Shown here: piece after piece, positions 1 to 51,350 of the stretch | Numbering within the stretch: position 1 is the first letter of the stretch | How the letters are laid out: each line of letters starts with the position of its first letter | IMG/VR virus record: IMGVR_UViG_3300024308_000033 | Span: 1-51,350 of that record | Reading direction: 5' to 3' (one strand) | DNA from: a virus | Taxonomy: Duplodnaviria > Caudoviricetes | Length of the DNA: 51,350 bases | The notes under the pieces: generated by a model | Database searches by the model: none | Told to the model about the DNA's origin: nothing | The model's input: the letters and a program-made list of their open reading frames with translations, nothing else | Position numbers and translations under genes: made by a program

Positions 1-373
1 GCATATGGCGCGCGTGCGCAAGCGCACCGAGATACTCATCCTCATCCAGCAAGGGAATCGGCTCGCCGCGCGCCAGGCACAGCGCGTCCGATTCGGTGTC
101 GTACTCCAGCGACGGCTGCAACAGTTCCGGGTTCTGGTGCCAATACCCTTCGCCCAGCACATGCAGCATCGCCCAATGCCAGGGCTCGTCGTGGAAGAGC
201 AGTTCGTGCTCGTATTCGTGGCCGGCGGCCTGGTCGGGATAACGTTCGCGTGCCTGTTCGATTGCCAGCGCTTCGGGAATCTGGCCGTAGCGCACCAGGC
301 ACCAGGCGAACAGATGCCGGCTGTCTTCGATTTCAGTGGTGAAGTCTTCCACCGGGGCGCGGGTGTCGGGCAT
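1..373 (-). CDS. Hypothetical host protein, partial (runs off the left edge)
   Basis: ATG at 373 preceded by AAGGA. Open frame MPDTRAPVEDFTTEIEDSRHLFAWCLVRYGQ... continues to the window start with no stop, so it is absent from the ORF track. Lies outside the left att repeat. Confidence 0.6.
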   Translation of the reverse strand, partial: MPDTRAPVEDFTTEIEDSRHLFAWCLVRYGQIPEALAIEQARERYPDQAAGHEYEHELLFHDEPWHWAMLHVLGEGYWHQNPELLQPSLEYDTESDALCLARGEPIPLLDEDEYLGALAHARHM

Positions 374-442
374 GTTCGATCCTTGCGTGTGGATCAGATG
401 TTGCCTTGAAGGCAGACCAGCAGCCGTTCATGCATGCTGGGT

Positions 443-487
443 TGGTGGGCCCACCAGGATTCGAACCTGGAACCAAGGGATTATGAG
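443..487 (-). repeat. Left att core: 45-bp copy of the 3' half of a CAU-anticodon tRNA (Ile2/Met type)
   Basis: Reverse complement reads CTCATAA TCCCT TGGTT CCAGG TTCGAAT CCTGG TGGGCCC ACCA (anticodon loop, T-arm, acceptor strand, CCA). Direct repeat at 35746-35790 with one mismatch (470 G vs 35773 A). The tRNA 5' half is absent. Confidence 0.9.
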
Positions 488-530
488 GCTCCACATTCAT
501 GCTTTGGAATCAACGGCATACATGCCGTAT

Positions 531-596
531 TTTTCCCGGCACATCCCCGTGGAACTCGCATTGTAGCGCGGCCACACATACATTTTTCCCGGCAAT
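531..596 (+). repeat. Putative integrase arm-type sites (TTTTCCCGGCA x2)
   Basis: TTTTCCCGGCA at 531-541 and 584-594, just inside the left att. The same motif recurs inside the right att at 35678-35688, with a variant at 35690-35699. Confidence 0.65.
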
Positions 597-659
597 CCCT
601 CAGCCTTCGCCGCGTCCTTCCCCGTCGATCGACAGCCTGCTGCAGCTGCCGGCGCCCGG

Positions 660-1013
660 CTATCCCATCCAGCCAAAAGGAGGCGGGGTGTGTAGCTTGG
701 CCAGCCTGTTCGCGCGAATCGCCGAGCGGTACGCAATGATCTTGGCCACGTCCTCGCGCAGACGCGCTTCATGCCTGGCCACCCATAGCTCGGCGCCGGC
801 GCGACCCTGCTCGTAGCTGCTGCAGCGCCGGCATGACTCGCCCGGCCCGCCAGGCCCGTCTCGATGCCGATCCAACGTGGCCACCCAGATTGCGTCGTCC
901 ACCCGCTGCGACAACGACACCACCCACACCCCCTCGCAGGCGATCACGGTCAGAGGATCGTTGGGGAAGCTGGCTGAACGTGTCGTCCAGTAGAAGTCGG
1001 TGGGCAGGGGCAT
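660..1013 (-). CDS. Hypothetical prophage-end protein (117 aa, MPLPTDFYWTT...)
   Basis: GC-rich, protein-like part of ORF 660..1235. The ATG at 1013 is preferred because the upstream extension runs through the AT-rich repeat region. Confidence 0.65.
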   Translation of the reverse strand: MPLPTDFYWTTRSASFPNDPLTVIACEGVWVVSLSQRVDDAIWVATLDRHRDGPGGPGESCRRCSSYEQGRAGAELWVARHEARLREDVAKIIAYRSAIRANRLAKLHTPPPFGWMG

Positions 1014-1125
1014 GGCCGGCAGGATACGGCTGGGCGTCGCAAAGGCTGCGACAAGGGCGCGGGCTGCAGGCATGAGCGTGTGCGGCGGCGGGGATGCTGA
1101 TGGCCCCCTTACGCGCGATAAGGTG

Positions 1126-1455
1126 CAATTTTTGAGGTGACCACGGGAAGGAGGTAATAAAGGTAACCCCCCTAAAGGAATGCCAATTTTTACCAATACA
1201 ATCAATTGGTTATATGAAATATATGAAGGTAACAATAGGGTAATCTTTGAGTAATCCCATTACCTTTTCCAGAGGTAACATCAGCGTCCTTAAATTTCCT
1301 TATGAATCAATGACATTACTTTGTATTGATCGAAAAATTACCTCAGATCACCCCAAAAGGTAACCAACATTTCCCCTTTCGTATCAATGACTTAACCATC
1401 GTCTGGGAGCGCGTGTTACCTGGTTACCTCCCTCCCGTGGTCACCTGAAAAATTG
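1126..1455. promoter_or_regulatory. Putative replication origin: AT-rich region bounded by ~41-bp imperfect inverted repeats, with many AGGTAA/TTACCT motifs and IHF consensus sites
   Basis: Left arm CAATTTTTGAGGTGACCACGGGAAGGAGGTAATAAAGGTAAC (1126-1167) matches the reverse complement of 1415-1455. WATCAANNNNTTR matches at ~1200 (AATCAATTGGTTA) and ~1382 (TATCAATGACTTA). The origin function is inferred. Confidence 0.55.
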
Positions 1456-1625
1456 GAACCGTCCGGAGGTGGCCAGAGAAGGCCACAGGGAGCCACTCAA
1501 ACACCCCCTATCGCGCAGGGAACCGCAGGGCCAGCCGGTGCTAGAGAACCCCTGAGAACGCCATACAGGGCCGGGGCTGGGCCTTGCTGCAGGCAGTGCA
1601 GAAAAAGCACCCCATGAAGTGCGCA

Positions 1626-1644
1626 GGCGTGGCGGGGAGACGAG
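1626..1644 (+). other. P2-type cohesive end (cos) site GGCGTGGCGGGGAGACGAG
   Basis: 19-mer resembling P2/186 cos (GGCG(A/T)GGCGGGGAAAGCA(C/T)), followed by TGCGCGC and located downstream of the portal gene as in P2. Confidence 0.8.
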
Positions 1645-1742
1645 TGCGCGCACCGGGGACCGGACCATACGCCACCGCCGAGTCGTGTATGGTGCTTGGG
1701 TTGGCAGCCGTCATTGGTCGACAAGCCGGGATCAGATTTGAA

Positions 1743-2003
1743 ATGTCCGAGAGAAAATCGATGGGCGCAGATCAAGCGCAGCGAATAGGTGCAGCTGTCA
1801 CCGAAGCCTTTGCTAAGTGGTCCGCTCCTGCGCGACATTTGAGCGAGCGAATGGAGCCGGTGAATGCCGCGCTGCAGAATTTGAAGGCGCGAATGAGACC
1901 GGTCATTGCCGCGCTGCAGGAAACGGAGCAACGCAGGCTGCACCTTCGACAGCAACTCAAGCGGAAGGGGCGCACTGGTTGGCGTCAGCCACGCCCCCGG
2001 TAG
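1743..2003 (+). CDS. Small basic hypothetical protein (possible moron)
   Basis: Distal part of ORF 1584..2003, whose upstream part overlaps cos. Helical and basic, no recognisable family, start uncertain (1743 or 1761). Confidence 0.35.
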   Translation: MSERKSMGADQAQRIGAAVTEAFAKWSAPARHLSERMEPVNAALQNLKARMRPVIAALQETEQRRLHLRQQLKRKGRTGWRQPRPR

Positions 2004-2103
2004 AAGTGTGGTCGGCGGGTGGTGCAGAAGCGGCCCGACATCGAGCGCATCGCCGATGTCGTGGGGCAAGAAGCCAGCACGCGAACGGACTGCGGGCTTA
2101 GCC

Positions 2104-2130
2104 AAAGAAAAGGCCGCCCGTAGGCGGCCT
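2104..2130 (-). terminator. Intrinsic terminator after the methyltransferase
   Basis: Hairpin AGGCCGCC-cgta-GGCGGCCT with an A-run on its left, i.e. a U-tail on the minus strand. Confidence 0.7.
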
Positions 2131-2145
2131 CTCGGGCGGAGTTCG

Positions 2146-2856
2146 TTACTGGCGAGGAAGGCGTGATCGTGCCACGTCGAAGTAGTGCCCGGTCATCTCG
2201 ATGCCGGTCCAGCTGTAGCCCTCAGCATCCGCGGCTACCAGCGTGGTGCCCGATCCGGCAAAGGGGTCCAGGATGCGCCCGCCTTCTTCGCAGATCCGCA
2301 CCAGCTGGCGCATGAGGTCGGTCGGCTTGCCGGTCATGTGGTGCTTGTCCAGCTTGCGGACCTTCTCCCGCACAACGCCAGGCAACACCGGCGCACGCCG
2401 GCCGAGGGGCATATGGCCCTTGCTACCCCACACGACGTACTCGGCTTGGTTGCGGAAGCGGCCGAGCTGCGGCCGCACGCCCTCGGTCTTGTCCCAGACC
2501 GCCACACCGCGCCAGGTGAAGCCAGCACACTGCAGGGCGTCGGTGGTCAGGGGAAGCTGCCGCCAGTCGGTGAACAGCAACACCGGAGCGCCCTCCTTCA
2601 GCACTCGGCTGCATTCGGCCAGCCACAGGCGCATCCATGCGAGGTGCGAGCGCTGATCGCGTTCGTCGCCGACAAAGTCGGCATGCAGCTGCGGGCCATT
2701 GCTCTGCATGTACTTCACCTGGGGCGACTGCTGGCGGGACGCTGCATGCGTGCCACCACTGGCATACGGCGGGTCAGTGATGAGGGCGTCGAAGCTGTTG
2801 GCCGGCAGGGTCGGCAGGACGGTCAGGGCATCGCCGTGGATCAGTTCGTTTTTCAT
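2146..2856 (-). CDS. DNA amino-methyltransferase (N6-adenine/N4-cytosine, beta-class motif order)
   Basis: Catalytic DPPY motif near the N-terminus and SAM-binding DPFAGSGTT near the C-terminus. Confidence 0.92.
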   Translation of the reverse strand: MKNELIHGDALTVLPTLPANSFDALITDPPYASGGTHAASRQQSPQVKYMQSNGPQLHADFVGDERDQRSHLAWMRLWLAECSRVLKEGAPVLLFTDWRQLPLTTDALQCAGFTWRGVAVWDKTEGVRPQLGRFRNQAEYVVWGSKGHMPLGRRAPVLPGVVREKVRKLDKHHMTGKPTDLMRQLVRICEEGGRILDPFAGSGTTLVAADAEGYSWTGIEMTGHYFDVARSRLPRQ

Positions 2857-3028
2857 GGGTAGAGCCTTCTTCGTGGTGTCGCTCGCGGCGATCCGTGGAG
2901 AGGCTCTGGGCCTTCATGTGGTTCATATCCCCACAACGGGGGCATTTCATCTGTAGGTCATAGTCGCCTGCGGCCTTGGCCAGCAATCGGGCACAGGCGC
3001 CGCAGCGCAGGTTCTGGCGGCCGGTCAT
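2774..3028 (-). CDS. Mu Com-like zinc-finger regulator
   Basis: MTGRQNLRCGACARLLAK...MKCPRCGDMN (CxxC...CxxC). Start overlaps the portal stop and the 3' end overlaps the methyltransferase start. Confidence 0.8.
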   Translation of the reverse strand: MTGRQNLRCGACARLLAKAAGDYDLQMKCPRCGDMNHMKAQSLSTDRRERHHEEGSTHEKRTDPRRCPDRPADPAGQQLRRPHH

Positions 3029-4038
3029 CGCTCTGTCGCTCCCAGCTCGAAGGGGTTGAAGCGAATGACCTCTTGGCCCAGCCATTCGTTGATCGCGGTC
3101 ATGCGCGTCTGCAGTGGTGCCAGTTCCATCGCCGCCCACACATCCGCCGCGTCGCGGATCGACCCGAAACCGCCACTGTTCTGCGGCACGATGCCCAGCA
3201 GCTGCGGCGGTACGCGCAGCGCCGCCAGCATGTCATCGCGGGTGACACTCTTGATGCCGGCGAATTCATCCCGTGCCGCCACTTCACTGACCGGGATCAC
3301 CTGCAGGCCGTCCTTCTTGCCGTTGGGCGAATGCACGAACAGGTTCCTGAAATTGCCCGGCCCGCGCGACTGGCGGAGGGCCTCGCGCAGTGCATCCACG
3401 TCCATGCCTTCGGGTTGCGGGTCGGTCATGTAGAGGATGTAGCCGGCGTGGGAGCCGTTGTTATAGTACTTGCGCCGGAACAGCGTCGCCGACTCATTCA
3501 GCAGCGCCGATTGCACAGCCGGCATCCATTCCGGCACCCCGTAAATTTCCTGATCCGCGTCGGCCTCGCGCAGCTGGAACACCTCGCCGCCGGGGAATTC
3601 ATGTTCCACGCGGCCAGCGCGTACCTGGAAGAACTCGCCATCCTTCACGCCTCTGCGCACGTACTGCGCCAGAGGCACCGCCAGGCTGTGCGCGCCACCC
3701 GACAGGGCCCGGCGTCGCTCGACGTAGGCCATGCCGAAGGTGGTGTAATCCAGCGCCAACTGCGAGAACGCCTCCCGACTCAGCAAGCGGTGCGGACGAA
3801 ACGTGCGCACCAGCATGTTGCGTTTGAACGTCAGGCCGCTGTGCAGGTACGGATTCGCCCTTGTCGTGCGAGACAGGCCATTGAGATCCACCGGTGGCTC
3901 GAAGTAACGGCCGTTCTTCCAGCATTCGAGGTAGTCGAGGATGCCGCGCGATTCCAACACAGGCGTGGCCTCGCCGAATGTGAACGCCTCGACGTTCGCC
4001 GGCGGCGCCACAGCAGCGCCCTGGTCGTTGTTTGTCAT
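3025..4038 (-). CDS. Portal protein (P2 gpQ/PBSX family)
   Basis: Motifs LNESATLFRRKYYNNGSHAG, GPGNFRNLF and PPQLLGIVP. ATG at 4038 is coupled to the terminase stop. Confidence 0.95.
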   Translation of the reverse strand: MTNNDQGAAVAPPANVEAFTFGEATPVLESRGILDYLECWKNGRYFEPPVDLNGLSRTTRANPYLHSGLTFKRNMLVRTFRPHRLLSREAFSQLALDYTTFGMAYVERRRALSGGAHSLAVPLAQYVRRGVKDGEFFQVRAGRVEHEFPGGEVFQLREADADQEIYGVPEWMPAVQSALLNESATLFRRKYYNNGSHAGYILYMTDPQPEGMDVDALREALRQSRGPGNFRNLFVHSPNGKKDGLQVIPVSEVAARDEFAGIKSVTRDDMLAALRVPPQLLGIVPQNSGGFGSIRDAADVWAAMELAPLQTRMTAINEWLGQEVIRFNPFELGATER

Positions 4039-5795
4039 CAGTAAATCTCCATGATGCCGCGTGCCGCAGACCCGCCTTCCAGCGGCTCGTTCTGCAGGGC
4101 GTGCATGAGTGCCCACGCCAGATCGGCGTGGCCGGTGATGCGCGAGCGGCCAGCGGTGTACGTCACCTGGCGCCCGCTGGGGGTAATGGTTTTCTGGATG
4201 GCCAGCAGCGACTGCGTGAGGTCCGTCCAGCCGGCGTCGTATTCCAAGCGCTCGTTCTTGATGACGTCGAACGCCTTCAGCACCAGCCGGGTTTTCACTT
4301 CGGGCGAGTAGTTGAAGACGGTCACACCGGGGAAGAACTGGCGCACCAGCTGTGCCACGCCAGTACCCATGCCGGTAGCGTCGATACCGATATAGGTCAC
4401 CCAATACCGAAGGGTGATCTGGTGGATAAATGCGGCCTGGGCGGCGAAGTCCATTCCCTTGAACTGATGACGTTCCAACACCCGGAACTTGCCACCCGGC
4501 ACCTGCGGCGGGGCCAGCACAACGATGCCGGCGCTGTCGCCCGTCTCGGCCGGGTCATAGCCGATCCACACCGCGCGATCACCATAAGGGCGAATGGCGA
4601 ACGGCTTGAAGTCGTCGGCCCAATCCACCCAGTGATCGACCTGGCAGGGCTGCAGCATCGTGAGTGGGAAGACGCTGGCGCTGTCGTCCACGAACTCGCA
4701 CATCAGCAGATTGGCGAATTCCTCGGCGCTGTAGTCGCGGCGCAGTTCCTCAATATCGAACAGATCGCAGCCACGGCCCGCTGCGTCCAGCACGGTCACG
4801 ATCTGGCGCCAGATGGCGTCCTCACAGCGGCGACCGCCCATCAGGCGCGCATGGCTCACGTCCAGCTGGATCTGCTGGGACACCGGCCGACCCTTGTTGA
4901 AGCGATCACCGGTCCAGAAATCGAACGCTTCGTGCGCCATGGTGGACGGTGTGCTGAAGTAGGTCTTTCGCCACTTCTTGTGCATCGCCATGCCGCTGGC
5001 GACTTTGTTCAGCTGGTTGAATCCGTAGGTCCAGAAGAACTCATCGAAGTAGAAATTACCGTGGTAGCCCTGCGCGGTGCGGGCGTTCGTACCAAGGAAG
5101 AACAGTTCGGCTCCGTTGGCCAACGTGATCGGATCGCCGGTCAGGTCACGGTCCAGCACCTCGCGCACAAACCCGCGCATGTAGCCGAGGAAGATATGCG
5201 CCTGGCTCTTGGATGCGCTCAGGAAGATCTGGTTACGGCCCGTGGTCAGTGCATCGATCAGCGCCTCACGTGCGAAGTAGTACGTGGCACCGATCTGGCG
5301 CGACTTCAGGATGATGCGCGTGCGCTCGTTGCCCGCCCGATACCAATCGCGCTGGTAGTCGAAACACCCATCCACAAACGCCGTCTGCAGGCGCTCGATC
5401 TCTTCGTCGCTGAACTCGTTCTTGCGGGCCTTCTTCTTCGGTGCGGCGTTGCGGTTGGCCACCGCCGGATTCAGGTCGGACTCATTGCCGCCGCCCTGAT
5501 AGCGCTGAATCCGGGCCTGCCGTTCCAGCTGGCGGTGGAGCAGATCAATCTCTTTGAAGTCGCCACCGGTCTTTTCCTCTTTATGGATGAGGATGGCCAA
5601 CCGCGCTTCCAGCGCCCCGCCGATGCGCTCGACAGTGTCAGCGCGGTCCCATTCGTCGCGCGCCTTCCAGCTGTGAACGGTCTTCTCTTTCTCGCCAATC
5701 AGGTTGGCGATATCGCACACGCGCCAGCTCATCCAGTAGAGGAATTTGGCTTGGCGTCGTGGATCGACGTGGAGTTTTTCGGCTAGGCTGCTCAC
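4038..5795 (-). CDS. Terminase ATPase subunit (P2 gpP)
   Basis: LKSRQIGAT Walker A variant, YFDEFFW Walker B, C-terminal nuclease motif GHADLAWA. Start uncertain (GTG 5795 or 5831). Confidence 0.95.
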   Translation of the reverse strand: MSSLAEKLHVDPRRQAKFLYWMSWRVCDIANLIGEKEKTVHSWKARDEWDRADTVERIGGALEARLAILIHKEEKTGGDFKEIDLLHRQLERQARIQRYQGGGNESDLNPAVANRNAAPKKKARKNEFSDEEIERLQTAFVDGCFDYQRDWYRAGNERTRIILKSRQIGATYYFAREALIDALTTGRNQIFLSASKSQAHIFLGYMRGFVREVLDRDLTGDPITLANGAELFFLGTNARTAQGYHGNFYFDEFFWTYGFNQLNKVASGMAMHKKWRKTYFSTPSTMAHEAFDFWTGDRFNKGRPVSQQIQLDVSHARLMGGRRCEDAIWRQIVTVLDAAGRGCDLFDIEELRRDYSAEEFANLLMCEFVDDSASVFPLTMLQPCQVDHWVDWADDFKPFAIRPYGDRAVWIGYDPAETGDSAGIVVLAPPQVPGGKFRVLERHQFKGMDFAAQAAFIHQITLRYWVTYIGIDATGMGTGVAQLVRQFFPGVTVFNYSPEVKTRLVLKAFDVIKNERLEYDAGWTDLTQSLLAIQKTITPSGRQVTYTAGRSRITGHADLAWALMHALQNEPLEGGSAARGIMEIY

Positions 5796-5813
5796 GTGAA
5801 CAGGTTGCCCGGC

Positions 5814-5859
5814 GTCACGCGCGCGCGACACGAAAACCCTCCGTAGAACAGCGGCTTAC
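5814..5859. promoter_or_regulatory. Putative Ogr-activated late promoter between gpP and gpO
   Basis: GTA-N11-TAC at 5843-5859 plus a CGCGCGCG tract. The same architecture occurs at 12085 and 17449. Confidence 0.55.
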
Positions 5860-5949
5860 ACATCGTTAGCGTTGCCGCCAACTCGCCCTCATTCGACCAT
5901 GGGTCATCGCATCGAGAACCGATGCGCACCGACACCAGCAGAGGGCGAG

Positions 5950-6810
5950 ATGGCCAGCAAAACCAAGAAGCGTTCCGAGTTCTTCCGTGTGGCCGTCGAA
6001 GGCGCGACCACCGATGGCCGCGTGATCGAACGACAGCAGATCGCAGACATTGCCGAAACCTACGATCCGCAGGTGTACGGCGCGCGCATCTGGCTGGAAC
6101 ACTTCCGCAGCACGCTGCCGGACAGCCCGTTCCGCGCCTATGGCGACGTGCTGGCGGTCAAAGCCGAGGAAGTGGACATCGCCGGCAAGAAGAAGCTGGC
6201 CCTGTTCGCGCAGGTCGAACCGACCGATGACCTGGTCGATATGGTGAACGTGCGCAAGCAGAAGGTTTTCACCAGCATTGAGATTTCGCCGGAGTTCGCC
6301 GACAGCGGCAAGGCGTACCTGTTCGGCCTTGCAGTCACCGACTCACCGGCCAGCCTCGGCACCAGCATGCTCGCATTCTCGGCACAGAATCCCGACAGCA
6401 GCCCGCTCAAGGATCGCAAGCAGGCTCCGGAGAACCTGTTCACCGAGGCCGCCGAGACCATCATCAAGTTCACGGTCGAGGATGAGCCGGAGGCACGCCC
6501 CGGCCCGGTCGCCGCGTTCCTTTCGAGCTTGGGCTTGGGCAAGAAGCCCGCACCGGCGCCGGCCAAGGAAGATTCCGAGTTCGACGTGGCTGAGTTCGCC
6601 ACCAAGCTTTTCAGCGCGGTGGGCGAGCAGGACGCCGCGATGGCCAAGCTCAGCCAGGACAACCGCGAACTGCGCGAGCAGGTGCAGGCGCTGTCCACTC
6701 AGGTTAACGGCCTGCGCAAGAAGCTGGACGAAACCCCGCAGGCATTCACCCAACGCCCGCCTGTGCCCGGTGGCAAGGACGTGGACACCGCCAACTTCAC
6801 CGACTTCTGA
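5950..6810 (+). CDS. Capsid scaffolding protein/protease (P2 gpO)
   Basis: FFRVAVEGATTDGR, YGARIWLEH, YLFGLAVTDSPASLGT motifs; divergent from the terminase; GAGGG SD before the ATG. Confidence 0.95.
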   Translation: MASKTKKRSEFFRVAVEGATTDGRVIERQQIADIAETYDPQVYGARIWLEHFRSTLPDSPFRAYGDVLAVKAEEVDIAGKKKLALFAQVEPTDDLVDMVNVRKQKVFTSIEISPEFADSGKAYLFGLAVTDSPASLGTSMLAFSAQNPDSSPLKDRKQAPENLFTEAAETIIKFTVEDEPEARPGPVAAFLSSLGLGKKPAPAPAKEDSEFDVAEFATKLFSAVGEQDAAMAKLSQDNRELREQVQALSTQVNGLRKKLDETPQAFTQRPPVPGGKDVDTANFTDF

Positions 6811-6846
6811 TCGCGCCCACCTCTTTCACGATTCCGGAGCTATCCC

Positions 6847-7863
6847 ATGCGTACCGAAACCCGTCACAAGTTCGACGGCTTTACCCAGCAGATCGCAAAG
6901 CTGAACAACGTCAGCGGCGTCGCCAACACCTTCTCCGTGGAGCCGGAAGTACAGCAGCGCCTCGAAGCGCGCATGCAGGAAGACAGCTCGTTCCTGCAGG
7001 CGATCAACATGGTCCCAGTCAACGAACTCAAGGGCGAAAAGGTCGGTGTGGGCATCAGCGGAACCATCGCCGGCCGCACTGACACCAGCGGCAACGGCGA
7101 GCGCAACCCCACCGATCCGAGCGCGCTGGACTCCAACGTGTACGAGTGCCAGAAAACGGACTTCGACACCGCGCTGACCTATTCCCGGCTCGACGCCTGG
7201 GCACACCGTCCCGAGTTCCAGACCCTGATCCGCGACGCGATCATCCATCGCCAGGCGCTGGACCGCATCATGATCGGCTGGCACGGCACCAGCATCGCCA
7301 AGAACACCGACCGCAAGGCCAACCCGATGCTGGAGGACGTGAACAAGGGCTGGCTGCAGAAGTACCGCGAACACGCCCCCGAGCGCCTGATGCGCGAAGG
7401 CAAGGAAGGTACGGGCAAGATCAAGGTGGGCGGTACGGGCGCCGACTACGGCAACATCGACGCGCTGGTGTTCGACCTGGTCTCCAACCTGATCGACCCG
7501 TGGCATCAGGAAGATCCGAGCCTGGTGGTGATCTGTGGCCGTCAGCTGGTCCACGACAAGTACTTCCCGATCCTCAACGAGGACAACAAGCCCACCGAGA
7601 AGCTGGCGGCCGAACTGATCTTGGGCACCAAGCGCATCGGCGGTCTGCAGCCGGTCATCGTGCCGTTCTTCCCTGCCAAGTCGCTGATGGTGACCTCGCT
7701 CAGCAATCTGTCGCTGTACTGGCAGATCGGCGGACGCCGTCGCCACATCATCGAGCAGCCGAACAAGAACCGGGTCGCCAACTTCGAGTCGTCCAACGAT
7801 GACTACGTGGTGGAGGACTACGGCCTGGGCGCCGTCGCCGAGAACATCGAGTTCGGTTCCTAA
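6847..7863 (+). CDS. Major capsid protein (P2 gpN)
   Basis: ALDRIMIGWHG, DVNKGWLQ and NLSLYWQ motifs; position after gpO. Confidence 0.95.
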   Translation: MRTETRHKFDGFTQQIAKLNNVSGVANTFSVEPEVQQRLEARMQEDSSFLQAINMVPVNELKGEKVGVGISGTIAGRTDTSGNGERNPTDPSALDSNVYECQKTDFDTALTYSRLDAWAHRPEFQTLIRDAIIHRQALDRIMIGWHGTSIAKNTDRKANPMLEDVNKGWLQKYREHAPERLMREGKEGTGKIKVGGTGADYGNIDALVFDLVSNLIDPWHQEDPSLVVICGRQLVHDKYFPILNEDNKPTEKLAAELILGTKRIGGLQPVIVPFFPAKSLMVTSLSNLSLYWQIGGRRRHIIEQPNKNRVANFESSNDDYVVEDYGLGAVAENIEFGS

Positions 7864-7866
7864 GCC

Positions 7867-8574
7867 ATGGCCGACTCACCCGCCAGTCGCCACGTGAAGC
7901 GTGCGCTCGCCGCCAAGGAAGCGGCGCGCACCGCCGGCAGCAACCTGATGGAAGGGACCACCATCTACCAGCAGATGCAGGTGCGTCTGACGGCCGACCG
8001 CGCCCGCCTGAAACAGATCCAGTCCACCCAAGGCAAGGCGCAGCTCAAGGTGGCACTGCTGCCCTCCTATGCTCCGTATCTGGAGGGCGTGCTGTCCGCC
8101 AACGCGGGTGGCAAGGACGACATCGTCTCCACGCTGATGCTCTGGCACTTCGATGCCGGTCAATTCGATGCCGGGCTGGACATTGCGCAATACGTGCTTG
8201 CACACGGGCTGGATATGCCGGACACGCACAAGCGAACTGCAGGCTGCGTGGTTGCCGAAGAAATCGGACAGTCCGCCCTGAACGCGCTCAAGACCAGCGC
8301 ACCGTTCGATCTGGCTGTGCTTGACCGTGCGGTGGCGCTGACCGATGGCCAGGACATGCCCGACGAAGTGCAAGCCCGCCTCCTGGTGGCGCGTGGCCGT
8401 GGCCGGCTCGCAACGGATACCGACGACGCGCCGCTGGATGCGGAGGCTGTCGGCCAGGTCATCGACGATCTGCGCAAGGCCATCCAGCTGCATGACGCCT
8501 GCGGGGGCAAGGAAGACCTCAAGCGCGCCGAGCGCCTGATGAAGAAGTTCGAGGCCAGTCAGTCCAACGACTGA
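7867..8574 (+). CDS. Terminase endonuclease subunit (P2 gpM)
   Basis: SPASRH N-terminus, LMLWHFDAG motif; synteny N-M-L. Confidence 0.9.
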   Translation: MADSPASRHVKRALAAKEAARTAGSNLMEGTTIYQQMQVRLTADRARLKQIQSTQGKAQLKVALLPSYAPYLEGVLSANAGGKDDIVSTLMLWHFDAGQFDAGLDIAQYVLAHGLDMPDTHKRTAGCVVAEEIGQSALNALKTSAPFDLAVLDRAVALTDGQDMPDEVQARLLVARGRGRLATDTDDAPLDAEAVGQVIDDLRKAIQLHDACGGKEDLKRAERLMKKFEASQSND

Positions 8575-8678
8575 CCTCACACCGAGCGTACCCCGCAACC
8601 CCGCCGGCTCGGGGCCGATCACCAAGACCTCTCTCCCTTGGTGTGACGCCCCGACCACCGGCGACCTACGAGGCCACC

Positions 8679-9146
8679 ATGAGCAGCTTTGTTGCCAACG
8701 CATCACCCGCCGCCAAGCAACCCAACGTCACCGCCGGCGCGTTCTGGCCGGAGATCGACGTGGTTGCACTGCGCGAGGCGATCCGCGTCCCCGGCGACAT
8801 ACCGGCGCCCCGGATGCGCAGCACCGTGGTGTCGGCCGTCATGGACGTAACGCGGGAACTGGAAGCGTGGCAGGCAGGCAAGGAAGCCGCCGGCTACGCC
8901 ACCTTGGCCGAAGTGCCGGCACCGGTGATCGACGGCAGCACCCGGCTGGTGCATCTGTACCTGCGTGCTGTCGGATGCGCTACCGCCGTCGAACTGCACG
9001 AACGCTACCGCTCCTATGACGCCACCGCACAGGGCAACCAGCGTGCGGAGGAATTGACCCCGACCATTGACGAGATCCGCCGCGATCTGCGCAACGCCAT
9101 CTGCGACCTGCAGGGCCTGCCGCGCGTCACGGTGGAACTGATCTGA
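8679..9146 (+). CDS. Head completion protein (P2 gpL)
   Basis: FWPEID, ERYRSYDAT and terminal VELI; synteny. Confidence 0.9.
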   Translation: MSSFVANASPAAKQPNVTAGAFWPEIDVVALREAIRVPGDIPAPRMRSTVVSAVMDVTRELEAWQAGKEAAGYATLAEVPAPVIDGSTRLVHLYLRAVGCATAVELHERYRSYDATAQGNQRAEELTPTIDEIRRDLRNAICDLQGLPRVTVELI

Positions 9147-9361
9147 TGCGCGTCCTCTCGATGCAGGGCGACACGCTCGACGCGCTCTGCCACCGCCATC
9201 TGGGCACCACCGCCGGCATGGTCGAGAAGGCGCACGCACTGAACTACGGCATCAGCCTGCATGGGCCGGTCCTGCCCATCGGCACTGTCGTGTTGCTCCC
9301 CGACGTACCCGCACCGTCCACTGGCGCCGCGATGCGCCCCCTTGTTCAGCTATGGGATTGA
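9146..9361 (+). CDS. Tail protein X (LysM-like)
   Basis: QGDTLDALCHRH...VQLWD, typical of P2 gpX. Confidence 0.9.
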   Translation: MRVLSMQGDTLDALCHRHLGTTAGMVEKAHALNYGISLHGPVLPIGTVVLLPDVPAPSTGAAMRPLVQLWD

Positions 9362-9363
9362 AG

Positions 9364-9717
9364 ATGACCGAACCAACCTCTACCGGCAGCATGGCCGCAC
9401 TGGCAACGGGCGTCGGCCTTGCGTCGATCCTGCCGGGGATCCAAACCGATGCGTTCCTGGGCGCGTTCGCCGGCGCCACCCTGTTCGTCGTGTCGGCCAA
9501 GAATCTGCCGATCTGGAAGCGCCTGGTGTATCTGGCCATCAGCGTGGTGGCCGGCTACCTGGGCGGCACCGAGGTGATGCAGCGCTTCGGCGTGGTGTCC
9601 ACGGGCCTTGCCGCGTTCATCTGTGCGGCGGTCATCGTCACCCTCACCCTGAGCCTGATCGAGCGCAGCCGCTCGGCTGACGTGACCCGACTGCCGCGTG
9701 GAGGCTCCGATGGCTGA
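9364..9717 (+). CDS. Putative holin/membrane protein
   Basis: MTEP start, several hydrophobic segments (GAFAGATLFVVS); first gene of the lysis cassette. Confidence 0.75.
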   Translation: MTEPTSTGSMAALATGVGLASILPGIQTDAFLGAFAGATLFVVSAKNLPIWKRLVYLAISVVAGYLGGTEVMQRFGVVSTGLAAFICAAVIVTLTLSLIERSRSADVTRLPRGGSDG

Positions 9718-9985
9718 GTTCCTGACCACTGCCACGCTGCTGTGCAGCCTGGCCATCTGCATCCGCCTGCTGACCTACCGCCCGGCCCCCGGCGCCAACC
9801 ACCGCCCCGCCATGGCCTGGTGCGCATGGCTGCTGATCGCCGCCACCGGCGGCCTGGCCCTACAGATCATGCTGCAGGGCGCCCGCGTCCACGTCACCGT
9901 CTGGCAGCTGCTACTACTGCTGGTCCTGCTGGTGGCCACCTATCGTTCGCGCGGCAACGTCGCGCACCTGTTCGGGAGCAACTGA
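9710..9985 (+). CDS. Phage holin family membrane protein
   Basis: Three hydrophobic segments ending in RGNVA; immediately upstream of the endolysin. Confidence 0.75.
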   Translation: MAEFLTTATLLCSLAICIRLLTYRPAPGANHRPAMAWCAWLLIAATGGLALQIMLQGARVHVTVWQLLLLLVLLVATYRSRGNVAHLFGSN

Positions 9986-9986
9986 C

Positions 9987-10622
9987 GTGCTGACCGCCTC
10001 ACAACTGGCGCAGATCATGCAATGCCCGCTCGCCCGTGCTCAGCGCTGGGTGGCGCCGTTCAATGCGGCGATGAAGCGCTTCGGGATCAACACCCCCGTG
10101 CGCGCCGCCTACTTCCTCGCGCAGGTCGGCCATGAAAGCCTGAGCCTGTCGCGCGTCGAGGAATCGCTCAGTTACAGCCGCGAGCGCCTGCTCGAAGTGT
10201 TCGGCAAGTACGTCGAAGGCCCCGAGGCGGCTGCATTCGTCCACCAGCCGGCGAAGCTGGGCAACCGCGTCTATGCCAACCGCAACGGCAATGGCAACGA
10301 GGCCAATGGCGACGGCTACCTGTATCGCGGCCGTGGCCCAATGATGCACACGGGCAGGGGCAACTACGAGAACATCGGCCACCTGATCGGCCAGCCGCTG
10401 GAAGAGGTGCCTGCCCTGCTGATCGAACCGGAAATCGGCGCCATGGCGGCGGCGGCGTTCTGGCACGACAACCGGCTCAACGCCTACGCCGACCAGCGCG
10501 ACGTGCTGAGCGTCAGCCGCGTGGTGAACCTGGGCAACGCCCGCAGCCGCGCCACCCCGAACGGGATGGCCGACCGCACGGCACGCACCAACCGCGCCCT
10601 AGCCGTGCTGGGCGCACGCTGA
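9987..10622 (+). CDS. Endolysin, glycoside hydrolase family 19 (chitinase-like)
   Basis: FLAQVGHES, VYANRNGNG and GDGYLYRGRG...TGRGNY motifs. Confidence 0.9.
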   Translation: MLTASQLAQIMQCPLARAQRWVAPFNAAMKRFGINTPVRAAYFLAQVGHESLSLSRVEESLSYSRERLLEVFGKYVEGPEAAAFVHQPAKLGNRVYANRNGNGNEANGDGYLYRGRGPMMHTGRGNYENIGHLIGQPLEEVPALLIEPEIGAMAAAAFWHDNRLNAYADQRDVLSVSRVVNLGNARSRATPNGMADRTARTNRALAVLGAR

Positions 10623-11143
10623 TGCTATACCGCGCCCTTGCCATCGTGGTCCTGATCGCCGGCACCGCCGGCCTTTTCAGCTGCCAGCAGGCGCGCGTGA
10701 GCCGCGCCACTGCAGCACTGGACCGCGCCAACGTTGCCCTGGCCAGCGCCAAGGCCGAGAAGAAGGATCTGGCCGGCAAGCTGGAACTGGCACAGGGCAC
10801 CACCCGCGTCGTGACCAAGTATGTGGATCGCGTACAGATCGTGCGCGAACGCGGCGCCACCATTACCAAAGAGGTTCCCGTCTATGTCACTCCGACTGCT
10901 GATGCCGCTTGCGCTGTGCCTGCTGGCTTCGTGCACATCCACGACGCCGCTGCGGCAGGCATCGCCCCCACCGGAACTGCCGGCGATCCTGATGCGCCCG
11001 CTGCCGGCGTTACGCTCTCTGCCGTCGCCGAAACCACCGCAGCCAACTACGGCCAGTACCACGCCGCCGCCGAGCAGGTGACGGCGCTGCAGCAGCTGGT
11101 CACCCAGCTGCACACCGCCCTGGCCGAGTGCGCGCGGCGATGA
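10622..11143 (+). CDS. Inner-membrane spanin (LysB/Rz-like)
   Basis: N-terminal hydrophobic anchor followed by an alanine-rich coiled coil; directly after the endolysin. Confidence 0.8.
   Translation: MLYRALAIVVLIAGTAGLFSCQQARVSRATAALDRANVALASAKAEKKDLAGKLELAQGTTRVVTKYVDRVQIVRERGATITKEVPVYVTPTADAACAVPAGFVHIHDAAAAGIAPTGTAGDPDAPAAGVTLSAVAETTAANYGQYHAAAEQVTALQQLVTQLHTALAECARR
10884..11081 (+). CDS. Outer-membrane spanin lipoprotein (Rz1-like), fully nested in the i-spanin gene
   Basis: +1 frame ORF MSLRLLMPLALCLLAS-C (lipobox LASC) followed by a Pro-rich mature part; GAGGT SD at 10871-10875. Confidence 0.8.
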   Translation: MSLRLLMPLALCLLASCTSTTPLRQASPPPELPAILMRPLPALRSLPSPKPPQPTTASTTPPPSR

Positions 11144-11625
11144 AGAAGCCCCAACTGCTCCGCCAGCACCTGATCGCGGCAATGCCGACGCTCGCCGCCG
11201 ATCCGGAACGCCTGCTGGTGTTCGTGGACGACGGCGGGCTGGTGGCCAGCTTCACGGCGGGCCTGTCCTTCCAGTACCGCTACACCCTCGAACTGATCCT
11301 GCGTGACTTCGCCGGGGCGCCCGAGGCCGTCATGGTGCCGCTGCTGCAGTGGCTTACCCGGCATCAACCTGAGCTACTGGCCAACCCCGAAAACCGCGAG
11401 AAGCTGACCTTCGTGGTCGACGTGCTGAGCGACTCGCTGGTGGATCTGGCCATCAAGCTGCCGTTGACCGAGCGCGTGCGCGTGGTGCAAGACAATGCCG
11501 GCGCATTCCAGCTGGAATACCTGTCCGAACCGCCCACCGAATGGGAACACCGCCACTCCCTGGCTGGTGGCCCGCTGTTCGCTGATGGCGAAGTCGTGGC
11601 AACGCTGCCGGCCATCGTTGAATGA
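11140..11625 (+). CDS. Tail completion protein (P2 gpR)
   Basis: MKKPQLLR start, SFQYRYTL and LTERV motifs. Confidence 0.9.
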   Translation: MKKPQLLRQHLIAAMPTLAADPERLLVFVDDGGLVASFTAGLSFQYRYTLELILRDFAGAPEAVMVPLLQWLTRHQPELLANPENREKLTFVVDVLSDSLVDLAIKLPLTERVRVVQDNAGAFQLEYLSEPPTEWEHRHSLAGGPLFADGEVVATLPAIVE

Positions 11626-12083
11626 GCGAGGATCTGCAGCGGCTGGAGGCTTGGGTGGCACCGCTGCTGCAGAGCCTGAGCGCCTCTGAGCGCAGCCGCT
11701 TGGCGCGCAAGGTTGGCACCGCCGTGCGCCGCTCGCAGCAGATGCGCATCGCCAGCCAGCAGAATCCTGATGGCACCCCCTTTGCAGCTCGACGCAACCC
11801 ACCGCCGCGACGGGCCAAAGCCGGCCGCATCAAGCGGCGCGTCATGTTCGGAAAGATCCGGCAGGCCAAGCACCTGCGGGTGCGTGCCAGTGCGAGCGAG
11901 GCGGCGGTGGGCTTCGCCGGGCGCGTCTCGCGCATCGCCCGCATTCACCAAGAAGGCCGCACCGATACCGTGAGCAAGGGTGGCCCCCGCGTCACCTACG
12001 CGCGACGCGTGCTGCTCGGCTTCACCAACGCCGACGAACAGCTGATACGCGAGCTGATCCTCGATCACCTGCACACGCTGTAG
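11622..12083 (+). CDS. Virion morphogenesis/tail completion protein (P2 gpS)
   Basis: QQNPDGTPF, ARIHQEG and RVLLGF motifs. Confidence 0.9.
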   Translation: MSEDLQRLEAWVAPLLQSLSASERSRLARKVGTAVRRSQQMRIASQQNPDGTPFAARRNPPPRRAKAGRIKRRVMFGKIRQAKHLRVRASASEAAVGFAGRVSRIARIHQEGRTDTVSKGGPRVTYARRVLLGFTNADEQLIRELILDHLHTL

Positions 12084-12084
12084 C

Positions 12085-12132
12085 GTAAGCGGCCGCGCTA
12101 CACGCTGCATTCCGCAGCCTCGCGCGCGCGCG
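12085..12132 (+). promoter_or_regulatory. Putative Ogr-activated late promoter upstream of gpJ
   Basis: GTA-N11-TAC at 12085-12101, then a CGCGCGCGCGCG tract and GGGAATCT. Confidence 0.5.
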
Positions 12133-12169
12133 ATGGGAATCTGGACCGGACCCATCAGCCGGTGCATCC

Positions 12170-13060
12170 GTGTCCTCATTTACCGCCATCGAAGTCGATA
12201 AGCTGCCGGCGCCGGACATCTTCGAACAGCGCACGTTCGAGGCCATCTTGGCCGAGCGCCTGGCCGAGTTCCGCCGCCTGTGCCCCGACTACACCGCCCT
12301 GGTCGAATCCGATCCGGTGATGAAGCTGCTGCAGGCCAGCGCGTACCGCGAGCTGGTACTGCGTGAGCAGTTCAACCAGCGCGCACGCGGCCTGCTGCTG
12401 CCCTACTCCATGGGCGCCGATCTGGACAACCTCGCGGTGCCGTTCGGCGTGCAGCGCAAGCTGTTGAAACCGGCAGATCCAAAGACCAACACAGCCGCCG
12501 TCTACGAGAACGATGCCGCGTTCCGCCGCCGCATCCAGCTGGCGCCGGAAAGCCTGTCGGTGGCCGGCCCCGAAGGCGCCTACATCTTCCACACGCTATC
12601 GGCACACCCGGACGTGCTCGACGCCAGCGTGGCCAGCCCGTCGCCGGGCAAGGTGGCGGTCACGGTCCTGTCGCGGCAGGGCAACGGCACACCGTCGGCC
12701 GATCTGTTGAAGATCGTCGAGGCCGCACTGCTCAACGACAACGTGCGCCCGCTGACCGACTACGTGACCGTGGCCCCAGCCACCGTCAAGCCGTTCGAGA
12801 TCCGCGCACGGCTGGTCACCTTCAATGGCCCTGACAGCGCCCTGGTGCTGGCCGAGGCCCGCCGCCGCGTGGATCTGTTCCTGCAGCAGACCCAGCGCCT
12901 GGGCCGCGACGTGCCGCTGTCGGCGCTCTACTCGGCCCTGCACGTCGATGGCGTCCACCGTGTGCAGCTGATGGCGCCCACGGCCGATATGCCGGTGGAT
13001 GCGCAGTCTGCGCCGTTCTGCACCCGCGTGGTGATCGAGCACGGCGGCACCGATGCCTGA
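12170..13060 (+). CDS. Baseplate assembly protein J
   Basis: ESDPVMKLL, SVAGPEGAYIFH and VRPLTDYV motifs. Confidence 0.93.
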   Translation: MSSFTAIEVDKLPAPDIFEQRTFEAILAERLAEFRRLCPDYTALVESDPVMKLLQASAYRELVLREQFNQRARGLLLPYSMGADLDNLAVPFGVQRKLLKPADPKTNTAAVYENDAAFRRRIQLAPESLSVAGPEGAYIFHTLSAHPDVLDASVASPSPGKVAVTVLSRQGNGTPSADLLKIVEAALLNDNVRPLTDYVTVAPATVKPFEIRARLVTFNGPDSALVLAEARRRVDLFLQQTQRLGRDVPLSALYSALHVDGVHRVQLMAPTADMPVDAQSAPFCTRVVIEHGGTDA

Positions 13061-13604
13061 CACCGCTTCCCTGCTGCCACCCAACTCCACGCCGTTAGAG
13101 CGCGCGGTAGAGCGCGCCGACGCTCAGCTGTCGGCCGTACCGATGGTGCACGACACGCTCTGGAATCCGTGGAACTGCCCGGCCGAGTTCCTGCCGTTCC
13201 TCGCGTGGAGCGTGTCGGTCGATACCTGGGACAGCGATTGGCCCGAGCGCATCAAGCGTGCCCGCATCGCCAGTTCGTTCCAGATCCAGCGACACAAAGG
13301 CACTGCCAAAAGCATCGCCGACCTGGTCGCCAGCTTTGGCGGTCAGGTCCAGATCCGCGAGTGGTGGCAGTCCACACCACAGGGCCAGCCGCACACCTTC
13401 GACCTGTTCCTAACCATCAGCGGCGACGGCGGTCAGGACTCATCAGCCGAGTTCGTGCACCAGATCGTTGACGCAGTGAACCGCACCAAGCCCGTGCGAT
13501 CGCACTTCACTTTCACCCAAGGCATTCAGGCCGACAGCCAAGTCGGAGACGTCGCAGGTGCCCGAGCGGCGGTCTACCGCCGCCTGACGATGACCGGAGA
13601 TTGA
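13053..13604 (+). CDS. Tail protein I (baseplate)
   Basis: LLPPNSTPLE, CPAEFLPFLAWS and KPVRSH motifs. Confidence 0.93.
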   Translation: MPDTASLLPPNSTPLERAVERADAQLSAVPMVHDTLWNPWNCPAEFLPFLAWSVSVDTWDSDWPERIKRARIASSFQIQRHKGTAKSIADLVASFGGQVQIREWWQSTPQGQPHTFDLFLTISGDGGQDSSAEFVHQIVDAVNRTKPVRSHFTFTQGIQADSQVGDVAGARAAVYRRLTMTGD

Positions 13605-16600
13605 CCCCCATGCGCATGAAGATCACCACCGCTGGCCGCGCAAAGCTGGTCAACGCAAGCAACACCGGCACCAACACGGTGCTGATATCCCACATTGGCC
13701 TCACTGCCACTGGCTTCACCCCCACTGCGGCCATGACGCAGCTGCCGGGCGAGTTCAAGCGCATGACCACCTTCGGCGGCAAGTCGGTGGCGGCCGATAC
13801 CATCCACGTCACGCTGGAGGACAGCGGCGCGGAGAAGTACACCCTGCGTGGCTTCGGGCTGTACCTGTCCGACGGCACCCTGTTTGCGGTGTACGGCCAG
13901 GCCGACGCGATCATGGAGAAGGCCACCATCTCCACGCTGCTGCTCTCGGCAGACGTGGTGCTTGCCGATATCGACACTGCGCAGATCAAGTTCGGCAGCA
14001 CTGAGTTTCTGAATCCGCCGGCCACCGAAACTGTTGCCGGTGTGGTCGAGCTGGCGGACAGCCCCGAAACCATCCTGGGCGCCGATGCCGTGCGCGCAGT
14101 CACCGCTCGCGGATTGAAGGCGACGCTGGATAGCCGTTTCGGCGCCAATGCTCCGACGCCGTTCGTCAAGACGCTGCTTGCCCAGGCAACGGCCGCGGAT
14201 ATCCGTACCAGCCTCGAACTAAAGGGCGCCGCCTTGAAGGACATGGGGCACGGCAAGGGGCTGGACGCCGACACGCTCGACGGCAAGCACGCATCCGACT
14301 TCCCGCAGGTCGGCGAGGTCCAGACCTCGTACCTGATAGCTACCAACAGTGCGCAGAAGCGTTGGATCAAGCTGGGCACACTCCTGTGGGCCGGGAGCGG
14401 CGCGAGCATCCTGATGCTTGAGATCACCTGCGGCGGTATCGGCGGGCGCCGCTTTGTTACTGATTTCGTATCGGCGTCGACGTGTGGCTACGACACTTGG
14501 ATGACTGCACTAACGCCGGCACATGTAGACGCGATGGTCTATCCGGCACGACTGGGGGGCTTTGACTCCCTCAACGACAGTGCGCGTTACGGGATGGTCC
14601 TGACTCAGAACAGCGCGGGCGTCTCCACCGGCGTTGAACTGTGGATGCTGCAAGGGGCGTATAACCACGGCCACCGCGTGCGCCCGGTAAACGTCCTGAA
14701 CGCGACCTATCACGGAGTCAAAGACTTCTCGACGGTCGAACCAAGCGGAATCGTCTATGCGACGGTCGAACCGGTCGCCTCTGTCTCGGATCTGCGACGC
14801 CTGGTCGAAGTCACAGAGAACAGCTGGGGCCGTCGGCAGACCTTCGCCCTTGGCTTGTCCCTGCCTAGCGATCAGACCATCGACCTCGGGAAGGGCGGTG
14901 GCGGCTTGCGTGGAACGGACACCGGCAGCGTGGTGCTGGCAGCGGGCGCGGGGGACACAGGGGAGTCCGGGGGCTACGTGTACCTGCGGCCCAATGGTTC
15001 CTCCAATGCCAGTGGCCAGCTGGCGCTCTACAAGAACGGCAGGGCGGAGATGGCGGCCGCCCGAGTGGGTCTCGGCAATGGCAGTGCCGATGGCACCGTT
15101 CTGCTCGAACTGTTCTCCCACCGGCCCTGGCATTTCCGGCAGTTGGCCAAGGATGGCGACACGGTGTTGGAACTATTCGACACAACCGGTGGCAAGCAGT
15201 TCCGTCTCACGAACACCACCAACTCGCGCGTAATCTCGTTCAACCCCACCTCTGGGCTCGTTGAGGCACCAGAATTCCGGGGCATGCTCAACGGCAATGC
15301 CGTCACGGCGAGCAAGCTGGTGACACCTCGCACCATCAACGGCACAGCCTTCGATGGCTCTGCCAACATCGTGAGCACATCGTGGGGCGCCTACCGTAAG
15401 GTGACCATCGGAAACACCACCAAGGATCTAAACGGTGGCGAGAATTTCGGGTGGACACTGGCCGAGATCGGCGCCGGATCGGCGGCTGACGTGGCTGCCC
15501 GCGTTGCGTTTGCGCCGCGAACACAGGATGGCAGTGGTTGGCTGGCTGCATACGACACCTACCGCTCCCACCTTCGCAGCGCGGCTGTGGATGATTCGAT
15601 GCCGTCGGCATACACGCACGCCATTTCATTGCCCAGCTACGACAATGCGCGAGGGTTGGCCCTGGCGTGCAGTTTTACCAGCGCCAACCGCTTTTGGATG
15701 CGAGCGCGCCACGACTCTGCCGGCAGCACCGCTGAGACTCGGTGGAAGCCTTGGGTCGAGCTGTGGACGAACGCCAACTTCGATCCTGGGACCAAGCTGG
15801 ACCGCGCTGGTGGCACCGTCAACGGCACGCTGCTCTTTGAAAGCTCCAGCGTCTTCCGGTTCATGGCCAAGACGCCGACGTATTTCCAAGGCCCCGATGG
15901 CGCCGGGGACAACGTCATCAACTTCACCCGCAACGGGAAGGCCGACTACACGATGAACGTGTTCGGCTCGCTGACCGTGGGCGGAGAGCGTGTGTGGCAT
16001 ACCGGCAACTTCGCGCCCAGCACCAAGGCCAATCGGATCCCCGGCCAGGTCATCATGTTCGCGGGCAAGACCGCCCCCAGCGGCACCCTGCTGTGCGACG
16101 GCGCCGCCGTGTCGCGCACCACCTATGCCGAGCTGTTCGCCGCCATCGGCACGCTGTACGGCGCAGGCGATGGCAAGACCACCTTCAACGTTCCGGCGAT
16201 GCTGGAAGGCACCGTGGTCACCCACACGCAGAAGCCGGAGACTGTTGGTAGCACCACCAGCGGTGAGGTGATCCGGCACGCGCATGGCGCATCGTCCGCC
16301 AGCGCCGGAACCCACACCCACACCATCTCGGTGGCGGGCGGTGGTGCCCACTCGCACAGTGCCAGCGCTGCCGCCGCCGGCGAGCATACCCACGGCGCAT
16401 GGACCGATTCGCAGGGCCACCACGGGCACACCGGCGGCACCTCGGCGGCAGGCGAGCACAACCACGTCGTGCCATTCGGCGACAAGATGACCTATCCGTG
16501 GGGCACCTACGGGAATCAGGATCAAGCAGGTTCACGCGCGAGCGGCGTGGACTACGACAACAGCTGGCCATACTCCAACGCGGCCGGCTCGCATACCCAT

Positions 16601-16822
16601 GCGTTCAGCACGGATGGTGCTGGTGCCCATGCCCACAACATCGGCATGAACAACGCCGGCAACCACACCCACACCATTTCCGTCGCGCAGGTAGGCGATC
16701 ACGGCCACAGCGCATCGGCTGCAGACAGTGGCGCGCATTCCCACGCGGTCACGGTGAACAACACCGGCGGCGACCGCAACCTGCCGGCCGGTCTGCGAAT
16801 GATCTACTGCATCACCTACTGA
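13601..16822 (+). CDS. Tail fibre protein (gpH-like) with tail-collar domain and His-rich C-terminus
   Basis: N-terminal ITTAG...DGTLFAV anchor; collar motif PGQVIMFAG...LLCDGAAVSRTTYAELFAAIG; repeated HxH motifs. Start could be 13610. Confidence 0.9.
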   Translation: MTPMRMKITTAGRAKLVNASNTGTNTVLISHIGLTATGFTPTAAMTQLPGEFKRMTTFGGKSVAADTIHVTLEDSGAEKYTLRGFGLYLSDGTLFAVYGQADAIMEKATISTLLLSADVVLADIDTAQIKFGSTEFLNPPATETVAGVVELADSPETILGADAVRAVTARGLKATLDSRFGANAPTPFVKTLLAQATAADIRTSLELKGAALKDMGHGKGLDADTLDGKHASDFPQVGEVQTSYLIATNSAQKRWIKLGTLLWAGSGASILMLEITCGGIGGRRFVTDFVSASTCGYDTWMTALTPAHVDAMVYPARLGGFDSLNDSARYGMVLTQNSAGVSTGVELWMLQGAYNHGHRVRPVNVLNATYHGVKDFSTVEPSGIVYATVEPVASVSDLRRLVEVTENSWGRRQTFALGLSLPSDQTIDLGKGGGGLRGTDTGSVVLAAGAGDTGESGGYVYLRPNGSSNASGQLALYKNGRAEMAAARVGLGNGSADGTVLLELFSHRPWHFRQLAKDGDTVLELFDTTGGKQFRLTNTTNSRVISFNPTSGLVEAPEFRGMLNGNAVTASKLVTPRTINGTAFDGSANIVSTSWGAYRKVTIGNTTKDLNGGENFGWTLAEIGAGSAADVAARVAFAPRTQDGSGWLAAYDTYRSHLRSAAVDDSMPSAYTHAISLPSYDNARGLALACSFTSANRFWMRARHDSAGSTAETRWKPWVELWTNANFDPGTKLDRAGGTVNGTLLFESSSVFRFMAKTPTYFQGPDGAGDNVINFTRNGKADYTMNVFGSLTVGGERVWHTGNFAPSTKANRIPGQVIMFAGKTAPSGTLLCDGAAVSRTTYAELFAAIGTLYGAGDGKTTFNVPAMLEGTVVTHTQKPETVGSTTSGEVIRHAHGASSASAGTHTHTISVAGGGAHSHSASAAAAGEHTHGAWTDSQGHHGHTGGTSAAGEHNHVVPFGDKMTYPWGTYGNQDQAGSRASGVDYDNSWPYSNAAGSHTHAFSTDGAGAHAHNIGMNNAGNHTHTISVAQVGDHGHSASAADSGAHSHAVTVNNTGGDRNLPAGLRMIYCITY

Positions 16823-16832
16823 GGAACGGAGC

Positions 16833-17405
16833 ATGTCCAACGAAGCCCGCTTTGCCCACGCCTTCGATCCCGCCAACCGCGCCTATATGGGTCCTGTGCG
16901 CCTGCAGCCGTCGCCCGACGGCATCTGGCACCTGCCCGATGGCACGGTGGACGTGGCCCCCACACAGGCCGCCGGCCAGTGCCAGGCGCTGCGCCTGGCT
17001 GATGACGGGAGCCGCTGGGAGCTGGTGGCCGACTTCCGCAACCGCATGCTGTGGGACACGCGCACTGCGATGGCCGTCCCCAATCGGCTCGCGCTCGGCG
17101 AGCCCTTGCCGAGCGGCGTCACGCTGGCCGAGCCATTCCGTCTGGATGGCACCACGCCGCAGTGCAACGCTTGGGATACCGTTCGAGGCGAGTGGACGCT
17201 GCAGCCCGATTACAGCGGCCGGCCGATCTGGAACAAGGCCGACGGCAGCTTCGCCGCTCCCCTGCAGCGTGGCCAGCCGCTGCCTGCCACCGTGACTGAT
17301 CACGCCCCGCCCATGGAGCGCAGCGGGCCAATCACCTATGACGACGGCGCAGGTGCTTGGGTGGAGACTGCAGGCGGTGATCCCACCGCAGCACAGCCAA
17401 GCTGA
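16833..17405 (+). CDS. Tail fibre assembly chaperone-like protein
   Basis: Follows the fibre gene; internal repeat (WELVADFR...GEPLP / WTLQPDYS...GQPLP) typical of Tfa proteins. Confidence 0.75.
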   Translation: MSNEARFAHAFDPANRAYMGPVRLQPSPDGIWHLPDGTVDVAPTQAAGQCQALRLADDGSRWELVADFRNRMLWDTRTAMAVPNRLALGEPLPSGVTLAEPFRLDGTTPQCNAWDTVRGEWTLQPDYSGRPIWNKADGSFAAPLQRGQPLPATVTDHAPPMERSGPITYDDGAGAWVETAGGDPTAAQPS

Positions 17406-17448
17406 TACCGCCCCGCCACACGGCGGCGCGATCTGTTCGCCCGCCGTT

Positions 17449-17490
17449 GTAGCGGCCCCATCTACCGCCCGCGCTCCGTGCGCGCGCGAG
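17449..17490 (+). promoter_or_regulatory. Putative Ogr-activated late promoter upstream of gpV
   Basis: GTA-N11-TAC at 17449-17465, then CGCGCGCG, then GGGAACAT. Confidence 0.5.
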
Positions 17491-17512
17491 GGGCCGCCGG
17501 GAACATGGGGGC

Positions 17513-18079
17513 ATGGATAGCGCCCTGCCCCAACAGATCAACAACCTGCTGCGCGACGGTGTGGTGACCGAGGTCGATCACGCCCGGCACCTGTGCCGCG
17601 TGCAGACGGGCGAAGCGCACACCGACTTCCTGCCGTGGTTCAGCGCCGCCGCCGGCGAGCTGCGGACCTGGGCACCGCCGAGCAGCGGCGAACAGGTGGC
17701 GCTGCTGTGCTGCGACGGCGACCTGGCCAACGCCATCGTGCTGCGCGGCCTGTACTGCGAGCAGTACCCGGCGCCGTCGACCAGCCCCAACCTGACCCTG
17801 ATCCAGTTCAAGGATGGCGCCGTGGTCAGCTACGACCATGAAGCGCATGCCCTGTCGGCTGTTCTGCCCGCTGGCGGAACCGTCGCCATCACCGCTGACG
17901 GCGGAACCACGATCACCGGCCCGGTGACGATCAAGGGCGCCACCAGCATCGAAGGCAAGGTGACGATCACCGGCAAGGTGGAGGTGTCCGACGACGTGGT
18001 CGCCGCCGGCATCAGCCTGACCAAGCACAAGCATCCCGGCGTGCAGCCGGGCGGTGGCACCACCGGGGCGCCGGCATGA
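17513..18079 (+). CDS. Baseplate spike protein V
   Basis: WAPPSSGEQV, FKDGAVVSYD and C-terminal HKHPGV. Confidence 0.93.
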   Translation: MDSALPQQINNLLRDGVVTEVDHARHLCRVQTGEAHTDFLPWFSAAAGELRTWAPPSSGEQVALLCCDGDLANAIVLRGLYCEQYPAPSTSPNLTLIQFKDGAVVSYDHEAHALSAVLPAGGTVAITADGGTTITGPVTIKGATSIEGKVTITGKVEVSDDVVAAGISLTKHKHPGVQPGGGTTGAPA

Positions 18080-18435
18080 TCGGCATGGACGCCCGCAGCG
18101 GCTCCTTCAGCGATGACCTGGCACACCTGCGCCAGTCCATCGCCGACATTCTGACCACCCCCATTGGCTCGCGTGTGCAGCGTCGCGAGTACGGATCGCT
18201 CCTGCCGGAGCTGATCGACCAACCGTTCAACGACGAAGCCCGCCTGCGACTGTTCGGCGCCACCGCCACCGCGCTGATGCGTTGGGAGCCGCGCATCAGT
18301 CTGACCCGTATCGACCTGGTCCACGGCGACGTGGCCGGCTCGTTCGTCCTCGACCTGCAGGCCCAGCTGGCCACGCCGAGCGGCGCATCGCGCAACACCC
18401 GCCTTTCCGTACCACTCCGCTTTCCCACCCCTTAA
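18076..18435 (+). CDS. Baseplate wedge protein W (gp25-like)
   Basis: HLRQSIADILTTPIGSRV..R.YGS and WEPRI motifs. Confidence 0.93.
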   Translation: MIGMDARSGSFSDDLAHLRQSIADILTTPIGSRVQRREYGSLLPELIDQPFNDEARLRLFGATATALMRWEPRISLTRIDLVHGDVAGSFVLDLQAQLATPSGASRNTRLSVPLRFPTP

Positions 18436-18450
18436 CCGCAGGAGAAGCCC

Positions 18451-19623
18451 ATGGCCACCAACGGCTACCACCACGGCGTGCGCGTCATTGAAATCAACGG
18501 CGGCACGCGCCCGATCCGCACCGTCTCCACCGCCGTGATCGGCGTTGTCTGCACCGGCGAGGATGCTGACAAGGACGCATTTCCGCTGGACCGCCCGGTC
18601 CTGATTACCGACGTGCTGAGCGCTGTCGGCAAGGCAGGCAAGACCGGCACCCTGCGCGGCACGCTGCAGGGCATCGCTGACCAGGGCAACCCGATTGTGG
18701 TTGTCGTGCGCGTGGCCGGCGCCGGCAATGACACCGACACCACGGCCAAGGTCATCGGTGCCGCCGAAGGTGGCCGCTTCACCGGCCTGCATGCGCTGCT
18801 GGTGGCACAGGCCCAGCTGGGCGTGCGTCCGCGCATCCTGGGCGCGCCGGGGCTGGATACCCAGCCGGTCACCGCTGCGCTGGCCATCGTCGCCAAGAAG
18901 CTGCGCGCCATGGTCTACGCCAGCTGCGCTGCGAGCGCCAACGTGTCGGAAGCGATCTCCTACCGCGAGCAGTTCGCCGACCGTGAAGTGATGCTGATCT
19001 ATCCCGACTTCATGGCCTTCAACACCGCCACCGCATCTACCGGCATGGCCTACGCCGTCGCCCGTGCGCTGGGCGTGCGCGCCATGATCGACCAGCAGCA
19101 GGGCTGGCACAAATCCATTTCCAATGTGCCGGTGGCGGGCGTGACCGGCATCAGCCGTGACGTGCATTGGGATCTGCAGGACCCCAACACGGATGCCGGC
19201 CTGCTCAACGCGGCCGGTGTCACCACGCTCATCAACTCCAACGGCTACAAGTTCTGGGGTTCGCGCACCTGCAGCGATGACCCGTTGTTCCATTTCGAGA
19301 CGGCCACCCGCACCGCACAGATCCTGTCCGACACCATCGCCGAGTCCCGTCAGGTCTATATCGACAAACCGCTACACCCGTCGCTGATCCGCGATCTGCT
19401 GGAGAGCATCAACGCCAAGTTCCGCGATCTGGTCTATGCCGGCTACCTGATCGGCGCCAACGCCTGGTACGACGAAGCCGCGAACGCGTCGCAGTCGCTG
19501 GCCGATGGCCAGCTGGTGATCGACTACGACTACAACCCGGTACCGCCGCTGGAAAACCTTCAGCTGAACCAGCGCATCACCGACCGCTACTTCGCCGATT
19601 TCCCGGCCCGCATCAGCGGCTAA
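18451..19623 (+). CDS. Tail sheath protein (FI)
   Basis: YHHGVRVIE, PRILGAPG, GWHKSISN and FWGSRTC motifs. Confidence 0.95.
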   Translation: MATNGYHHGVRVIEINGGTRPIRTVSTAVIGVVCTGEDADKDAFPLDRPVLITDVLSAVGKAGKTGTLRGTLQGIADQGNPIVVVVRVAGAGNDTDTTAKVIGAAEGGRFTGLHALLVAQAQLGVRPRILGAPGLDTQPVTAALAIVAKKLRAMVYASCAASANVSEAISYREQFADREVMLIYPDFMAFNTATASTGMAYAVARALGVRAMIDQQQGWHKSISNVPVAGVTGISRDVHWDLQDPNTDAGLLNAAGVTTLINSNGYKFWGSRTCSDDPLFHFETATRTAQILSDTIAESRQVYIDKPLHPSLIRDLLESINAKFRDLVYAGYLIGANAWYDEAANASQSLADGQLVIDYDYNPVPPLENLQLNQRITDRYFADFPARISG

Positions 19624-19645
19624 GGCCGCATAAGGAACCAATGCC

Positions 19646-20155
19646 ATGGCTCTGCCCAGCAAGCTGAAAAACCTCAACCTGTTCAACGATGGCCTGAGCT
19701 ACATCGGCCAGGTCACCGAGTTCAAGCTGCCCACCCTGACCCGCAAGATGGAGGAATACCGTGCCGGCGGCATGGTCGGCCCCATCGACATCGACCTGGG
19801 TCAGGAGAAGATCGAGGCCGAGTGGAAGTGTGGCGGGCTGATGCTCGACGTGCTGCGCCAGTACGGTGCCGTCTCGCACAACGCCGTGCAGCTGCGCTTT
19901 GCCGGCGGCTACCAGCGCGAAGACACCGGCGAGGTGGATGCGGTGGAAATCGTCATCCGCGGCCGCCATTCGGAGATCGACTCGGGCACCGGCAAGGTGG
20001 GCGACGACACCGAGTTCAGCGTCAAGACCTCGGCCAGCTACTACAAGCTGACCGTCAACGGCCGCACCGAAATCGAGATCGACATGGTCGGCATGATCTT
20101 TGTCGTCAACGGTGTTGACCTGCAGTCCGCTCTGCGCCGCGCCATCGGCGCCTGA
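19646..20155 (+). CDS. Tail tube protein (FII)
   Basis: MALPSKLKNLNLF, LPTLTRKMEEYRAGGM. Confidence 0.95.
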   Translation: MALPSKLKNLNLFNDGLSYIGQVTEFKLPTLTRKMEEYRAGGMVGPIDIDLGQEKIEAEWKCGGLMLDVLRQYGAVSHNAVQLRFAGGYQREDTGEVDAVEIVIRGRHSEIDSGTGKVGDDTEFSVKTSASYYKLTVNGRTEIEIDMVGMIFVVNGVDLQSALRRAIGA

Positions 20156-20214
20156 TCCCCTTCCCCATTGCCCGGCCGCTTCGACGGCTGGGCCAACCCT
20201 GTGAGAGACGCACC

Positions 20215-20544
20215 ATGAACACCGAATCCAACACCAGCACCACCGCCGACGAAACCACCGGCACCAACGTGATCGTGCTCGAAACCCCCATCCAGCGCGG
20301 CGAGCAGGTGATCCGCTCCGTCCGCCTGCGCAAGCCCACCGCTGGTGACCTGCGCGGCATCAAGCTGTTCGACCTGGCGCAGATGGACGTGACTGCGCTG
20401 ACCACTGTCCTGCCGCGCATCAGCCAGCCGATCCTGACCACTGCCGACGCCGGCAAGCTGGAACCGGCCGACCTGATCGAGATCGCCCGCGTCATCGGTG
20501 ATTTTTTCGTGCCGAAAGCGGAGAAGGAATCCCTGCCTGCGTAG
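20215..20544 (+). CDS. Tail assembly chaperone gpE
   Basis: LETPIQRG..LRKPTAGDLRG motif; slippery T TTT TTC at 20502-20508. Confidence 0.9.
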   Translation: MNTESNTSTTADETTGTNVIVLETPIQRGEQVIRSVRLRKPTAGDLRGIKLFDLAQMDVTALTTVLPRISQPILTTADAGKLEPADLIEIARVIGDFFVPKAEKESLPA

Positions 20545-20669
20545 AGGATCTGATGGCCGATATCGCGGTGATTTTCTCCTTCACCCTCACCGAGCTGTCG
20601 GCCCTCTCCCTGTCTGAACTGATCCAGTGGCGCCAGCGCGCCTATGAACGAAGTGGAGCCCAGCAGTGA
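20502..20669 (+). CDS. gpE' extension made by -1 ribosomal frameshift (gpE+E')
   Basis: The -1 frame from the slippery site stays open to TGA at 20667-20669 and encodes ...VEDLMADIAVIFSFTLTELSALSLSELIQWRQRA, resembling P2 E'. Confidence 0.85.
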   Translation, partial: FFRAESGEGIPACVEDLMADIAVIFSFTLTELSALSLSELIQWRQRAYERSGAQQ

Positions 20670-20681
20670 TACAGTCCGCCC

Positions 20682-20819
20682 ATGGACACCCTTATCGCCA
20701 TCGTCTTTGCGCTGTTCCTGCTGGCCACGGTCGGCGGGCTGCTGGTGTGGGCGTTCAGCGCTGGGTGCCGCTTCCTGGCCGCGCTGGTAGCCGATCCCAC
20801 GGATACCACGACGCCGTAA
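20682..20819 (+). CDS. Small membrane protein (45 aa) between E' and the tape measure gene
   Basis: MDTLIAIVFALFLLATVGGLLVWAFSAGCRFLAALVADPTDTTTP; below the ORF-track cutoff; fills the intergenic gap. Confidence 0.55.
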   Translation: MDTLIAIVFALFLLATVGGLLVWAFSAGCRFLAALVADPTDTTTP

Positions 20820-20841
20820 CACGCGCATCGGTTGTCGTCGC

Positions 20842-23800
20842 ATGAGCGGCGGCAACCTTCGCCTGCAGGTGGTGCTGGAAGCGCTCGACCGTGCCAGCGC
20901 CCCGTTCAAGAAGGTCATGGCCGGCAGCAAGGGCCTGTCCACCGCCCTGCAGGAACAACAGACCAACCTGCGCCGCCTCAATGCCGCCCAGCGGGACGTT
21001 GCGGCCTACCGCCAGCAGCAGCAGGCGGTGCGCGCCACCGAACAGAGCCACCTGGCCGCGCAGCTGCGCGTCGCCGCTCTGGCCCGTCAGATCCAAGAGG
21101 CTGGCACCCCCACCCGCAAGCTGAGCCGCGAGTTCGCGCAGGCCAAGGCTGCAGCTGCACAGCTCAAGGGCCAGCACCAGCAGCAGTCGGTGGAGCTGCA
21201 GCGCCTGCGTGGCAGTCTGGACCGCGCCGGTATCAGCACGCGGCAGCTGGGGACGCATGAGCGCAAGCTGCGTGGCGAAATCGCCGCAGTCTCGACGCAG
21301 ATGGAGGCGCAGCGCACTCGCTTGGCTGCGCTCGATGCGGCGCAGGCCCGTAGCCGCAAGATCCACAGCGCCGGCATGAACGCCGCCGCACACGGCACCG
21401 GCGTGGCGTTGGCTGCGTTCGGCGCCCTGCGTGCGCAGACGCTGCCCATCGCGCAGGCCATGAGCTTCGAGTCGGCCATGGCCGACGTGAAAAAGGTGGT
21501 CGACTTCGACACACCGGACGGCTTCGAGAAGATGGGCCGCGACATTGAGGAACTGTCGCGCCGCCTGCCCATGGTGCCCACCGACATCGCCAAGATCGTC
21601 GCCGCCGCCGGCCAGGCTGGCATCGCCAGCAACGAGCTGACCCGGTTCGCCGAGGACGCAGCCAAGATGGGCGTGGCCTTCGACACGACGGCCGAAGACG
21701 CCGGCCAGACGATGGCCACATGGCGTACCGCATTCCGTATGGGGCAGGACGACGTTGTCGTGCTGGCCGACAAAATCAACTACCTGGGCAACACCGGCCC
21801 GGCCAGCGTCCAGAAGATCAGCGAGGTGGTGAACCGCATCGGTGCGCTGGGCGAGGTCGCCGGCCTCGGCAGCGGCCCGCTGGCGGCTCTTGGCGCCACC
21901 GTCGCCGGCATGGGCATTGAGTCCGAAGTGTCGGCCACCGGCATTAAGAACATGCTGCTCACGCTGTCCTCGGGCGAGGCGGCAACGTCTCGGCAGGTGG
22001 CCGCGTTCGACAAGCTGGGGTTGAAGGCCGGCGATATGGCCAAGGCGATGCAGGACGACGCCGGCGGCGCCATCCTGCAGGTGCTGGAAAAGCTCAAGCA
22101 ACTGCCCAAGGCCGAGCAAGCTGCGACGATGACGCAGCTGTTTGGCCGCGAGTCGATCGGTGCGATCGCGCCGCTGCTGACCAACCTTGAATTGCTCAAG
22201 GGCAATCTGGGCAAGGTCGCTGACGAACAGAAGTACGGCGGTTCGATGAACGCCGAATATGCCGCGCGTGTGGGCACGGCAGAAAACGGTTTGATCCTGC
22301 TCAAGAACAGCGCCACCGTGCTTTCGCAGCGCCTGGGCAAGACCCTGCTGCCGACGGTCAAGGAACTGGCCGCGCGCGTGGCCAAGGTCGCCGACCGGGT
22401 GGCCGAGTGGGTGACCAAGAACCCGGCGCTGGTGGCCACCATCGCCAAGCTGGCCATCGGCGGTACCGCCCTGGCCGCTGCGCTGGGCGGCCTGCTGGTC
22501 GCTGGCGGTGTGGGCGCCATGGCGCTGACACAGATCCACAAGGCCACGATGCTGCTCAGCGGCGGCGGTGGCATCGGCCGGCTGGTTGGCCAGGTGTTGT
22601 CGTTGGGTGGCAGGGCCTTCCCCATGCTGCTCAACGTCGGCCGCATGCTGCTGCCGATGCTCGGCGGCATCAGCCTGCCGGTGCTGGCCATCGGCGCCGC
22701 TGTGGCCGTTGTAGCCGCGCTGGTCTGGAAATACTGGGAGCCGATCAAGGCGTTCATGATCGGCGTGTGGCAGGGCGTGCTCGATGTGGTCAACCCGATC
22801 ATGGCCGAGCTGATGACCGCGCTGGAACCGCTGGGGCCGGTGTGGGCGCAGGTGTCCGATGCCATGGGCAAAGCCTGGGCATGGGTGCAGAAGCTGTTCA
22901 CCCCCTTCAAGGCCACCAGCGAGCAGCTGCAGGGCGCCACCACTGCCGGCCGTGGCTTTGGCCAGGTGCTGGGCCAGGTGCTGACCGTCAACCTGCGCAT
23001 GGCCGTCGTCGCTGTCGGCTGGCTGGTGAAGGCGTTCACCTTCATGCTGCCGATCATCCAGAACGCCGTCGGCGGCGCGTGGACGTACCTGCAGGGCGCA
23101 TGGCAGCTGATCGTCGGCCTGTTCACCCTCAACGGGGACAAGATCCGGTCGGGCCTGACGGCCATGTGGGACGGCGCCAATCAGATCCTGCTCGGCTGGC
23201 CAGCGAGGATGATGCAGGCCGGCATCGACATGGTGCAGGGCTTGGTCAACGGCATCACGTCCAGCGGCAGCGCAGCGATGGATGCGGTGGCCAACATCGC
23301 CTCGGGCGTGATGGATCGCTTCAAGGGTCTGCTGGGCATCCACAGCCCGTCGCGCGTGTTCGCGCAGTTCGGTGACTTCACCATGCAGGGCCTGGCCGGC
23401 GGCATCGACCGGAGCCAGGGCGAGCCGTTGCAGCAGGTGACCAACGTTGGCGACCGCATCACGCAGGCTGGTGCCGGCATGAGCGAGCGCATGCAGCAGG
23501 CGGGCGTGGGCGGCACTGCCGAATCAGCCAGCCGCCTTGATGAACTGCGGCAGCGACGCATCGCCCGCAACGGCTCGGACGCCGATACCGAACGTGCCAC
23601 CGCCAGCCGTGACCGCCTGCGTGCAGCAGCGGTTGGCGGCGAGCGCGTGACACGGATCAGCGCCGGCATGACCCAGCGCATGCAGGAGCCTGCGGCCAAC
23701 AGCGCAGCCGGGCCGACCCGACTGGACCAGCTGCGCGAGCAGCGCATTGCGCGCCTGGGCAACACCGCTGACACCGCACGCGCTACCGCCAGCGGCGACA

Positions 23801-24051
23801 AGCTGCGCCAAGCATCGGCCGGATTCGCGCTGGGCGCCGCTGCGTTGCCCGTCATGGCCGCAGCCGCTCCGGTGATGGCCCCGGCGGCTCCGCAGGCCGC
23901 AGCGGGCAGCACAGGCGCTTCCAGCTACACCATCAACATCCAACCGCCGTCCGGCGCCGACTCCCGCGAGATTGCGGATCTGGTGCGGCAGGCCATTGAA
24001 CAGATCGAGCGCGACAAGGCCACCCGACGCGGTGCCCGGCTCAGCGACTGA
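20842..24051 (+). CDS. Tail tape measure protein (gpT)
   Basis: Long Ala-rich helical protein with FESAMADVKKVVDF core, aromatic repeats and LGIHSPSRVF. Confidence 0.95.
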   Translation: MSGGNLRLQVVLEALDRASAPFKKVMAGSKGLSTALQEQQTNLRRLNAAQRDVAAYRQQQQAVRATEQSHLAAQLRVAALARQIQEAGTPTRKLSREFAQAKAAAAQLKGQHQQQSVELQRLRGSLDRAGISTRQLGTHERKLRGEIAAVSTQMEAQRTRLAALDAAQARSRKIHSAGMNAAAHGTGVALAAFGALRAQTLPIAQAMSFESAMADVKKVVDFDTPDGFEKMGRDIEELSRRLPMVPTDIAKIVAAAGQAGIASNELTRFAEDAAKMGVAFDTTAEDAGQTMATWRTAFRMGQDDVVVLADKINYLGNTGPASVQKISEVVNRIGALGEVAGLGSGPLAALGATVAGMGIESEVSATGIKNMLLTLSSGEAATSRQVAAFDKLGLKAGDMAKAMQDDAGGAILQVLEKLKQLPKAEQAATMTQLFGRESIGAIAPLLTNLELLKGNLGKVADEQKYGGSMNAEYAARVGTAENGLILLKNSATVLSQRLGKTLLPTVKELAARVAKVADRVAEWVTKNPALVATIAKLAIGGTALAAALGGLLVAGGVGAMALTQIHKATMLLSGGGGIGRLVGQVLSLGGRAFPMLLNVGRMLLPMLGGISLPVLAIGAAVAVVAALVWKYWEPIKAFMIGVWQGVLDVVNPIMAELMTALEPLGPVWAQVSDAMGKAWAWVQKLFTPFKATSEQLQGATTAGRGFGQVLGQVLTVNLRMAVVAVGWLVKAFTFMLPIIQNAVGGAWTYLQGAWQLIVGLFTLNGDKIRSGLTAMWDGANQILLGWPARMMQAGIDMVQGLVNGITSSGSAAMDAVANIASGVMDRFKGLLGIHSPSRVFAQFGDFTMQGLAGGIDRSQGEPLQQVTNVGDRITQAGAGMSERMQQAGVGGTAESASRLDELRQRRIARNGSDADTERATASRDRLRAAAVGGERVTRISAGMTQRMQEPAANSAAGPTRLDQLREQRIARLGNTADTARATASGDKLRQASAGFALGAAALPVMAAAAPVMAPAAPQAAAGSTGASSYTINIQPPSGADSREIADLVRQAIEQIERDKATRRGARLSD

Positions 24052-24062
24052 GGACCACCACC

Positions 24063-24461
24063 ATGATGATGACCTGGGGCACGTTCGTGTTCTCTCTCTC
24101 CACCGCCGCCTACGGCGAGCTGCAGCGCCAGATGACCTGGCGGCACGCCAGCAGCGACCGCGTGGGCGCCCGCGCAGTCCGGCAGTACGTCGGGCCGGGC
24201 GATGACACCATCAGCCTGCAGGGAACCATCGCCGGCGAGCTGGCCACCGACCTGCAGGTGCTGGACAAGCTGCGCGAGCTGGCCGACCAAGGCAAACCGC
24301 AGGCGCTGGTGGAGGGAACGGGCCGTGTCTACGGTGCCTACCTGCTGACCAGCCTCAGCGAAACGCGACGCGAGCTGTTTAGCGACGGCACGCCGCGCCT
24401 GATCGACTTCCAGATGCAGTTGGAACGCGACGACGACGGCGCAAGCGAGACCATCGCATGA
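24063..24461 (+). CDS. Tail protein U
   Basis: MMMTWGTFVF, QYVGPGDDTISLQG motifs. Confidence 0.92.
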   Translation: MMMTWGTFVFSLSTAAYGELQRQMTWRHASSDRVGARAVRQYVGPGDDTISLQGTIAGELATDLQVLDKLRELADQGKPQALVEGTGRVYGAYLLTSLSETRRELFSDGTPRLIDFQMQLERDDDGASETIA

Positions 24462-25477
24462 GGGCCAGCCCGTACCCGATCCCCGCGTGGCGGGTCGTCC
24501 TCGACGGCGTGGATCTGACCGAACGGCTGGCCCCGCGCCTGCTGGATCTGTCCCTGACCGAAAGCCGTGGCGACGAAGCCGACCAGGTCGATCTGCGCGT
24601 GCACGACCATGACGGCAGGCTGGCCCTGCCTCGCCGGGGCGTCACCCTGCAGGTGGCCATCGGCTACGAAGGCAGTGGCCTGTTCGACAAGGGCACCTTC
24701 AAGGTCGATGACGTAGAACACAGCGGCTCGCCCGACATCATCACGATTCGGGCGCGTTCGGCCGATCTGACCGGCGCGACTCGCCGGCGCCGCGAACGCA
24801 GTTGGCACGACACCACCCTGGGCGACATTCTCAGCGCCATTGCGGGCGAGCATTCGCTGCGCACGTCCGTGGCCGCGGATCTGGCGGGCGTTGCCATTGC
24901 CCACCTCGATCAAGCCAACGAGAGCGACATCAACCTGCTCACGCGCTTGGGCAAGCGCTTCGACGCGGTGGCCACGGTGAAGGCTGGAACGCTGATCTTT
25001 GCGCCCATCGGTGCAGGCACCACCGCCAGCGGCCAGCCGCTGCCTGGCGTGCGGATCACGCGCGCGTCGGGTGACCAGCACCGCTACAGCGTTGCTGACC
25101 GCGAGAAGTTCACTGGCGTTCGCGCGTACTGGGGCGACCGCAAGGCAGCGCGTCGCACGGGCGTGCTGGTGGGCACGTCCGAGAACGAAAAGAAGCTGCA
25201 GGCCACGTATGCCACCGCAGACGAAGCCCGGCAGCACGCCGAGGCCGAGTTCAAGCGTCTGGACCGAGGCACCGCGCAGCTGAGCTACCGGCTCGCTGTT
25301 GGACGCGCCGATATCTACCCGGAGCAGACGGTCAACGTCAGCGGCTTCAAACCGGAGATTGATGGCACCGACTGGCTGGTGGCCAAGGCCACGCATACCA
25401 TCGACGCCAGCGGCGGCTTCGTTACCGCCTTAGAACTTGAACGCGGCGGCGAAGCCAGCGCAGAACCATCGGCTTGA
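24458..25477 (+). CDS. Late control/baseplate hub protein D
   Basis: EADQVDL, GSPDIITIRARSAD and DQANESD motifs. Confidence 0.92.
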   Translation: MRASPYPIPAWRVVLDGVDLTERLAPRLLDLSLTESRGDEADQVDLRVHDHDGRLALPRRGVTLQVAIGYEGSGLFDKGTFKVDDVEHSGSPDIITIRARSADLTGATRRRRERSWHDTTLGDILSAIAGEHSLRTSVAADLAGVAIAHLDQANESDINLLTRLGKRFDAVATVKAGTLIFAPIGAGTTASGQPLPGVRITRASGDQHRYSVADREKFTGVRAYWGDRKAARRTGVLVGTSENEKKLQATYATADEARQHAEAEFKRLDRGTAQLSYRLAVGRADIYPEQTVNVSGFKPEIDGTDWLVAKATHTIDASGGFVTALELERGGEASAEPSA

Positions 25478-25793
25478 GGTAGCGCGTGGCAGCACCCGCG
25501 ATCAGGAACAACGCCGCGTGTGGGAGTGTCGAGCCGCACGCAGCTTCAATGCTCGGGGTTGGGTAGGTTGCCTGCCAGATCGCCAGCGCGATCAACGCAG
25601 TGGACAAAGGGCGCCCCGTTTCCGTGGGCGCCCTTTCTGTTTCGTTCTGTGCGAAGCGGTGATGCTCCGCGTGTGGGCACTGCATCTGCACGTCGCCCGT
25701 AAACACCTGGCCGATCACGGCCCCTTCAAACACGGTCTGACCCTTGCAAACGCACGTAGCCGCACCACGCTCCACACCATCACCGCAACTCAT
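25422..25793 (-). CDS. Small hydrophobic protein downstream of the repressor, sharing a motif with the repressor C-terminus
   Basis: 123-aa ORF co-oriented with the repressor. N-terminal TVFEGAVIGQVFTGDV motif, two hydrophobic stretches and a basic tail. The 3' end overlaps gpD convergently by 56 nt. Confidence 0.55.
   Translation of the reverse strand: MSCGDGVERGAATCVCKGQTVFEGAVIGQVFTGDVQMQCPHAEHHRFAQNETERAPTETGRPLSTALIALAIWQATYPTPSIEAACGSTLPHAALFLIAGAATRYLKPMVLRWLRRRVQVLRR
25606..25645 (+). terminator. Putative intrinsic terminator of the tail operon
   Basis: AAAGGGCGCCC (25606-25616) pairs with GGGCGCCCTTT (25626-25636), followed by a T-rich run. Confidence 0.6.
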
Positions 25794-25874
25794 AATCCAT
25801 CACACCGTATAGCGCGCCACACCGGCGCCTCTTGCGATGTGAGTTAGCGGCCTGAATAGAGCGCGGCGTGAGCG

Positions 25875-26306
25875 TTATCGGCTGGGTTTCTTTGATGCTT
25901 TAGGCGCCTTGACAACAACCTTTTGCCCACGCAGATCCACGTCACCGCTGATCTGCTGGCCGATGCTGGTGTTCTCGAACGAAGTACGGGGCGCTGCCGC
26001 CGGCGTAGCCGCCGCAACGCCACGCAGCGCTGCCATGACGGCGGAGCGTGCCGAAGCCGACGCACCGCGCCACGCATCGAGCAGATCCACGTCGGCCTCG
26101 GCAAGGCGATCACGCCGGCCGACCAGCACATAGGTCACATCGACGCCGAGTTCATCGGCCGCAACGAAGTAGGCGCCACCGGGCAGGTGTGCGTCTTGCT
26201 CGAACAGGATCTGCGTGCGCTTGGCAACACCGCAGGCCAGTCCCATGGCCTCCTGGGTCAGACCCAGCCGCTTCCGTTCTTCTTTCAGGCGAATACCTAC
26301 AGACAC
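25875..26306 (-). CDS. Prophage repressor (XRE/HTH)
   Basis: GTG start at 26306 with a purine-rich SD. VGIRLKEERKRLGLTQE... HTH and LGVDVTYVLVG; divergent from the early operon. Confidence 0.88.
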   Translation of the reverse strand: MSVGIRLKEERKRLGLTQEAMGLACGVAKRTQILFEQDAHLPGGAYFVAADELGVDVTYVLVGRRDRLAEADVDLLDAWRGASASARSAVMAALRGVAAATPAAAPRTSFENTSIGQQISGDVDLRGQKVVVKAPKASKKPSR

Positions 26307-26318
26307 GCAATTTCCCCC

Positions 26319-26347
26319 TTGACAGGTGTAGTTAACTTCACCACCAT
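26319..26347 (+). promoter_or_regulatory. Early promoter with overlapping palindromic operator
   Basis: TTGACA at 26319, 17-bp spacer, CACCAT. The spacer is a near-perfect palindrome GGTGTAGTTAACTTCACC (26325-26342). Confidence 0.6.
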
Positions 26348-26376
26348 TCCGCTTAGAAATACACAGCGGAAACGGA

Positions 26377-26694
26377 ATGAACGCCAAACGACGTACCACT
26401 GCGCTACGCACTGCCGAACAAGCCCGGCAGTGGCTCATCGACAACGGCCTGTCCGTTCCCGCGTTTGCGGAGTTGCATGGACTGGACCGGCACGCCGTCA
26501 ACAACGCCCTGCGCAGCACCAGCAAGTGCCGGATCGGAAAGACCCACGATGCTGCCGTCGCGCTCGGCATGAAGGCCGTCAGTGATTCTCACACAGAATC
26601 ACCCGTTTCCACCCGTATTCGCACGGTCAAGAAGACTGCCGGCAAAGCCCCGGTTAAGTCGAAGGTTGCGAAGAAGGCGCGGGGTAAGGCATGA
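26377..26694 (+). CDS. Cro/Ner-like phage DNA-binding protein
   Basis: RTAEQARQWL..G.SV..FA...GKTHDAAVALGMK pattern; first gene divergent from the repressor; Lys-rich tail. Confidence 0.75.
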   Translation: MNAKRRTTALRTAEQARQWLIDNGLSVPAFAELHGLDRHAVNNALRSTSKCRIGKTHDAAVALGMKAVSDSHTESPVSTRIRTVKKTAGKAPVKSKVAKKARGKA

Positions 26695-27032
26695 GTGCCA
26701 CAGTCGGACAGCGCGCTGTGTTCTGCTGCCCTGCCTGCAATGCCCGGCTGGTGAAGCGCACCAGTGCCCTGCAACACCCGTTCCTGCGTACTGACGCCTA
26801 CGTCTGCCCGAATCCGATGTGTGGTGCTACCTACACCGGCAGTTCGGAACTGACCAACGTGGCCAGCCCCAGCGGCCTCCCCAGCGCTCCAGCCTGCGAG
26901 CTGCCGCCAACACCCAACTACCAGCGAACGATGCTGCAGACGCGCTGGAAGCAGGACCAGGGCGAGCTGCAAACCGACTGGATCGACGCAATCGAATCCT
27001 GTCCACCCGACGGCGATCAGCCCTCGGTCTGA
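26691..27032 (+). CDS. Ogr/Delta-like zinc-finger late activator
   Basis: CPAC...RTS...YVCPNPMCGATY (C4 zinc finger) followed by SPSG. Confidence 0.85.
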   Translation: MSATVGQRAVFCCPACNARLVKRTSALQHPFLRTDAYVCPNPMCGATYTGSSELTNVASPSGLPSAPACELPPTPNYQRTMLQTRWKQDQGELQTDWIDAIESCPPDGDQPSV

Positions 27033-27100
27033 TGCACCTTTCCCCCTTCCACAACCACTGACCTGGCGCCATCCGGCGCCAGCAAGGGAGTGCTGCGCCT

Positions 27101-27307
27101 GTGATGCGCCACAAGACTCAATTTGACGGCTGGTCCTCGGCAATGGAGCCGAGCTTTGTCACCTCTCCAACGCGTGTCGAGTACGTGTCATATGCGCAGA
27201 AGCAGCGCGACGCCGCCGAGCTTCACGACTTGGTGAAATCCCATATCGCACGTGGCGGCGCCTATGTGGTGCTGCCGTCGCACGCTGCTGCACAGGTGTC
27301 CGCATGA
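27101..27307 (+). CDS. Hypothetical early protein
   Basis: 68-aa ORF with GGGAG SD in the early operon. Confidence 0.55.
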   Translation: MMRHKTQFDGWSSAMEPSFVTSPTRVEYVSYAQKQRDAAELHDLVKSHIARGGAYVVLPSHAAAQVSA

Positions 27308-27354
27308 ACCTGTCCCCAGCTGCAACCAATCCGCACATTTCTACACAGTTCTAC

Positions 27355-27452
27355 TTGACTTCCCCAAGGACGGGGAGCAGGATTTGCCGCAAGGAGCGTA
27401 GAAACTCCGAGTCAACAGCGGTATCCGCGCCCGTCAGCATCGCGGTTTTTTT
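27355..27452 (+). promoter_or_regulatory. Promoter, a1/b1 target boxes and attenuator-like hairpin of a c4-type locus
   Basis: TTGACT-N17-CAGGAT (27355-27383); CGTAGAAAC (27397-27405); GTCAACAG (27411-27418); hairpin CCGCG...CGCGG followed by T7 (27425-27452). Confidence 0.65.
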
Positions 27453-27487
27453 GCGCCTGCTTTTCGTGCGCACCGACGCTTTCCTGC

Positions 27488-27567
27488 GTCGGGAGGGCGG
27501 CAGCTATACAACACCCGCAAGGGGAAAACTGCCCGCCGGACTGTTGACCGGTTTCTACCCTCCCGAC
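27488..27567 (+). ncRNA. c4-like antisense RNA (P1 c4 / P4 CI type)
   Basis: Closing stem GTCGGGAGGG/CCCTCCCGAC and an internal CCC-GCAA-GGG GNRA hairpin. Contains CTGTTGAC (27541-48) and GTTTCTAC (27551-58), complementary to boxes present both upstream and downstream. Confidence 0.8.
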
Positions 27568-27633
27568 ACCCTCGGTGCGTCGCGTAGAAACGTCTCGCCG
27601 AGGTTTCCAATCTCGTCAACAGGAGACGTCTCC

Positions 27634-27876
27634 GTGCCTCACGGTGCCCCTTCCACGCCCGGCAACCCTGCTGCGCGTCAGCTTGCCCTCGCCTTCGGCC
27701 TGATCGCCGACACCCTCGAATGGCCCCACGATGCGTATCAGGCGTTCATTACCCGCCTGCTCGCCGTCGGTGTGTGCCCGCTCGCAGTCACCCTGGGCGA
27801 CGTGCTTGCCGCCTACAACGCCACCTGTGACGCCAACGGCCACGCGCCGGGCACCGACGACAAGGCGGTGCACTGA
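27634..27876 (+). CDS. Small protein probably under c4-type antisense control
   Basis: GTG at 27634 with SD AGGAG overlapping the b2 box (GTCAACAG 27615-22); stop coupled to the next ATG. Confidence 0.65.
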   Translation: MPHGAPSTPGNPAARQLALAFGLIADTLEWPHDAYQAFITRLLAVGVCPLAVTLGDVLAAYNATCDANGHAPGTDDKAVH

Positions 27877-28184
27877 TGGCGCCCCCTTCCAACGTCACCA
27901 TTCCAGAGCCTTGCCTGCACCCGGTCATCCTGCTGGAAACGCAGATCCCCGGCTTCGGCCTGCGCGCGTCCTTCGACCAGCACAAGATTCTGTTTCTGGC
28001 CTTGGTACACATCGAGTCGGACACCGCAGCGACGTTCACCGCGCATCACTCACGCAATGTGCTGCGGACTGCTACCGGGGGAATCCAGATCGGAACCGTC
28101 GTCTACCTGCTCGCCAAGGGTGAGGCCGAGCGCTTCTTCCAGTGGCTGCGCACAGGCGAGAGCTACCCCGGCGGGGTGAACTGA
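27876..28184 (+). CDS. Hypothetical early protein
   Basis: 102-aa ORF with TGATG coupling on both sides. Confidence 0.7.
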   Translation: MAPPSNVTIPEPCLHPVILLETQIPGFGLRASFDQHKILFLALVHIESDTAATFTAHHSRNVLRTATGGIQIGTVVYLLAKGEAERFFQWLRTGESYPGGVN

Positions 28185-28429
28185 TGGCCAGCAACAACGG
28201 GCATACGCCTGCGCTGCCCGGTCCAGTGGATCGCGGCGACCAGGTCATCAGCCTTGCCGACTATCTGCGCCTGTGCCGAATCGCAGCTGCAGCCGAGCTG
28301 CTGGCCAAGCTGCCCAGCGAGGCCGCAAAGATGCTTGAAATCGAAGCCGATCACACCTCTGCCGTAGCGAAGTACATGGCCGAAGACCTCGCCGCGATTC
28401 TCGGCCGGTCCCGCCCCGCAGTCGAGTAA
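28184..28429 (+). CDS. Hypothetical early protein
   Basis: MASNNGHTP..., 81 aa, translationally coupled to the upstream ORF. Confidence 0.7.
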   Translation: MASNNGHTPALPGPVDRGDQVISLADYLRLCRIAAAAELLAKLPSEAAKMLEIEADHTSAVAKYMAEDLAAILGRSRPAVE

Positions 28430-28474
28430 CACCCCACCCCCGTCCCGGCAGCGCGCCAACGCGGCCGGGATTGG

Positions 28475-28495
28475 TCAGGAGAGAACCATGCAACA
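28475..28495 (+). repeat. 21-bp direct repeat, copy 1 (TCAGGAGAGAACCATGCAACA)
   Basis: Exact copy at 31302-31322. Contains SD and ATG; here it opens a 14-codon ORF (28488-28532) just before the primase. Confidence 0.85.
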
Positions 28496-28538
28496 CCACC
28501 GCACCGCCGCGCACGCGGCGAACGAAGGCTGAGCCGCC

Positions 28539-31229
28539 ATGCAAGAAGAGATCCGCCAACAGGTACTGACGCGCGTCCAGCGCGACTATGGCCTCAAGCA
28601 CCGCAGCGGCGCCCCGTACATGCGCGGGGGCAAGTGCCCCCACTGCGGCAAGAAGGAGCTATACACCAGCTACCAGAAGCCTTGGGTTCTGCGCTGCGGC
28701 CGACAGGCCAAGTGCGGCCAAGAGGTGCGCGTGCGCGACCTCTACGACGACCTGTTCGACGACTACTCCAAGACCAACCCACAGACGCCGCAGGCGCCGC
28801 ATGCCGCAGCCGACGCGTACCTGGCCACCGCCCGCGGATTCAGCGTCAAGCCGTTGAAGGGTCTCTACACCCAAGAGGACTACTACGACCGCGCGAAGCG
28901 CCAGGGCACGGCCACTGTCCGCTTCCCGCTGGTGAAAGGAGGCTGGTGGGAACGTCTGATCGACCGGCCCCACCGGTTCGGCAAGATGAAGGCCCGGTTT
29001 GCGCCGGGCGAGAGCTACGCTGGGGTATGGTGGGGCGCGGCCGCTCAGGACCAACTGCGCACCTCCCGCGAAGTCTGGATCGTGGAGGGCATCTTCGACG
29101 CCATTGCTCTCCTGCAGCGCGGCATCTGCGCCGTTGCGGCCATGTCGAGCAACGCCTATCCCGAGCAATCCCTCAAGGAACTGAAAGCCGCGCGACCGGG
29201 CGATCTGCCGGTGCTGGTGTGGGGATTGGACAACGAGCCGGGCGCCCGCGCCTACACCATCAAGCACGCGCGCCGGGCGGAGAAGCTGGGCTATCGGTGC
29301 ATGGCTGCGCAGATCGAGCAGGTAGGCGACAAGAAAACCGACTGGAACGATCTGCTCTTGCGCGCACAGGCGGCAGAGGACGGCGACGCACAGTGGCAGG
29401 CTGACCTCGACCTGGCACGCCACAATGGCGCCGTGCTGATGGCGCGCACGGCCGTGGATAAGGGGCTGGTCATCTATCAGCGCGAGCAGAAGACCGAGTT
29501 CCACATCGAGTTCGCCTCGCGCCTGTTCTGGTTCGAGTTCGACGCGGTGCGCTTCGACAAGATGATGCGGGAAAAGAACCCCGATGACGAAGAGGGAGCG
29601 GTCAGCGAAGAGACCGAAGCCAAGATCCGGCGCGCCTGTGCTTCGGTGCAGCAGATCGCCAACTGCTACCCCGAAGCCCTCTACTTCCAACGCCACGAAG
29701 CTACCGACGAAAGCTGGTACTACTTCCGTGTTGACTTCCCCCACGACGCACCGTCGGTCAAAGGCACCTTCACCGGCGCTCAGGTGGCCAGCGCTACCGA
29801 GTTCAAGAAGCGAATCATCAGCCTTGCGCAGGGCGCCGTGTTCAGCGGCAGCGGCCAGCAGCTGGACCGGATGATGGAAGACCAGCTGTTCAACATCAAA
29901 AAGGTCGATACGGTCGATTTCGTCGGCTACAGCCCTGACCACAAGGCGTACATCTTCCCCGACCTGGCCGTGCGTGCCGGCGAGGTGACCCTCGCTAATG
30001 CCGAGGACTATTTCGAGTTCAACAAGCTGCGCATCAAAACCACACAGCGGTCGATCCGGATGGACATTCAGCGTGACCACGAGCAGTACACCAGCCAGTG
30101 GCTTGAATGGCTATGGATGTGCTTCGGCACGCATGGGGTTGTGGCCCTGACGTTCTGGTTTGGCTCGCTGTTCGCGAACCAGATCCGCAGCGCGCACAAG
30201 TCCTTCCCATTCTTGGAGGCTACGGGCGAGGCCGGCGCCGGCAAGACCACACTGCTCAACTTCCTGTGGAAGCTGCTGGCCCGCGCCGACCATGAGGGCT
30301 TCGACCCTGCCAAGTCGACCAAGGCCGGCCGCGCTCGCGCCATGGGCCAGATTTCCGGCATGCCCATCGTGCTGCTGGAAGCCGACCGCAGTGATAGCAA
30401 CGACAAGGCACACGCCAAATCGTTCGAGTGGGACGAACTGAAGGACTACTACGGCGGCGGCACCCTGGCCACACGCGGCGTGCGCAACGGCGGCAACGAA
30501 ACCTACGAACCGCCGTTCCAAGGAACCATCGTCATCAGCCAGAATGCGCCCGTTGATGGCAGCGAAGCCATCCTGACGCGCATCGTGAAGCTGCATTTCA
30601 AGAAGCCGACCGCGACGACCGAGAGCCGGCAGGCCGCCGACAACCTCAATGCATTGCCGGTCGAGAAGCTGAGCTACTTCCTGCTGGCCGCGCTCAAAGC
30701 GGAAACCGCAGTGATGGAGAAGTTCGCCGAGCGCGTGCGCTTCTACGAAGCCAGGTTGCGCGAGGAAAAGGAGCTGCGTGTCGAGCGCATCATCAAGAAC
30801 CATGCCCAGATGCTCGCACTTCTTGATGCACTGCGGCTGGTGGTGAACCTGCCGGAGCACATGGTGCGCGACACGCGGGACGCCTTGGTCAAGATGGCTA
30901 CCGAACGCCAGGATGCCATCGGCGCTGACCACCGCATCGTCTCCGAGTTCTGGGATGCGTTCGAGTACATCGAGATGCAGGCCACTGGCGACAAGCGCAG
31001 CGTGCTGAACCATTCGCGCGAAGAAAGCCGTATCGCCATCAACCTCAACGAGTTCATTCAGAAGGCCGGCTACTTCGGTCAGCAGGTGCCCGACATTGGC
31101 GACCTGCGACGGCTGCTGGTCGAGTCGAAGCGCCACAAGTTCATCAGCGCCAATACAGCCGTGAACAGCGCGATCCGTTCCACCCAAACGACCAGCACAA
31201 CCGTGAAGTGCTGGGTGTTCCAGAAGTAA
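28539..31229 (+). CDS. Replication protein: zinc finger + TOPRIM primase + P-loop helicase
   Basis: CPHC...CGRQAKC zinc motif; TOPRIM VEGIFDA/GLDNE/DWND; Walker A GEAGAGKT. Confidence 0.9.
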   Translation: MQEEIRQQVLTRVQRDYGLKHRSGAPYMRGGKCPHCGKKELYTSYQKPWVLRCGRQAKCGQEVRVRDLYDDLFDDYSKTNPQTPQAPHAAADAYLATARGFSVKPLKGLYTQEDYYDRAKRQGTATVRFPLVKGGWWERLIDRPHRFGKMKARFAPGESYAGVWWGAAAQDQLRTSREVWIVEGIFDAIALLQRGICAVAAMSSNAYPEQSLKELKAARPGDLPVLVWGLDNEPGARAYTIKHARRAEKLGYRCMAAQIEQVGDKKTDWNDLLLRAQAAEDGDAQWQADLDLARHNGAVLMARTAVDKGLVIYQREQKTEFHIEFASRLFWFEFDAVRFDKMMREKNPDDEEGAVSEETEAKIRRACASVQQIANCYPEALYFQRHEATDESWYYFRVDFPHDAPSVKGTFTGAQVASATEFKKRIISLAQGAVFSGSGQQLDRMMEDQLFNIKKVDTVDFVGYSPDHKAYIFPDLAVRAGEVTLANAEDYFEFNKLRIKTTQRSIRMDIQRDHEQYTSQWLEWLWMCFGTHGVVALTFWFGSLFANQIRSAHKSFPFLEATGEAGAGKTTLLNFLWKLLARADHEGFDPAKSTKAGRARAMGQISGMPIVLLEADRSDSNDKAHAKSFEWDELKDYYGGGTLATRGVRNGGNETYEPPFQGTIVISQNAPVDGSEAILTRIVKLHFKKPTATTESRQAADNLNALPVEKLSYFLLAALKAETAVMEKFAERVRFYEARLREEKELRVERIIKNHAQMLALLDALRLVVNLPEHMVRDTRDALVKMATERQDAIGADHRIVSEFWDAFEYIEMQATGDKRSVLNHSREESRIAINLNEFIQKAGYFGQQVPDIGDLRRLLVESKRHKFISANTAVNSAIRSTQTTSTTVKCWVFQK

Positions 31230-31301
31230 GACCCGCAGCAACAGCAAAGGCCCGGCGGGGAGTGCGCCAACACCGCCCCCAAGGCCATCCACCAACGAAG
31301 T

Positions 31302-31322
31302 TCAGGAGAGAACCATGCAACA
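31302..31322 (+). repeat. 21-bp direct repeat, copy 2
   Basis: Identical to 28475-28495; provides the RBS and start for ORF 31315. Confidence 0.85.
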
Positions 31323-31740
31323 GATGACAGGCAAAGCCATGACCACCCTCGCAAAGTCGCTGGATTCCAGCACCGGACCCGGAGCGGAGGCTATCACGGG
31401 TGTGCGTAACCGTGTGAATGCTGGTAACTGCGGCGAATCCGAAGCCAGCGCAACCATCACCCTGCACGTCACCCACAACCGCGTGATCGCCACGGCGATG
31501 CTGAACATGGGATCGGCCAAGATCGCGCAGTGCGTGTTCGAGCGCCGGAAAGGGAGCAGGAAGGGTTGGGAGCTGGTGAAGGGGACCGACTTCAACGACG
31601 AAACCAGCTGGATCTCGCCGGAGCTTGCCGACCTGGCCAGCCGCCTGCCTTTCCCCTACGAGGTGGCCAACATGCTGCCCGGCAAGCGGGCCACGGCCGC
31701 TGCCGTGGCACAGGCCGCGCAGGAGGTGGCCAATGGCTGA
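31315..31740 (+). CDS. Hypothetical protein
   Basis: 141-aa ORF with AGGAG SD; first of a chain of overlapping ORFs. Confidence 0.7.
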   Translation: MQQMTGKAMTTLAKSLDSSTGPGAEAITGVRNRVNAGNCGESEASATITLHVTHNRVIATAMLNMGSAKIAQCVFERRKGSRKGWELVKGTDFNDETSWISPELADLASRLPFPYEVANMLPGKRATAAAVAQAAQEVANG

Positions 31741-31918
31741 TTTCGTCGCCCTGCTGGCCATGTGCGTGCTGCTGCCGGTCGCCGGCGCCACCCTGCTCAA
31801 GATGTGGCAGACGCGCCCGCCTCGGCGTCGTCATAGCGGCTTGGCCGTGGGCCAGATCCCGCAGCCGCTCCGCCGGCGCGCTCCCATGGCCGTGCGCCGG
31901 GGGGTGGCCCATGCTTGA
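31733..31918 (+). CDS. Small membrane-anchored basic protein
   Basis: MADFVALLAMCVLLPVAGATLL then an Arg-rich tail; GGAGG SD. Confidence 0.65.
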   Translation: MADFVALLAMCVLLPVAGATLLKMWQTRPPRRRHSGLAVGQIPQPLRRRAPMAVRRGVAHA

Positions 31919-32123
31919 GCTGATGATCCGCGACCCCGGCAGGCACTGCCCGGACTGTGGCCAGACCGGCGTCCTCGACTTCACGAACGTTCCGGCATCG
32001 GTGCGGACGTACACCCGTGAGGACGGCAACTATTCGGACCACAACGGTCCCTCTCGCGACTACGAGTGCCGTGACTGCGGTGCTTCATTCACCCTCACCG
32101 GTTGGGAGGATTCCCGTGGTTGA
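31911..32123 (+). CDS. Small zinc-ribbon protein
   Basis: CPDC...CRDC motifs; overlaps both neighbours by 8 nt. Confidence 0.65.
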   Translation: MLELMIRDPGRHCPDCGQTGVLDFTNVPASVRTYTREDGNYSDHNGPSRDYECRDCGASFTLTGWEDSRG

Positions 32124-32307
32124 TATCGACACCGCCCGCCGGTTCCTCGCCGCTGAGTTCGAGAGCGCCGGCCTGCCTCACGTCGCCGGCGGCATCCTGG
32201 CGGGCACCAGCCCCTTTGGCCAGGGCACGTACATCGCCGCCGTTGCGGCCGCGCTGGCAACGCCCTGTGCGGCCTGTGGCTGCGCGAAGGAGGCCACCCA
32301 TGGGTAA
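32116..32307 (+). CDS. Hypothetical protein
   Basis: GTG start with GGAGG SD; VDIDTARRFLAAEFE... Confidence 0.6.
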   Translation: MVDIDTARRFLAAEFESAGLPHVAGGILAGTSPFGQGTYIAAVAAALATPCAACGCAKEATHG

Positions 32308-33088
32308 GCGCCAGATGATTGCGGTGTGGTTCTCCTGCGGCGCCGCGAGCGCCGTGGCGGCAAAGCTGACGCTGGACCGCTACGCCTCGACCCATGAGGT
32401 CCGCATCGTGAACAACCCCGTGGCCAATGAAGATCCCGACAACCTGCGCTTTGCCCGCGATGTGGCGGCATGGCTGGGGGTGGAGGTAGAGACGGCCATC
32501 AATTCCAAATTCCCCACCTGCGACGCCGTGGATGTGTGGGAGAAGGAGCGGTACATGGCCGGTGTCGCTGGCGCCCCCTGCACCCGCGCACTCAAGAAGC
32601 GGGCACGCCAGGAATGGGAGCTGATCCACAAGCCTGACTTCCACGTCCTCGGCTTCACTGTGGAAGAGCGCGCACGCCATGACCGGTTCGTTCGCGGCGA
32701 GCGCGAGAACGTGCTGCCAGTGCTGATCGAAGCGGGCTTGAGCAAGCCCGACTGCGCCGCTTTGCTGCTGTCCGCCGGCATTGCATTGCCGGCCATCTAT
32801 CTGCGCGGCTACCCCAATGCAAACTGCATCGGCTGTGTGAAGTCGCAGTCGCCGACCTACTGGAGCCACGTGCGCCAGCACGACCCGCAGGTGTTCGCCG
32901 AGCGTGCTGAGCAGTCGCGCCGGCTGGGCGCTCGGCTGGTCAAGGTGAAGGGCCAGCGGATCTTCCTCGACCAGCTGCAGACCACCGACAAGGGCGGCTC
33001 CATGAAGTCGCTGAACCTCGATTGCGGCATCTTCTGCGAAGAGCCGCCGCATCACATTGTTTCCAGCCGCAGGGAGGCTCAGGCATGA
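32300..33088 (+). CDS. PP-loop (PAPS-reductase-like/adenine nucleotide alpha-hydrolase) protein with Cys motifs
   Basis: N-terminal strand + WFSCGAASA loop; APCTRALK, LGFTVEERAR, GYPNANCIGCVK, DCGIFC. Confidence 0.7.
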   Translation: MGKRQMIAVWFSCGAASAVAAKLTLDRYASTHEVRIVNNPVANEDPDNLRFARDVAAWLGVEVETAINSKFPTCDAVDVWEKERYMAGVAGAPCTRALKKRARQEWELIHKPDFHVLGFTVEERARHDRFVRGERENVLPVLIEAGLSKPDCAALLLSAGIALPAIYLRGYPNANCIGCVKSQSPTYWSHVRQHDPQVFAERAEQSRRLGARLVKVKGQRIFLDQLQTTDKGGSMKSLNLDCGIFCEEPPHHIVSSRREAQA

Positions 33089-33999
33089 AGGTTGCCGACT
33101 TGTTCGCCGGCGCCGGCGGATTCACAGAGGGCGCAGAGCAGGCAGGATGCGAGGTGGTGTGGGCAGCCAACCATTGGCCAGCCGCCGTAGCAACGCACGC
33201 GGCGAACCACCCTCGCGCAAAGCACGTATGCCAAGACTTGCAGCAGGCCGATTGGACCCAGATGCCCTACTACGACCTCCTGCTGGCCTCGCCCGCGTGC
33301 CAAGGACACACCCCGGCGCGCGGCAAGGAACGTCCGCATCACGACGCCACTCGCTCAACTGCATGGGCCGTCGTTTCTGCGCTGGAGTGCAACTCGCCCG
33401 AGGCCGCGTTGGTGGAAAACGTACCCGCTTTCCTAAAGTGGAAGCTGTTCCCCGCCTGGTGTGCAGCGGTGCATGCCCTGGGCTATGCGATCAGTCCGCA
33501 CCTGGTGGACGCTGCCGACTTCGGTGTGCCGCAGCACCGCGTGCGCATCTTCATCGTGCTGACCAAGAGTAAGCACCCACTGGAACTGAAACTGCCGAAG
33601 ATGCCTCACGTCCCCGCCAGCAGCTTCATTGACTTCAACGCCGGCACATGGTCGCCGATTGAGCGCCCCGGCCGTGCTGCCGCCACTATCGCCCGTGTAC
33701 GCGCTGGACGTGCCGCTTTCGGCGAGCGGTTCGTGGCGCCCTACTTCGGCACCGGCTCTGGCCTGACCGGCAGGTCACTGGCTCGGCCCATCGGTACGAT
33801 CACCACGCGGGATCGTTGGGCCGTAATCGACGGAGACCGCATGCGTATGGTTTTGGTCGATGAAGCCAAGATCGCCATGGGCTTTCCCGAGCGCTACGTG
33901 CTGCCCTCGAACAAGAGGGACGGGATGCAGATGATGGGCAATGCGGTTTGCCCGCCCAAGGCTTGCCAGTTCATCCAAGCACTGAGGGCCGCCGCATGA
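33085..33999 (+). CDS. DNA (cytosine-5) methyltransferase
   Basis: DLFAGAGG (motif I), SPACQ (IV), ENV (VI), PQHRVRIF (VIII), GNAV (X). Confidence 0.92.
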   Translation: MKVADLFAGAGGFTEGAEQAGCEVVWAANHWPAAVATHAANHPRAKHVCQDLQQADWTQMPYYDLLLASPACQGHTPARGKERPHHDATRSTAWAVVSALECNSPEAALVENVPAFLKWKLFPAWCAAVHALGYAISPHLVDAADFGVPQHRVRIFIVLTKSKHPLELKLPKMPHVPASSFIDFNAGTWSPIERPGRAAATIARVRAGRAAFGERFVAPYFGTGSGLTGRSLARPIGTITTRDRWAVIDGDRMRMVLVDEAKIAMGFPERYVLPSNKRDGMQMMGNAVCPPKACQFIQALRAAA

Positions 34000-34268
34000 C
34001 GCAGCAACAGAAGACACCGTCGCGCGTCCTTCCAACCTGCCCGGTTGGCCACCCAGCCCGGTATATCCACGATCTACGGCGCGAAGCTGCGGGCGGTGGC
34101 CACCTCATCGAATGCCGTTGCAGCACCACCGCAAAGCACCCGTCGTTCGACCTGGCTTGGGCGCACTGGCACAAGCAACACGGGCTACAGCCGACCGCCG
34201 CGGCGGTGGAGGAACCCTTGCCGAGCAACGTGTTACAGATGAAATTGTTCGCCGCAGGGAGAGCTTGA
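33996..34268 (+). CDS. Hypothetical protein (Cys/His-containing)
   Basis: ATGA overlap with the methyltransferase stop; CPVGH...HLIECRC. Confidence 0.65.
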   Translation: MTQQQKTPSRVLPTCPVGHPARYIHDLRREAAGGGHLIECRCSTTAKHPSFDLAWAHWHKQHGLQPTAAAVEEPLPSNVLQMKLFAAGRA

Positions 34269-34270
34269 GC

Positions 34271-34489
34271 ATGGCGCAGATCCTGCACTTCACAGACCTG
34301 CAGCGGATCTGCGCTCCCGACGGCCCACCCCCAAGGGCCGTCACAGTCCGCCGCTGGGCAGACAGGGAAGGCATCCGTTACAAGTACGACCGCCAAGGCG
34401 GGATCTGGACGACCCTCGACGCGGTGAACGCGGCGCTGGGGTTGATCGATCCGCAGCACGAAGACGTAAGGGAAGAGGACAACATCTGA
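34271..34489 (+). CDS. Putative excisionase-like small DNA-binding protein
   Basis: 72 aa, winged-helix-like pattern, coupled to the integrase start. Function inferred from position. Confidence 0.55.
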   Translation: MAQILHFTDLQRICAPDGPPPRAVTVRRWADREGIRYKYDRQGGIWTTLDAVNAALGLIDPQHEDVREEDNI

Positions 34490-35676
34490 TGGCACGCGGC
34501 AGAAAGAGGAAGTTCAACCCCGACATTCCGGGGCACATCGAGCAGGACGCGCTGCCGCAAGGGATCTACTGGCACGACAACAGGTGGTACGTGCTTGAGG
34601 ATCACGCGGAGGGCGGCCGTCGCGTCAAGCGCACGGTCGCCCACGCGACTGCGCGATTGTCGGAGCTACATGCCATCGTGGAATCACTGGCCACCGGCCA
34701 GCAACGCGGGACAGTTCGCTATCTGTTCGATCGATTCCACGAATCCAGCGAGTTCAAGGAACTCTCACTGGACACCCAGGACGACTACAAGCGATACGCC
34801 GATAGCCTGGCCAACTACGTGCGCAAATGCGGAACCCCGTTTGGGCGCATGCAGGTGGACAGGATCACCACACCGGTGGTGCAGCGGCTGGTGGAGGTAT
34901 TCGCCAGGGGACGACCGGCCACTAAGACTCAGCCCGCACTGCCGGCGTTCCCCAGCAAAGCCAACCACCAGTTCCGCTACCTGCGCCGCACCTTGGCGTG
35001 GGGAGTCCGGCACGGCTACTGCAAGAGCAACCCAGCACAAGGCGTCAGACAGGCGAAGGAAGCACGCGAGCACAAGATGCCTACCCCAGATGCCTTCGCG
35101 AAGGTGCTTGCCTTCGCGCGTGAGCGTGGCGCCCTGCGCCCTCATACAAAGGGTAGCTGCCCGGCATACATCGCCCCGGCGATGGTGCTGGCCTTCAGTG
35201 CGCGCCTGCGCGGCATCGAGGTCTGCACCCTTACCGACGCCCACCGCCTGGACCATGGCGTACATGGCGAGCGGCGGAAGGGATCGCGCGCATCAGTCAC
35301 GGAATGGAACGAGGAGATGATCGAGGCATGGGAGGCGCTGGTCACTCGACGTAACGCGATCTGGAACCGCAAGGGTCGCAACTTCCCTGTGCCCATCAGG
35401 CCGGAGCAGCGCTTCCTCTTGGTGGAACAGACAGGCAACCCCATCGCCCGGTCTTCAATGTCCAGTGCCTGGCAACGCTTCATTCGCATGGCAATGAGCG
35501 AGGGAGTGATTGAGGAAGACGAGCGGTTCTCGATGCACGGTCTCAAGCACCGGGGCATTACCGACACCGAGGGCAACCGTGGCGACAAGCAGGACGCGGC
35601 CGGGCACAAATCACCGACCACGACGGGCCGCTACGATCACGATATGCCAATCGTGAAACCACCGCGCAAGCGCTGA
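34489..35676 (+). CDS. int: Tyrosine integrase of the P2-like prophage
   Basis: Catalytic pattern R (RLRGIE), HGLKH, GH, Y (GRYD); ends 70 bp from the att repeat. Confidence 0.9.
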   Translation: MARGRKRKFNPDIPGHIEQDALPQGIYWHDNRWYVLEDHAEGGRRVKRTVAHATARLSELHAIVESLATGQQRGTVRYLFDRFHESSEFKELSLDTQDDYKRYADSLANYVRKCGTPFGRMQVDRITTPVVQRLVEVFARGRPATKTQPALPAFPSKANHQFRYLRRTLAWGVRHGYCKSNPAQGVRQAKEAREHKMPTPDAFAKVLAFARERGALRPHTKGSCPAYIAPAMVLAFSARLRGIEVCTLTDAHRLDHGVHGERRKGSRASVTEWNEEMIEAWEALVTRRNAIWNRKGRNFPVPIRPEQRFLLVEQTGNPIARSSMSSAWQRFIRMAMSEGVIEEDERFSMHGLKHRGITDTEGNRGDKQDAAGHKSPTTTGRYDHDMPIVKPPRKR

Positions 35677-35677
35677 A

Positions 35678-35699
35678 TTTTCCCGGCAATTTTCCCGAC
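35678..35699 (+). repeat. Putative integrase arm-type sites (tandem TTTTCCCG)
   Basis: TTTTCCCGGCAAT-TTTCCCGAC matches the motifs at 531 and 584. Confidence 0.65.
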
Positions 35700-35704
35700 G
35701 GCAC

Positions 35705-35745
35705 AAAAAAGGCACTTGGGCAGCAGCCTAAGTGCCTGTTTTTTA
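35705..35745. terminator. Bidirectional intrinsic terminator
   Basis: A6-GGCACTTGGG...CCTAAGTGCC-TGT6; lies between the int stop and the tRNA-like 3' end. Confidence 0.8.
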
Positions 35746-35790
35746 TGGTGGGCCCACCAGGATTCGAACCTGAAACCAAGGGATTATGAG
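35746..35790 (-). repeat. Junction att core (tRNA-CAU 3' half) between the two prophages
   Basis: 44/45 identical to 443-487. The tRNA 5' half does not follow, so this is not an intact tRNA. Confidence 0.9.
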
Positions 35791-35928
35791 GCCTCTATAG
35801 GTCTTCCATGCGCTTCCACAGGCATCCCGGCTTTAAGCTAAGTCTTTGATTTTCTCAGGTTGTGCGACCACCTGCGCCCATCATCGTCCACCTCTTTCCA
35901 CGGACAAACGGTCACCGAGCGGTCACCA

Positions 35929-37278
35929 ATGGGCGCATCAAAGGGAATGCTTACAACGAAGGGACTGGCCGCACTGCCGGTCGGCGAATGGGCCTCAGAT
36001 CCGGCGCCGCGCGGCGCGGGCTGCCTGGACGTCCGCAAGCTGGCCGGCGGGCAGCTGCGGTTCTACTACAGGTACACGAAGTCCAACGGCCAGCGCGACC
36101 GCCTGCTGATCGGCACCGGCCTGGCGCTGACCACAGCACGCGATGCGGCGGCGGGCTTGTCCCGGCGGTATCAGGCCGGCGATCGGGATTTGCGGGACGC
36201 GATCGCGGCCGAGGCAGCGGCGATGGACCGTGCGAAAGCCGAGGCCCTGGCCGAATCGACGCGGCGATCAGGCGCCACGTTGGGCGCTCTGATGACAGCC
36301 TATGCCCAAAGCTTGGAGGACGCCGGCAAGGTCTCTGCCGCTGCGACGCGCGCTTCCATCACGCGCCACATCGAGGATCCGTGGCCAGACCTCTGGGCGC
36401 GCCCGGCATCCGAGCTTGAGCTGGATGACCTGCTTCCGATCCTGTCGCGGCTTGTGCGCGCCAAGAAGCTCCGCGAAGGCGGCAAGATCCGGTCATACCT
36501 GCGTGCAGCGTATGCGGCGGCGATCGCAGCCAAGCAGGACGCGGCCGCCCCCGACGCTCTGCGCGTGCTCAACGTATCCAGAAACCCGGCGCGCGACTTG
36601 GCCACGCTCGACAGCGGTCAGCCGCGCGACCGGGTTCTTTCGGTGGCCGAGCTTCGTGCCTACTGGCGCAGGATCGAGAACCTGCCGGGACGACAGGGCG
36701 CCCTGCTGCGCTTCCACCTGCTGACCGGCGGGCAGCGCATTGCACAGCTGATGCGGCTGAAGTGGTCAGATCACGATCACGACACGGACACCGGTACCGG
36801 ATCCGTCCGCTTGCTCGACATCAAGGGGCGTCGTCGCGTGCCCCGTGTGCACCTGGTGCCGCTGCTCCCGGTGATGGCTGCGGATCTCGCCGTCCTGCGT
36901 GGCGATGATGACAGTGACGGCGGCGGCGCCAGACCGCACCTGTTCTCGCTCACCGCCGGTAAGGCGCCTGCCACCTATGACGAGTTCCGGGGAATCATGG
37001 ATCCGGTGGTGGCCAGCATGGTGGCCGCCGGCGAGCTGACAGCGCCGTTCACACCGGGCGACCTACGACGCACGGTGGAGACTCGGCTCGCTGCGCTGGG
37101 GCTATCGGAAGAAGTCCGTGGCCACCTGCAATCCCACGGCCTGAGCGGCGTCCAGAAGCGGCATTACAACTTCTTCGAGTACGACGCGGAGAAACGCGCT
37201 GCGGTGGAGGCCCTGTACGAACTGCTTTCCGGCGCCGGTGCGACGGTGGTGCCGATGCGCAAGGGCCTGAGCCGCTAG
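35929..37278 (+). CDS. int: Tyrosine integrase with N-terminal arm-binding domain (P4-like)
   Basis: N-terminal G.L.VR...FYYRY...IG arm domain; RDRVLS, TGGQR, DLRRT, QSH and KRHY. Start uncertain (35929 or 35947). Confidence 0.88.
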   Translation: MGASKGMLTTKGLAALPVGEWASDPAPRGAGCLDVRKLAGGQLRFYYRYTKSNGQRDRLLIGTGLALTTARDAAAGLSRRYQAGDRDLRDAIAAEAAAMDRAKAEALAESTRRSGATLGALMTAYAQSLEDAGKVSAAATRASITRHIEDPWPDLWARPASELELDDLLPILSRLVRAKKLREGGKIRSYLRAAYAAAIAAKQDAAAPDALRVLNVSRNPARDLATLDSGQPRDRVLSVAELRAYWRRIENLPGRQGALLRFHLLTGGQRIAQLMRLKWSDHDHDTDTGTGSVRLLDIKGRRRVPRVHLVPLLPVMAADLAVLRGDDDSDGGGARPHLFSLTAGKAPATYDEFRGIMDPVVASMVAAGELTAPFTPGDLRRTVETRLAALGLSEEVRGHLQSHGLSGVQKRHYNFFEYDAEKRAAVEALYELLSGAGATVVPMRKGLSR

Positions 37279-37490
37279 AACGGTAGGTCCTCGGGCAGAT
37301 CCAAGCCTACCAAGCGGCCTGCGGCGCGTTGATGGCTGCTGGCCGTAGCACGCAGACGTTGCGCGCTCTGCCGGCGGCGCGCGCGGCAACGCCAACTTCC
37401 AGAGGTATCTCGTTCGAGGTCCGACGCCTGCTGCAGCTTGGCCGCCGCCTTGGCCTCCAATGAGGCCGGGTCCTTTTGCCAGTTCGCCAT
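37275..37490 (-). CDS. Small hypothetical protein
   Basis: MANWQKDP...EDLPF, 71 aa, AGGA upstream; convergent with the integrase. Confidence 0.45.
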   Translation of the reverse strand: MANWQKDPASLEAKAAAKLQQASDLERDTSGSWRCRARRRQSAQRLRATASSHQRAAGRLVGLDLPEDLPF

Positions 37491-37597
37491 CGCTGCAGGA
37501 TGCCCGCTGAGCGTCGCGCAGTTCGCGACTGCCGCGGCGCCTGGACCTCTCTGCGGAACGCGTTCAGGAATTCGAGGGCGACGATCACGGCCATAAA

Positions 37598-37613
37598 TTA
37601 GTAATTGTACTAA
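37598..37613. promoter_or_regulatory. LexA (SOS) box, Xanthomonadales type
   Basis: TTAG-TAATTG-TACTA(A) fits the Xanthomonas LexA consensus TTAG-N6-TACTA, ~50 bp upstream of the umuD-like gene. Confidence 0.8.
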
Positions 37614-37662
37614 CATGCGCCCCGTCTCGACCCGTGAGACATGCCGCTACCAGAGTACGCCC

Positions 37663-38145
37663 ATGCAGTCCCTTCCCTACTCACACACGCTGGCCCGCCC
37701 CATCGGCCCGGCCATGATCGATGGCCCGGCGCAGTTCGTGCCCCTTGCCGCAGCGCGCGCGCGGCTTGGCTTCCCTTCGCCGGCCGACGACTTCATGGAC
37801 GATGCGATCGACCTGCATCGCCTGCTGGTGCGCAATCCCGCCGCCACATTCCTGTACCGCGCCGATGGCTGGTCCATGAGCGGCGCCGGCGTCAGCGACG
37901 GGGACATCCTGGTGGTCGACCGGTCCGTAACCCCCCAGGCCGGGGACCTGGTCATTGCCATCTGGGACGGGAACCAGCCCACCTGCAAGGTGCTTCAGCT
38001 CTTTGAAAGCCACATGGAGCTGCACTCGGCCAATCCGGACTTCCCCCCCATCGTGCTGGAGCAATCCACCGAAGTGGAAGTGTTCGCTGTCGTTGGAGTC
38101 GTCCGCCAGATCAAACGCCGGAGCGGTCGTGTTCGGGCTCGTTGA
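37663..38145 (+). CDS. umuD: UmuD-like S24 peptidase (Pol V accessory subunit)
   Basis: GFPSPA, GWSM (catalytic Ser), GDILVVDRS and TCK (catalytic Lys). Start uncertain. Confidence 0.88.
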   Translation: MQSLPYSHTLARPIGPAMIDGPAQFVPLAAARARLGFPSPADDFMDDAIDLHRLLVRNPAATFLYRADGWSMSGAGVSDGDILVVDRSVTPQAGDLVIAIWDGNQPTCKVLQLFESHMELHSANPDFPPIVLEQSTEVEVFAVVGVVRQIKRRSGRVRAR

Positions 38146-39379
38146 CGGCAACAACTTCTACGCCAGCTGCGAGCGCGTGTTCCAGCCGGGCCTTCGCGGC
38201 GTTCCGCTGGTGGTGCTGAGCAACAACGACGGCTGCGCGATCGCGCGCTCGGCCGAGGCCAAGGCGCTCGGCATCAAGATGGGCCAGCCCGCTCACGAAC
38301 TGAAGCACCTAGTGCGCCGGCATGGCCTCCAGATGCGCTCGGCCAACTTCGGGCTCTATGGAGACATGAGCGCCCGGGTCGTGAGCGTTCTACGGGAGGC
38401 CGCGCCGCGGGTCGAGGTCTACAGCATCGATGAGAGCTTCATCGACCTGGACGGAATTCGGGATCGCGAGCGGTTCGCGCGGGATCTGCGCCAACGTGTG
38501 CACCGGTGGACCGGCATACCGAATTGCATCGGCATTGGCCCCACGAAGACTCTGGCCAAGTTGGCCAACAAGGTGGCCAAGGGTGCTGACGGCGTGATCG
38601 ACCTCGGCAATGCGTCCTACCGGGACACAGTGCTGCGGACATTCACGGTCGGTGATCTATGGGGCGTCGGGCGCCGGCTGGCACCGCGGTTGGAATCCAT
38701 GGGCATCAGCACCGCGGCAGCATTACGCGACGCTCCGGCGGACGACATCCTGGCCACCTTCGGGGTCACATTGGCACGCACCCAGCGCGAGCTTCAGGGA
38801 CACGCGTGCATGGAGCTGGAGGAAGTCGAGCCGGATCGGCAGCAGATCATGGTGAGCCGATCCTTCGCGGACCGGGTGGAAGACCATGATGCGGTGGCTC
38901 AGGCGCTGGCTACCTTTGCCATCAGGGCCTGCGAGAAGCTCCGCGCGCGCGGCTTGGTTGCCGCTGGCGTCTGGGTGTTCGCGCAGTCCGACGTGTTTCG
39001 GCCAGAGCTCCGGCAGCACAACGCCAGCAGGACCGTGGGCCTGCCCGCGTCGACGGCAGACACCACGGTGGTGCTGGCCGTCGTGCGCAAGATGCTCCGC
39101 GGCCTGCTCCGCGACGGGATCGGATACAAGAAGGCAGGCGTGGCGCTGCTCGACCTAGCCCGGCCGGATGAGCTGCAGGCGGATCTCTTCGGGCCGACGG
39201 TGGTCGGCAATGACACGCTGATGGCCACCATGGACCGCATCAATCAGAAGTTCGGGCGCGGCACGGCCGGCCTTGGCGCATCAGGCTGGCAGGCACGGCC
39301 AGCCTGGGGAATGCGGCAGCACATGCTCTCGCCCAACTACACCACTTCCATCGATGAGATACCACAAGTTCGCTGCTGA
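38129..39379 (+). CDS. umuC: Y-family DNA polymerase V catalytic subunit
   Basis: DGNNFYASCE, VLSNNDGC, YSIDESF, TKTLAKLAN and C-terminal LSPNYTT. Confidence 0.93.
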   Translation: MFGLVDGNNFYASCERVFQPGLRGVPLVVLSNNDGCAIARSAEAKALGIKMGQPAHELKHLVRRHGLQMRSANFGLYGDMSARVVSVLREAAPRVEVYSIDESFIDLDGIRDRERFARDLRQRVHRWTGIPNCIGIGPTKTLAKLANKVAKGADGVIDLGNASYRDTVLRTFTVGDLWGVGRRLAPRLESMGISTAAALRDAPADDILATFGVTLARTQRELQGHACMELEEVEPDRQQIMVSRSFADRVEDHDAVAQALATFAIRACEKLRARGLVAAGVWVFAQSDVFRPELRQHNASRTVGLPASTADTTVVLAVVRKMLRGLLRDGIGYKKAGVALLDLARPDELQADLFGPTVVGNDTLMATMDRINQKFGRGTAGLGASGWQARPAWGMRQHMLSPNYTTSIDEIPQVRC

Positions 39380-39425
39380 CCGCCGACCAAGTTACGCAAG
39401 CATCAGCTAGCAGCACCGCGGGTCG

Positions 39426-40106
39426 TCAGCCTTGCGCCCGCTTCGCTGCAGGATCGAGAAGACGACGAACCTCTTCGGGGGATAGCACAGGAAATTCGGG
39501 CGCAGGCCAAACCGTTTTCGCCAAGAAGATACCCACTACGCTTTTCACATTGGGAAGGCCGATCAGGAGCCGCTTTGCGGCTGCGAAAGAAGCCCCCATC
39601 GTGATTACGTCGTCAACCACAATGATGTTCTGGGCCAAGGGCGGGCTCAGGAACTTGGGGTCCACAGCCAAAGTCTCACAGAGCTCATCTGGCGTAAGGC
39701 GGTGACCATGATGCTGCGCGTCCCGCTCTACGGTCTGAACCAATAGTGGCCTGATATCTACCTTCGGCGCGCCCACAGCCATGCGCTTAAGCACCCTGAG
39801 CATTCGATCGTCAAACTCGGCGTGTCCTGCCGGCTTGGATCCAGGCATTGGCACAAAGGTGTGCGAACCAATGGTTTTACTAAGGTCGATGACGCTTTCT
39901 AGCGCTCGACCCCAATACTCAATCGCCTGCTTCTTGTAGTAGAGCTGACCCTCACTCACGGTCGGCTTCTTCTTCAAGTTCAGAATTTGCTGATTGGTGT
40001 CACTGGCTTGGTAGCCGCCTTCACTTGTGTATTCCCCATAGTGAAAGCACTGGTCGCCAGTTTCTAAGTAAGTGTAGTTCTTCGGTTCAAGGGTCTGCAG
40101 GCGCAT
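39426..40106 (-). CDS. Phosphoribosyltransferase-fold (ComF-like) protein
   Basis: PRPP-binding loop IIVVDDVITMGASF; start overlaps the end of the DprA-like gene. Confidence 0.8.
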   Translation of the reverse strand: MRLQTLEPKNYTYLETGDQCFHYGEYTSEGGYQASDTNQQILNLKKKPTVSEGQLYYKKQAIEYWGRALESVIDLSKTIGSHTFVPMPGSKPAGHAEFDDRMLRVLKRMAVGAPKVDIRPLLVQTVERDAQHHGHRLTPDELCETLAVDPKFLSPPLAQNIIVVDDVITMGASFAAAKRLLIGLPNVKSVVGIFLAKTVWPAPEFPVLSPEEVRRLLDPAAKRAQG

Positions 40107-41040
40107 AACTACCCAGAGCTTCCATGATCTCGGTCACATTACGAACGCGGATGGCGCCTTGCGCCTCATATTTCTTGGGCCAGCTCAAATCTTCTCGTCG
40201 GAAACAGTTGTCCAAAATGAATAGCTTCCTTCCTTGGGCGAGGGCAGCTCTCGCTTGGACCAGAGTTCCAGAGGTGTTCCCAGCCTCGACGATGATGGTT
40301 GCCTCCGTCAGAGCAGACATTGTCACGTTACGTGCAGGGAAGAACAGGCTGTTCGCCTTGTAGTGTTGCTGCTTGTAGCGCAAGAAAGGCACCTGCGATA
40401 TCACCAAGTGATCTTTGGCCAAACTCTCTTGCAGAGCGGCGTTCTCGCGCGGGTAGTAGTCAAAGAGCGGTGTCCCAATGACAGCGATGGTTCGGCCACC
40501 TGCCTCCAGCGCCCCGGCGTGGGCGGCGGAGTCAATACCACGTGCCAGACCTGAAACCACCGTGAAACCGTGCTTCACTAACGCGATAGCGATGCGACGA
40601 GCATTGGCCGCTCCCTCCGGAGAGGGATTGCGCGTGCCGACGACGGCGACGCCACGCGTATCGACCAGCTCCCAATCTCCTCTGTAATAGAGAAGCTCAA
40701 TCGGGTGATCTGCCTCTCGGAGCTTGGCCGGGTACTCACCGGCGCCATGGACGCGGACCCCGACCTCCTTCAGACGATCAGCTCCAACCTCCTCGAGGAG
40801 CCGCTTCCACGTGTCCCGCACTTCCAGTTTGGACACCAACTCTGACGGCACCCGGCCAGGGTTTTCGGCGAACAGTTGCGCAATGTTCTTGAACCAAGCA
40901 CCTTGCCCCAGCCACAACGACTCATAAGCCGCCATCTCGCGACGGAGCTCGATCGGTGGAGCCGAAAAAATTGAATAGTCAGAGACTTGGTTCATCTCAG
41001 GCTGCTGTGAGCACTCTACAAGCATAGATTCCTCACCCAA
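40087..41040 (-). CDS. DprA/SMF-family Rossmann-fold protein
   Basis: AVVGTR, VSGLARGIDSAAH, FPARN and VEAGNTSGT motifs. Start uncertain (41040, 41025 or 40995). Confidence 0.9.
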   Translation of the reverse strand: MGEESMLVECSQQPEMNQVSDYSIFSAPPIELRREMAAYESLWLGQGAWFKNIAQLFAENPGRVPSELVSKLEVRDTWKRLLEEVGADRLKEVGVRVHGAGEYPAKLREADHPIELLYYRGDWELVDTRGVAVVGTRNPSPEGAANARRIAIALVKHGFTVVSGLARGIDSAAHAGALEAGGRTIAVIGTPLFDYYPRENAALQESLAKDHLVISQVPFLRYKQQHYKANSLFFPARNVTMSALTEATIIVEAGNTSGTLVQARAALAQGRKLFILDNCFRREDLSWPKKYEAQGAIRVRNVTEIMEALGSYAPADP

Positions 41041-41328
41041 ACGTCCAGTGTGCAGGGGGAACGACGGGCCCAGTACGGCCGGCCTGATATGTTACCCCTT
41101 CTGCGTCGATGTCACCTGAAGGGCTCAATGCAGGCGGAAGGCCGTCATAGCCAGATATGACACGAACACCGTTGGCGGGCAAGGCGCTGCCGGTAGAGGC
41201 GCCGGCGTGGCGCTGCTCACGCGCCCCCGGGTTGAGCTGCCTGCGGCCCCGGATCCGGCAAGGTCAGGATGCCTTTTCGGGCAGGTCTCCGCTATCGGGC
41301 AAACACCCACTGACGTTCGGGGTTCTCC

Positions 41329-42261
41329 CTATGCGGCCAGCTTGTGCTCGTAGAACGGGTGTCGCTTGTCGTCAAAGATCCGATAGAGCGTGGCCAGGTC
41401 GCCCGGATCCGGGTTGAGCCAGGCATCCACATGCTCGGGTTTGATGTTGATGATGGTCCGGTCGTGGCCGGCGGCGGCCACCTCGGGCTCCGGGTCGTCG
41501 GTGATGGCGGCGAACGACAGCAGATCCGGCTCCTTGCCGGCCGGATCCTTCCAGTGCGACCACAGGCACGCTACCAGCATGGGCTCGCCAGTGCGCGGCG
41601 TGAACTGCACCACCTGGTTCTTCCCGTCCGGCCCCTCGACGTTTTCATAGAACGTGTCCACCACCATCAGCCCGTGGGTGTGGCCAAAGGCCGGTGCCCA
41701 GAACTTCTCCAGGCTGTCGCGACGGGCGTTGTAGGTACCGGGGAAGCGTTGGTCATAGTTGGCCGGCTTTCCAGCCAGGCGGCACTGGTAGCGCATCGGC
41801 TTGATGACCAGCTTCCCGCCCTCGGAGACGATCACCGGGGCATATACGCCTGGGAAGATACGGCTATCGCGGTCCTTCGGCTCGGTGCGCTTCAGGTCGG
41901 CCAGCTTGGCCAGGGCCCGCTCGATCTTATTGCCGGCGATCCGAACATCTTCCCGGGCCTTCTTGGTTTCCTTCACCTGCAACGCGCGCTCGGCGTCGGC
42001 CAAGCGCTTGCGGTTGGCAAACAGCTCCTGCTCCAGTACCGCGGCCTCGGCTCGGTTCCACTGCTCCACCTCAGCCCACACCGCCAGCTCCGCCGGGCTC
42101 GCGCCGGCCCGGAAGGCGTCGTCCATCGCCTTCGGGGTCTTGGGCCGCTTCTTGCCCGGGTCGTGGGCGTAGAGAGCGGCGAACTCCTGCAGCGACAGCG
42201 TGGCGCCGGTCATCCGGACCAGCTTCTGATAGGCGGCGGTGATCTGGGCGGAATAGCACAT
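41329..42261 (-). CDS. SRAP (SOS response-associated peptidase, HMCES/YedK family)
   Basis: Met-Cys N-terminus (MCYS), YNARRD, FYE and GHDR motifs. Confidence 0.88.
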   Translation of the reverse strand: MCYSAQITAAYQKLVRMTGATLSLQEFAALYAHDPGKKRPKTPKAMDDAFRAGASPAELAVWAEVEQWNRAEAAVLEQELFANRKRLADAERALQVKETKKAREDVRIAGNKIERALAKLADLKRTEPKDRDSRIFPGVYAPVIVSEGGKLVIKPMRYQCRLAGKPANYDQRFPGTYNARRDSLEKFWAPAFGHTHGLMVVDTFYENVEGPDGKNQVVQFTPRTGEPMLVACLWSHWKDPAGKEPDLLSFAAITDDPEPEVAAAGHDRTIINIKPEHVDAWLNPDPGDLATLYRIFDDKRHPFYEHKLAA

Positions 42262-42309
42262 GGGCGCAATCTGACACGCCCCGACGTTCATTCGTCGTGA
42301 CGCTGCGGC

Positions 42310-42996
42310 TCAGTGGCCGGTCACGTCGATCAGTACGAAGTGGCCGGATGCGCTGAACTGCGTAGCGTTGTCGGACTGGGGGATCAAAGCGGCAGCGCCG
42401 GCGTAGTAGAAGCGCCCCGAACTTCCCCCACCGGTCCCATCCCCCTGCGGCCCGGTCAGGCGGAAGCCCACGCCACGCTCAATCCGCTGACACGAACGAG
42501 ACGAGATCACCGCGTAGCGCCGACCAGCCGGGACCTGCATGTAGGCGCCCTCTGCCGCCCCGAACGGGGCAGTTGTCACGCCTACGATGCGAAGGGGCTT
42601 TGCCCAGGAAGCGAAAGCCAGCTCGCCGGTGTGCTCTCGGTAGACCTCGATCCCGGTCTTGCCCGGCGTTCCAGTCACAACCGAGTCGTATACCCACACC
42701 GTGCCGAACACAATCGATGAGCCCGTGTAGGCCGACACTCGCCAGTTGTTGCCGCCGAGGTTGGTCAGAATCACGCTGAGCCCGAAGTTGTTGTTCGGAC
42801 CGGTGACCGCAACTATGGGGCTCTTGGCTTGGAACTCCCGCGTGACGTATCGGGTTACGACAATGCCCGATACCTGGTAGGCAACTGCTCCCGTCTCGTT
42901 GAAATCCCACTTGTGGCGCAGATGGAAGTTGAGCAGATCGCTTCGGACCTGCACCGTCCCGTACGGGGTGTATGCCTCAAACCCTCCGACCAGCAT
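42310..42996 (-). CDS. Tail-tip-associated structural protein (putative)
   Basis: Beta-rich, with two similar segments (GFEAYTPYG / GIEVYREHTG) and terminal IDVTG; downstream of the J-like gene. Confidence 0.65.
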   Translation of the reverse strand: MLVGGFEAYTPYGTVQVRSDLLNFHLRHKWDFNETGAVAYQVSGIVVTRYVTREFQAKSPIVAVTGPNNNFGLSVILTNLGGNNWRVSAYTGSSIVFGTVWVYDSVVTGTPGKTGIEVYREHTGELAFASWAKPLRIVGVTTAPFGAAEGAYMQVPAGRRYAVISSRSCQRIERGVGFRLTGPQGDGTGGGSSGRFYYAGAAALIPQSDNATQFSASGHFVLIDVTGH

Positions 42997-42997
42997 T

Positions 42998-43297
42998 TCA
43001 ATGCACCCCGTAAAGAACAGTTGCCGGGACCAGGGTAAAGACCGGCTGCCCATTGCCATCCACATCCGTGCCCCAGTACACACGGCCATCTGAGTACCAA
43101 ACGGTCGGCGTGCGGCCAGGCTGCGCAGGCGGAGGCACCACGTAGAAGAAGAAGTCCCCTGGTGGCAGCGGCCCTACCCAAGTCGAATTGCCGTGCACGG
43201 CGTCGGTCTGAACCGTGCCGATGAACAGCCCCAGGCGGGTCGTGTAATCAATCTCCAGCGACCCATCGAGATTGAAGGTCTGGATGCCCGCAGGCAT
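42998..43297 (-). CDS. Small tail-tip-associated protein (putative)
   Basis: MPAGIQTFNLDG...LYGVH with GAGGAG SD; directly after the J-like gene. Confidence 0.65.
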   Translation of the reverse strand: MPAGIQTFNLDGSLEIDYTTRLGLFIGTVQTDAVHGNSTWVGPLPPGDFFFYVVPPPAQPGRTPTVWYSDGRVYWGTDVDGNGQPVFTLVPATVLYGVH

Positions 43298-43352
43298 GCG
43301 CTCTACTCCTCTATTGATTGACGGGAGGACGTTTGCCCCTCCCGCCTTTTCG

Positions 43353-46300
43353 CTATTGCCACCAGCCCATGCGCGTGGCCAGCTGCCCATTCGGGTAGAA
43401 GCAACGCCAGTGACCGTCGCTGTACTCGGTGCGCTGCCCCCCATTACCAGGGGCGGAGACACGGAACACATCGGCCACTACGTCGAACGACGAAATCGCA
43501 CCGTTACTCGCCAGCTGGATGCCGCCGATCTTCCCGTCAGCACGAACGTTCACACCCCAGTTAGCGTTCGCTTCAAGGCCACCCGCGTTCCATGCAGGCG
43601 GGGCAGTCGCCCCCTCTGCCACCTGACTGAACATCGGCCGGAACATCCACCAGTACGGAGCCTGTAGGCCACCAACACCTCGCAGGAAGACACGAACTCG
43701 GGCGAAGGTAGCTTCTGGCGGTGCCTTTCCGAACACATAGGTTCGCGGAATGGCGTCCAAGCCCCACGACGCGTTGCCACCGTTCGCGGGGGACCAACCG
43801 CTGTAGGCGCTGCCCCGGTGGTTGCCACCACGATCATAGAATGCAATCTCGATCTGGCTATCACACCGATGCGTCTGAAGCCACACGCTGAAACAGTACG
43901 TGCGGTTTGGAAGTACGGCGGTGTCGTAGGTCGTGGATGTCGATGACACCTGACCGGCCGCCATGCCGCCCTTCGCTACTGCTCCTAGGCCAAACACACC
44001 CTGGGGGTTCCAGTCGCCGCCACCTGTCGGGTTGCCGAGTTCATTCCACCAATTGTCGGGGTTTGTCGTCCACTCCCAACCGTTCCTTGACCAGAACGGG
44101 AACGTGGAGTTCTGCAGAAGGTTGCCAGACTCTCCAAGGTTCTTGATGCTGGTTCCCATCTCCACCACCACAGCCGCATCGGCCTTTTCTCCCAGTGAGG
44201 TCTGGATGCCCGTGATCTGCTGTGCTTGCGCCGCCTGCGTTTGCCCCTGCTGCGTGACCTGGGTCTTCAGCTGGTTGAAGCCGCTGGCCGACACATCACC
44301 CACCTGCGTCTTCAGGCTCACCAGGTCCTGCGCAGTCGCGTCCAGCTTGCTGCCCTGCTGGTTTACCTCCGTGGTGAGGCCTGCCGTTGCAGCAGCATTG
44401 GCGGTGATCTTGACCTCGTTGGTAATGTCGTAGAACTCGATCCGGTCAATCAGGACTCGGGCCGGGCCCGTAGACCCTGCACGGTTCGTCACCCAGACGT
44501 GGGACAGGACTTCCGTACGATCGTCACCGATGGGGTGCTCTAGCTGGAATCGCTGCCACTCTGTGGTCAGGTTCGGGGTTGTCTGGTCATTGTTGCCCTC
44601 ACCAGCCACCCCACCCGTACGCACACGGCAGCGAGCCGTGATCGACGCCGTGCCCGAGATTGCCCGAGCAACAACGACGGTGCGCATGCGGCGGCCGATG
44701 CCCGCCTTCATACCCGACCAACGATTGCCGTTGGCGAACAGACCTGGCGACTGGGTCGCGTTCTGTACCACGGTCACGTCTACCGCCGAGCCGATCTGCC
44801 CCGCACCGTTGGACCACACAATGTCACCACCGGTAGCGCCCGTGTTCGTCTTCACGAACGGGGCCATGCCGCCGTCGAAACCGGAATTGGTGTTGATGTT
44901 GTCGCCGCGGTTGAACGTGGTGGTGATGGTGGTATTTAGATCGGTGACCTGGCTTGCTGTGCTGACCAAGGTGTTCTCGGCGCTCGTTACCCTGGAGGCC
45001 AGCCCAGTGATGGCTTGCGCGTTCGCCTCCGAAGATTGCTGTGCACCATAGGCCTCAGTTACATCGGTGATGACAATGTCATCCAGCAGCAGAATCGACC
45101 CGATCACGCGTTGGGACTTGGGGTCGGTCGCGTGACCAGGGAGAGAAACGAACAAGCGCCCCTGTGCCGCAGACGCGTTGGTCGTCACATACCCGCTCAC
45201 CTTCGTCCACGAAGTTTTCGACAGGCTGGCAACACCCCAATTTACGGTGGTCCAAACATTGCTCGTGCCGCCCGCACCTGCGGAAGAGGTCTGGACACCG
45301 ATACGCAAGTTGCTCTTGTTGTCGGGCGGGATTTCAACGCTACCAGAGGAAAGTGCTGCCCACGCCTCGATGTACAGGCGCCGTACTCCGACGAGGGGAA
45401 TGAACTCGGTGACCGGATAGCAGTCCGCATTTAGATCAGGGCGTGCGTCAGACGGCACCTGAATCAACAGGCCACGATTTCCGTTGCGCTTTGCCGACGT
45501 GTTGACGGTGAACGTCGTGCCATAGCCTTGGGACAACACCTGGCCATCCGCGAACTGCTCAAACGACCCCGACGGGAACATGCCGCCGCCGCCAGCCAAG
45601 CTCGCCTTCATCTCCGACTGCAGCTTGGTGACACTGGTCGAGGTCGACTCAATCTTGCCCTCAGCGGTAGTCACCCGCGTGGTCAGGTTCTGCAACGCCG
45701 ATGCGTTGGCGTCGGTCCTTCCGGAAACGTTGGTCAGGTCGCTGCGAAGCGCCGTCAACAGCCCAGCCTGAGAGGTGATCGTCTCGCCCTGCTGCGTCAC
45801 TTTCGTGCTGAGGTCAGAAATTGCCTGGGCGTTCGCCAGCAGCTCGGTCACTTCCTCCAGCACAACATCGTCAACCCACAACGTACCCGCAGTGTTGTCG
45901 GCATAGATGCCTAACTGCAGCCCAGTGATCGACGTGTTGTCCGGTATCGCGTACACGGCACTGAGGTAGGTCCAGGCAGCTTTGTCCGCGACGAAGAACG
46001 TTGCACCCCCGATCAGCTCCCCGTTCTGGTTCGCCAGTCGCATTTTGCTGTTGCCTGACGTGCCATTGAAGTCTGGGGTGCTGCGATACCAGCAGCTATA
46101 GCGATACTTCTTGCCCGGGCTCGTCGAAATCGTGGTGCGGCCATTGGCATACGCAACCTTCTGCCGGATGGTCCCGGGATCGAAGCGCACGCACATGCCA
46201 CCTGCACGTCCCTCCGCCGCCGGCCAACTGGTGCCGGTTGCACCCGGGTCGTAGGTCCAGCCCACGTCCTTGCCCGCCTGCCACGAGCCGTTCAGGACCA

Positions 46301-49300
46301 TGTTACTGCCCTGCGAGATCATCGCCGGCAAGGTGGCATTGATCGTCGTGATCGACTGAGCCAGCGCGCTCGTGGTGGTGGCGGTAGCTTCCTGTAGCGC
46401 CGTAACCGATGCAGCGGTTGCCAGAGAACCAGCCCCGGCCGGCATGCGGGCCTCCATCGTGCTGATGCGCTGCACCTGCGCGGTGTCCGCAGCCACGCGG
46501 GCCTTCAGCTCTTCGTATGCCAGGCCTGAAGTCAGCTGCAGCGGATCCGTTCCGGTGTAGTTACCTCGCATCTGAACGGCCAGCGTGTTGCGCTGCAGCG
46601 CCTCGGCGGCATCTGCGGTGATACGTGCCTGGGTTTCCTCCTGCACCAGTGCGACCGACGCACCCGGCTGCGGACGCCCCACAGCGATGTAATCGATCAG
46701 GTAGTAGTTCGCGACCGCCTGTGCCGTCCCCAGCTGTAGGCGGATCGCATCAACAGTGGCCGGCCACCACGCAATGTCCTGCACGTCCACGGTGGCAACG
46801 CCGTTCACGTCCCACGCCGGCTCCGGAATGGCGGCATGCTTCTGCGTGTTCCATGTCTTGTCCGTGGCGGTGGTCCACTGCAGGGCGCCAGCCCACGTCG
46901 GAGTGCCTACTCGCTTCACGCGCAGCTTGACGAAGCGATATGCGCTGCCGTCGACAGCCAGCGCGGCCGGCGACTGCACCCAGGGCGCAGTAGTGTGATC
47001 GGCAGGCCGCAGCCAACCATCTACAAGGGTCGGCGAACCGTTGCCAGTCCATCCTTCCGTGTTCTGGTTGAACGGCCACAGCTTGATGCTGTCGAACTGC
47101 GTTCCACTGCCGGCGGCGACTTCGGAAACCGCGCGGGCCAGGGACTCGTCGGCGCTCTGCCGAATCTGCTGCTCCCGGCTGATATCTGCTTCCCGCGCCA
47201 GCTTCTCATTCAGGATCGCATCAACGCGCGCGCGAGCTTCTGCGCTGACCGCATCCATCGCGTCTTCAACCGCCTGCGCTCTTGCGCTGGCCTCCGCCGC
47301 AAGGTCCTGAGCAGCCTTCGACAATCCCTCAGTACGTGCGGCGGCTTCTGCGAGGACAGCGTCCATTCGATCGCTGATTTCCTTGGCCAGGTTCCTCCCT
47401 TGCTCGCCAAGGCCTTCTTCAATTCCGCCGATCACCTCCCCAAGGTTGGCCCGCAGTTCCTTGCGAATGACCTGCATGGCCACCGACAGGTCGCCGCTGG
47501 TGTTGCGCGAGCGGCACGCAAAGGTCCAGTGGCCGCTGGCCGGGACTACAGCCTCAAAGGGTGCCGTGTGGAAGCCAGACTGCCCGACGGGCATCATGGC
47601 ATTCCAATCTGGAGCCAGCACGTTACCTTCCGTGTAGCGAATCTCCACGCCGGCGAAGTCCGGCGACTGCGCGGTGCCATCCAGCCATCCCCAGGTGTAC
47701 AGGCGAACACCACCTGTGCGCTCCTCAACGTCGAACAGGTCAACCAGCACCGGCGGTGCACCGGCACTTCGCGTGGTGTAAGTGCCGGTTACGGCTACGC
47801 CGGCCAGGCCATCCGGGTTGTAGGGCCGAACCGTGATCGGGTAGACGCCCGCGCCGGGAATTCGCCAGCTCGCCGTTCGCGTGCTCGTGGACGCGACCTG
47901 TTCCAGTTCCCCATTCCGATCAACGTCCGACAGCACACGGATCTCGCCCACAGGCCCCGTTATATCGAACGAGGCCTGCAGCTCGGAGAACACCGTATCC
48001 CCCTGCACCACCTGGCGCTCGGTGATACGCAGATTGCTGGCCACCGGCCGGGTGGCCAGCTGCGAGCCGTTCTCTGGCGGAATGTACTGGCCGGTCTTGA
48101 CGTAGTGCCAGAACTCCGGCCCCTCGGCCACCACGTCGACCGCGGCGCCCTTGAGGTCATTCTCCGGCTGGACGGACACCACGCGGACGCGGTAGCCCGG
48201 CGTCTGCTTGAAGTCGTAGATCCAGATGGTGTCCCACGCGGGATTACCGTCGCTGTCCCCCGGCAGCGCTGCGTCGGCCGGCCACGGCTCGGCCAGCTGC
48301 AGCTGATCACTTTCGCCGGTGAACGGCACCACCTTCAGCACGCGGTACACCCGTTCACCCGGGATGCGCAGGCCGATGTAGGCGCTGGCCTGCGCACGGC
48401 CTGGCACCGCCACGTCGAGCTGTAGCGTCACGGCGCGCCCCGGCCCCATGGTGGCGGACAGCACCTGGCCGCCAAAGCCCCACTGCGTCAGATCGTGCTG
48501 CAGCGCCAGCACCGACATGCGCCCATAGGCCAGGTGCTCAATATCGGTGCTGTAGCTGATCGACTTGTACTGGTACAGGCTCTGCGCCAGGTGCCAGCGT
48601 GCAAGCGTGGCCGCATGCGCCTCGCTGGTCACACCCTCGCCGGTCACCTGCGCCGGGTTGAGCATGGTGGTCACGCCCGGCGCCGGGACACGCAGGGTCC
48701 TGGCCTCCCACGTGGCGCGGTCCAGGTAGCTGTACTCGATGCCGTCGGCACCGTTGGCCAGCGTGTATTCGACCTGGAACTGCCCCTTCTTGATGGTGGC
48801 CATGTTGACCACGCCCGACAGCGGCTGCTCGTCAGCGGCCCACGTCACGGCCAGCCGACCCTTCGGCCATGCGATCTGGCCGAAGCCGGCCAGCGCGATC
48901 GCATCCATCACCGCCTGGTGATTGCGCTTGTCGGTAACCAGGTAATCGTAGGTGAAGCCATTGGCCGCACAGTGCAGCGTGAAGGCTTTCAGCGCCTCCA
49001 CGTCGATCTGGCTGTCGGGCAGGCCCATGCCGGCGATGCGAACGCCGGCCGGCGACTTGATGCCGCGGGCGTAGGCCAGGATCTGTGCACCGGGGTTGCT
49101 GCTCTCTTCGGTGACCCAGCCGATGGCGTCACCCTTCCACACCGGGATCGGCTGCGCGTGGGCTACGGTACGCACCTCGTCCGGGCTGCCGTTGAGCTGT
49201 CCGGACGCCTTCATGCGGATGCCGATGCGCGGGATGCCGTCGTAACTGGCGGTATCCGGCAGCACGCTGACCAGGTTGGTCCAGGTGAAGCTGGCCTGCG

Positions 49301-50393
49301 CATTGTTGCCGTCGGTGTTCTGCCCGGTGGTGCGCAACTGCACTTCGTACTGGCCCGGGGCCACGTCCAGCCCGTAGGTGGCCCGACGCGACTTCTGCGT
49401 CCGGCCGGAGACGGCATAGGTGCCAAACGGGCGCCAGGCGCTCTCGCCCACGGCACGGTACTGGATCTGGATCTGCTCGCGGTTTTCGTACTCGCGGCCC
49501 TTCGAGTCGGCGTCGAAGATCCGGAAATCGATGTTCACCTGCAGCCGGATTGCGCCCGGCGAGCTGGTGCGCTGCACCCACTTGCTCGGGTTGTGCTTCG
49601 GGTCGCTGCTGGTGTCATAGATCACGCCGCCGTCGACACTGCCGGCGTTGCTGTAGAGCGGGATGGCCTGGTTGGGCATGCCCGGGAAGCCGTTGTACCA
49701 GACCTGCACGCCCTCGTAGCTGCTCAGCAGCGCATCACCGTTGTAGATCGCTTCAACGCGGCCCACGTTGAGCCCAGGGGTCAACAGCAGCGACAGGTAC
49801 TGCTCATCGCCCTCATAGTTCATGTAGGGCTTGCTGGCCACGTCAGGCGCAATACGCACGCTGCCGAAAAGCAAAGGCAGGGGTTCGTAGGCGCGCGAGC
49901 GGTTGCGCGGAGCCGACAGGGAGAAGACGGTGTCAGCAGGAGTGATCTCGGCAGCCTTGGGCAGCTTCGGCCCGAGCACCTTGTTGATCAGGATGCTGCC
50001 GGCCACGTAGACCGCCACGCGCGCGATGGCCGTGCCGAGCACGGTGGACGTGCCGATGCTGAAACCAGCGATAGCTGCGCCACCCAGCGTGAAGTAGGTC
50101 AGCGCGATCATGGCCACAAGGCGGATCGCACTCCTGCCGACCACACCCCGGATCTCGATCACCTGGCCGTGCTTCGGATAGACGTGGCACCACAGGTGCC
50201 GCTCCACGGGCCGGCCGCCGATGGTGACAAGCCACGCCTGCCCGTCCAGCCCATGCACGTGGCGCGCAAGGAAGCCATACAGGCTCTCACCCGGGCGCAG
50301 GTCCGCTTCCAGGTTCTGCTGGCCATCGAGCATCACCGGATGCGGGGTGATGATCAGACGGCCGGGATCGGTAGACGGGAGCATCAGGCCCAT
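43353..50393 (-). CDS. Tail tip/host-specificity protein (TipJ-like, 2346 aa)
   Basis: N-terminal tail-assembly-like segment, SSNPGA motif, coiled-coil stretches alternating with beta-sandwich-like modules, C-terminal GGIQL...FDVVADVFRV. Confidence 0.88.
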   Translation of the reverse strand: MGLMLPSTDPGRLIITPHPVMLDGQQNLEADLRPGESLYGFLARHVHGLDGQAWLVTIGGRPVERHLWCHVYPKHGQVIEIRGVVGRSAIRLVAMIALTYFTLGGAAIAGFSIGTSTVLGTAIARVAVYVAGSILINKVLGPKLPKAAEITPADTVFSLSAPRNRSRAYEPLPLLFGSVRIAPDVASKPYMNYEGDEQYLSLLLTPGLNVGRVEAIYNGDALLSSYEGVQVWYNGFPGMPNQAIPLYSNAGSVDGGVIYDTSSDPKHNPSKWVQRTSSPGAIRLQVNIDFRIFDADSKGREYENREQIQIQYRAVGESAWRPFGTYAVSGRTQKSRRATYGLDVAPGQYEVQLRTTGQNTDGNNAQASFTWTNLVSVLPDTASYDGIPRIGIRMKASGQLNGSPDEVRTVAHAQPIPVWKGDAIGWVTEESSNPGAQILAYARGIKSPAGVRIAGMGLPDSQIDVEALKAFTLHCAANGFTYDYLVTDKRNHQAVMDAIALAGFGQIAWPKGRLAVTWAADEQPLSGVVNMATIKKGQFQVEYTLANGADGIEYSYLDRATWEARTLRVPAPGVTTMLNPAQVTGEGVTSEAHAATLARWHLAQSLYQYKSISYSTDIEHLAYGRMSVLALQHDLTQWGFGGQVLSATMGPGRAVTLQLDVAVPGRAQASAYIGLRIPGERVYRVLKVVPFTGESDQLQLAEPWPADAALPGDSDGNPAWDTIWIYDFKQTPGYRVRVVSVQPENDLKGAAVDVVAEGPEFWHYVKTGQYIPPENGSQLATRPVASNLRITERQVVQGDTVFSELQASFDITGPVGEIRVLSDVDRNGELEQVASTSTRTASWRIPGAGVYPITVRPYNPDGLAGVAVTGTYTTRSAGAPPVLVDLFDVEERTGGVRLYTWGWLDGTAQSPDFAGVEIRYTEGNVLAPDWNAMMPVGQSGFHTAPFEAVVPASGHWTFACRSRNTSGDLSVAMQVIRKELRANLGEVIGGIEEGLGEQGRNLAKEISDRMDAVLAEAAARTEGLSKAAQDLAAEASARAQAVEDAMDAVSAEARARVDAILNEKLAREADISREQQIRQSADESLARAVSEVAAGSGTQFDSIKLWPFNQNTEGWTGNGSPTLVDGWLRPADHTTAPWVQSPAALAVDGSAYRFVKLRVKRVGTPTWAGALQWTTATDKTWNTQKHAAIPEPAWDVNGVATVDVQDIAWWPATVDAIRLQLGTAQAVANYYLIDYIAVGRPQPGASVALVQEETQARITADAAEALQRNTLAVQMRGNYTGTDPLQLTSGLAYEELKARVAADTAQVQRISTMEARMPAGAGSLATAASVTALQEATATTTSALAQSITTINATLPAMISQGSNMVLNGSWQAGKDVGWTYDPGATGTSWPAAEGRAGGMCVRFDPGTIRQKVAYANGRTTISTSPGKKYRYSCWYRSTPDFNGTSGNSKMRLANQNGELIGGATFFVADKAAWTYLSAVYAIPDNTSITGLQLGIYADNTAGTLWVDDVVLEEVTELLANAQAISDLSTKVTQQGETITSQAGLLTALRSDLTNVSGRTDANASALQNLTTRVTTAEGKIESTSTSVTKLQSEMKASLAGGGGMFPSGSFEQFADGQVLSQGYGTTFTVNTSAKRNGNRGLLIQVPSDARPDLNADCYPVTEFIPLVGVRRLYIEAWAALSSGSVEIPPDNKSNLRIGVQTSSAGAGGTSNVWTTVNWGVASLSKTSWTKVSGYVTTNASAAQGRLFVSLPGHATDPKSQRVIGSILLLDDIVITDVTEAYGAQQSSEANAQAITGLASRVTSAENTLVSTASQVTDLNTTITTTFNRGDNINTNSGFDGGMAPFVKTNTGATGGDIVWSNGAGQIGSAVDVTVVQNATQSPGLFANGNRWSGMKAGIGRRMRTVVVARAISGTASITARCRVRTGGVAGEGNNDQTTPNLTTEWQRFQLEHPIGDDRTEVLSHVWVTNRAGSTGPARVLIDRIEFYDITNEVKITANAAATAGLTTEVNQQGSKLDATAQDLVSLKTQVGDVSASGFNQLKTQVTQQGQTQAAQAQQITGIQTSLGEKADAAVVVEMGTSIKNLGESGNLLQNSTFPFWSRNGWEWTTNPDNWWNELGNPTGGGDWNPQGVFGLGAVAKGGMAAGQVSSTSTTYDTAVLPNRTYCFSVWLQTHRCDSQIEIAFYDRGGNHRGSAYSGWSPANGGNASWGLDAIPRTYVFGKAPPEATFARVRVFLRGVGGLQAPYWWMFRPMFSQVAEGATAPPAWNAGGLEANANWGVNVRADGKIGGIQLASNGAISSFDVVADVFRVSAPGNGGQRTEYSDGHWRCFYPNGQLATRMGWWQ

Positions 50394-50779
50394 GCGTAGT
50401 AACCCTCAATTCGCAGCCCGAAGTCGGGCAGATCGCGCACGCGGTGCAGCACGCTGCAGCCGTTGCGCTCGTTGCTGTGAAGTACCCAGCCCTCATGGGC
50501 CAGGAAAAAGAAAACCCCGGCATGGCCGGGGTTTCGGTGTCCCTGATCGATCATCAGGACGAGGTCGCCGTCTTCGGGTGGCCCGTCTCGGCGGTGTGCG
50601 TAGGGCCGCGATAGCGCTCCCAGCTCGGCAGCGCCCTGTAGCCCGCGAGGACGCCTTCCCGGAAGCGTGATTGCCCGCCCGAACAGCTGCAGCTGCACCA
50701 TCACCACCAGGTCGGCACAATCGAAGCAGTCCGCGTCGTACGGGACGCCCACGAACTTCTCAACGTCGGCCAAGCGCAT
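50384..50779 (-). CDS. NlpC/P60-family tail protein
   Basis: VGVPY..FDCADLV, GDLVLM, HAGV and VLH catalytic pattern. Confidence 0.88.
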   Translation of the reverse strand: MRLADVEKFVGVPYDADCFDCADLVVMVQLQLFGRAITLPGRRPRGLQGAAELGALSRPYAHRRDGPPEDGDLVLMIDQGHRNPGHAGVFFFLAHEGWVLHSNERNGCSVLHRVRDLPDFGLRIEGYYAWA

Positions 50780-51240
50780 CAGAAGATCCCCGGCAGTGTG
50801 AAGGGATTGGCGCGCAGCGTGACCGCCTGCTGGCGCATCAGGAAGTCCACACCCAGCTGAGCCGAGGCAGTGCGGGTGTTCACAACCACCTGCGTCATTG
50901 GCAGGTCGTAGCTGGCCTCGATCACGTTGGGGTCAGCTCGATCGGTGATCATCAGCCGCGCGGTAACCAGCTCCCCGGGCTGCAGCCGCTCCAGATCCTC
51001 GGTGATCGAGCGGCCCACGTTGTCCAGCACCAGCTGGGCGCGCGGCGCCTGCCCGCCCACGTCGTCGGGCAGCTTGAAGCCGAACGGGAAGCCCGTGTAG
51101 ACCTTGCCCTGACTTACCCAATCGGTCGTGTCGTTGACGATGCGCAGCACCTCCACGAACGATGGGGCACTCAGCTCCAGTAGCAACAGGATGCCGGCAG
51201 TGTCGTCGGTGCGCTGCCGGCGTTCCGTGAATGTGCTCAT
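50779..51240 (-). CDS. Minor tail protein (DUF1833-like)
   Basis: LRIVND, PFGFKLP, LDNV and terminal PGIF; upstream of NlpC/P60. Confidence 0.78.
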   Translation of the reverse strand: MSTFTERRQRTDDTAGILLLLELSAPSFVEVLRIVNDTTDWVSQGKVYTGFPFGFKLPDDVGGQAPRAQLVLDNVGRSITEDLERLQPGELVTARLMITDRADPNVIEASYDLPMTQVVVNTRTASAQLGVDFLMRQQAVTLRANPFTLPGIF

Positions 51241-51350
51241 CGCATGTACTCCACGACCGCATCCAGCCTGAAGTCGCCAGGTAGCTTCTCGTCAGGCACA
51301 AGATCACCAATGGCGCCATTCTCAAACCGAGCCTTGATCACCTTTCCAGT
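51237..51350 (-). CDS. 3' end of a minor tail protein (partial)
   Basis: Open frame ...TGKVIKARFENGAIG...VVEYMR*, with its stop overlapping the next ATG. Confidence 0.6.
   Translation of the reverse strand, partial: TGKVIKARFENGAIGDLVPDEKLPGDFRLDAVVEYMR

Follow-up and report, generated by a model that had tools for sequence, protein, structure and literature searches.

In Bacillus subtilis, the XRE repressor SinR and the small soluble protein SinI, encoded by a neighbouring gene, have a homologous segment that belongs to the C-terminal self-association region of SinR, and SinI binds through this segment, which is helical and has its own Pfam family. In phage lambda, a membrane protein gene is transcribed together with the prophage repressor gene (cI-rexA-rexB), and we know of no motif common to cI and the Rex proteins. 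The C repressor of P2 is without the linker and tail that are carried by the repressor described here. For the Bab/Agp abortive infection system of E. coli, a BASS11 motif of approximately 20 amino acids has been described that is common to both proteins, and its authors also report BASS11 beside TIR and other immune domains (10.1101/2024.11.07.622273).

The locus compared here with these systems lies in a P2-like (Smp131-like) prophage within a stretch of viral DNA of 51,350 nucleotides (the window). As in SinR/SinI, a short segment is common to the C-terminus of an XRE-type repressor (the tail) and the product of the neighbouring gene (the head of the partner protein), but neither protein matches the Sin Pfam family, the segment is without a confidently predicted helix and looks beta-prone, and the partner is predicted to be membrane-anchored. 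As in cI-rexA-rexB, the membrane protein gene directly follows the repressor gene on the same strand and its expression in the lysogen is expected; however, no sequence relation of the partner to RexA or RexB was found in Pfam, PHROG, NCBIfam and PADLOC. The repressor gene is divergent from a Cox/Apl-like gene and gpD and Ogr are encoded nearby, like in the P2 C and 186 CI regions, whereas no integrase gene follows the repressor gene here and the head-bearing membrane gene is located between the repressor gene and gpD. With Bab/Agp and the NLR/Bell pairs (BASS1-10), as far as they are described in the respective reports, the locus shares a motif of approximately 20 amino acids at the termini of adjacent products with a higher likeness within pairs (10.1101/2024.11.07.622273; 10.1101/2020.01.06.895854), and with Bab/Agp also the membrane direction of one partner and the location in a prophage cargo region (10.1101/2024.11.07.622273). 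Unlike the BASS pairs characterized in these reports, the locus has as its non-effector a 143-aa XRE HTH repressor in place of a TPR-GreA/B-C-PIN or NLR sensor. Its membrane partner contains two hydrophobic helices but lacks a Bell domain (Pfam, NCBIfam, PHROG, PADLOC), and the motif is placed with reverse polarity, at the C-terminus of the repressor and the N-terminus of the presumed effector. Our literature search found no paper describing such a pair of repressor tail and partner head.

The immunity repressor gene (25875-26306, minus strand, GTG start, 143 aa) is followed in the same orientation by the partner gene (25422-25793, minus strand, ATG start, 123 aa). The final 56 nt of the partner gene overlap, on the opposite strand, the 3' end of the convergent gene that closes the late operon and encodes a gpD-like tail protein (24458-25477, plus strand; Pfam Phage_GPD, 7.3e-19). 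Divergent from the repressor gene, the Cox/Apl-like HTH gene opens the early operon (26377-26694, plus strand; phrog_925, HTH DNA-binding protein, 1e-16); the gene of an Ogr/Delta-type zinc-finger late activator (26691-27032, plus strand; Pfam Ogr_Delta, 6.2e-7; phrog_603, 9e-20) and an early-operon gene whose PHROG family is annotated as anti-repressor (27304-27876, plus strand; phrog_17048, 7.2e-74) lie further on. The annotation of Smp131, the one named phage of the group that was checked, is without a partner gene. The 81-nt spacer that separates the stop codon of the repressor gene from the ATG of the partner gene (25794-25874, minus strand) contains a conserved small stem (GGCGCC..GGCGC), nested in a possible longer stem extending to the bases immediately 5' of the ATG. 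Column entropy is low at spacer positions -12 to -7, the minus strand of 25800-25845 folds with -21 kcal/mol (z -2.7), and a pattern scan of the spacer revealed no sigma-70-like promoter and no terminator pattern. A perfect 11-bp GC-rich hairpin is located within the codons of the partner linker (25606-25636) and is predicted on both strands; the plus-strand fold has -34.4 kcal/mol (z -4.1) and the minus-strand fold -28.4 kcal/mol (z -4.2). Since a U-rich run follows it on the plus strand, this hairpin, which is missing from the pattern-scan output for terminators, probably terminates the late tail operon, whose last gene is gpD.

In one RNA-seq library of a 94%-identical relative, a single contig with a depth of 29.6 starts in the 5' part of the cox-like gene, spans the repressor gene and ends at approximately codon 49 of the partner gene, which records no more than presence in an RNA library. 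The late-gene and ogr flanks are covered by contigs with depths of 5.9 and 3.4. The end of the repressor contig is approximately 10 nt short of the hairpin inside the partner ORF, and the membrane-coding part is without RNA sequence.

The repressor begins with an XRE-type HTH, continues with two helices (residues 70-95) and an Ala/Pro/Thr linker, and closes with the tail motif followed by a basic end. Its HTH matches Pfam HTH_3 with an E-value of 0.003 and 18 bits, below the 23-bit cut-off. The family profile matches only Xre/C2/Cro HTH domains in the PDB (Xre, P22 C2, 434 Cro; best E 2.7e-7), the protein matches PHROG transcriptional-regulator families, its homologues are XRE proteins of 142-145 aa from Stenotrophomonas and Xanthomonas, and its gene sits in the immunity switch, divergent from the Cox/Cro-like gene. 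In agreement with what had been noticed before, the Pfam search detected no S24 peptidase domain (Peptidase_S24) in the repressor; because of this, and since 143 aa are too short for it, the repressor has no self-cleaving domain of the LexA/CI type. The C-terminal part ends in TSFENTSIGQQISGDV, with the tail motif T108-V123 at 25938-25985. This motif is the core of a conserved tail block (residues 106-133, PRTSFENTSIGQQISGDVDLRGQKVVVK; 25908-25991, minus strand), which is the most constrained region of the repressor, with a dN/dS of 0.01-0.12 vs. 0.11-0.19 for residues 1-95 (tail-block conservation was computed over 40 unique sequences). In the AF2 monomer model the tail motif is coil without confident structure; with the tail as query, a PDB sequence search was empty and the ESM Atlas gave no usable match.

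In the partner, the motif-bearing N-terminal head is joined by a variable linker to two hydrophobic helices, after which a basic helix forms the C-terminus. AF2 places helices at residues 40-52, 62-76, 90-105 and 108-122, of which 62-76 and 90-105 correspond to the two hydrophobic segments already recognized in the initial annotation. The head motif TVFEGAVIGQVFTGDV (residues 20-35, T20-V35; 25689-25736, minus strand) is flanked by the near-invariant Cys14, Cys16 and Cys39 and is, like the tail, modelled as coil without confident structure. Two predicted transmembrane helices followed by the basic tail helix 108-122 are also found in class II holin-like proteins; a holin assignment is not favoured by the position of the gene between the repressor gene and gpD, nor by the searches of Pfam and PHROG, in which no holin family was matched. 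The partner belongs to no family in Pfam, NCBIfam, PHROGs or PADLOC, has no match in a PDB sequence search, and its ESM Atlas matches are all below threshold (0.79, 0.76).

The partner ORF had originally been regarded as only moderately supported, and its strong internal hairpin and the gpD overlap raised the suspicion of a spurious reading frame. The partner gene was found in all 49 related viral loci with sufficient downstream DNA, its ATG is invariant and is always codon 3 after an in-frame TGA in these loci, and its GC content by codon position (64/54/70) is like that of the neighbouring genes. Among 41 unique sequences, entropy is zero at the first two positions of head codons 20-34, and the third position carries 0.6-1.4 bits in all of them but the invariant Gly codon. 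Since variation is confined to third codon positions, a DNA or RNA element instead of a protein motif is rejected. The dN/dS is 0.00-0.07 for the head motif and 0.14-0.32 for the two-helix membrane part, unalignable variants of the partner retain the same plan of parts, and 39 clusters of such small head-bearing proteins occur among 1.84 billion representatives. The codon-position variation, the dN/dS values, the conserved ATG and the plan kept in unalignable variants rule out a spurious ORF, and presence in 49 of 49 loci likewise removes the earlier doubt; judged by its sequence evolution, the partner ORF is a real gene under constraint.

Tail and head motif are identical at 9 of 16 residues and follow the common pattern F-x-x-x-x-I-G-Q-x-x-x-G-D-V. 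Coordinates, sequences and degree of identity had been claimed in the initial annotation and could all be re-derived. BLASTP of the repressor against the partner gives an E-value of 1e-4, the local tail-head score of 53 was reached by none of 5000 head shuffles, and hhalign of the two family alignments aligned 21 columns with a probability of 92.6 (E 4.5e-7). In a comparison with all 1032 stop-to-stop segments from the six reading frames of the window, the best non-self match of the tail profile is the partner ORF (13.0 bits; next 3.8) and that of the head profile is the repressor (8.0 bits; next 3.6), and no third ORF with a tail- or head-like motif was found. By these sequence comparisons the similarity of tail and head exceeds chance, and by the dN/dS values both segments are under the strongest purifying selection within their own proteins.

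The pair of tail and head is present in all eight Stenotrophomonas-type genome loci (L103-L110). Correlated changes occur within this clade, where, for example, QQF tails go with GHV or GAT heads; they were not counted as evidence, because shared descent explains them. In Collimonas, Serratia, Herbaspirillum and three viral contigs the motifs differ, and each tail resembles the head of its own partner. The cognate scores of 70 (Collimonas, L146), 59 (Serratia, L167), 47 (Herbaspirillum, L140) and 45 (L102) were reached by only 0-1 of 5000 shuffles. For seven lineages, which were chosen after scores or sequences had been inspected, the cognate assignment ranks first in total score among all 5040 permutations; in six of the seven, the cognate combination is best in both row and column. 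Two further loci, found via partner homology and not via motif similarity, have cognate scores of 42 (L184; 1/5000 shuffles) and 36 (L185; 59/5000), with 13 and 23 for the non-cognate pairs. Other candidate pairs were weak or not significant: L121, which is not significant (764/5000 shuffles), and two Xanthomonas pairs spotted by eye, L070, which is not significant (2407/5000), and L082, which is weak (60/5000). A single long-partner protein (P0164) used as query retrieved no viral locus. Conservation and co-variation of the motif in both genes, a check proposed beforehand, were thus observed, in that tails match cognate heads better than non-cognate ones.

Tail and head of L146 agree at 13 of 18 residues, and the same codon is used at only 3 of these 13. 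Since identical residues are mostly encoded by different codons, the likeness appears to be maintained at the protein level, and recent duplication or gene conversion as its source is ruled out. Hydrophobic segments were found in every partner checked for them, the partners belong to unrelated families, and their genes begin 2 to approximately 120 nt past the repressor stop, in L185 with an overlap as ATGA. Lineage-specific motifs that match in this way suggest that repressor and partner touch each other. The two proteins might instead have independent functions, the head being a partial copy of the repressor 3' end and the partner a lysogenic-conversion or superinfection-exclusion gene that is merely carried on the immunity transcript. 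Exclusion genes after repressor genes are a common arrangement, as in lambda cI-rexAB, and the site is a cargo spot, where relatives carry PIN_8, TIR-like and other genes; both points speak for independence. We consider it very improbable, however, because the matching is lineage-specific in six of seven lineages and in both further loci while synonymous sites have diverged, because constraint in both proteins is strongest at the common motif, and because unrelated partner families each bear a head like the tail of their own repressor.

Seven Xanthomonas and eight Janthinobacterium genome loci have kept the tail and have no head-bearing gene within 2.5 kb on either side, and by eye only two of the Xanthomonas viral loci examined have a candidate partner. 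The retention of the tail in many partnerless relatives implies that it has a role of its own. Such persistence would also be expected if one lineage-specific factor, for example an antirepressor or a protease adaptor, recognized both segments, with the partner as decoy or co-substrate; a third protein that co-evolves with both would likewise produce the lineage-wise matching. The related phage Smp131 is described as inducible by mitomycin C (PMC3931495), which, together with a repressor devoid of an S24 domain, would mean that some factor must act on the repressor. The product of the anti-repressor family gene (phrog_17048) in the early operon of the window is a candidate for this third party; it contains no tail- or head-like motif. 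No other ORF of the window resembles the motif either, which counts against a common factor, although a binder of different shape would still be compatible. Repeated, independent appearance of tail-like heads on unrelated membrane proteins after the repressor gene is more simply explained by direct pairing, and we therefore regard a common third party as rather doubtful.

The initial annotation had read the locus as having the architecture of an amyloid signalling pair. A short motif common to adjacent products, with likeness within pairs exceeding that between pairs, agrees with it, whereas sensor type, effector domain and polarity do not. According to such a model, repressor molecules that cluster, leave the DNA or are attacked by an antirepressor would nucleate cross-beta tails that template the heads, and a membrane-damaging, TIR or PIN effector would then kill the cell. 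The genomic signature is that by which amyloid signalling motifs are found: a motif of approximately 20 amino acids, enriched in hydrophobic residues and in G, Q, S and T, lies at the termini of adjacent products. The disorder of both motifs in the monomer models is what would be expected if they acquired their fold only upon assembly, and Bab/Agp with its BASS11 motif, in a proteobacterial prophage defence hotspot, provides a precedent (10.1101/2024.11.07.622273). In four loci the head ORF continues in frame, without a stop, into PIN_8 (L036, L039, L048) or a CAP12/Pycsar-type TIR domain (L021), which would supply the effectors. However, both the PIN_8 and the TIR genes come with an ATG and Shine-Dalgarno-like runs of their own. 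In L011 and L014, PIN_8 stands as a gene by itself, in L083 and L097 no head-encoding ORF lies upstream of it, and no head-effector fusion occurs among the 39 head-bearing clusters, so that the head-PIN_8 and head-TIR fusions can be taken as candidate forms only. Furthermore, the part played elsewhere by an NLR, other STAND or TPR sensor would fall to a small HTH repressor, a Bell/HeLo domain is missing from the effector, and the conserved cysteines flanking the head could indicate a small metal- or disulfide-stabilised fold instead of a free amyloid segment. An abundant constitutive repressor with a prion-like tail would risk accidental firing, and a strict reading is difficult to reconcile with the tail being kept in many relatives without a partner gene. 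Amyloid templating between tail and head is possible on the sequence features, and amyloid signalling as an account of the locus seems unlikely to us, if less so than a common third party.

We favour the reading that repressor tail and partner head are a co-evolving contact pair which couples the immunity repressor to a membrane protein, and assign it a probability of roughly 0.55; the physical contact, the co-transcription, the topology and the functional outcome are what we infer. Tail and head would be two versions of one short beta-prone motif that pair together, probably as added beta-strands. The tail, on its flexible Ala/Pro/Thr linker behind the HTH and the helical body, would have repressor self-association as its first job. 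The partner would be made from the same strand as the repressor, in the lysogen, and would be anchored in the inner membrane by its two helices, the head facing the cytoplasm. As a mimic of the tail, the head could join the repressor, and the states of the two proteins would thereby be tied together. Of the two possible directions, we think it more likely that the repressor restrains a holin-like or otherwise harmful membrane protein, which would act once the repressor is lost or attacked and lead to exclusion or abortive infection. Alternatively, the partner might be a membrane-anchored antagonist that withdraws the repressor and favours induction.

A more far-reaching version, which we hold to be about as doubtful as the common third party, sees the repressor as guarded: its tail would nucleate polymerisation of the heads on the co-transcribed effector (holin-like two-helix protein, TIR or PIN) and form a prion-like death switch. 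If true, attack on the repressor by a rival phage, or loss of the repressor, would lead to membrane damage or to the destruction of NAD or RNA, abortive infection of this kind would be spread among proteobacterial prophages, and the lineage-specific motifs would insulate the systems from each other.

If tail and head of the favoured contact pair bind each other, they would constitute a simple and portable wiring of the lysogeny switch to a membrane protein, in which the repressor carries a peptide handle and the next gene copies this handle. Such binding would offer a route to induction, exclusion or abortive infection without RecA-mediated self-cleavage, and it would account for the conserved tail behind a flexible linker in these repressors. 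The lineage-specific motifs provide a ready test of specificity by swaps of heads and tails. Should the interaction be amyloid-like, amyloid signalling would no longer be a matter of dedicated immune sensors alone but would include a transcription factor and common prophages of Gram-negative bacteria; should it be an ordinary peptide contact, the head-bearing membrane proteins would still be a new class of repressor partner.

The C-terminal motif, or tail, of the prophage repressor (TSFENTSIGQQISGDV, 25938-25985) and the N-terminal motif, or head, of the protein encoded just downstream, hereafter the partner (TVFEGAVIGQVFTGDV, 25689-25736), are identical at 9 of 16 residues. BLASTP of repressor against partner gave an E value of 1e-4, the observed tail-head local alignment score was reached by 0/5000 shuffles of the head, and a profile-profile comparison of the two family alignments aligned 21 columns (E 4.5e-7). 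Searched against the complete set of 1032 six-frame segments from the window, the tail profile had the partner as its best non-self match (13.0 bits; next 3.8) and the head profile had the repressor (8.0 bits; next 3.6), and neither revealed a third motif-bearing ORF. The motif that the initial annotation had noticed in both neighbours is thus real, and stronger than could be known from reading the sequence alone.

The window (64.5% G+C) contains a P2-like prophage; among the named phages of the collection, Stenotrophomonas phage Smp131 is the most closely related to it (75.6% nucleotide identity for a 1.5-kb query, window:25300-26800). The tape measure, gpU and gpD (24458-25477, plus strand; Pfam Phage_GPD, 7.3e-19) form the end of the late tail operon, on which the repressor gene (25875-26306, minus strand) converges. 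The partner ORF (25422-25793, minus strand) lies 81 nt beyond the repressor and converges on gpD. On the plus strand, divergent from the repressor, lie genes for a Cox/Apl-like HTH protein (26377-26694) and for an Ogr-type activator (26691-27032), as well as one (27304-27876) that belongs to a PHROG family annotated as anti-repressor. An ORF at 32102-33088, in the prophage's early or replication region, matches the PHROG phosphoadenosine phosphosulfate reductase family (1.7e-35).

The repressor (143 aa) consists of an XRE-type HTH, two further helices, an Ala/Pro/Thr linker (pLDDT <50 at residues 98-107 of the predicted structure), the conserved tail and a basic end; a Pfam search found no S24 peptidase domain in it, as had been stated from the sequence. 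Pairwise dN/dS was 0.11-0.19 for the body and 0.01-0.12 for the tail. The family extends to Xanthomonas and, further off, to beta- and gammaproteobacteria. Its HTH region (residues 22-62 of the family alignment A1) occurs in two sharply different versions, e.g. LACGVAKRTQILFEQDAHLPGGAYFVAADELGVDVTY vs VACGVTKRTQIFYEMDSVGASAAYLTAAYELGADIVY. The repressors that carry one or the other are otherwise alike and share the tail, and the two versions are probably two immunity types swapped by recombination.

The partner ORF (123 aa), regarded initially as only moderately supported, proved to be a gene. Its internal hairpin and the 56-nt overlap of its end with gpD had raised the suspicion of a spurious ORF, which comparison overturned. 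Scanning viral contigs with the repressor yielded 51 loci, two of them cut too short, and the partner ORF was present in 49/49 usable ones (43 via the motif pattern, six variant-motif loci by inspection). An in-frame TGA precedes the invariant ATG, which is in every case the third codon after it; a GTG at codon 21, chosen as start by some gene callers, is not conserved as such. Among 41 unique sequences, codons 20-34 showed zero variation at positions 1 and 2, and 0.6-1.4 bits at position 3 in all except an invariant Gly codon. Pairwise dN/dS rose from 0.00-0.07 for the head motif through 0.14-0.32 for the membrane part and 0.24-0.51 for the hairpin-holding linker to 0.52-0.77 for codons 1-19. 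Codon-position G+C is like that of neighbouring genes in this frame (64/54/70) and unlike it in the others. The C-terminal part exists in several unalignable versions, all keeping two hydrophobic helices and a basic end. Against 1.84 billion representatives, the head profile found only 39 clusters; two of them, P0157 and P0160, are repeat-protein matches judged spurious, and the others are small proteins (46-167 aa), nearly all with the motif at the N-terminus.

In the deposited Smp131 genome (NC_023588, 1622-2463), the repressor reads as two pieces of 54 aa each in different frames, of which the first alone is annotated, and the cox-like gene seems to be disrupted too, which may be due to sequencing errors. 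The partner ORF of Smp131 (1622-1960, minus strand, 112 aa) is intact and unannotated in the record.

The linker codons of the partner (ETERAPTETGRPL) contain a perfect 11-bp GC hairpin (25606-25636). Since a U-rich run follows it on the plus strand, it is probably the late-operon terminator, set in poorly constrained codons; at loci L009, L020 and L037, the linker lacks the hairpin and the same membrane part is kept. The repressor-partner spacer folds on the minus strand (25800-25845; -21 kcal/mol, z -2.7) with the bases just before the partner ATG paired, its inner stem GGCGCC..GGCGC is conserved across loci, and this fold could limit translation of the partner. Evidence of expression of the repressor-partner region is thin. 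In one RNA-seq library (run X1) in which a 94%-identical relative is present, a contig of depth 29.6 extends from the 5' part of the cox-like gene across the repressor and into the partner as far as about codon 49, with contigs over the gpD and ogr flanks at depths 5.9 and 3.4; such contigs indicate presence in the RNA library, not transcript ends, strand or level. The repressor-partner contig ends about 10 nt before the hairpin, with no contig over the membrane-coding part, and two raw-read RNA runs contained no reads from this phage.

The last 50 residues of the repressor were compared with the first 70 of ORFs starting just downstream in 80 genome loci. Eleven of these scored 38-70 and all others at most 32; eight of the eleven were Stenotrophomonas-type (L103-L110). 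Matching pairs were seen in Collimonas (L146, tail VDFGNAKIGQSAAGDIVN vs head VDFNGANIGQAAAGDVVN, score 70), Serratia (L167, VTGSNNRVAGGDYNEGK vs VDGDNNRTAGRDYHEYK, 59), Herbaspirillum (L140, 47) and the viral contig L102 (PIGDIFGRDLV vs PVGDVAGRDII, 45), and the tail of a distant repressor, P0118 (NVFTENEIGQVYTGEV), resembles the Stenotrophomonas head more than the Stenotrophomonas tail. In a seven-lineage matrix, the cognate assignment had the highest total among all 5040 permutations, a test inflated by lineages picked after scores or sequences had been seen, and the cognate was best in row and column for 6/7 lineages. Because of this choice after inspection, further loci were sought via homology to the L102 partner only; this gave two, and both matched: L184 scored 42 (1/5000 shuffles) and L185 scored 36 (59/5000), with 13 and 23 for the non-cognate pairs. 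The L185 partner is homologous to that of L184 and carries an extra, acquired N-terminal segment resembling its own repressor's different tail. The match was weak at L082 (60/5000) and not significant at L121 (764/5000) and L070 (2407/5000). Identical residues of tail and head mostly use different codons (at L146, 13/18 residues are identical and 3/13 share the codon), so that the likeness is kept at the protein level and a leftover of a recent copy is ruled out. Conservation and co-variation in both genes, the check suggested with the initial annotation, are borne out by the cognate matches of six of the seven lineages and of L184 and L185, and this comparative evidence supports the proposed homotypic pair at the level of sequence.

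The partners belong to unrelated families, with hydrophobic, membrane-type segments in every one examined for them. The Stenotrophomonas partner is a two-helix protein of about 125 aa, and that of Serratia (119 aa) combines a hydrophobic stretch with a Cys-rich segment. The partners of the other lineages are longer (223-285 aa); they have a helical region and a single membrane helix, and their small C-terminal domain contains Cys and bears a faint likeness to DUF1496. The long partners P0162-P0165 carry the precomputed Pfam label PF27202. Partners start 2 to about 120 nt past the repressor stop, which the L185 start overlaps. The space between repressor and gpD is also a cargo spot (L021, L036, L039, L048, L011, L014, L076, L077, L083, L086, L097, L098), where PIN_8 proteins, one CAP12/Pycsar-type TIR protein and several further long ORFs are encoded. 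The head ORF continues in frame, with no stop, into a PIN_8 domain at L036, L039 and L048, and in frame into the TIR domain at L021. Fused head-cargo proteins are only possible, since the PIN_8 and TIR genes each come with a Shine-Dalgarno-like run and an ATG, PIN_8 forms a gene by itself after a shortened partner at L011 and L014, and no fused form occurs among the head-bearing clusters of representatives. In Xanthomonas (L083 and L097), PIN_8 has no ORF for a head upstream of it.

Xanthomonas-type viral loci gave a candidate partner by eye in only two cases, the weak L082 and the non-significant L070, and seven Xanthomonas and eight Janthinobacterium genome loci had no head like the tail within 2.5 kb on either strand (best scores 23-37, vs 45-70 where a partner is present). 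As the tail is kept there, it has a function of its own, which we infer to be repressor self-association. It is also possible that a third party acts on the tail, because Smp131 is inducible by mitomycin C according to passages of its paper (PMC3931495), which leave repressor and partner undescribed, and because the window holds the antirepressor-family gene.

Most likely, judging from these comparisons, tail and head make direct contact, the head of the partner mimicking the repressor tail and pairing with it. SinI/SinR follows the same logic, in that a partner protein mimics and binds a repressor segment; here the motif is beta-prone and G/Q/S/T-rich and is joined to a membrane anchor. The gene arrangement resembles that of lambda cI-rexAB. 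An amyloid form of the pairing is possible by analogy, the Bab/Agp system from prophage hotspots of E. coli (10.1101/2024.11.07.622273) being a precedent; however, the conserved Cys on either side of the head are a hint that it folds as a mini-domain. Within partner residues 1-41 (25671-25793), Cys3, Cys14, Cys16 and Cys39, conserved in at least 90% of sequences, flank the head motif and could bind a metal or respond to redox state. At position 41, His is the most frequent residue (30/41 unique sequences), many partners begin with MGC or MSC, and the Serratia partner has a CPCC...CRHC segment after its head.

The literature search found no paper uniting prophage, repressor and amyloid signaling. 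In their running text, the Bab/Agp preprint (10.1101/2024.11.07.622273) has no mention of repressor, HTH or XRE, a 2025 paper on amyloid signalling motif detection none of repressor, HTH, transcription or phage, and a 2026 review names translational repressors only; BASS motif logos and pair lists in figures and supplements might bear on membership.

Through direct pairing of head and tail, the immunity repressor would be linked to a membrane protein encoded on its own strand. We favour a harmful effector restrained by the repressor, because the partner has two helices and a basic tail and because PIN and TIR versions of it may exist; alternatively, the partner may be a sensor that withdraws the repressor, which fits long partners with an outside domain. 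What appears to be new here is that the known principle of matched short motifs in adjacent genes would operate between a repressor and a membrane partner.
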